A stretch of DNA of 64,000 bases. Origin: Nitrospirota bacterium. GTDB lineage: Bacteria > Nitrospirota > UBA9217. The notes beneath the pieces are model-generated. The model worked only from the letters and a program-made list of their open reading frames with translations, had not been told where the DNA came from and made no database searches. Of the stretch, positions 1 to 64,000 are shown piece after piece (within the stretch, counting starts at the first letter, position 1; each line of letters opens with the position of its first letter). The translations under genes and the position numbers were made by a program. The DNA is taken from positions 192,001-256,000 of the forward strand of contig CAVVUN010000006.1 in the NCBI GenBank assembly GCA_963751455.1. Reading direction: 5' to 3'.

Positions 1-320
1 GCTGAATGGCATAAAAAGACCTCTTCGTAACGTTTTTCAGGCGGATACTTTTTTCGTTCGGGATTAGTACGGAATGACCAGCAAGAGCTTGCCGGCAGCT
101 GCTTAGGAAATTATTCCCATCAACTTTAGTATAAGCATATCACAGAGTTTGGCGGGTTGTATAGAAAAGAATGCAGAAAAAATTACTTTAAAGCAAATCT
201 AATACTTTTTTATGAAAAACAAGCAGCCCAGTTAGTATCCTTACAAGCCGTTGAGGACTTTAGGATTACGATTACGCTGCTCAATTATCGGAGCAGGACG
301 TGAGCGCCATTCAAAGAATT

Positions 321-680
321 TCATGCACCTCGATGGACCGACTCCGGCGAGAAAGCCGGCAGACAAACAGCGATGTATTCGGCGCCGCCTTCGTACGGAG
401 TGCTGTACTGGACCCATTCGCCAGCTTCAATGATGATTGCCTGGCCTGCAACGATATCCAATTCCCTCGCTTTCAGCTTGACCCTGACGGTCCCCTTCAA
501 TACAACTGTATATTCATTGAAAGCCGGGGTTTGACCGGGCTCGGACCAGCCTGCAGGACTGGTCATCCTTGCAATGCTCACCTCCGAAGTCTGTGAATTG
601 ACTCTGCCGATAAATTCCTCGATCTGTTTGGGCGGACTTCCTGCCGCCTTAATTACAGTCGGTTTCTGAACAATTTTCAT
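321..680 (-). CDS. Cupin domain protein (EutQ-like)
   Basis: Start MKIVQK follows a GGAGG RBS; cupin motifs (WSEPGQTPAFNEYTVVLKG; AGQAIIIEAGEWVQY). Confidence 0.85.
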   Translation of the reverse strand: MKIVQKPTVIKAAGSPPKQIEEFIGRVNSQTSEVSIARMTSPAGWSEPGQTPAFNEYTVVLKGTVRVKLKARELDIVAGQAIIIEAGEWVQYSTPYEGGAEYIAVCLPAFSPESVHRGA

Positions 681-729
681 GATTCCTCCCACTCGCTTAT
701 TTATTCGACCATTCTCGATATCCCGTACG

Positions 730-1326
730 TCAAGACTGTTGCCAGGCTTCTCGCTCATACTCAGTAAATCCCCAATGACGTAGTTTGGTCTTAACGGGTC
801 CATTCCAGCCAGCGGACAATAATTCACGCGCAATGTACATATTGATCAGCCCGTGTCCGACAAAAAGTACGGAACCATGTTCATGCGCCAGAGATGTCAA
901 TAACATCGCAGCATTCTGCGCCCTCTTTCGAAATGCATTAATGGACTCGCCTTTAGGCTTAAAACCGAAGGACCACAAAAAACGAAACAATAAAGCCCAA
1001 ACATAGGGCGGCATCCTTAAGAAAGTCATCGGACAGTAGGGCAACCCGGCTTCCCTGAACAACTCGTTCGATATCATCGGCCTCCCCGCCCCGATGATCC
1101 TTCCGGATTCCACGGAGCGCAACAGGTCACTCGTAGCGAGCACTTTGCACTGACCCGCGATTGCCAAAGCTGTGTCGGGCGGTCGAATGTCCCGTATCCC
1201 TGACGAGTTGTAGGCATCGATCCAGTTTCCGAGTTCACCAGCTCGAATCCAGGGCCAATTCAACAGACTCGTCCTGCCGTGCCGAAGAAGAACTATTTTC
1301 AATGGTTTCTTACAGCCTTTTTCCAT
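730..1326 (-). CDS. Histidine phosphatase family protein
   Basis: IVLLRHG motif, SDLLRSVES, VLFVGHG. Confidence 0.85.
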   Translation of the reverse strand: MEKGCKKPLKIVLLRHGRTSLLNWPWIRAGELGNWIDAYNSSGIRDIRPPDTALAIAGQCKVLATSDLLRSVESGRIIGAGRPMISNELFREAGLPYCPMTFLRMPPYVWALLFRFLWSFGFKPKGESINAFRKRAQNAAMLLTSLAHEHGSVLFVGHGLINMYIARELLSAGWNGPVKTKLRHWGFTEYEREAWQQS

Positions 1327-2030
1327 AATTCTGTCTGTAAAAAACTGCCCTCTATATTATTCGCCATTGCCACGAACCGGGCCGTCGGCATGGAAAAAGT
1401 CATAACTTCCTTTGGAAGATATGCCCGGACAGATGGATCCATGGTTCCGACCACGCACTTTGAGAACTTCTCGAACTTTTCTCTGTAGGGAATCGTCCAG
1501 ATGCCCTGGCAGCCCGATGCAAATGGAATGATGACGCTGTCGTTCGCCGGTCTGTCGTAGTTGGCCAGCGTAACCATGCCGGCAAGAGACACGGTGTCGA
1601 CCCACAGCACGACGACTTCCGGCTGATCTTCCTCTCCCAGGTCTTGAATGCGCTCTAAAACGATAAACTTCTCTGCAGCGGGAATCGCGTTGATCTCAGC
1701 ATAGAAAGCTTCACCCAGCTCAACGGACTTCTTGAATTTTTCTTTTTGGGCCAGAAACGCCCCCGCTCCCGCCCCCGGCTTTTTAAATCCCAGATAGCAT
1801 GCCGCGCCGCTGCAACCAGGGCTGTCAGCGGAGAGACAGAGACGCTTTCCTCCTGCCACTGCATCGATAAAGGTGAACATGCAGGTCCATGCGCCCTTTT
1901 CGGGCATAACGGCATTATCCGGCGGCTCGGCAGCGAACCGCCAGCTCATGGCGGGCATCATGAATGAAACGCATCGTTCAAAATATTCGAGACTTGCTTT
2001 GACCTCTTGCGCATTCATAATGATGGTCAC
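1299..2030 (-). CDS. DUF169 family protein
   Basis: 243-aa ORF with Cys motifs (WTCMF, GCSGAACYLG, FASGC) and DPSVR, typical of DUF169. Confidence 0.7.
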   Translation of the reverse strand: MTIIMNAQEVKASLEYFERCVSFMMPAMSWRFAAEPPDNAVMPEKGAWTCMFTFIDAVAGGKRLCLSADSPGCSGAACYLGFKKPGAGAGAFLAQKEKFKKSVELGEAFYAEINAIPAAEKFIVLERIQDLGEEDQPEVVVLWVDTVSLAGMVTLANYDRPANDSVIIPFASGCQGIWTIPYREKFEKFSKCVVGTMDPSVRAYLPKEVMTFSMPTARFVAMANNIEGSFLQTELWKKAVRNH

Positions 2031-2132
2031 CTATCCTCATAATATCCACTATCGTCTTCATTGGGTTTTATGTTTGACTGCGGCCATGCCGCGCTCTGTT
2101 GATGCTGGAATAGTGCTGCCTCAGCAGCCCGA

Positions 2133-2251
2133 TTAGAGCATGAAGGAGGTTCATTGGCTATGGACGCCATAAGGGTTTCGGCTTCCTTTACCTCTTCGGC
2201 CGAGCCGGAAAGTGAACGCCGGACTGCGCCTTCAGCTCCACAAACCCGCAT
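2133..2251 (-). pseudogene. C-terminal remnant of a conserved hypothetical protein
   Basis: VCGAEGAV...SGSAEEVKEAETLMASIANEPP reads like a protein C-terminus; no 5' part present. Confidence 0.4.
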
Positions 2252-2253
2252 TC

Positions 2254-3171
2254 TTATCCCTTAAATTCGCAAAAGTTTTTCTTTATGAAACTGCCCAAAT
2301 TGGCAATGGCTTGTTTCGCTTCCGGCATCACCATTGCGAATCCCTGAAATACGTGCCACATGCCTTCCCAAACTTCAAATACAACTTCGACTCCGTCTTC
2401 TTCAGCTTTTTGCGCCAATAGCATAGAATCACTTAACAGTACTTCATCATCACCAACCTGAATAAACATGTTCGGCAAGCCTTTGAGGTTTTGCTTTATT
2501 GGCGGTTCAATAACTGCGGAGCCTGAATAGAATTCTCCATATCGTTGGATTATTTTTTTAGTATTCAGCGGGTCACTGTTTTTTCGGCTGTTATATGAAT
2601 CGCCGTCAAAATCTCTTAAATCTCCGCCCATTAGCGAAATAAAAAACGATGCTTTGGGCAAAGGGATACCCGCGTCTCTGATCGATAACAAAGTCATTAA
2701 TGCTAACCCCGCACCTGAGGAATCTCCCCCAATGATAATATCCCCTGGTTTGTGTCCATGTTCCAGCAGCCATGTATAAGAATTAAAACAATCGTCATTT
2801 GCCGCCGGATATTTATATTCCGGTGCTAATCTATAATCGACTGCCAGTATTTTTGCATTACTGATTTTAGATATGCGTAAAGCGAAGTCTCTATGATTAT
2901 TGCCGTATTTAAGACAAAATCCGCCGGAATGAAAATAAAGAATAACTTTTACTGATTTTTCATCTACACAGGATGCTCTGAGCCATTCTGCGTTAATGCC
3001 TCCAATGTCTATTGGTTCAATATGAGCATCTTTAGTGAGTTTAATTCCATTACTCATTTTTCCCGATTTTTGACGAATCACTTCTATTGATGCTTCAAAA
3101 GGATCGAATGCTCTACGCATCAAGTGTTTTACGATGATAAATTTAGTAAGACGACTGCGTATTGATATCAC
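2254..3171 (-). CDS. Alpha/beta hydrolase (HSL-family esterase)
   Basis: HSGG, DYRLAPE, GDSSG nucleophile elbow, GMWHVF. Confidence 0.9.
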   Translation of the reverse strand: MISIRSRLTKFIIVKHLMRRAFDPFEASIEVIRQKSGKMSNGIKLTKDAHIEPIDIGGINAEWLRASCVDEKSVKVILYFHSGGFCLKYGNNHRDFALRISKISNAKILAVDYRLAPEYKYPAANDDCFNSYTWLLEHGHKPGDIIIGGDSSGAGLALMTLLSIRDAGIPLPKASFFISLMGGDLRDFDGDSYNSRKNSDPLNTKKIIQRYGEFYSGSAVIEPPIKQNLKGLPNMFIQVGDDEVLLSDSMLLAQKAEEDGVEVVFEVWEGMWHVFQGFAMVMPEAKQAIANLGSFIKKNFCEFKG

Positions 3172-3374
3172 ATTTCCCTCGGGTTTAATTTTTCACTTCT
3201 ACACGTTGCTTGTTCCTGAAATGCGGAAATGGATTCAGTGTCCCGCCTTGCACGCCGCTCAATCGGCTGATACCGGCTATTAAGCGCCATGTCGGACGTT
3301 CCCGGCGAGTCGGAGGGCACTGCATCGTATTACTCGTCCGGTCAGTCCCCCGACCGAGACAAAAACCGGCCAAA

Positions 3375-4169
3375 TTACGGCTTCATCAAAACCTTGCCCA
3401 TTTTTAAGTTTGCACACCGGGGCGAAAAGCGGAGCGACCCGATCATCACCTTATTGAACCAGCCCGGCACCACTCTCGCCTTCCCCTTCATTAAAGCCTG
3501 GTAGCCCGCTCTCGCCACGTCACCGGCTGCCATACTATTCAAGCGGACCAATAAGGTGTTTTCGGTCCTGGCCCTGCTTGCGAACCGTGTTGCGGTCACA
3601 CCCGGGCATAAGGCGGTTACCGTAACACCCGTGCCCTCCAGTTCAGCCGACAGCGCCTCGGAAAAGCTCAACACGAATGCCTTGGTCGCCCCATATACCG
3701 ACATATACGGCACTGGCGCGAAGGAGCCGGTTGAGCCTATATTCAGTATCCTGCCGCTCTTCCGACTGATCATGTCCGGAAGGAACAGTCGGGTCAATTC
3801 GACCAGGGTCCCCACGTTGACTTGCACCATCTGCCGCTGCACCTCCAATTCGGCTTCTGCAAGAGGCGCTAAATCGCCAAACCCCGCGTTATTGACAAGA
3901 ACATCGATGTTAAGATTGCTGTTCTTCACTTCCCGGTAAATTTCCCCGGCAGCGGCCGAATTTGACAGATCTTTAGGCAGGACCATGGTCCCCACATGAT
4001 AGTGGTCCTCGAGTTCCCGGGCGACCTCCGCAAGACGCCCGGCATCCCTGGCGATTAAAACCGCGTTAAATCCATTCCGCGCGAACTGACGGCACAGCTC
4101 ATATCCGATGCCGCCTGAAGCTCCCGTCACGATGGCCCACCGGCCCTTGTCTTGCCTGTCCTGTTTCAT
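3375..4169 (-). CDS. SDR family oxidoreductase
   Basis: TGASGGIG, NNAG, YGATK. Confidence 0.92.
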   Translation of the reverse strand: MKQDRQDKGRWAIVTGASGGIGYELCRQFARNGFNAVLIARDAGRLAEVARELEDHYHVGTMVLPKDLSNSAAAGEIYREVKNSNLNIDVLVNNAGFGDLAPLAEAELEVQRQMVQVNVGTLVELTRLFLPDMISRKSGRILNIGSTGSFAPVPYMSVYGATKAFVLSFSEALSAELEGTGVTVTALCPGVTATRFASRARTENTLLVRLNSMAAGDVARAGYQALMKGKARVVPGWFNKVMIGSLRFSPRCANLKMGKVLMKP

Positions 4170-4195
4170 GGTATCGCCTCCTTAAAAGATGCTTA

Positions 4196-4876
4196 TTACT
4201 TTTTCCGCCGGGTATTCTGCGCTTCCCAGCCGTCCAGAATAACGCCGAGGGCGTCAAAGCACGATTGCCCGAAATCGATCTGCATTGTTCGCAATTCCGG
4301 TTCCTTTTCAAATATTTTTTTCATGACCGGCGCCGGCTCAGCTATATGGGTAAACCCGATTACGAGCGCATACATCCAGAATAGAAATGTTACGCCCTGG
4401 CCCGGCTTGAAATAAGGCAGGCATTTTTCCAGCAGCGCTCCGGTCCCGGATAATCGCTTCGACAGCATTCTTTTAAATTCAAGAGCTTCCTTATATCCGA
4501 TATTCTGCTCCAACACGATGTGCAGAATGGCGGACAGCCGCGGCAAAAGAGGTTGTTGCGCGAGGATGTGCCGCAAGGTTTTCAACACCTTGTCCTTTGA
4601 CGGTTTTAAACGTCCGCTCGAAGCTTCTGTAAACAGCCGATCCATGGCGTCAAACCACTTTTCGAATTCTTTCGAAGCGATGCGAAAAAAAAGCTCCTCT
4701 TTGGTTTTAAAATAGAGAAAAACAGTGCCCTTGGCCATGCCTGCTTTTTTGGCCACGTCGGCGATGTTGATCCTATGGAAAGATTTTTCCTGAAGCAGGA
4801 CTTCAGCCGCAGAAAGTATCTCCTGGAGGCGTTCGCTTTTTTGCTCGGCGCTCCTTGCCCTTCTCGTGATTACCAT
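4196..4876 (-). CDS. TetR/AcrR family regulator
   Basis: HTH IADVAKKAGMAKGTVFLYFKTKEEL. Confidence 0.92.
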   Translation of the reverse strand: MVITRRARSAEQKSERLQEILSAAEVLLQEKSFHRINIADVAKKAGMAKGTVFLYFKTKEELFFRIASKEFEKWFDAMDRLFTEASSGRLKPSKDKVLKTLRHILAQQPLLPRLSAILHIVLEQNIGYKEALEFKRMLSKRLSGTGALLEKCLPYFKPGQGVTFLFWMYALVIGFTHIAEPAPVMKKIFEKEPELRTMQIDFGQSCFDALGVILDGWEAQNTRRKK

Positions 4877-4895
4877 TTCATCCTCATTTTATTAA

Positions 4896-4946
4896 TGACC
4901 GGAGGTCACTTAAATTAAGTGTAAATGACCCAAGGTCATTTGTCAA
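4896..4946 (-). promoter_or_regulatory. Sigma70 promoter with two palindromic operators, likely TetR autoregulation
   Basis: TTGACA (4946-4941), 17-bp spacer, TACACT (4923-4918); TGACC-N3-GGTCA palindromes at 4896-4908 and 4926-4938. Confidence 0.75.
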
Positions 4947-5052
4947 GAACTTTTTCCCCCGACGCACTTAACCTCGCGCCATGGTATCCGACAACGAGGT
5001 ATATGATCGGCATTTTGATAATCCGGCCACATTTCAAGGCGCTGGCATGGTC

Positions 5053-5088
5053 ATTTCCATATTTCAACAATTGTTGAAATATGGAAAT
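5053..5088. repeat. Perfect 36-bp spacerless palindrome
   Basis: ATTTCCATATTTCAACAA/TTGTTGAAATATGGAAAT. Confidence 0.9.
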
Positions 5089-5115
5089 AATGAGGTGGCA
5101 GGAACAATCCCTTCT

Positions 5116-5469
5116 CTATTTCTGAGCAACTGCTAGCAGGCGTTTACTTGACTGTTTATCATAAGGAGAGAATTCCCAATCCCCGAAGTAGTCGACTTTC
5201 CTGAATCCCGCTTCGTCAAGAATACGGTCCCAATCATCCTTGAGACGGATCCGGACACGAAAAGATGAGTGTTTGAAATCGGAAAGGTCCTGGGTATGAA
5301 TGAAATCAAAAACTTCAACCTGCATTACATCTTGCGAGTAATTCATCACGAGTAACCGGGAGAAATCCCGGTCATTCATTTGAGCATCATACCGCGAAGG
5401 ACCCGCCATCGTGGCATCAGACTGCCCCTGATCAAACACCAGAATTCCCCCGTAGGGATCGTATGACAA
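5116..5469 (-). pseudogene. C-terminal fragment of a class I SAM methyltransferase
   Basis: GGILVFD and LDEAGFRKVDYFGDWEFSPYDKQSSKRLLAVAQK tail; SAM-binding motif I absent. Confidence 0.6.
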
Positions 5470-5529
5470 CTATGTTTCCTCCCTTGTAAACTGCACGTGT
5501 TAATCACCTTTCAAAAAAAGTAATCGTTA

Positions 5530-5680
5530 CTAAGACGAAAGATATGCCTTACTAAGGTACAAGACCATTTTCAATGCATACTCGTCGGATTCCCTGGTTC
5601 GTTCCAGCGGGAACTTCCGGTAGAGCGCATCCAATTCTCTGAAAATGCCCGTAGCAGAACGTCGCAGCTTCTCAGTATCG
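5530..5680 (-). pseudogene. Frameshifted C-terminal remnant paralogous to the nucleotidyltransferase at 13988-14848
   Basis: ILRSCDVLLRAF / ELDALYRKFPLERTRESDEYALKMVLYLSKAYLSS* aligns with ILKSCNILLTAFLKQMDLLYQKFRFERIKESDEFALKMVMELSKEYLSQ. Confidence 0.8.
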
Positions 5681-5843
5681 CGACCGTCGCAGTTATGAAT
5701 AACACTCCCACGATTATTGCTGTTTTTCTGTTTGTATCCATCTTCTCCACCTTATGATATTTTTTATGCTTTGATCTTTGCTGATATTGTAGGCCGTTGT
5801 TTGGCTATGGCTATGCCGACATCCTTCATGCGAGCTACCGCTG

Positions 5844-6503
5844 TCAGCCGTCTTTGTCTATCCAATACGCGAAGGCGATATAGGCCGCCTGTCCTGCTGT
5901 GAGCATGATTCCGATTATCGTCATGTTCGGAGGGGGAGGTCCGAAGGAACCTCCGAGAAACGAGGCCGTCAGAATAATTATCAGCGCGGCAAGCCCGTAT
6001 TTGGCGGAAGGCCGAAGCGCGCTGCGGGCGCGAAGATAGAACACGATTCCGACGACGAAGAGCGCGACCTCCACCGCTATTGTTGCAGGCAGGCTGTCCC
6101 AGAGCGAAAATCCCAGTTTGGGAGAGCCGTTTCCCAGAAGCGGCATGTCGGGAGTATGCGAGATCACGTCGAGGACATAATGGGAGAAGATAGCGAGTGC
6201 AAGGACCGCTGCCGGCCGTTTCCGCTGTGCGCGGTCTTTCCCCGGCCATAGCCAATACACCAGAAACCCGATGAATGACCAGACCACCGCGCCGAGGGCG
6301 CTGTGGCTTATGGGATAATCGTAAAATTCAAACGGCGCAGCCGCAGAGGCGCCGGGCACGATCCGCGCATGCTCGACGCCGGTGAGCACGAATATTCCGA
6401 ATATGATATCAAGGAGGGTCGCCCCCAAGACCAGCATGCCGAGAGACAACTTCGGCGCCATCCTCTTGAGCCCGAACCCGACTGCGTAATGGCCTATGAA
6501 CAT
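5844..6503 (-). CDS. Membrane-bound metal-dependent hydrolase (YdjM-like)
   Basis: MFIGH start, ISHS, SHYVLD motifs, several transmembrane segments. Confidence 0.75.
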   Translation of the reverse strand: MFIGHYAVGFGLKRMAPKLSLGMLVLGATLLDIIFGIFVLTGVEHARIVPGASAAAPFEFYDYPISHSALGAVVWSFIGFLVYWLWPGKDRAQRKRPAAVLALAIFSHYVLDVISHTPDMPLLGNGSPKLGFSLWDSLPATIAVEVALFVVGIVFYLRARSALRPSAKYGLAALIIILTASFLGGSFGPPPPNMTIIGIMLTAGQAAYIAFAYWIDKDG

Positions 6504-6720
6504 ACATCTCCCCTTCACGGCCGCGGTGTCCGACCATTCCATCTCTTCCGTCTTTCTACGCATGCCCGCTGAAACAGAGAACCGATCGTGTTCACTCGAT
6601 TCATTGCACCGCCTCGACGAATACTGGATTTTCACTAAGACTCACGTTACTGCGCCGTTTGATACGGTGAGGGTCTCTGTGGTGAATGCCGCGGCGTCAT
6701 CCGCTGCTTCCGTGCGGCCG

Positions 6721-7084
6721 TTAGATCCATACACCGCTCGTCGCGGTTTTCTCGCTCACGACTTCTCCGGTGTTCGCCGTACCGGCCGCCTCGACGAGCA
6801 TAGCCCTGCATTCGGTCTTGGCCGACGTCTTGTGCTCCACGGACTTTGAAATGACGAACATCTCGCCTGCTGCGACCGGAGACATCACCGTCTCGGAAAT
6901 GAATCATCATCGCCCCATCGAGAACAATGAACACCTCGTCCGTGTCAGAGTGGCTGTGCCAAACAAACTCGCCTTGGAACTTCACAAGCTTAAAGTGATA
7001 GTCGTTCATCTGCGCGATGATCTTCGGCGACCAGTGCTCAGAGAACTTCGAAAACTTTTCACTGAGGTTGATTGCGGTCTTCAT
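6721..7084 (-). pseudogene. Cupin domain protein with a +1 frameshift near 6877
   Basis: [32 protein letters not shown] continues in another frame as [16 protein letters not shown]...GVWI*; span is 364 bp. Confidence 0.8.
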
Positions 7085-7104
7085 ACGATTCCGTTCTCCC
7101 TGTA

Positions 7105-7172
7105 GGTTAACGTTTGACCTGAGCGGACGAAAAACAACATCTGTTCGCCGGTCCGATGAAAGGGTTAGCGAC
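7105..7172 (-). other. Degenerate integron attC-like site
   Basis: Minus strand GCTAAC...CGGAC...GTCCG-CTCAGGTCAAAC-GTTAACC, with attC-like ends and an inner stem. Confidence 0.45.
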
Positions 7173-7215
7173 CTTGGGCGCAAGAGCCTCGACGCTCATG
7201 ATGCGGGCCTCTAAT

Positions 7216-7716
7216 TCACGCGGCGGACGCAATCGGTGGTTGTGCGGGCAAATTTTGAATCTCATACTCATATAAATCGGTTTCCTGACCATACTTATCT
7301 ATGCCTTTTCCGATGTACTTCCATCCTCTTTTGCTGTAAAAACTTCCCTTGTTTTCAGTTTTTAAAAATACTTTTTCATAACCAAGTGATTTTGCCTCGT
7401 TAAGTGCATAGTTGATCAACTTTTCGCCAACGCCCTTATTTCGATAATCATGTCCAACGACAAGCGATGCCAACCAGGGTGATAAATCCATTCGCGTCGT
7501 TAAATCATTTACAAACAACGACGCTGTTCCAATACATTCGTTATTTTCTATCGCAACATAGGTTATTGGCAATCTATTGTTGTTTGTTTTTTTAATAAAT
7601 TCCACGACGTCATTAAAAGTAAATTGCGATTTGGATTTACTGACAAATTCATCATAAATGAATTTGGCTACAGCTTCCGCCATGTCGATATTGTCATACA
7701 GCTTTTCAATTTTCAT
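7216..7716 (-). CDS. GNAT N-acetyltransferase
   Basis: PWLASLVVGHDYRNKGVG, FYSKRGW; visibly low GC. Confidence 0.9.
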   Translation of the reverse strand: MKIEKLYDNIDMAEAVAKFIYDEFVSKSKSQFTFNDVVEFIKKTNNNRLPITYVAIENNECIGTASLFVNDLTTRMDLSPWLASLVVGHDYRNKGVGEKLINYALNEAKSLGYEKVFLKTENKGSFYSKRGWKYIGKGIDKYGQETDLYEYEIQNLPAQPPIASAA

Positions 7717-7984
7717 TTACATCATTCCTTGATCGACATCCGAAATCAGCGGCGCGATTGTGCAGCCTCCGCTGGAGTGACTTGTCCTGTCATGTAATCT
7801 CGACATGCCTCCTGGATTGCAGCATGCATCCTCCTGTATTCCTGAAGGGCCGTTCTGCTCGCAGCATTCGCTGTTATGCCGTCCAGAGAAACGGCGTTGC
7901 GAAGCGTATCCTCGGGCCAGTCGAAACGATAGCTATCGAAAAACAGTGTGAAACTCCCCTTCTCAGAATGCCGGGCGATCAGGG

Positions 7985-8881
7985 TTATGCCAGTTTCCGC
8001 CGGATGATTTGACCGACCTGATCGAGAGCCTGCTGTCCTTCCGGCAGTTGGGCAGCGAATGCGTGCCAAACATGCCACATGCCCTCCCAGACGTCCAACG
8101 TCACCTCAACCCCGACTGCCTTCGCCCGCTCTGCCACACGTATCGAATCGTCCAGCATGATCTCATCGCTGCCGACATGGATGAGCAACGGCGGCAGGCC
8201 GCTTAGATCAGCGTAGAGCGGTGAGATGAGCGGATGACGCAAATCCATTTCACCTGAATAGAGAGCGGCATGGTATCGATTCATATCGGGGGTCACCATG
8301 GGATCCGCTTCGGCGCGGGTGGTCATTGATTCACCGGTCCCGGCGAGGTCGGTCCAGGGCGAGAGGAGCACCGCGCTTGCCGGAAGTGCAACACCGGCAT
8401 CGCGGAGCGTAACCAGCGTAGCAAGGGTCAGGCCGCCGCCTGACGATACGCCCACAATGACGATATGGTGGGGCAGTATGCCCTGGTCGAGCAACCAACG
8501 ATAGGCTGCAGTTACATCTTCTATGGCGGCGGGGAAAGGATGTTCCGGCGCCAGACGATAGTCAATGACCAAGGCACGACATCCTGAAGCAGTCGAGAGA
8601 AGAGAGGCTATACGATGCACCGATTGGCTGGAACCCATGGTATAACCTCCGCCGTGGAGACAGAGGATGATTTTATCTGTAGCCGTATCGGGAGCGCTGA
8701 CCCAGTCGCAAGGCACACCGCCTGCAGTGATCGGCTCAACTTGGGTCCCGGCGGGCAAAGGCGTTTGTCTTGCCAACGCGTTGAGACCATCTCGTGCCTC
8801 TTGGATAGAGGACGGCGGGGGAGCATTTTTCATATTCTGAACCAACCAGAGCCGTATTTGTTGACTTTCCGGGCTTAACAT
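7985..8881 (-). CDS. Alpha/beta hydrolase (HSL-family esterase)
   Basis: HGGG, DYRLAPEHPFPAA, GVSSGG, GMWHVW; RBS before MLSPES. Confidence 0.9.
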   Translation of the reverse strand: MLSPESQQIRLWLVQNMKNAPPPSSIQEARDGLNALARQTPLPAGTQVEPITAGGVPCDWVSAPDTATDKIILCLHGGGYTMGSSQSVHRIASLLSTASGCRALVIDYRLAPEHPFPAAIEDVTAAYRWLLDQGILPHHIVIVGVSSGGGLTLATLVTLRDAGVALPASAVLLSPWTDLAGTGESMTTRAEADPMVTPDMNRYHAALYSGEMDLRHPLISPLYADLSGLPPLLIHVGSDEIMLDDSIRVAERAKAVGVEVTLDVWEGMWHVWHAFAAQLPEGQQALDQVGQIIRRKLA

Positions 8882-8990
8882 TGTTTGTGCCTCCCCTTTT
8901 GGGTTTAACACGCGGGTGAAGGGTGCAGTACATGCTCCTCTCGCCAATAGTTGCGAGTGTTACAGCAGGTTGCGATCTTTGTGTCAAGAC

Positions 8991-10229
8991 TTACGAAACT
9001 GATGCCTGTGCAAAACAGAACATCTCGGTTACTTTTCCTCCAGAGGAACCGTCACGAAGCGAAAGGTATTTCGCTTGCATGTCCTCTGTTGTGAGATGAT
9101 CAATAATCGTGAAGCCTCTCTCCGATAAAAACGAACCAATTTTTCCCTCTTCAATTTCAAATTGCATGGCTTCTCCGGGAAAATGAGCTTTCATGGTTTT
9201 CCTCAATTCGTGTACGCCGTATCCATCCAATTTATGCGGTGAAAAAAATGTATAGTCGAAGCATAGAGTGCTGCCGACAGGTGAATTCGATTTGACAAAA
9301 TTCAGGGTGTCATTAACAGCTTTAGGTGATAAGTAAAAGGTGACACCTTCCCATATGAATAATGTTTTTTTATTCCTATCAAAGCCTGACCGCAACAGTA
9401 CTTCCTTTAGGGGGTCCTTATCGAAGTTTACCGAAACAAAAGTCAGCTGTTCCGGCTTAAGAATACCTGATTTCTGCAATAGCTCTTTTTTCCTCTGCTG
9501 CGTCGTAGGGGCATCTACCTCGAAGATTCTGGTCTGCTTGATAATTTCCCTGAAACGATACGATCTACTGTCGTACCCCGCACCTAAGAATACAATCTGC
9601 GGAATATTTTCTCGCAGTGCCCTTTCCACGACCTGATCGAAGTACGCCGTGCGGGCAATCATGTATTCATACATCCCGGGGATGGTTCCCGTCTTTATCA
9701 ACCAGCTCCTTGTGGCCGGGTCTTTAATTACTTTTTTGCGGTCTTCCGGAAGAAACTTTTTCGCGAGATAATCACCACCTCTGATCTCTTCTCTCTCATC
9801 CAGCGAGGCGAGGGCGCGATAAAACGTAACGATCATAGCGGTTTCAGACGGTTGTTGCTCGATGGATCTCTTGGTCTTGTCCGCTGTCGTGCCGATAATC
9901 CCGAGTATATTTCCAAATGGATCAACTACGCTCGCCCTCCTCGTCCCGGAAATAGTGTCAATTTCAGTATGAGAAGCAGCGCCCGCTTGAAGGAGCAGCT
10001 TATACGCGGCATCTACATCATCAACGCCCCAATAAATCGTGGCGGTTTCATCGCTCTTGGACAGCGGCCCTGCAGCCGGTGTAAGGACTAATTCGGAATC
10101 TCCGACTGGAAAGATTACAGCGAACGGCGAATCGAACTTGGGTTCTGCTTCAAGAATCTTCCGATACCAATTTTTTGCTTTTTCAATATCCGAGACCCGA
10201 TAAGCTACTCTAATGAGGCGCTTGAACAT
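8991..10229 (-). CDS. Glyoxalase/VOC domain fused to LCM-type SAM methyltransferase
   Basis: N-term VSDIEKAKNWY...DPFGN; C-term ARTAYFD, LGAGYDSR, WEGVTFYL. Confidence 0.88.
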   Translation of the reverse strand: MFKRLIRVAYRVSDIEKAKNWYRKILEAEPKFDSPFAVIFPVGDSELVLTPAAGPLSKSDETATIYWGVDDVDAAYKLLLQAGAASHTEIDTISGTRRASVVDPFGNILGIIGTTADKTKRSIEQQPSETAMIVTFYRALASLDEREEIRGGDYLAKKFLPEDRKKVIKDPATRSWLIKTGTIPGMYEYMIARTAYFDQVVERALRENIPQIVFLGAGYDSRSYRFREIIKQTRIFEVDAPTTQQRKKELLQKSGILKPEQLTFVSVNFDKDPLKEVLLRSGFDRNKKTLFIWEGVTFYLSPKAVNDTLNFVKSNSPVGSTLCFDYTFFSPHKLDGYGVHELRKTMKAHFPGEAMQFEIEEGKIGSFLSERGFTIIDHLTTEDMQAKYLSLRDGSSGGKVTEMFCFAQASVS

Positions 10230-10325
10230 AGCTCATCCCCCTGCGCATATTTGCTGCCGTACAATGTCTGAACTCAACGTGAGATTTATTATATGCTCCT
10301 CGCATGCCGAAAAGAATAAAGATGA

Positions 10326-10772
10326 CTACAACTTTATCAAAAATTCGCATACCTCGTCGCCCCTGCCGATGGAGCGTTTGATTTCTACCTCAACCGTCTT
10401 TTTTTCCGCCTGGGAAAATATTGCTTCCATCATGCCCTGTGAGCAATAACATTGGACGGGATGAAGTTCGATCAATCCGGACCGGACAAGCGGGCAGCCG
10501 CATTCGCCAAATATGCTTTTGACGGTATTCCCTTCAAACTCCCACTTGCCGTTCAGCTTGCGCTTGTCACGAAGCATATTCCATCCTGTTACAAGATCCT
10601 CAACGGAGCCTACCCTTCTTTCCAGGTACTTTTCACATAGTTGCATTAAATCTGAAGCACATGCTTTTCCGGCCGGCATCATTATGGTGTATTTCAGGTT
10701 CTTGTCAAGCCGGTCAATGCTTTCATGCAAACGCGCTATCCAGGTTCTATTTTTGCCTACCGGAATGTTCAT
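10326..10772 (-). CDS. Cys-rich V4R-like/DUF6144-like protein
   Basis: CGCPLV, CYCSQG, SIGRGDEVCEF. Confidence 0.65.
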   Translation of the reverse strand: MNIPVGKNRTWIARLHESIDRLDKNLKYTIMMPAGKACASDLMQLCEKYLERRVGSVEDLVTGWNMLRDKRKLNGKWEFEGNTVKSIFGECGCPLVRSGLIELHPVQCYCSQGMMEAIFSQAEKKTVEVEIKRSIGRGDEVCEFLIKL

Positions 10773-10802
10773 TATCGCCTCCAGCAGAAAGGGGCTCACA
10801 CG

Positions 10803-11246
10803 TTACCGCTCCTCGTCTTTGTTCAGAATGATATCAACCATGGTTTTCCGCGGTTGACAGAACAGCTTCTTGACCCGGCCCCGAAATTCTTCCGGTGTAA
10901 CATGTTCTTCGTGTGTGCCGATCACAATTCTGATATTTGAGAAGGATTGTTGAAGCGCATCCCTGTATTTTTCCTTGAACGGACAAAGTGCCTTTATGCA
11001 ATAGGAAAAATGTATAGTGTCGACCTGGAAATCGGTTAATGCCCGGATTCTATTGATCAGCTTGTCAGGTCCGGTGAGCGTAGGACAGCCCGGACAGTTT
11101 ATAATACCCATGAGTGTGAGTTTTTCATCAGGCGGGTAATTTGCGAACGTCCCTTTTCTTTTTCTAAAATCCGCCAGACAACTGGCTGAAGAGCAGCCGA
11201 GGTCCTGTGTAGCATTGGAACAAGTCAAAATGCCTATTCTTGCCAT
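10803..11246 (-). CDS. CGGC domain protein
   Basis: CSSASC, CPGCP, CIKALCPF, GTH. Confidence 0.8.
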   Translation of the reverse strand: MARIGILTCSNATQDLGCSSASCLADFRKRKGTFANYPPDEKLTLMGIINCPGCPTLTGPDKLINRIRALTDFQVDTIHFSYCIKALCPFKEKYRDALQQSFSNIRIVIGTHEEHVTPEEFRGRVKKLFCQPRKTMVDIILNKDEER

Positions 11247-11381
11247 ATCCGGTCCTCACTTTTCTTATTCATGAATTACTTCTAAAAATCTGAGAGCACT
11301 TTACTATCGACCCTGCAGAAGCGTATGTTGCGCCTGGCGAGATCCAGCAGTCAATTTCTTTGCCCAAGTTTTCTTTCCAGT

Positions 11382-11556
11382 GGAGCCCCCTCCGGCAGGA
11401 GCCGGAGGCTCCCCTCAATAACGCGACCTCCCGCCTGCACCAAGCGTTTACGAGTGCGCTTAGCGCGAGTGCATGGCGGAACTGCTAACTCGCGTTTGCA
11501 CGGCGCTTCATGCCGGCGCGAGTTAGCGCTTTCCACCCCCGGCGGGAGCCGGGGGA
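11382..11556. repeat. Cluster of four consecutive GC-rich hairpins
   Basis: Two CCGGC-RGGA-GCCGG hairpins flank a 45-bp micro-element and a GCTAACTCGCG...CGCGAGTTAGC hairpin. Confidence 0.7.
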
Positions 11557-11591
11557 TGCCAAGGCGCGGGATAGCAAGCTTCCGCCAGGCT

Positions 11592-11969
11592 TCAGTTCTT
11601 CCTGTCTCTCAGCCATTTTGTTGCTTCGTCAAGATCGAAAAAGAACTTTAATGTTTCCGTTTGCATGAATTCTTTTTCCGCTCTTCCCTGCGGTGAATCG
11701 CCGATTATCATGATGACATAGTCGATCTTTTGTCTTATAGCTGAAGCTGTTCCAATTCCTTGACGCCATGTCTTGTGCGCCATCAAGCTAGTAAAGTTTG
11801 CGCCTTGCATATTTATGATCACATTGATCCTGCCGTCTTGCTGAATGTCAGTCTCAATGATTTCGACAGCTTCCTTTACACCCCTTTCGGCGTCTTCAAT
11901 CGTTACGTCTCCGCTAATCCGGTGCATCACGGTAGCTCTAATATCCTTATGTTTTTCTGTGATGAGCAT
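11592..11969 (-). CDS. STAS/SEC14-like small protein
   Basis: 125 aa ending in KFFFDLDEATKWL, typical of the SpoIIAA-like family. Confidence 0.65.
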   Translation of the reverse strand: MLITEKHKDIRATVMHRISGDVTIEDAERGVKEAVEIIETDIQQDGRINVIINMQGANFTSLMAHKTWRQGIGTASAIRQKIDYVIMIIGDSPQGRAEKEFMQTETLKFFFDLDEATKWLRDRKN

Positions 11970-13415
11970 TTTGCTCGTGTAATTCAGTCAAGCCCTTTAC
12001 AAATTCGATCACTGCTTTCGAAACGGTCATCCCGGACGCAACACAATCGCCGACTCCGATGCCGTGATAAGAGCAGCCGGCCAGAAAGAGTCCTTTGTGC
12101 CGAGAGAGCCGATCTTCTATACATCGCACCCGTTCAAGGTGTCCCAATGTATATTGAGGCCGCTCTTCAATCCAGCGATGAATAGCCGTCTTGACCGGAG
12201 CAGCTGTAATTCCGAAAAGATCGGACAACTCTTCCCGGACAAGCTTGATCAGATCTCTGTCCTCCATCAAGGCCAACTCCTGGTTCCGGTAGCCTCCCAG
12301 GAAGACCCTTATGAGACTATATTTTGGCTCAGGAACACGGTTATTCCACTTCGTGGAGCTGAGCGTCAGTGCCGATATCTTTCTTTTCTCCATAGCGGGA
12401 ATCATCAGTCCGAATCCGTCCGGAATTTTCGCGAGTTCATGCGATCTGAAGGCCAGGGACAGATTTGCGGAGGATCCCTGAGGGATCTCCCGCAATAGGC
12501 CGGCGACCCGGCTATCCACTTCATCAAGAATCCGCGCTGCCTGATTTGACACCGTTGCAAGAACCGCCGCATCAACTTCCATCGGATCATGGCCATTCGA
12601 GAAAAACAACTTGTAGCCGGTTTTATTTTTACGCGATACTTTTTCGATCCGGGTTACGCTTCTCCCCGTAAGGATCCGATTTTTTTCCAGACCTGCAATA
12701 AGAGAATCAGTGATCTCGCCCATCCCATGCATGAAACTCAGGAAGTGACTTCCGCTCGCCTTGGACTTCGCAAACGAGGTTTTTACTCTGGCTGTCAGCA
12801 TGGCCCGGGTCATGCTTCCATACTCTTCTTCCATTTTTAAGAAAGCGGGGAAAGCTGGCTTGAAGACTCATCGTTTCCGGATTATTGGAATGAATGCCGC
12901 CGACCAGGGGCGCCGCAATTTTGTCGAGAATTTCTTGCCCTAAACGCCGCTGAACGAACGACGGCAGCGTCTCGTCCGCAGCATCTTTCCTTCTTGGAAT
13001 GAAAGCATCGCAGGCCATACGCGCTTTGCCTTTCCACGAGATCAGGGGGCTGAGCAGGAAGGGGGTTATCTTCGTTGGAAGGAGCAGCAGGAGACCTTCA
13101 GGCAGTTCATGAATTTTGCCCTGGGAATAGATGTAAGGAGCGTTTGCTTGATTCGTTCGGATTTAAAACTCGGTCTTCAATGCCGAGCTGAGATACGAGC
13201 TGATTGACCCACGGCTTTTCGGCTATAAAACAATCAGGGCCTGCTTCGACACGGAAGCCATCGATATTCTCGGTAATTACTTTGCCGCCTAATCGCCTTG
13301 CTCGCTCGATAAGTACATAGTCGATGGGTTCGGATGAATTCTTATTATGCTGCTCCAAAGCATGGGCTATCGTCAGCCCGGTGATCCCGCCGCCGATTAT
13401 CGCAACACGTTTCAT
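11947..13415 (-). pseudogene. hemY: Protoporphyrinogen/coproporphyrinogen oxidase (HemY type) split by two frameshifts
   Basis: IIGGGITGL, EAGPDCF, PQYTLGH, YHGIGVGDC spread over three ORF pieces; shifts near 13135 and 12835. Confidence 0.85.
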
Positions 13416-13682
13416 AATCTATGTTTCACTCCTGGACGCCTTATTTTACAGAACCTACTTTGTTCAACAGCCAATTGCAACCTTCATTGAAGTCGTAAAA
13501 GAATCGCACGATTTCGGTTTAATCTTGGCATATGTTATTGTTTCAATCATAGTCATTCTCCGGCAATATTATTTATTGCAAATCCTGTCGTCAACAAGCA
13601 TGCGGCCGGTTCAAATTAGGAGTATAGCCGAGAATGAGAGGAGGTTAAAGAAAAAATGGCGGATATTTATGGAACAAATTTT

Positions 13683-13848
13683 GTAACCATTCAGCTTCTT
13701 TTCAGAACGGCATTAAGACAAATCTGAGAAAAAAACCTTCTATCCGCAGATTTCGCAGATTTACGCAGATTTTAACCGGAATTCTGGTTTTGTTTTTATC
13801 TGCGAAATCTGCGTAATCTGCGGATAAAAAAATGACCTGAATAGTTAC
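13683..13848. mobile_element. IS66-like MITE, copy 1 (166 bp)
   Basis: TIRs GTAACCATTCAG/CTGAATAGTTAC; 8-bp TSD CAAATTTT; internal inverted (CGCAGATTT)n repeats. Confidence 0.85.
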
Positions 13849-13987
13849 CAAATTTTGACTGTTCCTATCCTCATCATCTTCGCAGTACCGACCTCGGCAT
13901 CCGCGAATTGACTCTGCAGCAAGTTCTTCGATTCGCTTCGGTCGGACTTCTTCGCCGCTCGATTTATCGTCGGCCGTTCGCTGTGTT

Positions 13988-14848
13988 TCAACTCCCCGCC
14001 TCATTCCGAAATGATAGTTGCGATAGATATTCCTTGCTGAGTTCCATGACCATTTTCAACGCAAACTCGTCGGATTCCTTTATTCGCTCGAACCGGAATT
14101 TCTGATAGAGCAGGTCCATCTGCTTCAAAAAGGCAGTCAGCAGGATGTTACAGCTTTTTAGTATAGCATCAGGCTGCAGTGGCGCGTCGGAGTCCATGAT
14201 TGCCTTAACTATATAATCGCTTCCCCGGTTTTCATAATGGGACAGCGCAACGGCCCTCGGCGGGTTGTTCCGAAAATAATCATCAAGGTGGGCCATGAAG
14301 TATCGAACGTTTGTAAGCTCCGCATGGGCAAAGAAAAGTTCTTCCCGGCGGACGCGTCGATACACTTCCTGCGCACACGAAATCACCCGGCTAATGCTCC
14401 GATCGATCTCAGCGATGTCATGCGAAAAGGTCAAACCACGCGAAGTTTCGACAAGCCGGGCGACCAGACCCTCCGGATCGTACACTATCCGGACCGGCAG
14501 GCTATACCAGGGCGACGGTTTGAGGTGCTCGGGAGTAAAGTAAAAGACGTCCACTTTATTGAAAGGCTTGAAATGCGACACGCAGTGAATTGCATCTTCG
14601 ATCCATTCATTAAAGAGCCATTCTCCCCAGTTCTTCGGCATTGACAAGCGATCGGAAACGAATTTTTTATGGTACTCCGGATCGACGACTATTCGAAAAT
14701 CTATGTCTGAATAAGCATCGGTCGTTCCTTCCGCGACGGAGCCCCCGACAAAGATAGCCTTCACGCCCTTCCTCGACCGAAAATAATCAACTACATTTTT
14801 GAATAGTCTCTCGCGCGCATCAATTATTTCTTGTTCACTTATTGACAT
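13988..14848 (-). CDS. Nucleotidyltransferase (aminoglycoside/lincosamide NTase-like)
   Basis: GGSVAEGTTDAYSDIDF Pol-beta motif plus helical C-terminal domain. Confidence 0.75.
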   Translation of the reverse strand: MSISEQEIIDARERLFKNVVDYFRSRKGVKAIFVGGSVAEGTTDAYSDIDFRIVVDPEYHKKFVSDRLSMPKNWGEWLFNEWIEDAIHCVSHFKPFNKVDVFYFTPEHLKPSPWYSLPVRIVYDPEGLVARLVETSRGLTFSHDIAEIDRSISRVISCAQEVYRRVRREELFFAHAELTNVRYFMAHLDDYFRNNPPRAVALSHYENRGSDYIVKAIMDSDAPLQPDAILKSCNILLTAFLKQMDLLYQKFRFERIKESDEFALKMVMELSKEYLSQLSFRNEAGS

Positions 14849-14880
14849 ATATTTACCCTTTTGTCTGCTGATTATCCCGG

Positions 14881-16116
14881 CTAACACTTCAGGTTCTTCT
14901 TGATCCTCTCAACCGCCTCCTCTGCACTCGCCTGATTGCCTAAAGATGAAAGCCGGAAGAATCCTTCGCCACTCGGCCCAAAGCCGCTGCCCGGGGTGCC
15001 GACGACGTTGCACTCTTTGAGAAGCTTGTCGAAGAAAGCCCAACTGCTCATACCGCCGGGAGTTTTGAGCCAGATATAGGGGGCGTTGACGCCGCCGTAG
15101 ATGGTGAGGCCGGCGGAGGACAAGCCTTCGCGGATTATTTTGGCATTCCCCATGTAGTAGTCGATGATTTCCTTGATCTGTTTCCACCCTTCATCGGTGT
15201 AGACTGCGGCCGCAGCCTTCTGGACTGGATAGGAGGCGCCGTTAAACTTGGTGGTGGTGCGGCGCAGCCAGAGCTTGTTGAAACTGTAACGCTCGCCGGT
15301 GGAGGTCTTGCCGGTCAACTCTTCGGGAACGACCACCAGGCCGCAGCGGACGCCGGTGAAACCGGCGGTCTTGGAGAAGGAGCGGAACTCGATGGCGCAC
15401 TTCTTAGCCCCTTCCACCTCATAGATGGAATGGGGGAGTGACGGATTGGTGATGAATGCCTCGTAAGCGGCATCGAAGAAGATGACGGCATCGTTCGCGA
15501 CAGCGTAATCGACCCACTTCTTGAGCTCTGCTTTCGCGGCGACAGCGCCGGTGGGGTTATTAGGGAAGCAGAGATAGATGATGTCCACCTTTTCCTTCGG
15601 AAGCGCCGGTATGAAGTGGTTCGCCTCTGTGCACGGCAAGTAGACAACACCCTTGTAGTACCCCTCCGCGTCAGCCTCGCCGGTGCGGCCGATCATGACG
15701 TTGGTGTCGTTATAGACCGGGTAGACCGGATCGCCGATGGCGACAACGTTGTCGAGGTCGAAAATATCGAGGATGTTGGCTGTATCGCATTTAGAACCGT
15801 CTGATATAAAAATCTCCAGAGGTTTCAGCGAAACTCCGAGCGGCCTATATGACTTTTCGATAATAGCCTTAACGAGCCATTCGTACCCTTGCTCCGGGCC
15901 GTAGCCGGCAAACGTTTCCTCGCTCGCAAGGTCATTAACCGCATCATGGAAAGCTTTAATGACTAAGGGTGGGAGCGGTCGGGATACATCGCCGATGCCC
16001 AGCCGGATGACCTTGACATTGGGGTTTGCCTCAGTAAAGGCTCGGACGCGGCGTCCAATCTCAGGGAATAGGTATCCAGCCTTGAGTTTCAAGTAGTTGT
16101 CATTGATAAAAGCCAT
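14881..16116 (-). CDS. dapL: LL-diaminopimelate aminotransferase
   Basis: [39 protein letters not shown]. Confidence 0.95.
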
Positions 16117-16142
16117 TACAGGAAAACCCCCTTGAAACGATA

Positions 16143-16308
16143 GTAACCATTCAGCTTCTTTTCAGAACGGCATTAAGACAAATCTGAGAAAAAACCCTTC
16201 TATCCGCAGATTTCGCAGATTTACGCAGATTTTAACCGGAATTCTGGTTTTGTTTTTATCTGCGAAATCTGCGTAATCTGCGGATAAAAAAATGACCTGA
16301 ATAGTTAC
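16143..16308. mobile_element. IS66-like MITE, copy 2 (166 bp)
   Basis: One mismatch to copy 1; own 8-bp TSD AAACGATA. Confidence 0.85.
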
Positions 16309-16394
16309 AAACGATAAATCAATAAGCAATAAATATAGAAACGCCTCACGTTTCTCTCGGCAGTATCCTTGAACCACTCAGTCAGATTAATCGA

Positions 16395-17540
16395 TCAAAC
16401 TTGAGCCTTCTTCGAAAAAGATAATTTATTATAAGGTGTCACATCCGGCGGTCCCGGGGCTACATGGAATTCCGGCTCTTCAGACAGGACCATAATTGTA
16501 GAGGCAAACGTAAAAGCATATTCCTGCCCTTTCGGCCTGCAGACAGGATATTCTACTGAATCGTGCGACGTGAGAGCCTCCTTCACAAATGGAACGCCCC
16601 ATCCAACTGAATCAACTGTAAACCTCCGCTCCAGGGCTTGCAGCCGATTCCGTGTGTTCGGCTCAACATTTTCCAGATTGGTCCCTCTTTCCAGCAGTGC
16701 GCGGTAATCCGAAATGTAATCGTCGTTGACCAGGGGATGGTTGGTATGCCACACGACGTCCTCTCTCCTGCTCGGCTTAAAACGGCTGATCTGTCCGGCC
16801 GAACATTCGAAGCTGTAAACATTGGTCGGCCCGCCGAGGACATAGTTTTGTCCCGAAGCATGTTTGATACGATGGAGAAATCCGATTGCTTCGTCCTCGG
16901 TGCGCTGCTGCAGCACGCCCCGGACAACGCAGGCAACCGGCAATCCATCACGGCAGTTGTTTAACTGGGGCAGCATATTGCAGCAGATTCCGATTGCTTT
17001 GTTATTCATGCCGTTCAAGCCAATGCAGCCCGCAAGAGTCAAGACATATGATTCCATGTCAAGGTCCTGGTGCTTGATATGCAGGACCAACTGGAATCCA
17101 TCAGTATAAGACTCGATATCCATATTCTGCGCAATGCAGGCTGCCTGCTGATCTCTCATGCTGAACCCCAGGCTGCTGCAACGGTCTTGCGCAATCGTTT
17201 TTCCGTTGGCGTAGCATTCATCTGCGAGCTGAAAAACAAACATCGTGTCGAAGTCAACGCCCGCGCCTTCTGCAATACCTTTGATTTCCTCCAAGAGCTC
17301 CGGTGTCCATATTCGCACCGCAGCAGCATAATCCGACCGGCTGACGAAACGCTTGATGAAGGCGTCCGCCTCAATCTTGGAATGCCGCGCAAGCTCTATT
17401 TTCCACAGATGCAGCAGCTCGTGAATTTGTTCTCTCATGGTCCTGCCGTGGATCAAACCTCGGTTGCGGGGCGTACCCTCCAGGGGCAACACCTTGAGTT
17501 TGCCGGAGACTTCTATGGCTGGGGGTGCCTGACCCTTCAT
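16395..17540 (-). CDS. Peptidase C45 / Ntn-hydrolase (acyl-CoA:6-APA acyltransferase-like)
   Basis: EEIKGIAEGAG, autocleavage site R-CSS, AQNMD, GMNNKAI, HTNH. Confidence 0.85.
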   Translation of the reverse strand: MKGQAPPAIEVSGKLKVLPLEGTPRNRGLIHGRTMREQIHELLHLWKIELARHSKIEADAFIKRFVSRSDYAAAVRIWTPELLEEIKGIAEGAGVDFDTMFVFQLADECYANGKTIAQDRCSSLGFSMRDQQAACIAQNMDIESYTDGFQLVLHIKHQDLDMESYVLTLAGCIGLNGMNNKAIGICCNMLPQLNNCRDGLPVACVVRGVLQQRTEDEAIGFLHRIKHASGQNYVLGGPTNVYSFECSAGQISRFKPSRREDVVWHTNHPLVNDDYISDYRALLERGTNLENVEPNTRNRLQALERRFTVDSVGWGVPFVKEALTSHDSVEYPVCRPKGQEYAFTFASTIMVLSEEPEFHVAPGPPDVTPYNKLSFSKKAQV

Positions 17541-17607
17541 ACCTTCATCTCCTCCGCTTATGAGTGGGAAGTCATGAACCTTGGTCTCGTCGTGCCGGGT
17601 GGAGTAA

Positions 17608-18342
17608 TCATGCCATCTCCCCACAATAGATAAAAGATGTCACGCAAAAGAAATATTGCCCCTTCGCGTTGTTCTCAATCAATTCGCAATGCAACCTTTC
17701 ATACTCCACTGTACTGATCCTGCCCTTATCAATCAACTTCGCGATATCCTGCATGCGGTCGAAACCGTATTTACCCGGCTCATAACACGTCTCAATAAGA
17801 TTAAAGGAATCCGGCTTCCCTCGAAACTTCCTGCTGCCCTCAAAAAATCCCCAAAGTTTTCTTCCCATTTGGCTGTCGCAATCATCCATCCATGGCTGTT
17901 TCCAGTTGGAAAAAGCTGAGATTGCTTTCCGGGCGATGTCTTTGCTTTCGACGTCATATAGCATCGTGTCCCAATCCCAATGCGCTGCCAGCACTTTTCC
18001 GCCCGGTTTCAAAAGCCGATGGAATTCGTCGATTAGCGCCTTCTTGTTACTGATGCATTCAATGACATCAATTGTGACGATTAAATCAAAGGAGGCATCC
18101 GGTTGGCTAAGTTTACAGTCGAATTTTTCGCAGCCAAATTTGATGTTTGGGTATCTCTTGTTCGCCTCTTTGATGAATTGCTCGTTCCCGTCTATCCCGA
18201 GCAGATTGGATCCGGCGCCGACATTTCGGGAAATAAGTCCAAGCAAATCCCCTGCCCCGCAGCCAAAATCCAGGATGGAATATTGAGCGCTCGAAGACAG
18301 GTTTAGCTTTGAAACGCAATACTCAAATAAGCTTTTCTTCAT
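17608..18342 (-). CDS. Class I SAM methyltransferase
   Basis: ILDFGCGAG, LKPGG. Confidence 0.88.
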   Translation of the reverse strand: MKKSLFEYCVSKLNLSSSAQYSILDFGCGAGDLLGLISRNVGAGSNLLGIDGNEQFIKEANKRYPNIKFGCEKFDCKLSQPDASFDLIVTIDVIECISNKKALIDEFHRLLKPGGKVLAAHWDWDTMLYDVESKDIARKAISAFSNWKQPWMDDCDSQMGRKLWGFFEGSRKFRGKPDSFNLIETCYEPGKYGFDRMQDIAKLIDKGRISTVEYERLHCELIENNAKGQYFFCVTSFIYCGEMA

Positions 18343-18343
18343 A

Positions 18344-18557
18344 CTAGTGTAGTGTCTCTTAAATGGACGGTGTTATGATGATTTCTCATCGAAAACTTAT
18401 CTTCGCATGAATATTTGCTGATGAATTTGTAGGGCGACCCTTTAGGGTTGCTGCTGTTCCGGCGCTTTCAGCAAGGCTAAAGCCTTGCCCTACAAGTTTG
18501 GTTGCGGCCTGCTGCCGCGCTATGATAACACCAGTCGTTTGTGAGACACTACACTAG
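18344..18557. mobile_element. IS630-like MITE carrying a GTAG-type REP doublet
   Basis: Perfect 15-bp IR CTAGTGTAGTGTCTC/GAGACACTACACTAG; internal GTAGGGCGACCCTTTAGGGTTGC and GCAAGGCTAAAGCCTTGCCCTAC. Confidence 0.75.
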
Positions 18558-18574
18558 ATTTAACCGCTCTGCAG

Positions 18575-19762
18575 CTACACAGACTTTCTTAAAAGCTCCC
18601 GAATTGCCCCACCCAGTCGGTTGATGCCTATCTCTATCGTAGGTTCATCCACGCATGAAAAATTAAGCCGCATGGTCCGGGTCCTTGTCCTATTGACATA
18701 AAACGGGTTGCCAGGCACAAAAATCACTTTTTCCTTTACGGCCAGGTTGAACAGGTCGAGCGACACGCAATCCCGGGGCAATTCCGCCCATATAAACATT
18801 CCCCCCTGCGGCGTGGTATGCGCCACTTCACGAGGAAAATGCTTCCGGATGCTCTGTATCATCGCCCTGCATTGGTTTCCGTAGGCTTCCCGGATTTTGC
18901 TTATATGTTTGTCTATATCGTAATCCATAAGATACTGGTAAATAATTGCCTGCGTAAACCCGCTTGTGTGGAGATCGGTTGCCTGCTTAGCGATCAGCAG
19001 TTTCTCCATAATTTGCTTTGGAGCAGCAATCCACCCCAGGCGGAACCCCGGGACAATGATTTTGGAGAACGAACCCAGGAGCACGGTAGTATCCGGCAGC
19101 AGCTCTTTGAACGACTTTCGGGCTTCGCCCTCGAACCTCAACTCGCCGTAAGGATCGTCTTCTATCAATATGGTCTTCGTGCGTTGAAGAAGTGCCGATA
19201 CCTCGCGCCTGTTTTCCTCCGAGTAGGATATGCCGGACGGATTCTGGAAATTGGGGACGATGTACATCAGCTTCGGTTTTTCCGATGACATAACCGCTCT
19301 CAGTTTGCCTGTATCCATTCCCGTTTCCGACACGGGTATGGGAAGAAACTTCGGTTTATAAATCGAAAAGGCCTGGATGGCGCCGAGATACCCCGGCTCT
19401 TCAATTATCAAACTGTCGCCATCGTTCAGGAATATCTTTCCCAGAAGATCAAGGCCTTGTTGTGAGCCGCTTGTAATCAGGATGTTTTCAACAGGAATAT
19501 CGATATGCTTCTGACGATATCGATCCGAGATATATTCCCTCAGCCCGGCATTTCCTTCAGAACTGCTGTACTGGTAAATATCCCTGCCATGCGTTCTGAA
19601 TACCTTGTTTGTCGCTTCCTGGATCTCTTCAGCGGGAAACAGCTCCCTGTTGGGCAGTCCTCCGGCAAAAGAGATTATCTCGCGGTCGAGCGTGACCTTC
19701 AGAATTTCGCGAATGAATGAACGCGGGACGTCAGCCATTCTGTCTGAAAAGAGGTCGTTCAT
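18575..19762 (-). CDS. Class I PLP aminotransferase (LysN/Aro8-like)
   Basis: ISFAGGLP, PNFQNPSG, EDDPYGEL, GSFSKIIVPGFRLGW. Confidence 0.88.
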   Translation of the reverse strand: MNDLFSDRMADVPRSFIREILKVTLDREIISFAGGLPNRELFPAEEIQEATNKVFRTHGRDIYQYSSSEGNAGLREYISDRYRQKHIDIPVENILITSGSQQGLDLLGKIFLNDGDSLIIEEPGYLGAIQAFSIYKPKFLPIPVSETGMDTGKLRAVMSSEKPKLMYIVPNFQNPSGISYSEENRREVSALLQRTKTILIEDDPYGELRFEGEARKSFKELLPDTTVLLGSFSKIIVPGFRLGWIAAPKQIMEKLLIAKQATDLHTSGFTQAIIYQYLMDYDIDKHISKIREAYGNQCRAMIQSIRKHFPREVAHTTPQGGMFIWAELPRDCVSLDLFNLAVKEKVIFVPGNPFYVNRTRTRTMRLNFSCVDEPTIEIGINRLGGAIRELLRKSV

Positions 19763-19802
19763 TGTATATTCCCCCGTGGTTTTATCGATCCGATCACCCG
19801 AA

Positions 19803-20312
19803 TCATATTCTCCTTTTTTCAAGACAGACCAGCGCGACATGTTCACCCTGGAGTTTCTCCTGAAATTTGCGATACCCGAGTTTATCATATAAAACAAGAT
19901 TCTTCACGCTTTTATGACCGGTGTTCAACTCATAGCGCCGCGCGCCGCTGAACCTGTTTTCAATATCGAACATCAGCTTTTTCCCGATGCCCCTGTTTTG
20001 ATAATCGGGATGGACGATCAACCGGGATATGAAGCACGTATCCCCCTCTACTACGGCCCTGACAGATCCGACTATCCTGGACCCATTTATTGCTTTCAGG
20101 AACGAATATGTTTTGAAATCGCGAACCAGCTCCTCCAGCGTCTGCACGAGCGGAGGCAGCGATAAATCGTTATACAAAATCCCCTGGCGGTAAAAGGCCA
20201 GTTTCTGGACTTCCAATATCTCTTCGGCGTCGATTTCCAATGCATCACATATGTTAACGGTGATCACGCTGATATCCCTTCGATAGAAGACTACAAAGTC
20301 TGTCTCGTGCAA
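19803..20312 (-). CDS. GNAT N-acetyltransferase (start uncertain)
   Basis: RLIVHPDYQNRGIG, LYDKLGY. Confidence 0.85.
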   Translation of the reverse strand: MHETDFVVFYRRDISVITVNICDALEIDAEEILEVQKLAFYRQGILYNDLSLPPLVQTLEELVRDFKTYSFLKAINGSRIVGSVRAVVEGDTCFISRLIVHPDYQNRGIGKKLMFDIENRFSGARRYELNTGHKSVKNLVLYDKLGYRKFQEKLQGEHVALVCLEKRRI

Positions 20313-20420
20313 AGCCGTACCCTGCTACAGAACGCGGGCATGAACAAAATCCGCAAGAAGTAGAGCGTAGGGCATGCAGGTGCGTCTTTGCAAATAAATC
20401 ACTGTTCTTAAGCTCTTTAT

Positions 20421-21236
20421 TTAAATTTTCGTTCCCATAGTATACAGCACGCCCACGTCGAGCCATATCCCGTCACCGGTTCTGAGATTCTCGATTTCCT
20501 GCAGATGTTCCCGCTTGAACCGCGCCTGATCGTCAGGCTTGAGCTGGCTCACCATCCTTCGAAAGCCCGCATTCCAAATCAGATACCACCACTGTTCCGC
20601 ATTCTCGAGGTAATAGCCGACATTCTTTGTTTCGACACGAATGTCCGTGAGGCCGGCCTTTTGGAACAGCTCTCTGCACCCCGCTTCGTTCGCAATGCGT
20701 TTCCAGGTCTGAGGCGGCACCTGTACCCCGTACTGAACCAACCGATTTACCATCAAATCCTTAAGCGTATAAAAGTAATTCTCCTGAAAATTGGATATCA
20801 TGATCCTGCCACCGGGCTTTACGACCGAAGCGATATGCTTGAGCTGAGCATCCATGTCTTCGACAAAAAAGATACCGAAGGCGCAGATTGCCGCATCAAA
20901 GGTTTTTTCGGGAAAGCCGAGGCACGTCATGTCCCGTTCCAGGAACTCGGTGTTCCCGAGATTCTGCGAAGACGTTTTTTTGCGAGCCTGCTCAAGCATG
21001 CCGGGAGAAAAATCTACAGCTGTGACACGGCCGCTCGGAAGCTTCCGCGCAGCCGCCATTGAAGCGTGGCCGGTGCCGCATGCGACATCGAGCACCCATT
21101 CGTCGCCGCGCAGCCCCAGGAGCGCGGTCATGTGCTCGGCGCTTTTTGGAAAGAATCGAAGCGCTCCCCCATCGTAGCCGCCGGATACGGCGTCAAAAGT
21201 TTCTTTCAACATTGCCTTTCGCTGCTTTTCGTCCAT
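20421..21236 (-). CDS. Class I SAM methyltransferase (UbiE-like)
   Basis: VLDVACGTG, VDFSPGML, VKPGG. Confidence 0.9.
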   Translation of the reverse strand: MDEKQRKAMLKETFDAVSGGYDGGALRFFPKSAEHMTALLGLRGDEWVLDVACGTGHASMAAARKLPSGRVTAVDFSPGMLEQARKKTSSQNLGNTEFLERDMTCLGFPEKTFDAAICAFGIFFVEDMDAQLKHIASVVKPGGRIMISNFQENYFYTLKDLMVNRLVQYGVQVPPQTWKRIANEAGCRELFQKAGLTDIRVETKNVGYYLENAEQWWYLIWNAGFRRMVSQLKPDDQARFKREHLQEIENLRTGDGIWLDVGVLYTMGTKI

Positions 21237-21313
21237 ATTCGGTCCTTTCGATGCACATATTTATATTGAAGCTTTCTTCCGCCAGGCTGATGCGATGCAG
21301 CATTCAAAAATAT

Positions 21314-21411
21314 AGACCCATCCTCACCTAGCCTCCCCTTGAAGGCCTTCAAGGGGAGGAACTCCATATCTTCTCCCCCTTCAAGGGGGAGATTGAGAGG
21401 GGGATGGGTCT
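21314..21411. repeat. CCCCTT(C/G)AAGGGG palindromic repeat element
   Basis: Outer IR AGACCCATCC/GGATGGGTCT with inner palindromes; relatives at about 25225-25265, 49415-49492 and 61990-62143. Confidence 0.7.
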
Positions 21412-21442
21412 CTTAGGCGTTTACGTTAATCTGAACATCTCG

Positions 21443-22573
21443 CTAATAGTTCATCGCCTGCTCGAGATCCTCGATCAAATCATCCGCCTGCTCGATGCCT
21501 ACCGACAGCCGCAAAAGCGAATCGGAAATTCCTATCCTCTTTCGTTCTTCAGCAGAAATCTTTGCGTGGGATGTGACAGCGGGCGCGCAGATAGTCGATT
21601 CAATGCCTCCGAGACTGACCGCCGGTTTTATGATACAAAGTTTTCGAATAAGCTTGTCTGCATCCGTTTTTGCTTCATAAAGCTCGAACGACAGCATAGC
21701 GCCAAATCCATCCATTTGAGATTTCGCAAGCTGGTGATAGGCCGAACTCGTAAGACCGGGATAATTAACCCGCCTGACTTTCGGGTGCCTTTCTAAGAAT
21801 CCGGCAATCCTACGCGCATTTTCAGTCTGCCTTTCGACCCTGATCGCAAGCGTTTTGAGACTTCGTTCGAGCAGAGCGCACGTTGCAGCATTCAGGCTTC
21901 CGCCGAGGCTCAGCGCGACAGTGCGGATGCGTCCCGCCTTTTCCTTCGTCGTAACCGCTATGCCACAACAAATGTCGCTATGGCCCCCCAGGTATTTGGT
22001 CCCGCTATGTACGACCACATCGATGCCCAGTTTACATGGATTCTGATATAACGGCGTGGCGAAGGTGTTATCGATAATCGTGACGACGCCCCGGTCCCGG
22101 CAAAACTCCGCGACTTTCCGGATATCGATCACGCTTAAGAGCGGATTGGTCGGCGATTCGATTACCACGACTTTCGTGTTTCGCTGTACGGCCCGGCAAA
22201 TTGCGTCGGCATCGGTAGGCGCAAAGTCAATATCAATCCCAAACCTTTTGAATTGACCGGTTGCGAAGGCATGCGTTCCGCCGTAGAGCTCGTCCATCAT
22301 TACCACGTGGTCTCCGGCGCCTGCAAAAGCAATAATAGACGTGCTCATCGCTGCCATGCCGGAGCTGAAGAGCACGCCGCTTTCAGCACCCTCCAAAGCG
22401 CACACCTTATCGACCACCACTCGCTGGTTCGGGGTATTGAAGTAGCGCGGGTAGGCGACTGCTTCCTGATCGAGATACCCGAAAGCCGACGACGTGAAAA
22501 TGGGCGAGTTCACTCCGTTGAACATGGCATCATGGATAGAACCGCTGTGCACGCATTGAGTTTCTTTTTTCAT
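21443..22573 (-). CDS. Cys/Met-metabolism PLP enzyme (cystathionine gamma-synthase/lyase family)
   Basis: FSSGMAA, ESPTNP, DNTFATP, HSGTKYLGGHSD. Confidence 0.92.
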   Translation of the reverse strand: MKKETQCVHSGSIHDAMFNGVNSPIFTSSAFGYLDQEAVAYPRYFNTPNQRVVVDKVCALEGAESGVLFSSGMAAMSTSIIAFAGAGDHVVMMDELYGGTHAFATGQFKRFGIDIDFAPTDADAICRAVQRNTKVVVIESPTNPLLSVIDIRKVAEFCRDRGVVTIIDNTFATPLYQNPCKLGIDVVVHSGTKYLGGHSDICCGIAVTTKEKAGRIRTVALSLGGSLNAATCALLERSLKTLAIRVERQTENARRIAGFLERHPKVRRVNYPGLTSSAYHQLAKSQMDGFGAMLSFELYEAKTDADKLIRKLCIIKPAVSLGGIESTICAPAVTSHAKISAEERKRIGISDSLLRLSVGIEQADDLIEDLEQAMNY

Positions 22574-22614
22574 CTAATTCTCTCTTTCTTTTTTAACCGG
22601 TCGAGATGCGCCTA

Positions 22615-23175
22615 TCAGCCTTTGCAGTCTATTACCGTGCGCGAAGTGTCAAAGGACAGCATATAATAGCTTCTGCCTGAGAAGTCGAAAGCATCGACCA
22701 CTGTCATACCCAGCTTGCTGTGAGCGTTGTACGAGCGCTCGTTTGCACGATTAATAAACGTTACGCCGATCGGGAAGCGTGAAGCGAATTCGCTCCGCAT
22801 TTCCTCGAACAGTAAAGGAAATATCCCTGATCCGCGCAACGCAGAGTTGATGCAGACAGGACCATACTGAAAGCTGCAATCACGGATCCGGTTTGATAAG
22901 GAGAGCGATACAAGCCGTTCCTCCATGAACGGAAAGATGGGCCACTGCGAAAAATAACCCCATGACCCAGCCATGGCATAACCGGCGATTTCTCCCTGCT
23001 GCTCGGCTACGAAAACCCCGCGTTCCGACATCAATTCTACTAAATTATTTTCCGAGAACGGCGTGCTTACAAAGCCCTGCTTCCTTTCATCTGGAGAGAG
23101 ATTATCGTACAGGTTTATCCTTTGAAGGTCGATGATCCCGCTGATATCATTTCCGTTTCCGATCCTGGTGATCAT
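22615..23175 (-). CDS. GNAT-fold protein
   Basis: QYGPVCINSALRGSG, NERSYNAH. Confidence 0.75.
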   Translation of the reverse strand: MITRIGNGNDISGIIDLQRINLYDNLSPDERKQGFVSTPFSENNLVELMSERGVFVAEQQGEIAGYAMAGSWGYFSQWPIFPFMEERLVSLSLSNRIRDCSFQYGPVCINSALRGSGIFPLLFEEMRSEFASRFPIGVTFINRANERSYNAHSKLGMTVVDAFDFSGRSYYMLSFDTSRTVIDCKG

Positions 23176-23492
23176 AGTATTCCCTCTTTTTCTCCCTCTG
23201 TCGTCAGGTCCCGTACCACTAGTAGTGCATCGGTCAACGCCCAAATGACGACCAGATCGTTACAGCCCGGTAAAAATTTCGTTCCGTCATGCAGAATGTG
23301 ATCATTATAGTCATGTTTGAGCGTTATCCATATCGTACCCTGCACGCATAAGACCTCCATGGATCGCCTCGAATTTTCAACTGTCAATACGGCATGTTCA
23401 GGCAAAAAAACTCGCCGGTGATCCATCCGTTCGCGGGCTCCGCGATTTATGAGCGTCGTCCGGTTTCTTTTATGCCCGAGCCGGGATATCAT
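23172..23492 (-). CDS. DUF2917 family protein
   Basis: CVQGTIWIT...DHIL motif; divergent from a MocR regulator, the usual context. Confidence 0.7.
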   Translation of the reverse strand: MISRLGHKRNRTTLINRGARERMDHRRVFLPEHAVLTVENSRRSMEVLCVQGTIWITLKHDYNDHILHDGTKFLPGCNDLVVIWALTDALLVVRDLTTEGEKEGIL

Positions 23493-23662
23493 GCTTTCTA
23501 TGATAAATCAGGCGCGGCACGAATAACAGATGCAGTGCGAGTCATTTGACTACATAACAGTTTTAATAACCATAAACTGTACCGGTTCGTTGAGGGACAA
23601 ATTGTACCTTGCTCGGATAGCAGGTCTCAGGTACAATGCTCTAAAATACGCCGGACAGAACC

Positions 23663-25087
23663 ATGAAAACTACGACCCTATACGAAGAAGTCTCAGCCAG
23701 CATCGAGCACCTCATTTCCCACGGCACGTATCGTACAGGAGATAGAATCCCGTCCGTGCGCGCGTTGAGCAGCCAGATGAAGGTGAGCATTGCAACCGTA
23801 ATGGAGGCCTACCGGCTGCTTGAAGACCGCAGCCTGATCGAATGCCGCCCCCAGTCGGGATATTACGTCAAACCGTTTTTTTTCCCGAACCTCCCTGAAC
23901 CGGAAATATCCAAACCGGCAATTAAGCCCACAAGGGTGAGCACGAATGAGCTTACGATGATGGTGATGCAGGATACGCGCAACCAGGATCTCATCCTACT
24001 GGGGGCCGCCGTTCCCAATCCCGCGCTGCTTCCCGTAGCCCGCCTCAACAGAACCCTCTCCTCCGTTACCCGGCGTTACGGCGCACGCAGCATCTCTTAC
24101 GAGTTCGCCCCCGGAATAGAGACACTCCGGGTCCAAATTGCCAAACGCGCGCTGGCTGCAGGATGTTCGCTTACCCCGGAGGATATCATTATCACCTCCG
24201 GATGCCAGGAGGCGATCATATTGGCGCTTCAGATTATCTGCCGTCCCGGCGACACCGTCGCAATCGAGTCTCCCACGTTTTATAATTTTTTTCAGGCAAT
24301 CGAGGCATTCGGGCTCCGGGCCCTCGAAATTCCGACTCATCCGCGGGACGGAGTCAGCATCGAAACGCTTCGCCGCGTGATGAAGAGGAACAGGGTGCGC
24401 GCCGGCCTCTTTACTCCGAACTTCAACAATCCGCTCGGAAGCTGCATGCCCGACGCCCGCAAGCAGGAACTGGTCGAACTCTTCGCGGACCGCAATGTTC
24501 CCCTCATTGAAGACGACATATACGGCGATCTCGCCTATTCCGTCAACCGCCCGAAGATAGCAAAGGCATTCGACAAAAAAGGGAATGTGCTCCTGTGCTC
24601 GTCATTTTCAAAGACTCTGGCGCCGGGTTACCGTATAGGATGGATCGCGCCGGGAAGATTTCGGGCCGACGTCCTCCACCTGAAATCGGTGAGCAATCTC
24701 GGCACAGCAACTCCCACACAGCTTGCCCTGGCCGCTTTTCTGGCAGACGGCGGCTATGACCGGCATTTACGAAAGATCCGGAAAATCTATGCCCAAAACG
24801 CGGTTCACATGGCCGACGCCGTGAGAAGACAGTTCCCGGAGGGAACGAGAGTGACCCGTCCTTCAGGCGGACACGTTCTTTGGGTGGAGCTGCCCGGCCG
24901 GACCGACTCCCTTATCCTGTATGAAAAAGCGCACAGAGCCGGCATCGCGATAGCCCCGGGGCCGATATTTTCCTCTCAGCGAAAGTACCGGAACTTCATA
25001 CGCTTGAATTCCGCATTCTGGTCAGACCAGATCGAGGAAGCCGTAGCGCTCCTGGGCAGTTTCGCAAAGGGGATGCACGCAAGATAA
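23663..25087 (+). CDS. MocR/GabR family regulator (GntR wHTH plus aminotransferase domain)
   Basis: IPSVRALS..VSIATV..AY; SFSKTLAPGYRIGW. Confidence 0.95.
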   Translation: MKTTTLYEEVSASIEHLISHGTYRTGDRIPSVRALSSQMKVSIATVMEAYRLLEDRSLIECRPQSGYYVKPFFFPNLPEPEISKPAIKPTRVSTNELTMMVMQDTRNQDLILLGAAVPNPALLPVARLNRTLSSVTRRYGARSISYEFAPGIETLRVQIAKRALAAGCSLTPEDIIITSGCQEAIILALQIICRPGDTVAIESPTFYNFFQAIEAFGLRALEIPTHPRDGVSIETLRRVMKRNRVRAGLFTPNFNNPLGSCMPDARKQELVELFADRNVPLIEDDIYGDLAYSVNRPKIAKAFDKKGNVLLCSSFSKTLAPGYRIGWIAPGRFRADVLHLKSVSNLGTATPTQLALAAFLADGGYDRHLRKIRKIYAQNAVHMADAVRRQFPEGTRVTRPSGGHVLWVELPGRTDSLILYEKAHRAGIAIAPGPIFSSQRKYRNFIRLNSAFWSDQIEEAVALLGSFAKGMHAR

Positions 25088-25305
25088 AAAGCTGCATAGC
25101 GACGGACACGCATAACATAAATAACAATGTTCAGCGGTCCACATTCTCCTGCCTTCGCCCCGGCAGTCGGTATTAAAAAATCTACTCATCAATAGCAGTG
25201 CCCGGCCAATTCTTGCGGTTTCAATTCCCTCCCCTTCAAGGGGAGGGCCAGGGTAGGGATGGGGTAAAAAGTGGCGACGGGCTCCATACAAGGATTCATC
25301 CCCCC

Positions 25306-25638
25306 TTATAAATACTCCTTCCTTATCGGAGACCAGGCATCCACTGCCGTGCAGGGCTTGTCCCCGGTCGTAACCGAGTGCCTGATTTTAGAAGGAATGG
25401 CGATCACTTCCCCGGCATTGATATTCACTTTTTTGCCCTGGTACAGGAACGTCAGGCTGCCTTCAAGCACGAGCGTGATCTGCTCGGCCTCGTGGGAATG
25501 CTCGGGAAACACGGTATTCGCCTCCATCTCGAAATACGTAAGCATGGCTTTTTGGAGCGCTATTGCCCACATCACCGCTCCCGGCACTGCGGGCTTCAAT
25601 TTCAATTTGTCCCTGGTATAGATTGCCACTTCGTTCAT
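25306..25638 (-). CDS. Cupin domain protein
   Basis: PEHSHEAEQITLVLEG, IPSKIRHS. Confidence 0.88.
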   Translation of the reverse strand: MNEVAIYTRDKLKLKPAVPGAVMWAIALQKAMLTYFEMEANTVFPEHSHEAEQITLVLEGSLTFLYQGKKVNINAGEVIAIPSKIRHSVTTGDKPCTAVDAWSPIRKEYL

Positions 25639-25750
25639 TCGCCTCCTCCGGGTTGCTCAATTTTTGTCAAAGAGAAATATCCGACAGAAGGAACATGTCC
25701 ATATTTAAAGATCTGCCATAAGACTTTGATCGATTTCGGCAACGCCATCA

Positions 25751-26614
25751 TTAGGTCTTCTCCTTATTCAGATGATTGCGCAAGTCGGGATGAAATTTTC
25801 CGCTCATTACCCCGGCAACTTCTCCTGTCATCAAAACATGTCCGTCCTCCCGTATTAAAATGTCGATAACTCCGCCAGGCATGTTCACTGCCACGTTTCT
25901 GTCAACTCTTCCCAGCCGGAACATGGCGCTCGCTGCCGCGCAACTTCTGCTTCCCGAGGCCGTGGTGTATCCTGCTCCGCGTTCCCAGATCTCGATCCTG
26001 ACGGCGTTTCTGTCGATCACCTGCACGAGCTGCAGATTGATCCTGTTCGGAAACATCCCGTGCCGCTCCACGCACGGCCCGATTCTTATAGCCAGCTCCC
26101 TGGACGGCTCAGAAACCGGTATGACGCAGTGCGGATTGCCGATTGACAGACAGGTCATGCGATACGACTCGCCTCGAATCGTCAACTCTTCATCCACCAC
26201 GTCGCGTTCCGGCCCGGCAACCGGGATGCCGGTGCTTTTGAACGTCACTGTCCCCATATCAACCGAAATCCTGTTCCCGCTTTGATCCAGAATCTCCACA
26301 CTGACAAGGCCGCCCCGTGTATTAAGCTCGAATCTGCGTTCCGCTGCATAGCCGGTGTCGATGAGATATTTGGAAAATATTCTGATTCCGTTCCCGCTCT
26401 TTTCAGCCTCGCTGCCGTCAGGATTGAATATCCTCAACCCGGTCTCGCCGTTTTCAACCAGGGGGCCGAGCAGTATCCCATCGGAACCCACTCCCGTATG
26501 CCGGTCACAGATCATCCTGATCGCATCCGGAGTGAGTTCTATCTGGGTTTCGCCGGGATCGATAACGATATAGTCGTTTCCGAGGGCGTGGTACTTATGA
26601 AAATCAGCATTCAT
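25751..26614 (-). CDS. dapF: Diaminopimelate epimerase-like protein with Ser at both catalytic Cys positions
   Basis: KYHALGNDY, EKSGNGIR, GNPH, WERGAGYTTASGS. Confidence 0.8.
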   Translation of the reverse strand: MNADFHKYHALGNDYIVIDPGETQIELTPDAIRMICDRHTGVGSDGILLGPLVENGETGLRIFNPDGSEAEKSGNGIRIFSKYLIDTGYAAERRFELNTRGGLVSVEILDQSGNRISVDMGTVTFKSTGIPVAGPERDVVDEELTIRGESYRMTCLSIGNPHCVIPVSEPSRELAIRIGPCVERHGMFPNRINLQLVQVIDRNAVRIEIWERGAGYTTASGSRSCAAASAMFRLGRVDRNVAVNMPGGVIDILIREDGHVLMTGEVAGVMSGKFHPDLRNHLNKEKT

Positions 26615-26820
26615 CCTCTACGCTCTGCTCTCTTCCCGCCGAAGGCATTGATCGTCCTCGTGCCTGCAGTGAACCGGCCATCATGAGGTACTCCCTGGGG
26701 GATATGATATTCCTGCCCTGCCTGAAGACTGATTTCCCGACCCTGGATGCCAAGCGTGTATTCGCCTTGAATCACGACGAAGTACTCGTCGAAAGGGTGA
26801 ACATGCTCTTTAGAAGCACC
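26611..26820 (-). pseudogene. 5'-truncated cupin
   Basis: HVHPFDEYFVVIQG...PHDG; the upstream part of the ORF is translated repeat DNA. Confidence 0.65.
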
Positions 26821-27018
26821 AAACCAATGAACAAACCAGCACCTTCGAACCGCGAAGGCGCGAAGGACGCCAAGAAAAGATTGATAATTTTGAATTCTTG
26901 ATTCATGATTTCCTTCGCGTTCTTTGCGCCATGGCGGCAAATGGTTTTTGATTTTTGATTTGCTAAAAAAACTTGACTCTAAATTAAAGATCCTGGTTAG
27001 TAAAGTACTTTAAGGGCG

Positions 27019-27804
27019 CTAAAGCATCTTCTGCATCCAGACGATATCCACATTCTGCCCGAACTTTTTTAAGATCTTCCTGAACCGCCCGCACTCCCTG
27101 AACCCGTGCTTTCTGTGAAAAGCCACGCTTGCCGGATTAAGGGACGATATGTTCGCGAGCAGAGTGCGGACTCCGATCTTTTTCGCTTCTTGCTCGAGCG
27201 TCTGCAGGACCCTTGTTCCGAGCCCCTTTCGGGTATATTCCGGAAGGAAAAAGTACCCGGCTTCGGCTGCTTGATTAAAAGCGGGATAGGGATGATACTT
27301 TTTGAGAAACCCAAACCCGATGATTTTCTTGTCCGTAGTCTCGAGTACAAAAAACGCGTCACCATAAATTATCGTTTTAAGGAAGTCAAACAGCTTCCTG
27401 TCCAACGGCTTTTCAGGATAGGCGGCGAAACTGTGTTCGACATAATAATTAAAGATGGAAACAATCTGATCGCAATCCCGGTCGACAACCCTTCTGATGG
27501 AATAGTCCTCGTCGCGAGCCGCTGTCCTCTCGGTGCTTGTACTGAATTCAGTAAGCTCCTGTCTGATAAAGCATCCGGTTATGGTCCTGTAGACCTCCTC
27601 GGCGATATCGGGGCTGAGGCCAGCCTCTTGCGCCGTTGCCCTCGCTTTCTGGATTACCTGTTCAACGCGTTTCGGATCGCGAACTCCCTGCTCGTTTAAC
27701 TTGAGTTTACCCGCTCGTGATACATGCCTTGAGCGGCTCGCGAGAAGTCTGATAATCTCGGTGTCAATTTTATCTATTTCTCGCCGAATTTCTTCCAGCT
27801 CCAT
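27019..27804 (-). CDS. Chorismate mutase (AroQ-like) fused to phosphinothricin-acetyltransferase-like GNAT
   Basis: LEEIRREIDKIDTEIIRLLASR...RDPKR; IFNYYV, NPASVAFHRKHGF. Confidence 0.85.
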   Translation of the reverse strand: MELEEIRREIDKIDTEIIRLLASRSRHVSRAGKLKLNEQGVRDPKRVEQVIQKARATAQEAGLSPDIAEEVYRTITGCFIRQELTEFSTSTERTAARDEDYSIRRVVDRDCDQIVSIFNYYVEHSFAAYPEKPLDRKLFDFLKTIIYGDAFFVLETTDKKIIGFGFLKKYHPYPAFNQAAEAGYFFLPEYTRKGLGTRVLQTLEQEAKKIGVRTLLANISSLNPASVAFHRKHGFRECGRFRKILKKFGQNVDIVWMQKML

Positions 27805-27807
27805 GGT

Positions 27808-29682
27808 TGATGAATTCGTAAGAAGTCAAACGGCGTAAAGTACCTTAAACTGCATAATCAGCGGCCGGAGACTGATCCAGCGCCCGATGGCGGCTGAAAC
27901 ATTCTGCACTCGTTCTTTGACAGCACAAAATAGCAATGAAAGGGCGGCTATGAGGGCCGATTCCTCTTCCTTTTCCCGTTTGCGGAATGCCGCCGCCCGG
28001 ATAATGTTGATTCCGGCAGCCTTCAAGTACGCGGCGAAGCTCACGGCGGACAGTCCTCGGACGCGCAAGTTCTTGAAGCCGGTTATTCGGTCAAGCTGAG
28101 ACATGGTTCCTTCGACCCCTGCACGGAAGCGGTACCTGTCCCGAAACTCGGGAGTGTCTTCCTGAGCCCGTCGCTGGGCCAGACGGATCGCTTTATCGTC
28201 GTATCGGAGATAGCGGCCCTTTTTGCCGGGCAGCGTCGGACATGTGTTTTTTCGGGAACAACCACGGCACGCTTTTTTTGAAAAGAGCGCGGAGTGATTG
28301 TCGTCTTTGCTCCGGGTTTTGAGAGGAGCGCGTCCCTCGGGGCATAAGGTGATTTCGTTTTCGCTGTTCATGGTGAATGCCGTGAATGGCACGCTGTCTT
28401 CGCCGAGGTTGCCCATGACCGGGGAAACGACTTCAACTCCCATGGTCTTTGCCTTCTCGCAGTTCTCGTCGCTGCCATAGGGGGTGTCGGCAATGACCGC
28501 TTCCGGTTTCAGACCCAACTTCTCCGTTGATTCGATAAGCGGAATAGTGGCATGGGTGTCGTGCTTGTGGGCAGGTTCTACGATCACACTGGTGATCAAA
28601 TTCAGGGTGTTGGTATCCTCGGACGTGCCGTAGCTTTCGGCGACCTGCACCTGGTAGCCCTTGCCCTTGTGGCCGTCATACCCGGCGTCGGGGTCGGAAG
28701 GGTTTTGCAGAGAATCGGAAGGCACGTCCTTGTTGGCCTTGACCGAGACCAGGGTTGTATGCGTATCAACGCGTTCCACGATGCATTGTTCCTTAAGCAG
28801 CCGGACAAGGAGCTGATAGGTGTTCATGGTGGTAATTGGCTCGTTTCCTCTGAACCGTTCCACCAGGCTGAACACGTCGTTGGCCAGCGTCCTTAGCGTG
28901 TTTATCGATTCCGAGGGTCTGACCATCGAGAAGACGGCATCTCCCTGTTTGGTCATGTACCGGTCGGTGATGGCCGTCTCTAATGATTCATAGAGGTCTT
29001 TATGGTGACGCTTGAGGTTCACCAGGAACTTCTTAATAGTCTTTACGAACAGGCCGAGCCGGCCCAAGTGGCGCATATTGGAGTAGATGTGGACCGAGTC
29101 GAAGCGCTGCTTGGCGACATCGACTTTGAATACATCGGCAAGCATCGTGACGACTTCTTCAAAGATAACTTGGTAGAGGTTCCGTTCGATCAGTAGGTCG
29201 CGCATGTTCCAGAGGGTCTTGGGGCTGACATAAGCGGCGGTGTCCGCCGCGCTTGTGATGTTCAGGGCATAATGCCACTGGAGATTATAGGCAAACTGGT
29301 CTACGGCTTCTTCGTCGGTCAGGTCGTTCATCTGCTGGAGGACCATGAGGCCGATCATGGAATAGAGTTCCTTGGTCGGCGCTCCGAAAACCGGATCGTA
29401 TTTTGAGAAAATTTTCTCGACTGGCAGCGTGGTAAGAATATGCTCCCGAAATACCTTTGCCCAGGACCCCTCGATGCGCTGTTTACGTTTAGGTCCCAGG
29501 AAGGGAAAGGGATCGAACATGTCGGGGGTTTTGTGATCCTTGATGTGGATCATTCTGGCTCCTTGATTGCGATAGGTGATGCTGTTGTGTATCACAAAAC
29601 CCCTTGTACTGCAAAGGAAATATGATGTTTTGCGCGATTTATTTTGGCTGAATCACGACAGTTCGTTCTTACGAGATCATCA
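27808..29682 (-). mobile_element. IS1182-family insertion sequence
   Basis: TIRs TGATGAATTCGTAAGAA/TTCTTACGAGATCATCA; 4-bp TSD TGGT; single transposase. Confidence 0.85.
27826..29553 (-). CDS. IS1182-family DDE transposase
   Basis: DUF772-like N-term, FDSVH, SDPDAGY, ADTPYG, RAGVEGTMS. Confidence 0.88.
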   Translation of the reverse strand: MIHIKDHKTPDMFDPFPFLGPKRKQRIEGSWAKVFREHILTTLPVEKIFSKYDPVFGAPTKELYSMIGLMVLQQMNDLTDEEAVDQFAYNLQWHYALNITSAADTAAYVSPKTLWNMRDLLIERNLYQVIFEEVVTMLADVFKVDVAKQRFDSVHIYSNMRHLGRLGLFVKTIKKFLVNLKRHHKDLYESLETAITDRYMTKQGDAVFSMVRPSESINTLRTLANDVFSLVERFRGNEPITTMNTYQLLVRLLKEQCIVERVDTHTTLVSVKANKDVPSDSLQNPSDPDAGYDGHKGKGYQVQVAESYGTSEDTNTLNLITSVIVEPAHKHDTHATIPLIESTEKLGLKPEAVIADTPYGSDENCEKAKTMGVEVVSPVMGNLGEDSVPFTAFTMNSENEITLCPEGRAPLKTRSKDDNHSALFSKKACRGCSRKNTCPTLPGKKGRYLRYDDKAIRLAQRRAQEDTPEFRDRYRFRAGVEGTMSQLDRITGFKNLRVRGLSAVSFAAYLKAAGINIIRAAAFRKREKEEESALIAALSLLFCAVKERVQNVSAAIGRWISLRPLIMQFKVLYAV

Positions 29683-29723
29683 TGGTTCACCCTCCGTCAA
29701 TTCCCGCTGAACTTTTCCTCCAC

Positions 29724-30125
29724 TTATTCGATCTGCAAATACATTCCCGGCGCATCCGCCTCTCGCATCCTGAATCCGAACTGTCCATAATAAGCCGCGC
29801 TGCCTCTTGCCGCCATCAAGCCCACGAACGCGCCCGGGCCGGCATGGGTCTCGATGTAATGCAATAAATCATCCATCAGCGCCTTCCCTACGCCTCTGCC
29901 CTGGTGTTCCGGATGGACCATTATATCCTGAATATAGAAGTAAAGCCCTCCGTCACCGATAACGCGGCCAAAGCCGATGACCCGGTCGTTCTTTATGGCG
30001 ACTGCGGAATACAGGGAATTCTTTAGAGCCGACTCTGTTGTCCTCTCATTGGTTAACGGCCATCCAACAGCATTCCTGAGTTCTGTGAATTCGAATACAG
30101 ATATGGATCTATTTTCGATATGCAT
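29724..30125 (-). CDS. GNAT N-acetyltransferase
   Basis: IQDIMVHPEHQGRGVG. Confidence 0.9.
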   Translation of the reverse strand: MHIENRSISVFEFTELRNAVGWPLTNERTTESALKNSLYSAVAIKNDRVIGFGRVIGDGGLYFYIQDIMVHPEHQGRGVGKALMDDLLHYIETHAGPGAFVGLMAARGSAAYYGQFGFRMREADAPGMYLQIE

Positions 30126-30195
30126 ATAGGCACCGCCTTACATTTGTTCTTCACTGAGTACAGAGCCAACCTCCGTAATGCCACCTATGGCATCT

Positions 30196-30918
30196 TCACT
30201 TCCTCCCTCCGAACATCGTGAATATCCCGTTTTTGTAATAACAGTCCACATCTTTGAACCCGATCTGCTCCAGGGCATTCATCTGGTCCTTTAACGTGTC
30301 GGGTTTGTTTTCTTCCGCATCCTTGTAACTCCGAATAATACGGTCAAATCGATCATCTGCTATCCGAAGGTCCCATTTTCTTTCATCGATCCAGTCCTTC
30401 CAAAGAGAGAGGTACCACTGCTCAAGACCCTGTATGGGAGCAAGCACTACATCGATATTGAGAAAATAGCCTCCCTGGTTCAGAAGCTTGTAAATTTTCG
30501 CAAACAGCGCTTCCTTCTCTTTCATGGTCAAATGATGAATCGCCAGCGAAGAGGCTATAAAGTCGAATTTGCCGCGGACACCATTTTCCCGTATCATCTC
30601 CTGAAAGCTTGAACAGATGCAGCGGGGCCGAATCAAACCGCTCAGTCGTTCGCGCGCCTTCTGCAGCATGTCGCCTGAACCGTCGACAAGGGTGATTGAT
30701 ACAGCCTCATCGATCTCCGCGATAACGGACGCAACAATGCCGTCTCCGCATCCCAAATCCAGTATTTTCCGGCGAGTGCCGTTTTTTATGAAGTGGGCAT
30801 AGAATGACTGAAGGATCGAGAGCATGCGTCTTCGCTCGACGATAAAGACGTCGGCATTATCCCGGTATCCGCGGCTGAATTCCGGCTTTGCCCAGTTGGA
30901 TTTGTCGAACTCTGCCAT
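30196..30918 (-). CDS. Class I SAM methyltransferase
   Basis: ILDLGCGDG, SSLAIHHL. Confidence 0.9.
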   Translation of the reverse strand: MAEFDKSNWAKPEFSRGYRDNADVFIVERRRMLSILQSFYAHFIKNGTRRKILDLGCGDGIVASVIAEIDEAVSITLVDGSGDMLQKARERLSGLIRPRCICSSFQEMIRENGVRGKFDFIASSLAIHHLTMKEKEALFAKIYKLLNQGGYFLNIDVVLAPIQGLEQWYLSLWKDWIDERKWDLRIADDRFDRIIRSYKDAEENKPDTLKDQMNALEQIGFKDVDCYYKNGIFTMFGGRK

Positions 30919-30921
30919 GAT

Positions 30922-31965
30922 TTATCCTCGGCTTTTCCAGGCGACAACGGCTTCGATGATGCTCGACGCTGTTCCGGTTGGTATTACTTTATTAAGACGA
31001 AGGCCGGCATTCGCTAATAGTTCTTTATATTCGGCCTCCGTCCTCTCCCGCCCACCCAAGTTAGCCAGCATCATTAGGTCAAGAAGTTTGCCGAAAAACG
31101 GTTCGTTGCCGGGCGGAATTACCATCTCAATCAGCAAAAGTTTTGCATTAGGTGACATAGCATGACGACAATTCTTGAGAATTGTATGGGCGCGTTCGTC
31201 GTTCCAGTCATGCAGGATCGACGCCATAAGGTAGACGTCGCCGCTGGACGGAATATCTTTTAAGAAATCTCCGCCGATGCATTCGCATCTATTCGACACT
31301 CCCATATCTTCGAGTTTTTTTCTCGCCTCTTCCACAACGTTCGGCAGATCCAGGATGATCCCTCTCATGTTCGGGTATTTTTTCAAAAGTGCGGACATGA
31401 GTGCCCCATGACCGCCGCCGACGTCGACAATCTTCGATATCGTCGCAAAATCATACGCCGCCGCTACTGCGAGCCCGTTCATCGTTACGAAGCCCGTCAT
31501 GGCCTCGTTGAACAACCGACCGAGTTCTGGATGTTTTTGAAGAAAGTCGAAATATTCCATTCCGTGTACGTGACTGAACGCAGTCTCTCCGGTTTTAACG
31601 CTGTACAGGAGATGTCCCCATGCCTCCCAGCCCATTTCTTTTGCCACAATCACGTAGGGCCGCAGGGAACCGGAATCGCCGGTCGCGAGACATTTCCCCA
31701 TTGGGGTCAATGCAAAGCGCTGCGGTTCAACTTCGATAAAAAAGCCGACGCTGGCGAGTGCCCTGAGAAGGCGATAAAGTGCGCCTGGATCTGCACTGAC
31801 ACGAAGCGATAAATCGTCTACATTTCTCGGCTGATCGATTAGATGATCCGCGATACCAAGTTTGGCTACAGCATAGATGGCTGCCGAAACCCAAAAGCCC
31901 GACATCATCTGGAGAAGAGTAGTCGCAGGCGGAAGTGGCTGAGATTTATTTTCGCTGGAATCCAT
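30922..31965 (-). CDS. O-methyltransferase (dimerisation plus Methyltransf_2 domains)
   Basis: VDVGGGHG, GGDF, ILHDWND, GGRERT. Confidence 0.92.
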   Translation of the reverse strand: MDSSENKSQPLPPATTLLQMMSGFWVSAAIYAVAKLGIADHLIDQPRNVDDLSLRVSADPGALYRLLRALASVGFFIEVEPQRFALTPMGKCLATGDSGSLRPYVIVAKEMGWEAWGHLLYSVKTGETAFSHVHGMEYFDFLQKHPELGRLFNEAMTGFVTMNGLAVAAAYDFATISKIVDVGGGHGALMSALLKKYPNMRGIILDLPNVVEEARKKLEDMGVSNRCECIGGDFLKDIPSSGDVYLMASILHDWNDERAHTILKNCRHAMSPNAKLLLIEMVIPPGNEPFFGKLLDLMMLANLGGRERTEAEYKELLANAGLRLNKVIPTGTASSIIEAVVAWKSRG

Positions 31966-32137
31966 CGTTCACCTCTATCTTGTACTAAATCCGGACAAAT
32001 ACATACCGGTTTATGTCGCTCTGACGTATATATTTCTGGCCCTTTGCATAGCGGCAATTCATGCTCGGCTGTTTCGCCCACATCAATGATTATTGCTCCG
32101 CTGGAACAGGTTTTCACACACTTTTGGGGCCTGATAT

Positions 32138-32530
32138 CTACACGTCAATTTTGAATCCCATAGTCACTTCACTTGCGGGCCTGCCGCCCCTGATTCCCCA
32201 GTTCTCGAGCGGCGGTTCATGAATGACGATTAGGATATCCTCGCCTTTGATCCCGGGGCTCGCGCCCAGATTCTCCACGATTCTTTGATAGAGAGCCTTT
32301 TTTGCCTCTGAAGTCCTGCCTTTGAAAGCGGTTATCTCGATGATGGCCGCATTGTCCGTCTTTGTCCGCGGTATCTCGAAGCGATCGCCGTCCAGTTCGT
32401 GGAGCACCTGGAAACGGTCCTGTTCCGGGATTTTGAATGCATGCACCAGTGCGTTATGCACCCCGTCCAGCAGCACTTTCCTGTACTCGTCAGACTTTCC
32501 GGCACGAATCGTTATTTTCGCCAACGGCAT
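32138..32530 (-). CDS. Tautomerase family protein
   Basis: Pro1 (MPLAKI), ENWGIRGG. Confidence 0.85.
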   Translation of the reverse strand: MPLAKITIRAGKSDEYRKVLLDGVHNALVHAFKIPEQDRFQVLHELDGDRFEIPRTKTDNAAIIEITAFKGRTSEAKKALYQRIVENLGASPGIKGEDILIVIHEPPLENWGIRGGRPASEVTMGFKIDV

Positions 32531-32541
32531 TTTCTGTCTCC

Positions 32542-32841
32542 TTACATCCTTCTCGCCAGTATCATTTTCAAATCCATTGCTTCTTTCCGCAGCACCTTCC
32601 ACGGCGCGTATTCCTTCGAGGAATACCATGCCTTAAACGCCTCCTCGCTCGGCCACTCATGCACAACGAGCAATTTCGGAGACCAGTCGCCTTCGATTGG
32701 TTCCATGTCATTGCTCCGGAACAGCAGCTTGCCGCCGTATTGCTCCATAGAAGACTTATGGCCTTCAACGTATTCCAGGAATTTATTCCTGTCTTTGATA
32801 GTCACATCAAGAAGCACATACACAGGTTCAGTTGCGGTCAT
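32542..32841 (-). CDS. DUF1330 family protein
   Basis: YGGKLLFR, EGDW, WYSSKEY. Confidence 0.85.
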   Translation of the reverse strand: MTATEPVYVLLDVTIKDRNKFLEYVEGHKSSMEQYGGKLLFRSNDMEPIEGDWSPKLLVVHEWPSEEAFKAWYSSKEYAPWKVLRKEAMDLKMILARRM

Positions 32842-33009
32842 TTGGTCCTCCTTTTTCGTAACTACTCAAGACTATAAAAAAATTATTTTCACACGAAGGC
32901 ACGGAGCCACAAAGAAAAAATAACGATCAATTTGTCTCTTGGTTTTAAAACCGGAATAAAAGCCTTTCTTCGTGTCTTTGCGGCTTTGTGTGAGAAAAAG
33001 CCTCTTTTA

Positions 33010-33714
33010 TCAGGATTTACGCTTTAACCTCATCATCTTATCCGCACCCTTCTGAAACTCGAACGGCACCTCGACGATCTCGGCCTGTATGTTTTCCGCT
33101 TCAAGGCATGCCAGCACCTCGTCCATATGCGAATACGGCCCCGCATCCAGCCCCTGGAGCGGATAGACGCGCACCTCCCCGGACGACACCCTTGCCATTT
33201 CCCGAAGAGACGCAATATGAAAGTCAAGGCTGAGCCGGTCTCCGTACAGAAACAGAAAATGGCTGGAGAGCACGAGCGAAAAAGTTCCGTCCGGAAAAGG
33301 AAGATGCGGAAGCTCAGCCTGAACGTACCTGTCCTTTCCTGGCGCTGTATAAAAGTCATGGGCAAACAGTCTTAGCGCCTTATGCCTCAATGCAATAATT
33401 TCTTCCCGGTTCTTGTAATATTTCCAGACATACAAATGAGGCACTCCATCGACCTTCTGGAAAGTATGGTCGATGTCCTCCCTGCCCTTTTTCAAAAGGC
33501 CGTCGACAGCTGTGCCGTAAAGAATATCGCATGCCGTCGCATGGATGCCTTTTTCAGAAGCCTCCGTGGTGAAGGAAGACGGTCCTGCAGCGCAGTCCAG
33601 GATCCGTCCGTGTCGAAGCAGGGATTCGTCAAGGTTGAACATTCGGACATATTCGAAATAGGTCCGGCCGGTAAATACGACGCGGTCGAGTTGTATGCCG
33701 TCTTTTTGGTTCAT
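33010..33714 (-). CDS. SAM-dependent methyltransferase
   Basis: ILDCAAGPSSF, LSSHFLFLY; start placed at MNQK because the upstream extension is repeat DNA. Confidence 0.8.
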   Translation of the reverse strand: MNQKDGIQLDRVVFTGRTYFEYVRMFNLDESLLRHGRILDCAAGPSSFTTEASEKGIHATACDILYGTAVDGLLKKGREDIDHTFQKVDGVPHLYVWKYYKNREEIIALRHKALRLFAHDFYTAPGKDRYVQAELPHLPFPDGTFSLVLSSHFLFLYGDRLSLDFHIASLREMARVSSGEVRVYPLQGLDAGPYSHMDEVLACLEAENIQAEIVEVPFEFQKGADKMMRLKRKS

Positions 33715-33863
33715 TTTAACCGCAGAGAACAAAAAAGTTTTTAACCACGGATGAACACGGATGGACACAGATATAAACAAATTCATGATTTTCTTGTTGT
33801 ATCCGTGTAAATCGGCTCATCAGCTGCAAAAAAATATAAATGTCGTACTTCCCGTACAAAAAC

Positions 33864-33901
33864 AAAAAAGGCCACGGAATTTATGATTTTCCGTGGCCTT
33901 T
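33864..33901 (-). terminator. Intrinsic terminator of a putative attenuator
   Basis: GGCCACGGAA...TTCCGTGGCC stem followed by U6 on the minus strand. Confidence 0.8.
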
Positions 33902-33923
33902 GGGTTCGATTTGTATTGCTCTG

Positions 33924-34013
33924 TTACATGATAAAACATCCCCCCTCAGCCACGGCTTGTTTATGCCATGCTGCCTTGCGAACGACCGCGGCGGTGAGGG
34001 TAATGTTCATCAT
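33924..34013 (-). CDS. Putative 29-aa leader peptide
   Basis: MMNITLTAAVVRKAAWHKQAVAEGGCFIM*; starts at the predicted TSS and contains antiterminator CCGTGGC (33955-33949). Confidence 0.55.
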   Translation of the reverse strand: MMNITLTAAVVRKAAWHKQAVAEGGCFIM

Positions 34014-34020
34014 GTTTTTG

Positions 34021-34050
34021 ACTATAGGCGAACTGAATATCCCTTGTCAA
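34021..34050 (-). promoter_or_regulatory. Sigma70 promoter
   Basis: TTGACA (34050-34045), 18-bp spacer, TATAGT (34026-34021). Confidence 0.65.
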
Positions 34051-34281
34051 GAAAAATTTTGATTTTTTCGTAAAATTCTGACAAACCGGAACGAAATATG
34101 CCACGAAGACGTCGCATCACGAAAAATTCAAAATCAATTAGCCGCAAAGATGCACAAAATGCACAAGGGGGATCTTATTACCTTTTGCGTCTTATGTGCT
34201 TTATTGTGGCCAACCCTTTTTAATTATTTGTGTTTTATCCGTGTCTCTCCGTGTCAATCCGTGGCAAAAATTCCCAGCGTC

Positions 34282-35100
34282 CTATTTCCAGCTTATCCTC
34301 GCCTCTTTCCTTATTGGAATACGGTAATATTTGTGTTTCGGGTACCCGATCAACATGGCGCCGTAACTTACATTGTCTTTTGGCAGACCAAGTTCTTTCT
34401 GCATAGGAGGCCAGTAGCGGGCCCCGAGATCGAAATACCCGGCCCAGCACGCGCCGAGGCCGTTTGCCTGTGCAGCCAGCTCCAGGTAGGCCAATGCGAT
34501 CGTGCAGGCCGACGGGGCCATCATGTTGTCTTTGTGCGCATGCGTCAGAACCACATGCGGAGCGCTGCGGCAGACAGCATCAATCCCCGCTTCCCATTTG
34601 CGTACAACATGGTCGAGAAGGATCGTTTTCGCAAAGTCCGGCTTCTGCTTGATCATGAAACGCATCCAATCGATTACCATCGCGGCAAGCCGCCTGACTT
34701 CGGAGGTGTTGTGGATAATGAGCCACTCCACGGGCTGCGTATTGTGGCCTGAAGGACCGGTGGAAGAAGTCCCTATGAGACGTGCCAGCTCATTTCTGTC
34801 AACGGGATCAGTCCGGTATGTGCGAATCGACCTTCTTCCACGAAGGAACTGCTCGGCCTGCTCCGCTTTCACCGAAAGATCGGGCTTAATCAGGGTACAT
34901 TGCTCGGGCTTCATTGCCCGGTGGGAAAAGGCACCCGTGGGGCAAGCGGCAACGCAATGCCCGCAGTTGACGCATAATTCCTCGGAGTCCTTGGACGGCG
35001 TAGGCACACCGTCTATCTGTTCAATATTTCCAAGCGGACAGACAGCAGCACAGATATAATCTTTTTTGCATTTGGATGCATCAACCACAAACAAACTCAT
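34282..35100 (-). CDS. 4Fe-4S ferredoxin fused to nitroreductase
   Basis: CKKDYICAAVCP, CVNCGHCVAACP, RRSIR, PSGHNTQP. Confidence 0.92.
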   Translation of the reverse strand: MSLFVVDASKCKKDYICAAVCPLGNIEQIDGVPTPSKDSEELCVNCGHCVAACPTGAFSHRAMKPEQCTLIKPDLSVKAEQAEQFLRGRRSIRTYRTDPVDRNELARLIGTSSTGPSGHNTQPVEWLIIHNTSEVRRLAAMVIDWMRFMIKQKPDFAKTILLDHVVRKWEAGIDAVCRSAPHVVLTHAHKDNMMAPSACTIALAYLELAAQANGLGACWAGYFDLGARYWPPMQKELGLPKDNVSYGAMLIGYPKHKYYRIPIRKEARISWK

Positions 35101-35220
35101 GTTTCACCTCATGTTCTCTGATCGATCAGCTTCTTCCTGCACCACTGCGGTAATGGTCGTATAAAGCTACCACAGAAGCGGGAAGCATTCTTTCAAAATC
35201 CGATTATCTTTTTTAGAAAT

Positions 35221-35586
35221 CTAAGCATGTTGCGTTGCAGATCGGAGCGCAATCGATGTCCAGACTGCCCCGGCCGAATCTACAATCGCAAATAAAATAA
35301 GAACAGGACTTGCTAAGCCTAGGAGTACGAATGCCAGCAAAATAACAACAACCAATGAACGACCATAAACAGTCCACCGGATAAAGTCAGTGAGGTCTCT
35401 CCTTGCCGCGAGAATTGAATAGAGCGCGAGTACCAGCACTAACGTGCCGACTACTCGAATCCATACGTCACGAGGCGCCGGAAGGCCCATAAAATTCAAG
35501 AGGGCATCAGGTGCCAGTACAAGAAGAACTCCCAAACCAATCAAATATAATCCAAAGACGAATAAACTGGCAGCTGCTTTGCTCAC
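35221..35586 (-). CDS. Four-TM membrane protein
   Basis: 121-aa hydrophobic ORF with RBS. Confidence 0.65.
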   Translation of the reverse strand: MSKAAASLFVFGLYLIGLGVLLVLAPDALLNFMGLPAPRDVWIRVVGTLVLVLALYSILAARRDLTDFIRWTVYGRSLVVVILLAFVLLGLASPVLILFAIVDSAGAVWTSIALRSATQHA

Positions 35587-35600
35587 TGTATTCTCCTATA

Positions 35601-35801
35601 TTATCCTTTGCTCCTTGTGGTGTATTTGAAGGGAATATAAACGGGACAGAAGGCAAAAATGCCGGTCAACAATCTGATCACGCCATAACCGCCGAGGATA
35701 TATTGCCATACGCCGGCAACTAAAAATGCCGCTATAAAAAGAAAAGCGATACCATGAAAAATTCTTTCAATTCTGTCTGTTCCTCCGACATTGCATTTCA
35801 T
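35601..35801 (-). CDS. DUF2892 (YgaP-like) membrane protein
   Basis: MKCNVGGTDR...FCPVY. Confidence 0.8.
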   Translation of the reverse strand: MKCNVGGTDRIERIFHGIAFLFIAAFLVAGVWQYILGGYGVIRLLTGIFAFCPVYIPFKYTTRSKG

Positions 35802-35835
35802 CGTTCATCTCCTCTCGGTTAATGCCCGTTTAAGA

Positions 35836-36438
35836 TCAGTTTTCGAATATGCTTTTCAAATATTTTTTGAATTGGTTCAGATTGTTTGCGACAACGTCGA
35901 GGTCCTGCCTGGTTTTCGCCAGCATCAGCGAACCCTCGAAGAGCGCAATGAAATGATCGGCGAGAGTGCCTGTAGCAAGCCCTTTGACGTTATACGCTGC
36001 CTTTGCCGCATCAAGCTCCTGTTTCAGCATATCGGCCCATAGCCTGAAATGGCCTGCGCATTGTGTCCGGATCTCGGGATGGGTGTCCGTCAGCACCTGG
36101 GCAAAATTTCCCAGCAAACACCCCGAACGCCGCGCCGGGTCTTTCGACAGCGCAATCATGAAATCAATATATCCATACAGGCGCTGAAGAGGGTCGCTCT
36201 TTTTAAAGAAGGGCGCATTTTGAATGGCCTGAAATGTGGCGTTTATATACCTTTCCAGAACGACTTTCCCTAAATCTTCCTTGCTTTTAAAATAGTGAAA
36301 GAAGCTTCCCTTCGTAAGATTCGCGGCCTCACAGATCTCTTCAACCGAAGTGGCAGTGTATCCCTTTGCCAGCATCAAATGCTGGGCCGTTTCGAGAAGT
36401 TTTTCCCTGGCTGCAGGGTTTTCCTGACGGGTTCTCAT
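35836..36438 (-). CDS. TetR family regulator (NemR-like)
   Basis: KGSFFHYFKSKEDL, GCLLGN. Confidence 0.92.
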   Translation of the reverse strand: MRTRQENPAAREKLLETAQHLMLAKGYTATSVEEICEAANLTKGSFFHYFKSKEDLGKVVLERYINATFQAIQNAPFFKKSDPLQRLYGYIDFMIALSKDPARRSGCLLGNFAQVLTDTHPEIRTQCAGHFRLWADMLKQELDAAKAAYNVKGLATGTLADHFIALFEGSLMLAKTRQDLDVVANNLNQFKKYLKSIFEN

Positions 36439-36442
36439 AATT

Positions 36443-36490
36443 ATACCTACCGGTTGGTATGTTTATATATGAAACGAGCCGTGATGTCAA
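36443..36490 (-). promoter_or_regulatory. Promoter plus palindromic operator of the NemR-like gene
   Basis: TTGACA (36490-36485), 17-bp spacer, TATAAA; near-palindrome ATACCTACCGGTTGGTAT at 36443-36460. Confidence 0.65.
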
Positions 36491-36688
36491 GAAATTTATT
36501 TGGATGCAATAACATGGGTTTTTAGCAAAGGAAAAGTATCCAGGCGAGGAATATCCAAGTTCAAATGAAGCATGAATTTATTACAGATGCTGTTGATTTC
36601 AACTACTATTGTTCACCCGTGAGCCATCGAGAAAATTGAAAATTTTTAAGTGAAAGATGCGCGCTTCCCTGAGATCGAATATCGATGA

Positions 36689-37420
36689 TTACATCGCCGC
36701 TTCGGCAGCAACATGCCCGGCTAATGTCGTAATAAATGCCTTCAGTCCGGTTAATTCGCTCATTTCAGAGTACACGCCGTTTTTTGAAGCAATCCGGGGA
36801 GAAAGAATAATAGTAGCAGCAGAGTATAATTGTTCGGCCATCAATTTCTTACACAGAATGTTATAACGCTCGGCATACGAGGCATTCTGAAACTCCGGGA
36901 AAATGGGAAAGTTCGGAGAGAAATCCTTTACCGCCCTGCGTGAAGCCGGAGCGTCTTCAAGCAGCATTAAATAACCCAGAAACGGTCTCTTACTTTCTCC
37001 GAAAGCCCCTTCACGGTAGGCAGTCCATAGATCAACCGCATTTCCAAGGGCTTCCTCACAACGATTATTACAATTGTTGCCGAAGGAGCCCGCCTGCGAC
37101 TTAAATTCAACCGCAGCAATGAGTTTTCCCTGATTCATCACCAGCAAATCCCAAACCTTGGTAGGCCGGAAAAAGCCAGGCAGCGTAAGGAGGCGTCGTT
37201 TCTGCAGGATGTCCGCATGGCCGAGCCCATTTGCATGCACGATATCGACAACGAGACGGACAAAGCCATGAAGATTGTTGCCTCCGGTAACCGCGCCTCG
37301 TTCACCCTGGTCCATTTTTCCGCTTGTACGCTGCTTTTTTGTAGCCTTTTTTCTGCTGACCCAGAACTTTTTGACAGCAGAACGCGCCTTCGCTTCATAA
37401 TCAACAAGATCAAGCGGCAT
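36689..37420 (-). CDS. PaeR7I/XhoI-family type II restriction endonuclease
   Basis: [32 protein letters not shown]; overlaps the MTase stop codon. Confidence 0.88.
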
Positions 37421-39146
37421 CATCCACTCCCTTTTCGCCATCTGATGCGATAATGCACCGCTCATCTGGCGATAATTTATAAAGATCGGAGGTCAGAGCG
37501 TTGCATGCCCTGACGTCTCGCTTATCCGCAGCAGCTCTCAATTTCGCTCGCATGTCTTCCGGGACATCCTGCCAATGAGGGATGCGAATGCGGCGCAGAT
37601 ACTGTGCCTGGAATCGCAGATACCCGCCTCGCATTTTTGTGGAATAGGTTGAAATAAAGAGCCCGGGGATATCCGATAGCAGTACTGCCTGGAGCGCTTT
37701 TAAATCCCATGTGTCCGATGTAATGTAATAGAGATTGTGATGAGGATAATATTTTCCTTCCTCATACACGATGTTTGCCTCGCCCTTTATGTCAGGGATC
37801 AGGAGCTTCGGCGTGTTCGTAAGCTGAGGGGTGATCCGGTCAATCGTCCGGTACCATCGGTCGCTGTTCCGCTTCGCCACGTTACGGTTGCAGATAATAG
37901 TCTTATGCCGGTTCAAATATGCAGCAAGCTTCGGATATTTTTTCAAATTTACAAGGCCGCCCTCTTCGTCAAAAGGATTAATAACGCCTTTCCCGCGCCA
38001 TTCAACATGGCCCGCCACGATGTCTTTCGTCATCACCAGCGGCAATTTCCGGTCTTTTTCTACATCAAGCTCATCATACGGCCCGACATAAACTTTATCC
38101 GCGCCGGTAGCAACGCCGATGCCGACTTTGCACCCCGCCTCTTCGAGTGTTGGAAGCTCTGCTTCAAGTCGTCTTAGAACAGCAAGCTGATCAAATGATT
38201 CAAGCACCCACGGCTCGCTGCCATGCATGATGCCGCTAACTTCATGCACATCGCCGCTGGGTTTGATTGATTTGGCTCGCATATCATGTGCAAGCTTGTT
38301 TAAGGTGTCTTTATCAACTTGTGGACGATGCGCTATGCGGGTCGCTTCGGACTTTTCATGTGCAATTACCGTAATAGCCGGGTATGCGCTCACTTCAGAA
38401 TGAAAGGCATCGGTATCGACCATATCAATATAGTATTTCAGATGATAGCCGTGCGCAACCATCTTCCGCAGCGGCCCACCGTAACGGTTCTTCATCCACC
38501 GATCAGAGCAGATGAATCCCACAGAACCTTTCGGCTCCAGGAGCTTTAATGATTTTTCTATAAATGGGATGTACAGATCCGCGCGATCGTAAAGAGTATC
38601 AAAGCGATGCCTATATTCGGCAAGCAGGACAGCAGGGATTAATTCCTGGCGCACATATGGAGGATTGCCGACGATGTGAGTAAACTGAAAAGGAAATTCG
38701 GTAAGGAGAAAATCGCTCTGAATAAGCCATGCATCGAGCAGCTTTTCAGTATCGGATTTTGATAGTCCCGTATCCTTGAGCAACGTGTGGAGCTTCCACC
38801 GTGTTTCCAAAAAACTCTTACTATGCAGTTCAATTGAACGAATAGAATCTCTGAGATCTGCAACAGGTTGAGGGTGCGCAGGAGCATGTGTATTGTAAGA
38901 ATCGAGCAGCCGTTCCACAGCCACTAGAAGAAACGCGCCTTCTCCGAATGAAGGTTCCAGCAAGCGTTTCTTGTAAAGAGCGACAGTGGCCGTGTAGCCG
39001 GTTAAATCCAGGATAAACTCGACCACTTCACGGCGTGTGAACACAGCACCGCGCCCCTCTACGCCAGCCGCTGCCAACTGCTCAATAGCGCCTTGAAGCC
39101 GGTCCATACCTGGCAATGCAATTTGTAAAGTGTCAAGTGTCGTCAT
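37410..39146 (-). CDS. N6-adenine DNA methyltransferase (M.PaeR7I/XhoI-like)
   Basis: [24 protein letters not shown]. Confidence 0.9.
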
Positions 39147-39203
39147 CTTGTTATAGCCACAACCTGAATTCGTTTTGCGTTTCTACGTGCATCCCAAATA
39201 CAA

Positions 39204-42200
39204 TTACGCCTCCGGTTTATTACCGCTTTGTTCCTGTTCATAGAAATCCATTTCTCTTTCCCACTGCTTCCTTTGAGCGATTGCTTTTTCTTTTGCACCT
39301 TCTTCGCCCCATCTCTTGACGGAAAAGCGCCTTAATTTTTCTTTACCTGGCATTGGGCTTCCCGAGGCAAACCAAGCATCAGTCGTCCAGACCTTGCCAT
39401 TTCTCTTGGTGACGCTTTTTCCACGTCTGACACCTACTATGCCGGACTTATTCCTGGCAGTAATTCTAATAGCGTTTTCCCTTCTTTTGTAGGGTGTTAT
39501 TAATTTATTGATTTCAGCTAATTGCTCTTTTGCGGCTTCAAAGGCATCTTTTATACCGCCATATATAGAATCGCTAAAAAATTCATTATAGTTCTTGTCT
39601 CGCCGTCTGACTCTGATTTCCCAACCGTGTGTACCCCTCTTAGTAAAGATATCAATCCTTGTGATTCCAATAGTTCTTGGAAAAGTCTTTTTAATAAAAT
39701 CCTTAATCTCAGAATAATCTATAACTTTATTCGGTTCAGAAGAGGAAAATAGTGAACCTGAGATTTTTATCTTCGGTACATAGTCGCCCTTCTTGACTGC
39801 GCTGCCTTTTCCTCTCTTGCTTGCAGTACCAAAGCTTTTCGCATAATGTTGATGCCGTACTCTTCCTTGCGGAATAATTGTTAAGTCTTTGCCCCACCTT
39901 AGCAATGTTTTTAAGCGCCACTTTAAGGTTTCTTCAGTATATCTATCATCCATTATTTTTTCAAATGGCGGCCTTACGGGTTCATCTTGCCTGACAGTCT
40001 CCCAAATTATTTGTAGTGGCTCAGTGGTAAGCGCTTCTTTAAGCAATTTCCGAAATTCGCCTGGAGATACAGTCACTGGTTGATCACCGGTTAGCCAGCC
40101 ACCAAGACGTAAATCAGATATTGCTACACGATCATCGATTTGTGATACTGGCACTCCACCCTGTATTGACTGCCAAGCATTTTCCACCAACGCAACATTC
40201 GGACTCGACGGCAAGAAAAAGTCCAGCCGACTTGAAGCCCTTCTCCTGACATTCAACATGCCCAAATTGCCGAGAGTTTCAATTATAGAGCTTCTCGACT
40301 CGGTCGGTTGTATCAAATTTCCGTCATCGGTTTCTACTAGGAGTTTGGTTTCCGTCAACCATGCCCGAAATACTAATGAGTAGGATTCCCAGGTTTTACT
40401 TGACGCCTCTATGAACGGAAACTGTTGTTGAAGATATTTAGACATAGCCTTTACAGAGAATTTATCACCGTGTGATACGGCGTTAATAATTCGCGATACG
40501 ATTTCATTCTTTAGAAGTTGTCGCCGTATATACTCCCCTAAACGCCCATGATTATAGATATCGCGTACAGATTGAGATACTTCCCATCCATCTTTACTTG
40601 CTATGATCAGATTAAAATTTCTCAATTCCCGAAGTATGTTGAAGGCATATCCCCGCGATAATCCCTGAGTCTTTTCAATATCTTCGACAGAGATGTCTTT
40701 TTTGTTTTTATCTATAAGCGAGTGAAAAACGGCCAGTACGGGGCTAGGAGAGGTTCTGTAGACATTTATCTGGCGAAACTCGGGAAGTTTTTGATAAACT
40801 AGATAATCTTTAAAAACGTCACTATAAGTGTCATAAGTAATTCCGGTAAGCCTGATTAATCTTGAAGCCGTTAGTTTATCAAGAATTTTTAGTAAAAGTG
40901 GGTCTTCATCGAAATGTCTATGAATTTGGTTAAAGTCTGCGGGGAGCAATCTTGCAATTCGAGAAAGATAGTCTCTTTCCATTTCATCAAGTTCTTCAAG
41001 CTCTTCATTAAATAAATCATCAAGCTGCAAACCTGCGGATATCAACTCACTTTGAATAACGCCTTTACTGACTAATCTTGTTAGATGCGCCATTGTTCTT
41101 TTTAACAACCAAGGAAATCCTTGGGCAAAGCTGAGAACATATGATTGAACTTCACGTGTTATTGGTTTAGCTGCTGTCTCGTTAATTCTTCGTATAAGTG
41201 AGATGGCCTCTTCAACTGAAAAGTCAGGCAATTCGAAAGATTTTGAAGATTGATTTATTTTTTCGAGGGAAATTTTAGAATTATCAAAAGTCGTCAGCTG
41301 GTCATTTTTCCTAGCAAAAATGACAAATGTCTTATTTTTGCTACGAGAAAAAATATCAAAAAGGTTTTCGTAAGCTTCAAATATCTCTGGAACAAGGAAC
41401 GTCGATTCAAATTGATCAACGAAAAACAACTTCAATCTATCTCTGTTATTTTCTATTAAATTGTTAATTTGATTTTCAATATCACGAAAATCTTGCGCTA
41501 AGTAGTCCGAATTCGTGAAGCGCTGCACCACGGAAAATATATCAAGAGTTGATTTAATATCACGCGCATCATGCAATTCTGTAATAGCACCTGCTTCCAC
41601 CTTTGCCTTTTCAATAAATGCCAAAACCGAGCTTTTCCCAACACCTGAACGACTTTTAACCTGTAAGATGTTAGGCCCTTGATTCTCATCGATATAGGTT
41701 GATAGTCGTTCAATAAACTTATCTCTTCCTATGAAAACATTCGGGCTTGCTGGCAACTTGTAATCTGCCCAATCAGTACCTAAAGATAAGCCCTTCGGAA
41801 TGCTTCGTTCTTTTTCACGATAAATCTTGCTTGGCTTTTTTGGGCTCAAAATTGGCTCAAGTGGTTGCAGAGGAATCTCCGATGAAGTTAAAGCCTGCAA
41901 AAACTGCACGTCATCAATTTGATTGCAATTGAGATCAAAAACAGAAAAATAGGCCGGTGTAATAGAATTATGCGCGCGTGCAATAAGCACTAAAAAAATG
42001 TCATCATCCGTTTTCAGGATTTTGCTAGTAACAGGTATATAGCCTTGTTGTTGTAACACACTTGCCAACACATCAAAAGATGGACATCTCAATGAGTCTT
42101 CAATCGACCTGAATAGTCCCTTCCCCGTTATGCTGGTGATACCGTACGATTTGACTTTAGAGTAGTAATCATCGGCTTCCGGAGTAAGTGGGGCCGTTGA

Positions 42201-42533
42201 CAAAAAAAGTCCATGTACTTTTTTTTCGTTTAAGCCTAATGGTAATAACTTCCCAACAAAGGCAGAGAATTCCTTTCCTGTAATCGATTTTTCCAAAGCC
42301 TTCGCTTCACCAATAACTTGCTGCTGTGTTGTTACATTTACACCTTCAATATCATACTCAAGACTATTCTTCTTTTTCCTTAATTCAACATTAAAGCCAG
42401 AGGCTTGTAGATATTTTTTCAAAAGGGACTCGAATAGGAGCCCTTTATAGAAGCTTTTGTTTTCTTCGGTTTGTTTGCTATGATAGAAAAGAAACATTTT
42501 TAGGGACCCGTAATTTGTTGTGCAGATGCCCAT
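39204..42533 (-). CDS. Mrr-like PD-(D/E)xK nuclease + STAND-like NTPase + tandem AP2-like domains (start may be 42497)
   Basis: FE..L...YDIEG...GEAK; FIGR, SRSGVGKS, FFVDQFE; two C-terminal AP2-like repeats (FFSDSIYGG..AFEAA; FSVKRWGEEGAKEKA). Confidence 0.7.
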   Translation of the reverse strand: MGICTTNYGSLKMFLFYHSKQTEENKSFYKGLLFESLLKKYLQASGFNVELRKKKNSLEYDIEGVNVTTQQQVIGEAKALEKSITGKEFSAFVGKLLPLGLNEKKVHGLFLSTAPLTPEADDYYSKVKSYGITSITGKGLFRSIEDSLRCPSFDVLASVLQQQGYIPVTSKILKTDDDIFLVLIARAHNSITPAYFSVFDLNCNQIDDVQFLQALTSSEIPLQPLEPILSPKKPSKIYREKERSIPKGLSLGTDWADYKLPASPNVFIGRDKFIERLSTYIDENQGPNILQVKSRSGVGKSSVLAFIEKAKVEAGAITELHDARDIKSTLDIFSVVQRFTNSDYLAQDFRDIENQINNLIENNRDRLKLFFVDQFESTFLVPEIFEAYENLFDIFSRSKNKTFVIFARKNDQLTTFDNSKISLEKINQSSKSFELPDFSVEEAISLIRRINETAAKPITREVQSYVLSFAQGFPWLLKRTMAHLTRLVSKGVIQSELISAGLQLDDLFNEELEELDEMERDYLSRIARLLPADFNQIHRHFDEDPLLLKILDKLTASRLIRLTGITYDTYSDVFKDYLVYQKLPEFRQINVYRTSPSPVLAVFHSLIDKNKKDISVEDIEKTQGLSRGYAFNILRELRNFNLIIASKDGWEVSQSVRDIYNHGRLGEYIRRQLLKNEIVSRIINAVSHGDKFSVKAMSKYLQQQFPFIEASSKTWESYSLVFRAWLTETKLLVETDDGNLIQPTESRSSIIETLGNLGMLNVRRRASSRLDFFLPSSPNVALVENAWQSIQGGVPVSQIDDRVAISDLRLGGWLTGDQPVTVSPGEFRKLLKEALTTEPLQIIWETVRQDEPVRPPFEKIMDDRYTEETLKWRLKTLLRWGKDLTIIPQGRVRHQHYAKSFGTASKRGKGSAVKKGDYVPKIKISGSLFSSSEPNKVIDYSEIKDFIKKTFPRTIGITRIDIFTKRGTHGWEIRVRRRDKNYNEFFSDSIYGGIKDAFEAAKEQLAEINKLITPYKRRENAIRITARNKSGIVGVRRGKSVTKRNGKVWTTDAWFASGSPMPGKEKLRRFSVKRWGEEGAKEKAIAQRKQWEREMDFYEQEQSGNKPEA

Positions 42534-42566
42534 ATAGCCTTATTAGGAGCGCTGCTATGGTTTCTA

Positions 42567-43871
42567 TTATTTTTTCCAGGTATCGTAGGCCTTCTTACTC
42601 TTTGATGGAACCGAAACAGGGTCGATTAACCTAACGATTCGCTTAAAGGCATCCCTGCACCTACCGTATGACCCGATCCGCAACCCTACGACCGTTTTCG
42701 TGTCCGGTAAAGCCAGCATTATGGCTACCTCGCTTGGCGTAAAACTTTTAATGATCTGGTCATAATAAGGAACCGCAGCTCGGGATACCCCATATTGGTT
42801 GCCGACAGAACAAGTCACAACAGTTGACACTAGTTCCGATTTGGCAGTATCTGGGATGGCGCCTTGGGAGGTGATCTGAAGAAGTCTTTCTGCAAAAGGT
42901 GGTTCATTATAGAAATTATCAAAAGCTTGGTGTACTTCAAAGAGCCGCTTACATGCTCCCGAAATCAATGCATGCCTTTCGCTATCACTAAGCAGATTTA
43001 AAAGAGCGAGTTTTTCAAAAAAAACCTGAGACGCTTTGTGGCGGTCTTTATCCCCCTTTGCCAAGTAATCTTGGTGTCTATCGATGAGGTCCGATTTTGC
43101 CTTCGGTGTTAAATCAGGCACGAGTTCACTAACAACCGCTAGTGCATTAATTCGTCCTTCTTGGGCTATAGCGGGGTCACAAAATATGCCATGTAGTGTT
43201 CCTACAAGTAATTCCCGTTGTGCTTCGTGGGTTTTCCGTAGCCGCTGAATCCACTCGTCTTTTTGGTCTTTTGTGAATTTTTTACCATTGATCGCCTTTA
43301 TGAAAGCCTGTATGTCAACACCAACAGGGTTTTGCTCTCCCGTTAAGGCGTATTTAGAGCAGCGATTCAGAAAAGAAATTAATTCATGATCATCGATTTT
43401 TCCTACAGCAGGATGAGCAGCTGAGAAATTATTCCGAATATCGCGGCACTGATCCAAGAAGAAGTACCCGTCCTCAGTGATCAGGTTTAGGCTGAGACAG
43501 AGTTTAAGGAGTTCGGCATCCTTTAAATCTTGTAGCGCTCTCTCATCAAAGTCCTTTGCGTCGATAACCTGACCCACTACATTGAGGCCGAAGCGCCTTA
43601 CCTTGTCTCTAAGTTCAAGAATTGTAGCATTCCAGACATAATTAATGGCACTGTCGAAAAGACCAGATGCGACTGCGACACACATACGGGCCAATGCCTC
43701 GCTACGAAGAGCAGGAGGAACTTTAGTTAAGACACGGGGAAGATTCGTCCAAGCACCATCGATTTCTTCATCACTCGCTAGGATATCTCTGGGTACGCCC
43801 AGAGCCGTCGTTAGCGCTATTAAAATTGACTGACTGTTTTTGATGACTGCCGGTAGATTTACTTTAGACAT
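42567..43871 (-). CDS. Hypothetical protein with HEPN-like Rx4-6H motif
   Basis: SAINYVWNA...CRDIRNNFSAAHP; helical C-terminus; RBS before MSKVNL. Confidence 0.6.
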   Translation of the reverse strand: MSKVNLPAVIKNSQSILIALTTALGVPRDILASDEEIDGAWTNLPRVLTKVPPALRSEALARMCVAVASGLFDSAINYVWNATILELRDKVRRFGLNVVGQVIDAKDFDERALQDLKDAELLKLCLSLNLITEDGYFFLDQCRDIRNNFSAAHPAVGKIDDHELISFLNRCSKYALTGEQNPVGVDIQAFIKAINGKKFTKDQKDEWIQRLRKTHEAQRELLVGTLHGIFCDPAIAQEGRINALAVVSELVPDLTPKAKSDLIDRHQDYLAKGDKDRHKASQVFFEKLALLNLLSDSERHALISGACKRLFEVHQAFDNFYNEPPFAERLLQITSQGAIPDTAKSELVSTVVTCSVGNQYGVSRAAVPYYDQIIKSFTPSEVAIMLALPDTKTVVGLRIGSYGRCRDAFKRIVRLIDPVSVPSKSKKAYDTWKK

Positions 43872-43917
43872 ATGATTTCCCTCTTTGGACACTACAACCC
43901 GAAGATGACGATTCAAC

Positions 43918-44826
43918 TCACTCTTCCGCAAAATAATCCGAATCCACTCTACGTATTTCATACTTTGCTGTTGAAGTCGTTCCCAGTCCATAATCGATCA
44001 TCAATTCCGCAAGCGTTCTTCCATCAATCAGGATCACCTTTGGATCAATGCTTTCGACATACTTTACGGCATCATCGGAAAATCTGCCGGTTGTAATGAA
44101 GACGCCCTTCTTTGCTCTTTTGCCGTGAAGCGCACCGACGAATTTCTGAATCTCCGGCCGCCCCACAGTACCTTCCCATCTTTTAGCCTGCAAATAAATT
44201 ACATCCAATCCGAGACGATCTTCCTTGATAATGCCATCGATACCCTCATCGCCGCTTTGACCTATTGATTTACCCGCGTCTGCATGCGAACCACCATAAC
44301 CTAGCGCCACCATCACATCCACAACCAGCCGTTCGAAGAATTGCGGAGAATTTGCCTTGATTCTTTCCATTATCTCGGATGCCAGATCAGCCCGGATATT
44401 CAAATATGCCTTTTGAAGTGTCTCTTCAGGAGTTTCTACAGGAGAGGTATCCGTGTGATTAACAGTGGTGACTTGATCGGTCTTGGACGTATGAAATTCG
44501 ACGAATTCAGGAAATTGATTGAGGATCTTCACGTCGATTCGGTCATGGCCTTTCTTGTGCAGCTCCTTGCCGCGTTGGGTTACGCGGAAATAGCCTCGAC
44601 GGGGGGATTCAAAAACATTTGCCTGGACAAAGTAGCTCTTTGCCCATGCAATCCTATTATCGAACTTTGTCTGCGTCCCACTCGGGAGCATCTCCCGTAA
44701 ATCTTGCTCCGCGATGTTCATGCGTTTCGCGATGATCTCTCTCGCCTCTTTCATGGAATGCTCTTTGCCATCAGCAGCAACATCCAGCAGGGGCTTAAAA
44801 AAAGATTGAAAATCAGGAACCGCCAT
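43918..44826 (-). CDS. mrr: Mrr restriction system protein (type IV)
   Basis: Mrr_N (NRIAWAKSYF) plus Mrr_cat (GDEGIDG, QAKRW, FVGAL). Confidence 0.92.
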   Translation of the reverse strand: MAVPDFQSFFKPLLDVAADGKEHSMKEAREIIAKRMNIAEQDLREMLPSGTQTKFDNRIAWAKSYFVQANVFESPRRGYFRVTQRGKELHKKGHDRIDVKILNQFPEFVEFHTSKTDQVTTVNHTDTSPVETPEETLQKAYLNIRADLASEIMERIKANSPQFFERLVVDVMVALGYGGSHADAGKSIGQSGDEGIDGIIKEDRLGLDVIYLQAKRWEGTVGRPEIQKFVGALHGKRAKKGVFITTGRFSDDAVKYVESIDPKVILIDGRTLAELMIDYGLGTTSTAKYEIRRVDSDYFAEE

Positions 44827-45105
44827 GATTAGGCTCCTCGGTCGCAACATGTGATCGCATAGGATGATGTTTTTCGCTGATTGGCTGAATCATTCGTTCT
44901 GGGACAGTTGATATAAGCAAGGTGTACTTTTCCGGTTGGTTAATATGGAGAGAATATCACAGAAGGTTACAAAAATAAAGGGAGTTCTGAGCAGCTGGTC
45001 TCATAATTTCAGTGTGAACGATTGAGGTTTCGAGAAGATGTCGATACCGCAGATTACAGGAAGAACTTCTCGTCACCTCTTTTCTCCATCTACGCAGTCA
45101 GACAC

Positions 45106-45987
45106 TTATTTCCCGCCCATGCTTCTTTGATATTCCGAAGGCGCCATTTTATACTGCCTCTGAAAACACGCGGACAGATACGACGGGCTTCCGAAGCCGC
45201 AGTCCAGGGCGATCTCGGTCATGGACTTGTCCCCGGCAAGCAGAAGTTTTTTTGCGCGCTCCAGGCGTAGGCCTTGGACGTATTCCATGGGTGCTTTTCC
45301 CGTTTCCGCCTTGAATACGCGTGCAAAGTGCGAGGCGGACAGATGAGCGATTGAGGCCATGATTTCGACAGTGATCTTTGCATCAATATGAGAGCTGAGA
45401 TATTCGATCACGCGGCTGATTTCGACCCGATCGGCTATTCGGCTCCCGTTTACGGGGGCTTTTGTGATCGTCCTGATGAGAGAATGGCATATCTCGACAC
45501 CCAGTGCGTCTAGCACCGGGGCGGCTCCGGTTGTTCCGCTGTCCGCTTCGATCATGAACCGCTTCAGCAGATGGACAAATCCTTCCCCCGGGTCAAGGAA
45601 GTTCCCGCGGAATACCCCGGGCTGTTTGCGTGAATAAAATCGGTACTGTTTTTCAAAAAACTGTTTGCTGATTAAGATACAGATATATCGAGGCGGCGTA
45701 TCAGACGCTAGTTCCTGATGAGGGAGGCCGGGAGACAACGCAAGGACCTTGCCAGGTCTGCCGGATATCGTCTTCCCCTGCAGCCTTATCGAGGTTCGTC
45801 CGCTGAAGTCCAGGACAAACATGTACGCCGGGTGGGTGTGCTCCGGCGTAAGTGCATAGAAGCACGCCCCGCCTACAGGTGTGAAAAGTCCTATATGCTC
45901 ACACACAAAGCAGTCGACATAGCGAAGCTGCTCCTTCGATACTACGCCCACAAGCTTTCTGATTATTTTTAGTTCCTGCCCTGTCAT
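45106..45987 (-). CDS. AraC family regulator
   Basis: LSASHFARVFK, IALDCGFGSPSYLS. Confidence 0.92.
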   Translation of the reverse strand: MTGQELKIIRKLVGVVSKEQLRYVDCFVCEHIGLFTPVGGACFYALTPEHTHPAYMFVLDFSGRTSIRLQGKTISGRPGKVLALSPGLPHQELASDTPPRYICILISKQFFEKQYRFYSRKQPGVFRGNFLDPGEGFVHLLKRFMIEADSGTTGAAPVLDALGVEICHSLIRTITKAPVNGSRIADRVEISRVIEYLSSHIDAKITVEIMASIAHLSASHFARVFKAETGKAPMEYVQGLRLERAKKLLLAGDKSMTEIALDCGFGSPSYLSACFQRQYKMAPSEYQRSMGGK

Positions 45988-46083
45988 GACCGCTCCCTGT
46001 GCTGCAGCAGCGATGCTATCAGAAAATGAGTTGGTCTGTCAATCATGACAAGTGAATTGTCCCGGAGCTTAATAAATTCCTCC

Positions 46084-46498
46084 TCAGAGTCTGTTATAGA
46101 TGGATGCGGGCATGGTTTTGAGGAGCCATCCGATCAGCCTCCACCGCTTCGTAATATACGCGTGATCTCTTTTTCTCCTGATCGCGTTGTATATCTGCCG
46201 CGCCGCCTTTTCCGGAGAAGCTACCCAGAAAAGGCCGTCACCTTTTGCCATTGCCGTCGACAATGTCTGTTCCCTCCATTTCCGCAATCAAGGCTTCGAG
46301 CCGGGCCATTGCGTCGGCAGTTTGAGCAACATCGATATGCTTTATGAAAACACGATCTGCGTGCTTCTCCTTCAATTCGGCCAGCAAGTGAATGCGCCTT
46401 CCGGCCAGTCCGACAATATAACCTTCATTCAGAAGGACCGACGACAACTCTTTGCCTATTCCCGAGGTCGCACCGATAACAATTGCCTTTTTTTTCAT
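46084..46498 (-). pseudogene. SDR oxidoreductase with a large internal deletion
   Basis: IGATSGIG N-term joined out of frame near 46258 to a TAMAKGDGLFWV C-term; YxxxK region missing. Confidence 0.8.
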
Positions 46499-46548
46499 AT
46501 ATGCTCCCATTTGGTAATGCCTGTTCTTATGGCCCCCGAAAACTCGAT

Positions 46549-47229
46549 TCAATCTCTATACGGTCTCCTCCTGAGGCTCACTTTGCAGCCGTTCCTTATG
46601 GCGGTCGCCCATACCAGCAGAGGATTTGCTCCGATTTGAACATAGAGGCATGTCGGCATGAGAGGCATTGCCATGAGTTTTACGGCTTCTTCGGGGATTG
46701 TATCACCTTTTGCAAGGGCTTCGGCAGCAAGATCGAGGGATTTTTTGATATTCCTTGCCAGTCCTCCGGCCTGTTCCAGCCGCTTCCCGTGGATCGCTTC
46801 TCCGCCGCCCAGGGCAAGGCCGCCGGCCCATTCAAATCCGCATTCGAGCGCAAAACGGCGGCTTATCGCCAGGGAAACCGCATTTTGCCTGGCTTCAGGA
46901 AATCCTGAATTGGAAATGGCCGCCATCCTCCGCTTTCTTTTCTCGGTTCTTTTTTTAGTGTCGGCATTGATCAATTCCATCGCCTTTACCACATCGGCAT
47001 GATGACTGTCGGCGAAAAGCGGAGCAGCAAGGACAATGAGATCGGATTCGTCAGCAGTCGCAAGAAGATGGCGTATGCCTTTTTCGGTCGAAAGCGACTG
47101 CTGTATGTATATTGTCTTTGTTGCAGCGCCTTTCGCTTCCAGTTTCTGTAAAAGATACGCTCCGAGGGCGTCCGAAGTGCTTTTGGGGCCCCTGGAACTT
47201 CCGACGAGCAGCGTGACAAGCATGGTCAT
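46549..47229 (-). CDS. Flavodoxin-fold NAD(P)H-dependent oxidoreductase
   Basis: GSSRGPKSTS, APLFAD, NSGFPE. Confidence 0.8.
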   Translation of the reverse strand: MTMLVTLLVGSSRGPKSTSDALGAYLLQKLEAKGAATKTIYIQQSLSTEKGIRHLLATADESDLIVLAAPLFADSHHADVVKAMELINADTKKRTEKRKRRMAAISNSGFPEARQNAVSLAISRRFALECGFEWAGGLALGGGEAIHGKRLEQAGGLARNIKKSLDLAAEALAKGDTIPEEAVKLMAMPLMPTCLYVQIGANPLLVWATAIRNGCKVSLRRRPYRD

Positions 47230-47570
47230 TTCCTCTCTTTCAGATTTGTTAGCAGGGAGCGGACCCGGGCTTCGATCGATTCGGCTTTGTCGGATGTATA
47301 AAAAACCGCTGATTCTGCCGCGGGATTATGGAGGTTTACCGAGTTTCGCTGCACAAGCGCCCTGAATATGCTTTCGCTTTCCTCATCAGGGCCCGGGAGG
47401 ACGCCTATGCCCAGCAGACTTGGCAGCGGGCTGTACCGCGGTTTGTGGTGGACTTCGCCTTGAATTTTCGTAAAAAAAGGAAGAAGCATAGTGCATGAGA
47501 TGCGGTCTATTGCCTTTTTCAGCTCTGAGGAATATCCGCCGAACGTGACCGCGGTCAGAAAAATAAGCAC
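47226..47570 (-). pseudogene. 5'-truncated flavodoxin-family protein
   Basis: VTFGGYSSELKKAIDR, EVHHKPRY; N-terminal half absent. Confidence 0.7.
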
Positions 47571-47598
47571 TAAATTGAGGTTCTGTAAGCGAAGTAGG

Positions 47599-48969
47599 TT
47601 ATGCGGCTAGTTTCCTGGGGTCTGTCTCCCGGATGATTGCGCTCACATTCTTCCTGTTGAACCCTTTATAACCTTCGCGGCGCTCGATGCTTTCCAGGTG
47701 ACTGCCTACAGCTCCGTGGGAAAGGAACCTGTCGCCCTGTTCGCTCGTTATGGCCTTCGCCCTGATCAGCGCCTCGATTCGCATTGGGTCGACCTGCCAT
47801 TTTTCAGCAGTGCTGAACGCCTGCTTCAGATAATCGAAATTGCTGAACGGGGCCATATACTCGACTCCGTACCGGGCAATATCCTTGATGAGACGTTCGA
47901 AATCAAAGCGGGCTGCGATATGGTGCACGCCCGCCTGAAGAACTGAATCGCCGTGGAGGGCGCACCACAGCCCAACGGTTCCCAATTTGTCCGTCGGCTT
48001 CAGCTGTTCCCGGGAGAAGTCGGTCTCCACTTCCTCCGGTGCAAGGTCGACATCGAGGAAGAGCGTGAGACCTGATCCGTTCTCCATCACTTGTGCGCCC
48101 CAACCTGCCTCAGACCCGGCGTAAAAGCGCTCACGGTTCCGGAAGCCCAGCCGGGAAAAGAGGTCCACCAGCCGCGAGAAGTTTCTGCGCGAGCTGCGGA
48201 AAGTGTAATGATCCTGGTTGGCCCACCCGAGCCCCATCGTGTCATGCCGGCCCTGCTGCACACGGGCCGCATAATTTCTGGACAGCCAGTACGACCGCTC
48301 CGACCGGCATATTACGTCTGCCGCAAGATCCGGCCCGAGCTGCGAGATCAAATGGTCAACGGTCCTTCCAATTTCCGCAAACAAGAGATCCTCATTATCG
48401 TCTACGCGCGACCGGTTCTTCCAGACCTCGCTTGCCCTCAGGTACGTCCGTAGATAAGCATCACCCATGTGAACCGGCTCATAATCCCTGGTTCCTCTCC
48501 GTTCGATTGCCGTCAGGCTTACCCCGTTGTCCGTGCCTAACAAAGCCCGCCTGAATGGACTGTAAGGTGAGCCCTCTATTTCAGCGCGGAAACCGTTGCA
48601 CTGAAGGAAGTCGGCAATGCTTTCCACACGAAGTCCCACTCCCTGCTCATGATTTTCGGAAGAATGCCCGGCCAGAACGAAGCCGGGCAAAACAGCACCC
48701 GGATGAAAATAGGCCTCATGACGCCCACCCGCTTTTCGTATGAATCCCAGGGACACGAGTTTTTCCCTTACCTGTTGCGATTTGGCAATATAGAAATGAT
48801 CCACCCAGTCGAGCAGGCGGGAACTGGTCTCCCGGATAAGCCTCTGTTCAAACCGGGCGAGGGTCATGCTTTTTCGCCTGCAGTCATCAAGGAAATCGAG
48901 ACATGCTTTTTCCGCTTCGGCATGACGTTGCCAATAAAAACCTTTCTCCTGGTTCATGTAAGCCTCCAA
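47599..48969 (-). CDS. VOC-fold protein; candidate 2-oxoadipate dioxygenase/decarboxylase (HglS/DUF1338-like)
   Basis: QDHYTFRS, VHHIAARF, LKQAFS, HLESIER..YKGF...IIRET; gene context. Confidence 0.5.
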   Translation of the reverse strand: MEAYMNQEKGFYWQRHAEAEKACLDFLDDCRRKSMTLARFEQRLIRETSSRLLDWVDHFYIAKSQQVREKLVSLGFIRKAGGRHEAYFHPGAVLPGFVLAGHSSENHEQGVGLRVESIADFLQCNGFRAEIEGSPYSPFRRALLGTDNGVSLTAIERRGTRDYEPVHMGDAYLRTYLRASEVWKNRSRVDDNEDLLFAEIGRTVDHLISQLGPDLAADVICRSERSYWLSRNYAARVQQGRHDTMGLGWANQDHYTFRSSRRNFSRLVDLFSRLGFRNRERFYAGSEAGWGAQVMENGSGLTLFLDVDLAPEEVETDFSREQLKPTDKLGTVGLWCALHGDSVLQAGVHHIAARFDFERLIKDIARYGVEYMAPFSNFDYLKQAFSTAEKWQVDPMRIEALIRAKAITSEQGDRFLSHGAVGSHLESIERREGYKGFNRKNVSAIIRETDPRKLAA

Positions 48970-48989
48970 AGGATAAACTTACGCCATCG

Positions 48990-50312
48990 TAATTAAAGAA
49001 AGCTAAAGGCGTCTCGCGCAAAGCCCGCAGAGGTCGCAAAGAGAAGCGAAAATCAGATTTATTTCATATCCTTAATTTTGCGTCTTGGCGCCTTTGCGAG
49101 AAAATGAATTCAGGTCTTTATCCGTGAGGTCCGTGTCCATCAGTGGCTAATTATCTTTTTCTCGGTTTGCTGTGGCAAAACTGTTACAGTTCTAAAAGAT
49201 CCTGTACTTCATGCCAGGAAGTTCAGCCAGTATTCGCGCTATGCGAAATACTTAGACTCATTGTCGTACCATCTCGCTGAGAATCGCGAGACAGGAATCA
49301 AGGGCCTCATAACCACTGGCCGCAGGCGAGATCCTTGTTTTTTTTCTGCACCCCATTCACAGGTCCATGCAAGCCGCAGGTCATACTAAAGCAAACGCAT
49401 TAATTTGTGTTAAATCTCCCCTGGCCCCTCTTTTCCAAAGAGGAGAATAAAAGGATCTCCCCCTTTGAAAAAGGGGGATTAAGGGGGATTTAAGCATCAG
49501 CGATTCAACAAACAGGTAACAATATTAAATGCGTCTGTATTAGTGCCACTGTAAAAATGTTTTTTGATAGTTCTGCACCTCTGCTTGCACGTCACCCGGC
49601 ATGATTAGTCGGGTTCCGGTAGTCAGTTACAAATAGAATTTATCTCAAAACGGCAAAGAATATTTACCGCGATGTCGCGAGGAACGCGAGGAAAGCGAAA
49701 TTCCCGTAACATGTAAGAGAAGTATCGCCTTCCTGGCGACCTTTGCGCCCTCGCGGTTCAATCTTATTGGTTCTGGTTTGACCCGCGAAAAGCACGCCGG
49801 AATGACGGCGTTGAACCTTTAATAATTAAGTTTACGCTGTACTAGGCCACTATCCATCCGCGGCACTCACGCTTCGCTGAACTTCGCTTCGCTGTGCCGT
49901 TCCAGCTGAGAGGTTTAATAACGTTTTTTTCACGCATGACAAAGCATGTACCTGCTCACGCCCTACTCACGCACTGCGCACTCGAAGTCGTTGGGTGCAG
50001 GCGGGATGCAGGGGTTCTGGGGGAAAAGATTCCAGGCTTTTCCCAAAACCGCGGACGAGACCGAATATAATGCATGCTTTCATCCTAAAAACGGCATTTG
50101 AACACGGATGAACACGGAAACAGCGGATCAAAACAATGTGATAGAGCAAAAAGCCATCTCGCCTTTTGGGTGAATCCATTACTGTTCGTAACTTCCTATA
50201 AATCCGTGTTGATCAGATTTTATCCGTGTCCAACTGCTTTTTTCAGGCTCATCCGTGTTCATCCGTGGTTAAATTGGGCGGCTCAGTTATTTTCTCTGTG
50301 CTCTCTGTGGTA
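48990..50312. repeat. 1.3-kb non-coding cluster of paired repeats and MITE-like elements
   Basis: At least six inverted-pair elements of different repeat types; no credible ORF. Confidence 0.7.
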
Positions 50313-50316
50313 AAGC

Positions 50317-51909
50317 TTAACTTTCCAAAAGATCCGGACGCATATTGTCGGTAATGGGTGCGTCATTGAACATGGCCCCGGGATTGAAGAGGTCGCCGGG
50401 ATCGAAGATGTTCTTGACCTCGCGCATGTACCCGTACAATGCTTCACCCCATTCCCTTTTTAAATAAGGCGCCCGAAGCCTTCCCATTCCGTGTTCCGCG
50501 GTCACCGTGCCTCCATAGCGCAGCACTGTTTCATATACATCGTCTGCAAGCCTGCGGACTCTTCCGGGAAGGTCCGGCAGGGATGTGTCGAAAAGCGGAC
50601 GGAGATGAAGGTTCCCGTTTCCCGCATGGCCATATATCGGCGAAATCACGCCATGCCTCTCGAAAACCTGCTGCACTTCGGTAATGAATGCGGACAGATG
50701 TTCGGGTGGAACACCGACATCATTGACAACGGCAAGCGCCCTCATGCCCGGTTTAGGATGCTCGATCAGCCAGAGTACCTGCTTTCGAAGCTCCCAGAGG
50801 CTCTGCATTTCGCACACGCTTTGCGCAACCGAAAGAGGTTCAGGCATTTTCAGCCCTGATTGCTGCAGCACGGTAACGGCCTGCTGAACTTTATCCGTCA
50901 ATTCTGATCCGGAAAACTCAACCAGAAGCAGATGCGCATCCCGTGCAAGGCGTCGTGTCCATTTGCGGTTAGCGTTCGGGAGGTCCCTGATGATCTGAAG
51001 TGTTTCACGGCTGACAAGCTCTATCGCTGCCGCATCAAGGTCGCGCAAAACAGTTACTGCCCTGCCTGCCTCCGCCAGATCATCAAACAAAAGAAGAACC
51101 ACTGCCCGTTCCGGTTCAAGCAGTTCAGCTCGCAGTGTTGCGCGGGTGATAAAGCCAAGGGTGCCGACACTCCCCGCAACAAGGTGCAGGATGAGCTGCC
51201 CTGCGGTGAGCCCGTCAAGAAACGCAGACAGATTGTATCCACTCGCGGTTTTAAACCTTTTTCGGGCCTCCAGCGCCCGCACTGATACCCTGTCCTTGCT
51301 GATCTTCCGCTCCAGATCAGCCAGTTTGTTCTTGAGGGATTGCGGTATGGACGTTTCGTCCGCTGTGTTTATAACGTCGCCCCCCGCTGTGACTAATTCG
51401 ACGGATTCGAGGAAGCGGTCGATCGAACCATACTTCAGAGCATGAGGACCGCTTGCCCTGGTAGCGATGTTGCCGCCGATCCGGCTGATAGCAGCGCTCG
51501 TGACATCAGCCGGAAGAAAGAAACCGTGATCCTTCAGGAACTCCTGCAGCTCATTGTGATAGACTCCTGCAGCTGCAGACACGGTCGCGGTCCGGGCCTT
51601 TGCTGAAAAACCCGATATCCGGCTCCAGAACTCGTTCTTCGGCAGTGCTAAAACAATACCCCGGCCAAGCGCGCTTCCCGCTGTTCCCGATCCTCCGGCC
51701 CGACAAGTGATTGGCACACCTTCATCCCGGGCAAACCGGACGATTGCAAGGACGTCTTCGATGTCCTCGGGAAGGACTACGAGCAGCGGTTTTATTTCAT
51801 AGATGCTCTGGTCTCTCGAAAACCGGCCAAGCGATTTGGGATCAACGAGAACATCGCCCCGCACCAGCTCGCGCAGTTTTGCGGCAACTATATTCTCAAT
51901 GATTTGCAT
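50317..51909 (-). CDS. FAD-linked oxidase (GlcD / D-2-hydroxyacid dehydrogenase family)
   Basis: RAGGSGTAG, GHAGNGNLHL, AEHGMG. Confidence 0.88.
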   Translation of the reverse strand: MQIIENIVAAKLRELVRGDVLVDPKSLGRFSRDQSIYEIKPLLVVLPEDIEDVLAIVRFARDEGVPITCRAGGSGTAGSALGRGIVLALPKNEFWSRISGFSAKARTATVSAAAGVYHNELQEFLKDHGFFLPADVTSAAISRIGGNIATRASGPHALKYGSIDRFLESVELVTAGGDVINTADETSIPQSLKNKLADLERKISKDRVSVRALEARKRFKTASGYNLSAFLDGLTAGQLILHLVAGSVGTLGFITRATLRAELLEPERAVVLLLFDDLAEAGRAVTVLRDLDAAAIELVSRETLQIIRDLPNANRKWTRRLARDAHLLLVEFSGSELTDKVQQAVTVLQQSGLKMPEPLSVAQSVCEMQSLWELRKQVLWLIEHPKPGMRALAVVNDVGVPPEHLSAFITEVQQVFERHGVISPIYGHAGNGNLHLRPLFDTSLPDLPGRVRRLADDVYETVLRYGGTVTAEHGMGRLRAPYLKREWGEALYGYMREVKNIFDPGDLFNPGAMFNDAPITDNMRPDLLES

Positions 51910-52064
51910 AATTCGAAATCCATTCGGACGCGGATGAACGCAGATAAACGCTGATTAAGACTCTTATTGAAATATTTATTCAGCCGGGACTTAAGATAAA
52001 TAACTTTTTTAGGTTTATCTGCGTTTATCCGTCTTTTCTGCGTCCCGATTTGCTCTTTCCAGGG

Positions 52065-53438
52065 TCAAATACCGCCCACGGGGCACAACTCCGCATAGAT
52101 CTCGGTTCGGGCATAGTCCCCCTTTGCCAGGACTCCGCGGATGATGCCGATTGCCTGCAGAATTTCGTCTGAAGAAACGATCAGGTGCGGACGGAAACGG
52201 ATGCTCTTTTCACCGCAGCCGACCAGCAGAAGTTTTTCCTTCAGGAAGGCCTTTACGAGCTGGTCACGGGTCCGCGTGTCCGGCGCATCAACGGCGCACA
52301 TAAGCCCCCGGCCTCTGGCATTCGAGACTACTTCGGGGAAGTCTCTTTCCAGTTTCTGCAGTTCCAGGAGCAGCACGTCTCCCTGTACCCGCGCGTTCTC
52401 GACGAGCTGCTCCTCCTCGAGAATGCGGAGGATATGGGTGCACCGGACCATGTCGATCAGATTGCCCCCGAAGGTGGAGTTGATGCGGCTTCGCTGCGTA
52501 AACACGTTGCATCCGACCTCGTCGATTCTGCGGGACGCAAGGATACCGCAGACCTGGGTCTTTTTGCCGAATACGAGAATATCCGGCAGAACTTCGAAAT
52601 GTTCGTACGCCCAAAATTTCCCGGTGAGCCCCACGCCGGTCTGTACCTCATCGAAGATAAGCAGGATCTCATGCTCGTCGCAGATACGCCGCAAAGCCTG
52701 GAAAAACTCCTTCCTGAAATGGTTGTCCCCGCCTTCCGCCTGGATGGGCTCTATGATGATCGCGGCGATGTCGCCCTTCTCCTGCTCTATCACTTCGTGG
52801 ATTTCGCGCAAGGCGCCTTGCTCGCGTTCCCTGACCTTTGCAAGGTTTTCCTGTGTAAGCGGAAAGGTCATCTTAGGATTGCTGATCCGCGGCCAGGGGA
52901 ATTTCGGGAAATACTGTGTTTTGCGGGGATCGAAGGTATTCGTAAGGGACAGGGTATATCCGCTTCTGCCGTGAAACGCCTGGCGAAAATGGATTATCTG
53001 TGTTCCCTTCTCGCTTATCAATCCGCGGGTAAGGTTCTTCCGGACCTTCCAGTCGAACGCGGTCTTGAGCGCGTTTTCCACGGCAAGCGCACCGCCTTCG
53101 ATAAAGAACACGTGCGGAAGATCGGCCGGGATGGCGACCCGCGAAAAAGTGTCGACAAATTCAGCGAGCGCGGTGGTATACATGTCGGAATTCGACGGCT
53201 TGTTCACAGCGCTACGGCCAAGCTGCTCCTGGACCTCGACCAGGCGGGGATGGTTATAACCTACTGCCATGGATGAATACATCGAGAAGAAATCTAGATA
53301 GCGGTCTCCGTTACGCTGGTCAACCAGCCAGGAACCGGAGGATTTTTCCGGATCGAAAATGATGTCGAAGCCCTCGGCCAGCAGATGCCTGGCAACGGTC
53401 TTTTTCACGTCCTGCGGCTGGATCACGGTTGCCTCCAT
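52065..53438 (-). CDS. lat: L-lysine 6-aminotransferase
   Basis: NKPSNSD, GALAVENALKTAFDWKVRKN, FDEVQTG, FGKKTQVCG, RINSTFGGN. Confidence 0.92.
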   Translation of the reverse strand: MEATVIQPQDVKKTVARHLLAEGFDIIFDPEKSSGSWLVDQRNGDRYLDFFSMYSSMAVGYNHPRLVEVQEQLGRSAVNKPSNSDMYTTALAEFVDTFSRVAIPADLPHVFFIEGGALAVENALKTAFDWKVRKNLTRGLISEKGTQIIHFRQAFHGRSGYTLSLTNTFDPRKTQYFPKFPWPRISNPKMTFPLTQENLAKVREREQGALREIHEVIEQEKGDIAAIIIEPIQAEGGDNHFRKEFFQALRRICDEHEILLIFDEVQTGVGLTGKFWAYEHFEVLPDILVFGKKTQVCGILASRRIDEVGCNVFTQRSRINSTFGGNLIDMVRCTHILRILEEEQLVENARVQGDVLLLELQKLERDFPEVVSNARGRGLMCAVDAPDTRTRDQLVKAFLKEKLLLVGCGEKSIRFRPHLIVSSDEILQAIGIIRGVLAKGDYARTEIYAELCPVGGI

Positions 53439-53446
53439 TAAGATTT

Positions 53447-53685
53447 TTATCCGCAGATTACACAGATTTCACAGATTATTTAATCTATGCTATCTCTGCA
53501 CAGAGATCAGAGACTAAAGATAGTATTAAAACTTAACTTTCTTTTGACACGGATAAAAACGGAAGAACGAAATGCATAATTTTTTTCTACAAAATCTGCC
53601 ATTCTGTAATCTTCGTGTCCTTTCAGAATTTACATGCATTTCACAGATTCTTAAATCTGCGTTAATCTGCGAAATCTGCGGATAA
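53447..53685. repeat. Inverted pair of (CRCAGATT)n repeats with a nested second pair
   Basis: TATCCGCAGATTACACAGATT ... AATCTGCGAAATCTGCGGATA; same unit as inside the IS66-like MITEs. Confidence 0.7.
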
Positions 53686-53696
53686 AGTCTCGATGA

Positions 53697-55232
53697 CTAC
53701 TCGATCTCAAACCTGATCCCCTGCGCCAGCGGCAGCGAAGTGCCGTAGTTGATTGTCACGGTCTGACGCCGCATGTAGTTCTTCCAGACATCGGAGCCCG
53801 ATTCGCGGCCGCCGCCCGTTTGTTTTTCTCCGCCGAACGCGCCGCCTATCTCAGCCCCGGATGTGCCCATGTTGACGTTCGCGATGCCGCAGTCGGAACC
53901 GGCTGCGGAAAGAAACTCTTCGGTCTCTCTCAGGTCGGTTGTGAAAATTGCGGACGAAAGACCGTGCTTTGCAGCGTTCTGGAGGGCAATGGCCTGGATA
54001 GCGTCGCCTGAATATTTTATGAGATAGAGGATCGGCCCGAACGTCTCCTCCTGTACAATCGGTAAATGGTTCTCCGCCTCAACAATTGCGGGAATCACGT
54101 AGCAGCCGGATTCAAAACCTTTGCCCGTGAGTGCCGTTCCCCCATAGAGCAACCGGCATCCCTGCGCCTTGCCTGCTTCGAGCGCGGTCGAGAAAGCAAT
54201 GACGGCTTGCGTGTCAATCAGCGGCCCGACGTTGTTCTTTTCATCCAGGGGATTGCCGATCCTCAGGCCTTTATACGCTTTAACGAGCGAATCCCGGACC
54301 TTTTCATAGATATTCTCGTGTACGATCAGGCGGCGTGCTGTTGTGCAGCGCTGCCCGGCCGTACCTACTGCGCCGAAAACAACCGCACGCAGGGCAAGCT
54401 TCAGGTCCGCATGCTCTGTCAGGATGATCGCGTTGTTGCCGCTCAGTTCCAGGATCGTCCTTCCCAGCCTTTCCGCCACGACTTGCGCGGCATGGCGACC
54501 CACGGGGACAGAGCCGGTAAAGGATATGAGCGGCACCCGCCCGTCCCTGAGCAGCAAATCTCCGATTGTCGAGCCCTCGCCGATTACGAGTGAGAAGATA
54601 CCTTCCGGAAGCTCATTTTCCTTCAGCACCTGTGCGATTATTTTCTGAACGGCAATGGCTGAAAGCGGGACCTTGGACGAGGGTTTCCAGATAGTAACGT
54701 CCCCGCAGACCGCAGCGATCATCGCGTTCCAGGACCAGACCGCCACGGGAAAGTTGAAGGACGTTACGATACCGACAATCCCGAGCGGATGGTACTGCTC
54801 GTACATGCGGTGCTGCTCGCGCTCCGAATGCATGGTAAATCCGTGCAGCATCCGGGACTGGCCGACGGCAAAATCGCAGATATCGATCATTTCCTGGACT
54901 TCGCCCAGCCCCTCCTGAAGCGACTTGCCCATTTCGTACGAAACCAGTGTGCCGAGCGGTTCCTTGAAAGCCCGCAGTCGTATACCGATCTGGCGCACGA
55001 TATCGCCGCGCTTCGGCGCAGGCACCTTACGCCAGCCAATAAAAGCCTCTTCTGCAACGCTGACCGCTTTTTGGTACCCTTCCGGCGATGCCTGGCTTAC
55101 TGAGCCTATCACTTTGCCGTCAACAGGGGAAACGACAGTGAGCAGCGGACCGCCGGCTTCCCTGTCCCACCGGCTGCCTGTCGAAACTCCGGAATTATTT
55201 TTCTCGATGCCGAGCTTCGTGATGAAATCCAT
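53697..55232 (-). CDS. ALDH7-family aminoadipate-semialdehyde/piperideine-6-carboxylate dehydrogenase
   Basis: SFNFPVAVWSWN, LELSGNNA, GTAGQRCTT, GAEIGGAFGGEK. Confidence 0.92.
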   Translation of the reverse strand: MDFITKLGIEKNNSGVSTGSRWDREAGGPLLTVVSPVDGKVIGSVSQASPEGYQKAVSVAEEAFIGWRKVPAPKRGDIVRQIGIRLRAFKEPLGTLVSYEMGKSLQEGLGEVQEMIDICDFAVGQSRMLHGFTMHSEREQHRMYEQYHPLGIVGIVTSFNFPVAVWSWNAMIAAVCGDVTIWKPSSKVPLSAIAVQKIIAQVLKENELPEGIFSLVIGEGSTIGDLLLRDGRVPLISFTGSVPVGRHAAQVVAERLGRTILELSGNNAIILTEHADLKLALRAVVFGAVGTAGQRCTTARRLIVHENIYEKVRDSLVKAYKGLRIGNPLDEKNNVGPLIDTQAVIAFSTALEAGKAQGCRLLYGGTALTGKGFESGCYVIPAIVEAENHLPIVQEETFGPILYLIKYSGDAIQAIALQNAAKHGLSSAIFTTDLRETEEFLSAAGSDCGIANVNMGTSGAEIGGAFGGEKQTGGGRESGSDVWKNYMRRQTVTINYGTSLPLAQGIRFEIE

Positions 55233-55331
55233 TGCCGCCGCTCCCCGTACGAGACCTGCATTGTGAATCACCTTCTCATACTATAAGTATAATTGCCTTG
55301 CGCTGCGTCGGCAAGTACGCTGAATTATTAA

Positions 55332-55438
55332 CCTAAAAACGGCAGTTGCTCTTGTTTTGGCCGCAAAGCTTGCCGCCGGTTACGAGTGGAATCGCGAGTG
55401 CAGGGTGAGTTCTCTGCGGTTAACTGCTTTTTATCAGG
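55332..55438. mobile_element. MITE-like element with CCT(A/G)AAAA..GCAGTT termini; relative at 50084-50247
   Basis: Imperfect terminal IR shared by two loci that have different interiors. Confidence 0.5.
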
Positions 55439-55751
55439 ATTAAACGTCTATAACAGGCCCTGACATGGCATCAAGTCAGCGTTTCCTGTCATCCAAGCCG
55501 TCATTCCGGGCTTTGACCCGGAACCCAGCGGCTTTCTTCGATAAGACCCTGGATTCCTGCATTTCGCAGGAATGACGCAGTAGCGGTGTACTTATATGGA
55601 GTAGTATTCAGGAAAAACCGGGGAAGTTTGCGGAGCACAATCTGACCGTCACAGCAAGATGATATTTTTACGACATTTTTATTACAGTCAAAGCTCGCCT
55701 GGTATTTACTCGCGCCATGATGAAGATCAGCCATCCCTGACGTTCGTTTTT

Positions 55752-57962
55752 CTATTTTCCCGCGGTCACCAATTCTTTAAACTCTTCTGCCGGCAGCGGC
55801 TTGCTGAAAAAAAAGCCCTGCGCTTCATCGCAACTGAGAGCCCGAAGAAATGAAAACTGGGTCCTGTCTTCAACGCCTTCGGCAACCACTTTCAGTTTCA
55901 TCGAGTGCGCCATGAGCAGAACCGCCGTAATTATCTTGCGGTCGTCGCTGTTGCTCGCGATGTCTCTGATAAATGATCTATCTATCTTCAGTTTCCGGAT
56001 CCGCAGCCGTTTCAGACGGCTCAGAGAGGAGTAGCCGGTGCCGAAATCATCGATGGATACATTGACTCCCATGTTTGCCAGTTGATCGAGACGGAATATG
56101 GTGCTCTCAATATTTTGCATTGCGACTGTTTCCGTAATCTCGATACTCAGGCATTCAGCCGGCAAACCGGTTTTCTCAAGGATGCCGGAGATCCGTTTGA
56201 CGAGGTCGGAGCTTTCAAACTGTCTTGCCGAAACGTTTACCGTCACGCAGATAGGGGGGAGGCCTCCGGCGCTCCACAAATTGATCTGCTCAGCGACCGC
56301 ATTCAGGACCCATGCGTCGAGCTCGGATAGGAGGCCGATGTCTTCCGCCGTAGCGAAAAACTGTTCAGGCAGGAGAAGTCCTCTTTCCGGGTGCTGCCAC
56401 CGCAGGAGCGCTTCACCCGATACGATATTCCTTGATTTCACGTTTACCAGGGGCTGGTAATACAGGCGGAATTCATTGCGTTCAAGCGCCTGCCGCAGGC
56501 TGTTTTCAAATTTCATCCGCTCCACGGAACGCGTGTTTATGACAGGATTATAGAACTGCAGGTTGTTGCGGCCCTTATCCTTGGCATGATACATTGCGAT
56601 GTCGGCAAAGCGAAGAAGCGTTTCCCCGTCTTCGCCGTCATCCGGAAAGACGCTTATGCCGATGCTTGTTGAGACGTTTATTGCGTGGCCGTTGATCTTG
56701 AACGGCTTCCTGATTTCATTCAGAAGCTTACAGCCCACTTCGGAAGCATATTCCGGCCGGTCGATGTCGGAAAGTATGAGATTGAACTCATCGCCTCCGA
56801 TGCGCGCCACGGTATCCGATTCTCTCACCGTGCTCTTGAGGCGCGCGGCAGCTTCTGTGAGGAGCGCATCTCCGGCGTCGTGTCCGAGCGTGTCATTGAT
56901 CTCCTTGAACCGGTCCAGGTCAAGGAAGAGCACGGCCAGCTTTTTATTGTGCCGCCTCATCTGGGCCAGCTCAACATGGATGATCTCGTTAAAAAGCCGC
57001 CTGTTCGGCAGACCGGTGAGCGCATCATGCTGCGCCATGTGCCTCATAGCTTCCTCCATCTCCCTGCGCTCGTCGTACAGGCGGGCGTTTTCGAGGGCAA
57101 GGGAAAGAGAAGCGGAAAGCTTCCTGATAAAATCCAGGTGAGTCTCTGTAAAAAAGAACGGGGTGAGGGAAAAAAAATTCATAATGCCCAGGACGCTTTT
57201 TTTGATTATCAAAGGAGCCGCCATCATCGAGCGTATGCCGTATTTCCGCACCATCTCGGGATTAAGCCGCTCGTCATTCATTGCGTCATTGAAGGCGACT
57301 ACATCCTTGACTGATGCGGCATACTGAGCACCCTTTGCTTCCCTGGATAAAAGGTATTGACCGATGACGCTTTCCGGCATGTTGTATACATACCGTATGA
57401 TCAAACGCTCGCCCTCGAACAATCCCAGTGAGGATGCATCGGTCCCTATCGATTTAGCGGCTTCTGCGATCACCCGCTGCATGATCTTGTCAAGCTCGAG
57501 CGTCGAGTGAATAACGACATTCAGCCTGTTCAGCGCGTCACTCAGGTCTTTTGCGCTCCTGAGTTGATCGTCCGCCCGCTTGCGCTCTATCGCATAGCGT
57601 ATGGATCTCATCAGAAGTCCGCTGTCAAGCTGTCCTTTTATCAGGTAGTCTTGACCTCCGAAACGTATCGCTTGCGTGGCGATCTCCTGGTCGTCGAGTC
57701 CCGTCAGAACAATGATGGGAACAACCGTATCTTTATCATGAACCTTCCGGAGTGTATCGATTCCCTGGCTATCAGGGAGCCCGAGGTCGAGCAAGACAAC
57801 ATCGAAATGCCTGTCTTTCAGCTGCGCAAGTCCCTCGGATAGACGCTGAACATGTGAAATTACAAACTTTGGATTCGTTGATATCTCCAGCATGTGCCTG
57901 ATAAGATAGGTATCCTTCAGATTATCCTCAATCATAAACACTTTTATGGCTGTATCACCCAT
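55752..57962 (-). CDS. REC-GAF-GGDEF-EAL c-di-GMP signalling protein
   Basis: LLDLGLPD, GGDEF, EALLRW, DDFGTGYSS. Confidence 0.95.
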   Translation of the reverse strand: MGDTAIKVFMIEDNLKDTYLIRHMLEISTNPKFVISHVQRLSEGLAQLKDRHFDVVLLDLGLPDSQGIDTLRKVHDKDTVVPIIVLTGLDDQEIATQAIRFGGQDYLIKGQLDSGLLMRSIRYAIERKRADDQLRSAKDLSDALNRLNVVIHSTLELDKIMQRVIAEAAKSIGTDASSLGLFEGERLIIRYVYNMPESVIGQYLLSREAKGAQYAASVKDVVAFNDAMNDERLNPEMVRKYGIRSMMAAPLIIKKSVLGIMNFFSLTPFFFTETHLDFIRKLSASLSLALENARLYDERREMEEAMRHMAQHDALTGLPNRRLFNEIIHVELAQMRRHNKKLAVLFLDLDRFKEINDTLGHDAGDALLTEAAARLKSTVRESDTVARIGGDEFNLILSDIDRPEYASEVGCKLLNEIRKPFKINGHAINVSTSIGISVFPDDGEDGETLLRFADIAMYHAKDKGRNNLQFYNPVINTRSVERMKFENSLRQALERNEFRLYYQPLVNVKSRNIVSGEALLRWQHPERGLLLPEQFFATAEDIGLLSELDAWVLNAVAEQINLWSAGGLPPICVTVNVSARQFESSDLVKRISGILEKTGLPAECLSIEITETVAMQNIESTIFRLDQLANMGVNVSIDDFGTGYSSLSRLKRLRIRKLKIDRSFIRDIASNSDDRKIITAVLLMAHSMKLKVVAEGVEDRTQFSFLRALSCDEAQGFFFSKPLPAEEFKELVTAGK

Positions 57963-58140
57963 TTCATTCTTATACCCGTTTTTCTGATGTTCACCTTCGT
58001 AGTGCGGTCTTCGGCCGCAGCCAATGCAAATTGTAAATTGACTTGCACCCAGCGATTACGAGTGCGCAAGCGCGAGTGCAGGGTGAAAATTGCAAAGTTG
58101 TGGTATGGCCGTTGGCCATGATTTAATATGTAAATCATTT

Positions 58141-58433
58141 GTAACTACTCAGTTGGCCGCAAGAGCTCGCAAAGAACGACTCGACTAAGCTCGTCGAAGT
58201 CTCAAAAAATAAAATTGAGTATCTCTAATTTAATGCACTCGTAAGAAGTCGTCATTCCCGCTTGTCGGGAATCGTATCGCCACATAACACGATTGAAAAA
58301 TAAGGATTCCGGACAAGCCGGAATGACGGCTATTCGGTGATTTTCGACTTTTTACGAGACCATCAAATTTAATCTCTCTGCGTTCTATGCGTTCTTTCGC
58401 GGCTAATTGGGTTGGTTTAAGCTGAATAGTTAC
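58141..58433. mobile_element. IS66-like MITE, copy 3, with a different interior
   Basis: TIRs GTAACTACTCAG/CTGAATAGTTAC; 8-bp TSD AATCATTT. Confidence 0.8.
58231..58365. mobile_element. IS1182-like MITE nested in the IS66-like MITE
   Basis: Ends TAATGCACTCGTAAGAAGTC/GACTTTTTACGAGACCATCA resemble the IS at 27808-29682; 4-bp TSD AATT. Confidence 0.75.
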
Positions 58434-58484
58434 AATCATTTTTCACTCTGCACTTTGCAATTTGCACTTTGCAATTATGTTATT

Positions 58485-61400
58485 CTACTTCCCCGTCACA
58501 TCCTCGATCCCCAGGAGGATCGTCTCCGTCTTTGCTTCTTCCTTAAATATCCTGCGGGCATTGAGCCGCATCTTTCTAAGCCCGAGCTCCGGGAAATCGT
58601 GCTCTACCTCAAAGCCTTGAGCTCGGTGCTCTCCGGCAGGATCTTTTCCAGGAGCTCCCGCAGTTTCGGGATGTCCCACTGCCGGTTCCCAATGTCGTAA
58701 ATCAGCCTTCCTTCGGTATCAGCATGAGACACCCGGAAGGTCTCAAAAAATGATTTATTCGCGGAAATCACTTTCAAGGCCGAGTCGAGGACCAGGAACG
58801 GCTCACGTACGGCCTCAATGATTCCTCTCGTGTAGGTCAGTGCGGCCTGGAGCTCCGCCGCAAGCCTCTGGGCGGTGATATCCACGAACGTGATGACCGC
58901 GCCGTCGATGGTATTGTTCTTCACGCGGTACGGCAGCACGCGCGCGAGATACCAGCGGTCCTCGGGATGCCTGACCGTTCTCTCTTTCAACTCGGACGTT
59001 CTCATGACCTCTTTGACATCAGCCAGGAATTCCGGGTAATCGAGCTTTGAAGCGATATCGTTGATAGGACGTTGGATATCAGTCTCTATGAGGCTGAACA
59101 GCGCGACGACGTCCGGAGTGAAGCTCTTGATGCGGAGATTGTTGTCCAGGAATATCGTCGCGATGCGGGTGCTGGAAACCAGGTTCCTCATATCGTTATT
59201 CGCCTGGTTCAGCGCGCCGATCTTGCCCTCAAGCTCTGAGTTTACGATCATCAATTCTTCATTCATGGACTGGAGCTCCTCACGGGATGTCTCCAGTTCC
59301 TCGTTGGTGCTTTGCAGCTCCTCATTGGAGGACTGGAGTTCCTCGTTCGTGGACATGAGTTCCTCATTGGAGCTCTCCAGCTCTTCAATCGCACTCTGCA
59401 GGTTCTCCTTTGTCGATTTCAGCTCGTATTCCAGTTCCAACATACGGGCCTCGCTCTTTTTCTCCGCGCGGTCTTTGGCTGGGGCAAACTTCTCATCTTT
59501 TCTTCGGGGCACGGGATTGAACACGACCATAATCAGGCCCTGGAGATGATCGGGTGCGGCTATATAGTTCGCGTCCAGGTTGATCGTTTCCACACCCCCG
59601 TCCGTTTTCACCTGGACCTGCTCGTACCTGATGCTCTTCTTTTCCTTTACCGCTTTCCGAAGAGCGGTCCTGAGATCGAGGCGCAGTCCCTCACGCGCCA
59701 TTTCAATAATATTCATGCTCGCTCTTCCCGATGCGGGTTCCAGGTATTTCCCGGTGCGCCCCTTTATATAGAGAATATCGCCCCTTTCGTTCACGATGGC
59801 GCAGGGCGGCGAATATCGCTCGAGGAGAAGCTTTTCAGTGAGTTCGTGTATCTTCAGGGCCTGCGGTTCTTTCGCCGCCGGAAGGCCGTCGGGCTTCACG
59901 CCCCTGCCCAACTGGTCGATATGGCGCAAGCCGACGATGGCGGGAGGAAGGGTCTGCACCTTCACGGCTTGAAATATTTTCCATTTGCTGTTGACTGTTT
60001 TGAACATGTCTATCGAATCTCCGATGTTTTCCGAGGACCCGAGAAAAAGCATGCCTCCGGGATTCAGGCCGTAATGAAACAGGGGCAGCACCTTTTTCTG
60101 GATTTGCGGACCGAGATAAATGAGCAGGTTCCTGCAGCTGATCAGGTCGAGTTTGGAGAAGGGCGCGTCCTTGATCACGTTCTGGATGGAAAAGACCGTC
60201 ATTTCCCTGAGCTCTTCCTTTATCTTGTAGGTATTGCCCTCCCTGGTGAAATACCGGTTCAGTCTCTCCGGGGAAACATCCACGGAGATATTGTCCGTAT
60301 ACGTTCCGGCCCGGGCGATTTCTATCGCGCTGCTGTCGATATCCGTGGCGAAGATTTGTACCTTGAAATGGTTCTTTGTCTGTTCCGCGTATTCATGCAG
60401 GATGATGGCAAGGGAATAGGCCTCCTCGCCGGTGGAGCAGCCGGGCACCCAGACGCGGACCGGGTTTTCATACGATTTGTTTCTGGCGATGACGGGCACG
60501 ACCTTTTCCTTTAAGGCTTTGAACGCCGCTTCGTCCCTGAAAAAATTGGTCACCCTGATAAGGAACTCCTTGAAGAGGATGTCGATTTCATGCTTGTTGT
60601 TCTGCAGATAGGTCACATAGTCCGCGAGATCGTCGATCTGGTGCAGGGCCATCCTGCGCTGGATCCTGCGCAGGATCGTATTCTGCTTGTATAAGGAAAA
60701 ATCATGGCCCGTGTGCGCGCGTATCAACGAGAAGATACGCTGTTGCTGCTGCTGCATGTCTACCCTTCCGGACGGCCGCTCTTCGAGCGAAGGTTGTCTC
60801 TTCAGCGATTGTTTCACGTAACCAAGAAGGCGTTCGGGCAATTTTGACGCAGGGAGTACGTCATCAACCAGACCGGTAGCGATAGCGCTGGACGGCATCC
60901 CGTCGTATTTGGCCTCTTTCGGGTCCTGCGCCAGGACCAGTCCGCCCTCTCCCTTCACCGCCTTCAGCCCGAGCGTGCCTTCCGTGCCTGTTCCCGAGAG
61001 GATGATGCAGACTGCGTTCTCGCCCTTGTCCTGCGCGAGCGCACGGAAAAAGAAATCGATCGGATGCCTGAGCCCCCTCGCTGCCGAGGGTTCGAGGAGC
61101 ACCAGCTTCCCGCGCAGGATCGACATGTCCCTGTTCGGGGGGATAATGTAGACATTATTCGGTTCGACCGCGGTCCCATCCTCCGCCTGCACGACCGGCA
61201 TCTTCGAGGTCCGCTGGATCAGTTCCGGCATCATGCTTTTATGCGTGGGATCGAGATGCGGGACCAGGACGAACCCCATGTTGCTGTCCGGGGGCATATT
61301 GGCAAAGAACTGCTCGAAGGCTTCGAGACCGCCGGCGGACGCGCCGATCCCGACGACCGGGAAACCCGGTTTCGTCTCACTTCGCGCGACAACGGCTTTC

Positions 61401-61513
61401 TCTTCCTGAAGCGAAGGCGGTGCACCGTCCGGCTCAATTTTTTTCCGGGTAACGGTTTTCCGGGGCGTGGATATCGTTTTCTTTTTATCCGGTTCTTCTT
61501 TTTTTCTGGTCAT
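58485..61513 (-). CDS. CheB-CheR-PAS fusion with a frameshift near 58617 in the last PAS domain
   Basis: GASAGG, HLDP, VPGCSTGEE, SCRNLLIY, NEELQS coiled coil; tail FEVEHDFPELG...IEDVTGK is in another frame. Confidence 0.9.
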
Positions 61514-61704
61514 GTTTTCGACGACCTTTCAGTAAAATTATAAACCCTGTAGCCGGGATTAGCAAAAAGGTTATGCAGATGGTCATAACACGTACTTGAA
61601 ATCATACGAACAAATCAGTACCGTTAAACGAATGTATCAGAATTAAATTGGCTATTCAAGGGAATTAGCGGGTTCCCACCCTTCAGTTGTCGGGCGGGGC
61701 AATT

Positions 61705-61899
61705 GGTAGCCGCACCCTTTAGGGTGCGTTTTTTTGGACCAAGGCAACCATGTTGCCGTGTGAAATAACGCCATCACACCCTGTACCCGCGCTTTGCACT
61801 CGTGGCACCGGGCGCAGGCGGATGGCTCGGTTCAAATAACCCCCAAATAACGCAGGCTAAAACGACTCAACTGAGCTCGCCGAAGTCCTGCGGCTGCCT
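61705..61899. repeat. GTAG-type REP doublet interrupted by two micro-elements
   Basis: GGTAGCCGCACCCTTTAGGGTGCG ... CGCAGGCTAAA[insert]CCTGCGGCTGCC. Confidence 0.65.
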
Positions 61900-62200
61900 C
61901 CAATTACTGAAGACTTACGCCCAATTATATCTTCCTCTTGCAAAAGGACTTATTCTCATGCTATAGTTTTCATGTTTTTTATTCCGGAGAGGGACGGGGT
62001 GAGGATGGGTTTCATAACGAGTGCAGGTGTGAGGATGCGTTTTGTTGCCGACTCACCGAGACCCATCCCCACCTTAAATCCTCCCGCCCTGCACTCGCGG
62101 CCGCGCACTCGTAATCGCTGGGTGCGAGACCTTGAAGGGGAGGAAACTTTTATAACATTCACCCGGACATGTCAACTCTTCAGATAAATAAGATATTCCT

Positions 62201-64000
62201 ATGAGGAAGAAAACCGAAAAAGGCCGGCCAAAGCACAATACAGAAAGTCTGATATCCCCATCGAAAAAGTCACCTCGTCTCAATTTTAAATCCAATTTAA
62301 AAGATCAATCCAAACCTCTCGCAATAAAAGCGTTTGACACGAAAGTAAACAAAGCTCGCACCCGATCGACAAAGGCCGGAGCGAAGCCCGCCGTCAACAA
62401 AAAGCGCGAGTCGTTCTGCCACGTAAAACGCGACGACCTGGAGAGAATAGTCCGGGAGCGGACCGAGGAACTCAGAACGCATCAGATCGAACTGCAAATG
62501 CAGAATGAAGAGCTGCGGTCCGCGCAGCAGGAGCTGGAAGCATCACGAAGAAAATACGTTGAATTATACGAATTCGCACCCGTGGGATATTTTATGTTCG
62601 ATGCGAACGGACTTATACGCGACGTAAATATGGCCGGGGCAAATCAGCTTGAGCTCGATAAACAGGCGCTGCTCAAAAAGCCGTTCTCCTTGTTTATTCC
62701 CTCGCCCAATGACCGTCTTGCTTTTACGGCTCATAAAAAAAGGACTTTTTTGACGCAGCAGCGGCAGGAGTGCGATCTCAAGCTGCGGAGGCGCGACGGC
62801 GTCGTTTTTTATGCGCGACTCGAAAGCATTGCAGTTGAAAACGTGGACTACAGGGCCGGCCAGATCAGGACCGCGGTTGCCGACATCACCCGGCTTAAGC
62901 AGGCTGAAGAGGAGTTGAAGAATGCCAATGACGAGCTGGAAAAGCATGTACAGGTCCGCACCGATGAGCTGGCAAAGACGATTGCGGCGCTGACGACGGA
63001 AATATCCGATCGAAATCGGGCGGAAAAAACATTAAGCGAAACCCAGGAGGATCTGAAAAAGGCCCAGGCTCTCGCCCATATCGGAAGCTGGAGTCTCGAC
63101 CTCCGGTCCAAACGAGTCGCGTGGTCAGAGGAATTATTCAGGATTTTCGGGATAGCACCCGGTACGCACGACTCCGAACTCGAGAATATCATTCTCGGGA
63201 TCGTTCACCCCGATGACCGGCGAAAAGTGCGGCAAATTTACCGGCAGATATTTGAAACTTCAAAAGTGCAGCCTTGAGAATTCAGGCTAATCCTGCCGGA
63301 CGGCAGGAAACGAGTGGTCTGGGGCGAGGCCGAGATTGTCCGGGATTCGCTGGGAAAACCCGTTTCAATTGTCGGGACCGTACAGGACATCACCGACCGT
63401 AAAGGCGCCGAAGAAGAGCTCATTCGTCTGGTAACAGCTCTGGAATCCGCGGCTGATGCTGTCGTTATTACCGATTCGGCCATGGGAATTATTCAGTACG
63501 TCAATCCGGCCTTTGAACAGCTCACCGGTTATGAAAAGGGCGAAGCGCTGGGGCGCGATATTCACCTGCTGGACAGCGGCAGGCATGACCAGGCCTTCTA
63601 TCATCAACTCCGGGGCACGCTCAAAGAGGAGGGCTTCTGGGCCGGGCGTCTTGTCCAGAAAAGGAAGGACGGCACGCTGTACGAAGAGGAGTGCACCTAC
63701 TCGCTGGTCAAAAATTCCGACGGTGAGATCATCAATTACATATCGATCAAACGTGATGTGACAGAAAAAGCCCGCCTTGAATCGATCGCACAGTCTGTGG
63801 AGATGGTGAACAACATCGGATACATCTTCGCCGGCGTCAGTCATGAAATCGGCACTCCCGTCAACACAATAGGAATGAGCCTGGATATGATCAGGAAGAA
63901 TCTGGATATGCTGCCCAGGGAAAAGATCGCCGAATACGTGGACCGGGCGCAGACACAGGTCTCGAGGGTCCTGTACCTGCTGCGCAATCTGAGAAACTTC
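62201..64000 (+). CDS. Multi-PAS sensor histidine kinase with an in-frame TGA at 63275-63277; runs off the window
   Basis: PAS domains; the same frame stays open after TGA (EFRLILPDGRK...VQDITDRK, PAS, H-box GVSHEIGTP). Confidence 0.85.

Follow-up and report, generated by a model that had tools for sequence, protein, structure and literature searches.

Avs3 and Avs4 (8DGC, 8DGF) are encoded by single genes and combine an N-terminal PD-(D/E)xK nuclease, a central STAND module, and a C-terminal recognition region, a layout shared by the protein described here. In the consulted parts of Lee et al. 2026 (PMC13581612), TPR-like, WD40, and FGE are named as the Avs sensor types, and the bacterial STAND receptors with identified triggers all sense phage proteins. 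The same parts report 684 sensor clusters, seeds that included Mrr-fused STANDs, four active clusters without a known trigger, and active EcAvs22-24, for which no protein trigger was found. A winged-helix module has been described in BREX, Ssp, and Dnd systems (consulted parts of PMC12839542 and PMC10853773). Escherichia coli WP_021536679.1 is a tail-less counterpart: its core is the same (47% identity across aa 13-894), but it has no AP2 tail. It is entered as a 'Predicted novel defense gene' in supplementary file 1 of DefensePredictor (PMC13092281), with a log-odds of 6.17 and Rst_TIR-NLR as nearest match over 37%; in the files of that source that were searched, it occurs as a prediction-table row only, with no domain analysis or test.

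In the 64,000-nucleotide window, that is, the whole stretch of DNA analyzed, the Mrr-STAND-wHTH4-AP2x2 gene occupies 39204..42497 on the minus strand and encodes 1097 aa from its probable start. Residues are numbered from 42533, the start of the longest open reading frame (39204-42533, minus strand), which contains all motifs quoted in the preliminary description, so that this observation is confirmed as real. Since all close homologues (7/7) start at residue 13 of this frame, the gene start is probably 42497. The gene is AT-rich, as had been remarked (GC 0.393 vs 0.514 genome-wide), and scanning for promoters and terminators around it gave results at chance level. The AlphaFold2 model of the full protein had a mean pLDDT of 84.8 and a pTM of 0.67.

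The N-terminal domain (aa 13-148; 42090..42497, minus strand) scored above the Pfam cut-off for Mrr_cat, and its residues E35, D61, E76, and K78 were invariant in 94/94 aligned members, in agreement with the PD-(D/E)xK nuclease first proposed from motifs. The protein thus has an N-terminal effector fused to a STAND module, as in Avs proteins. It also shares Mrr_cat, winged-helix reading modules, and the absence of a partner methyltransferase with Mrr and other type IV enzymes; however, Mrr_cat stands alone from the N-terminus, and the protein lacks Mrr_N and adds an NTPase switch. Behind the nuclease, a small α/β domain (aa 149-240; 41814..42089, minus strand) was modeled confidently by AlphaFold2 and is the least conserved region of the core (0.40). 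The STAND NTPase module (NBD, HD1, and WHD; aa 255-585; 40779..41771, minus strand) scored above the Pfam cut-off for nSTAND1. Leipe et al., in 2004, reportedly characterized STAND proteins by Walker A and B motifs with an hhGR motif preceding the former, a sensor arginine, the HD1 GxP motif, and a WHD. Each of these elements was found; the motif residues G269-R270, G299-K300-S301, D373/E376, R408, and G472/P474 were invariant in 94/94 members, the first Walker A glycine was replaced by S in 93/94, and the WHD was the most conserved region (0.78). The STAND-like NTPase that had been suspected is therefore present, and its fold comparison ended in a tie with Orc1/Cdc6.

The long helical region that follows had been guessed to be winged-helix, and aa 586-890 were indeed modeled as four winged helices. 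They form pair 1 (aa 586-755; 40269..40778, minus strand), with a predicted FokI/BpuJI/BrxA/SspB-type recognition fold, and pair 2 (aa 770-890; 39864..40226, minus strand), which repeats pair 1 in a shorter form (hhalign probability 94.5%, E 8e-8, 109 columns) and has a weak Pfam AAA_assoc_C match. The best structural matches of the modeled C-terminal region were DNA-recognition modules, consistent with a multi-winged-helix recognition fold of the FokI type; Foldseek with the C-terminal model returned no match at E ≤ 0.001, and in the ESM Atlas aa 585-895 matched winged-helix clusters with a top score of 0.89, which we treat as a lead only. The predicted fold of the pair is that of FokI, BpuJI, Nt.BspD6I, BrxA (BREX), SspB, and DndG, but here the module is C-terminal, occurs in two copies, and lies behind a STAND NTPase, with the nuclease first and everything in one chain; nor does a cognate methyltransferase or any other BREX, Ssp, or Dnd gene travel with this family. 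On the modeled folds, the winged-helix array is the common recognition part of the family. A disordered linker (aa 891-937; 39723..39863, minus strand; pLDDT <50) joins it to the tail; the linker is poorly conserved and, as noted earlier, basic (11 K/R vs 2 D/E).

Compared with Avs proteins, the family shares a patchy spread but has a core of about 880 aa in which winged-helix pairs take the place of TPR-like, WD40, or FGE sensors, and a fixed effector with an optional AP2 or HA tail. The absence of TPR-family structures among the matches listed for the C-terminal region excludes nothing by itself; rather, aa 586-890 (winged helices) and aa 955-1102 (AP2) are positively assigned in the models, so that no room is left for a TPR-like, WD40, or FGE sensor. 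The layout is thus Avs-like, but in the models the usual sensor feature is absent and the recognition end resembles a restriction enzyme's. PADLOC 2.0 (2023) gave no Avs match for the protein or 11 homologues, with a library that predates Avs6-24, and PADLOC 2.0 and NCBIfam gave only weak domain-level matches, in line with the expectation that no named system would be matched. As the seeds of Lee et al. 2026 included Mrr-fused STANDs, the family may well be among their clades (PMC13581612), and accession and motif terms gave 0 matches in the part of their supplement files searched. The same kind of term search gave 0 matches in the searched part of the PMC13069673 supplement. Literature searches, with most subscription papers outside their coverage, returned no description of an Mrr-STAND-winged-helix(-AP2) architecture. 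The protein is a genuine and conserved variant among STAND nucleases.

We lean slightly toward a nuclease that acts alone, is switched by ATP, and cuts invading DNA after reading a mark on it. It is rather unlikely, in our judgment, that the protein instead works as an Avs-type receptor, in which the winged-helix array would bind a phage protein, the STAND module would oligomerize, and the nuclease would degrade DNA non-specifically and kill the cell, the helices and AP2 domains touching DNA only after activation, if at all. That alternative draws on the effector-STAND-sensor order, on Avs3 and Avs4 as the sole full-length Foldseek matches (though with a TM of about 0.2), on the strong conservation of the WHD, and on the identified Avs triggers, all of which are proteins (consulted parts of PMC13581612). 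It fits less well with a C-terminal region that models as winged helices and finds its best matches among DNA-recognition modules, with nucleic-acid-type tails having been gained twice separately, and with the lack of effector swapping: among the matches listed, and within the length limits of the searches, 0/160 proteins carried a foreign N-terminal effector.

The C-terminal tail had been described as two AP2-like repeats. AP2-like domain 1 (about aa 955-1011; 39501..39671, minus strand) has three strands and a helix in the model and is spanned by AP2 structure matches; its profile match to domain 2 is weak (probability 36.5%). AP2 domain 2 (about aa 1030-1102; 39228..39446, minus strand) has both profile and structure matches. 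The Pfam AP2 model (PF00847) scored below its gathering threshold (16.8 vs 33.3 bits), the best tailed homologue scanned reaching 29.7. An earlier tail profile of 11 rows found no PDB sequence, and with a profile of 71 rows apicomplexan AP2 structures were the first PDB matches; the tail model matched apicomplexan AP2 structures by fold as well, with the three-stranded sheet and helix of solved AP2 domains, to which it is homologous. With Mrr_cat and nSTAND1 above their Pfam cut-offs, the modeled AP2 fold completes the proposed order of nuclease, STAND module, and AP2 tail. The closest structures were Toxoplasma mitoribosomal AP2 proteins, which bind rRNA (consulted part of PMC11652630), and DNA-bound SIP2 scored lower. 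Because the nearest structures are mitoribosomal RNA binders, the ligand of the tail need not be DNA; of the earlier claim of a DNA-binding AP2 domain, the fold stands and the ligand does not follow.

Unlike stand-alone tandem AP2 proteins and ApiAP2 proteins (SIP2, mitoribosomal AP2s), this tail is fused to a STAND nuclease. It is 40-49% identical to its nearest stand-alone relatives, 160-aa tandem AP2 proteins. The tail profile matched 3,110 representatives at E ≤ 0.001, the best 150 of which include none longer than 525 aa, and 0/11 tail proteins matched PHROGs. P0118 and probably P0119, among the tail matches, are pieces of fused genes. The stand-alone family has two or four repeats, which mostly fall below the Pfam cut-off where scanned; Pfam AP2 was matched by 58/71 aligned tail-family members. 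Codon comparison gave a tail dN/dS of about 0.14 (window vs L042) and 0.21 (L001 vs L043), somewhat relaxed relative to the core yet clearly purifying, and the AP2 fusion is thus under selection. A one-off read-through was considered and rejected: the fusion recurs in 8 clusters and three further loci (L001, L042, and L043), with dN/dS below 0.25.

A scan for loci with a single sequence as query gave no match. A first homologue search gave 117 clusters, and from a second, started from the E. coli member, the best 120 of 179 clusters were taken. Among the matches listed, 136/160 distinct proteins have a full-length core, and the nuclease and Walker A motifs are intact in 136/136 of these. Of the full-length members listed, eight have the AP2 pair, five a tail roughly 295 aa long, and 123 no tail; in each of 3 scanned proteins the 295-aa tail consists of four HA domains, and the HA label applies to 5/5. 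Members occur in Pseudomonadota, Bacillota, Bdellovibrionota, Cyanobacteriota, Actinomycetota, Chloroflexota, and others, and the same pair of Pfam domains is found in several ESM Atlas clusters, each of 65-97 members. Among 60 related genomes no orthologue-level match was found; a distant relative of 935 aa was seen in one of them and stand-alone AP2 genes in three. The E. coli homologue had no tblastn match in GenBank phages, and family members were present at 2 IMG/VR loci. On one IMG/VR contig a distant member ends in a subtilase (Peptidase_S8) piece (L060:241-3564), a single case that may be a chance join. Several family copies are split or interrupted (L025:10004-13943 and plasmid matches H1-H4); such copies are common for costly defense genes.

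In a quick IQ-TREE phylogeny of 129 cores without an outgroup (proteins <850 aa and ORFs from loci <830 aa excluded), the AP2 and HA tails each arose by one change, on separate nested branches, and tail-less P0009 took an unresolved position inside the supported AP2 clade. On this distribution, the AP2 pair is a clade-specific extra and a late addition. We consider it improbable that, as the preliminary description had it, the AP2 pair serves as trigger or specificity module, which would make its clade a system of its own. Retention of the tail in one clade, at a core identity of 47-53% or higher, and its low dN/dS speak for that version; against it, 123/136 full-length members among the matches listed are tail-less, P0009 lacks the tail within the same supported clade, and the core is as intact in tail-less as in tailed members. 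What holds of the conservation claim is that the fusion is kept in a clade, with 8/136 of the listed full-length members having AP2; the AP2 pair as the defining sensor does not survive, and the idea of an NLR-like nuclease triggered or targeted by DNA is carried instead by the predicted winged-helix recognition fold.

The gene lies between an Mrr type IV restriction enzyme with Mrr_N and Mrr_cat (43918..44850) and a 474-aa protein of no known family (42567..43991) on one side, the latter between the Mrr and STAND genes, and a type II methyltransferase with an XhoI-family endonuclease (36689..39146), a complete R-M pair of its own, on the other; all are on the minus strand, flanked by AraC and TetR genes. 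The 474-aa protein, for which Pfam, PADLOC, and NCBIfam gave no usefully scoring match, is a candidate unknown defense gene. An operon partner was rejected, as the window's four neighbors had no tblastn match in the other fetched loci, and the Mrr, 474-aa, and R-M neighbors are not fixed partners. Additional copies of Mrr, partly fragmented and sharing 81-94% identity with that of the window, were seen on contigs C8, C11, and C15 of genome G000, together with a second XhoI-family gene on C15. CTCGAG, which we take to be the XhoI/PaeR7I recognition site, is mildly under-represented in this genome (1521 seen, 1969 expected).

Neighboring proteins of at least 120 aa within 5 kb were counted by hand at 45/51 loci, with some near-copies remaining; outside the scan were L012, L013, L047, and L058 (no usable neighbors) and L051 and L052 (near-copies of L049). 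In these 45 loci, taken without a background control, defense-type domains were found near 10/45 and mobile-element genes near 14/45. A methyltransferase lay within 5 kb in 4/45, from different families, so that no cognate enzyme stood out. The nearest AP2-tailed relative (77%, L042) lies between yggS-like and proC genes. The E. coli homologue was present in 35/5,426 complete genomes; at the two loci inspected, it was carried by a Rac-like prophage in one case and lay in a genomic island in the other, and in both a 505-aa protein with no Pfam match is encoded upstream, beyond a broken IS30 (L033:8717-10234 and L034:8713-10230). Elsewhere, a family member closes a run of type III R-M genes and a GmrSD-domain gene (L004:3838-12673), and an HA-tailed member is arrayed with a tyrosine integrase, a TIR protein, and an AbiU2 HEPN protein, possibly in an integron-like cassette row (L057:2474-11555). 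The gene behaves as a single mobile gene. We give little credence to a non-defense role, in which a DNA-binding ATPase would serve mobile elements selfishly or as a regulator (by targeting in the manner of Orc1/Cdc6 or TnsC, by addiction, or by controlling genes), since there is no fixed transposase, integrase, or antitoxin partner, unrelated defense genes lie alongside (type III R-M and GmrSD in L004; TIR and AbiU2 by an integrase in L057), and the E. coli member scored as a defense gene in DefensePredictor (consulted part of PMC13092281).

We considered that the gene likely defends the cell by recognizing foreign DNA rather than phage proteins, because its sensor end combines a predicted DNA-reading restriction-enzyme fold with two AP2 domains, and we infer that it has anti-phage activity. 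As a DNA-reading nuclease, the protein would bind double-stranded DNA through the recognition helices of its predicted winged-helix pairs, by analogy with FokI, BpuJI, and BrxA. Binding would release an ADP-bound closed state and allow the STAND modules to oligomerize, as in other STAND proteins and in Avs7, for which an ADP/ATP switch and oligomerization are reported (consulted part of PMC13581612). Oligomerization would bring the nuclease domains, whose catalytic residues are intact, together to cut DNA. As the gene has no accompanying methyltransferase, the mark would most likely be a DNA modification or structure absent from the host, as for type IV enzymes. The AP2 pair would add affinity or a second nucleic-acid specificity and, to judge from its distribution, is not needed for the basic design.

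A wider reading, which we offer tentatively, is of a widespread NLR-like family that senses DNA through a restriction-enzyme fold, joins type IV-like restriction and a STAND switch in one chain, and has its target range tuned by acquired AP2 or HA tails. With its predicted FokI/BrxA-type sensor end, the family is a specific case in which nucleic-acid sensing by an NLR-like protein can be tested, and cheaply so, since E. coli has an intact member. Natural variants of the tail (none, AP2, and HA) would reveal the way in which specificity is gained, a question relevant to programmable nucleases and to the role of bacterial AP2 domains, and the family offers a link between restriction and NLR immunity.
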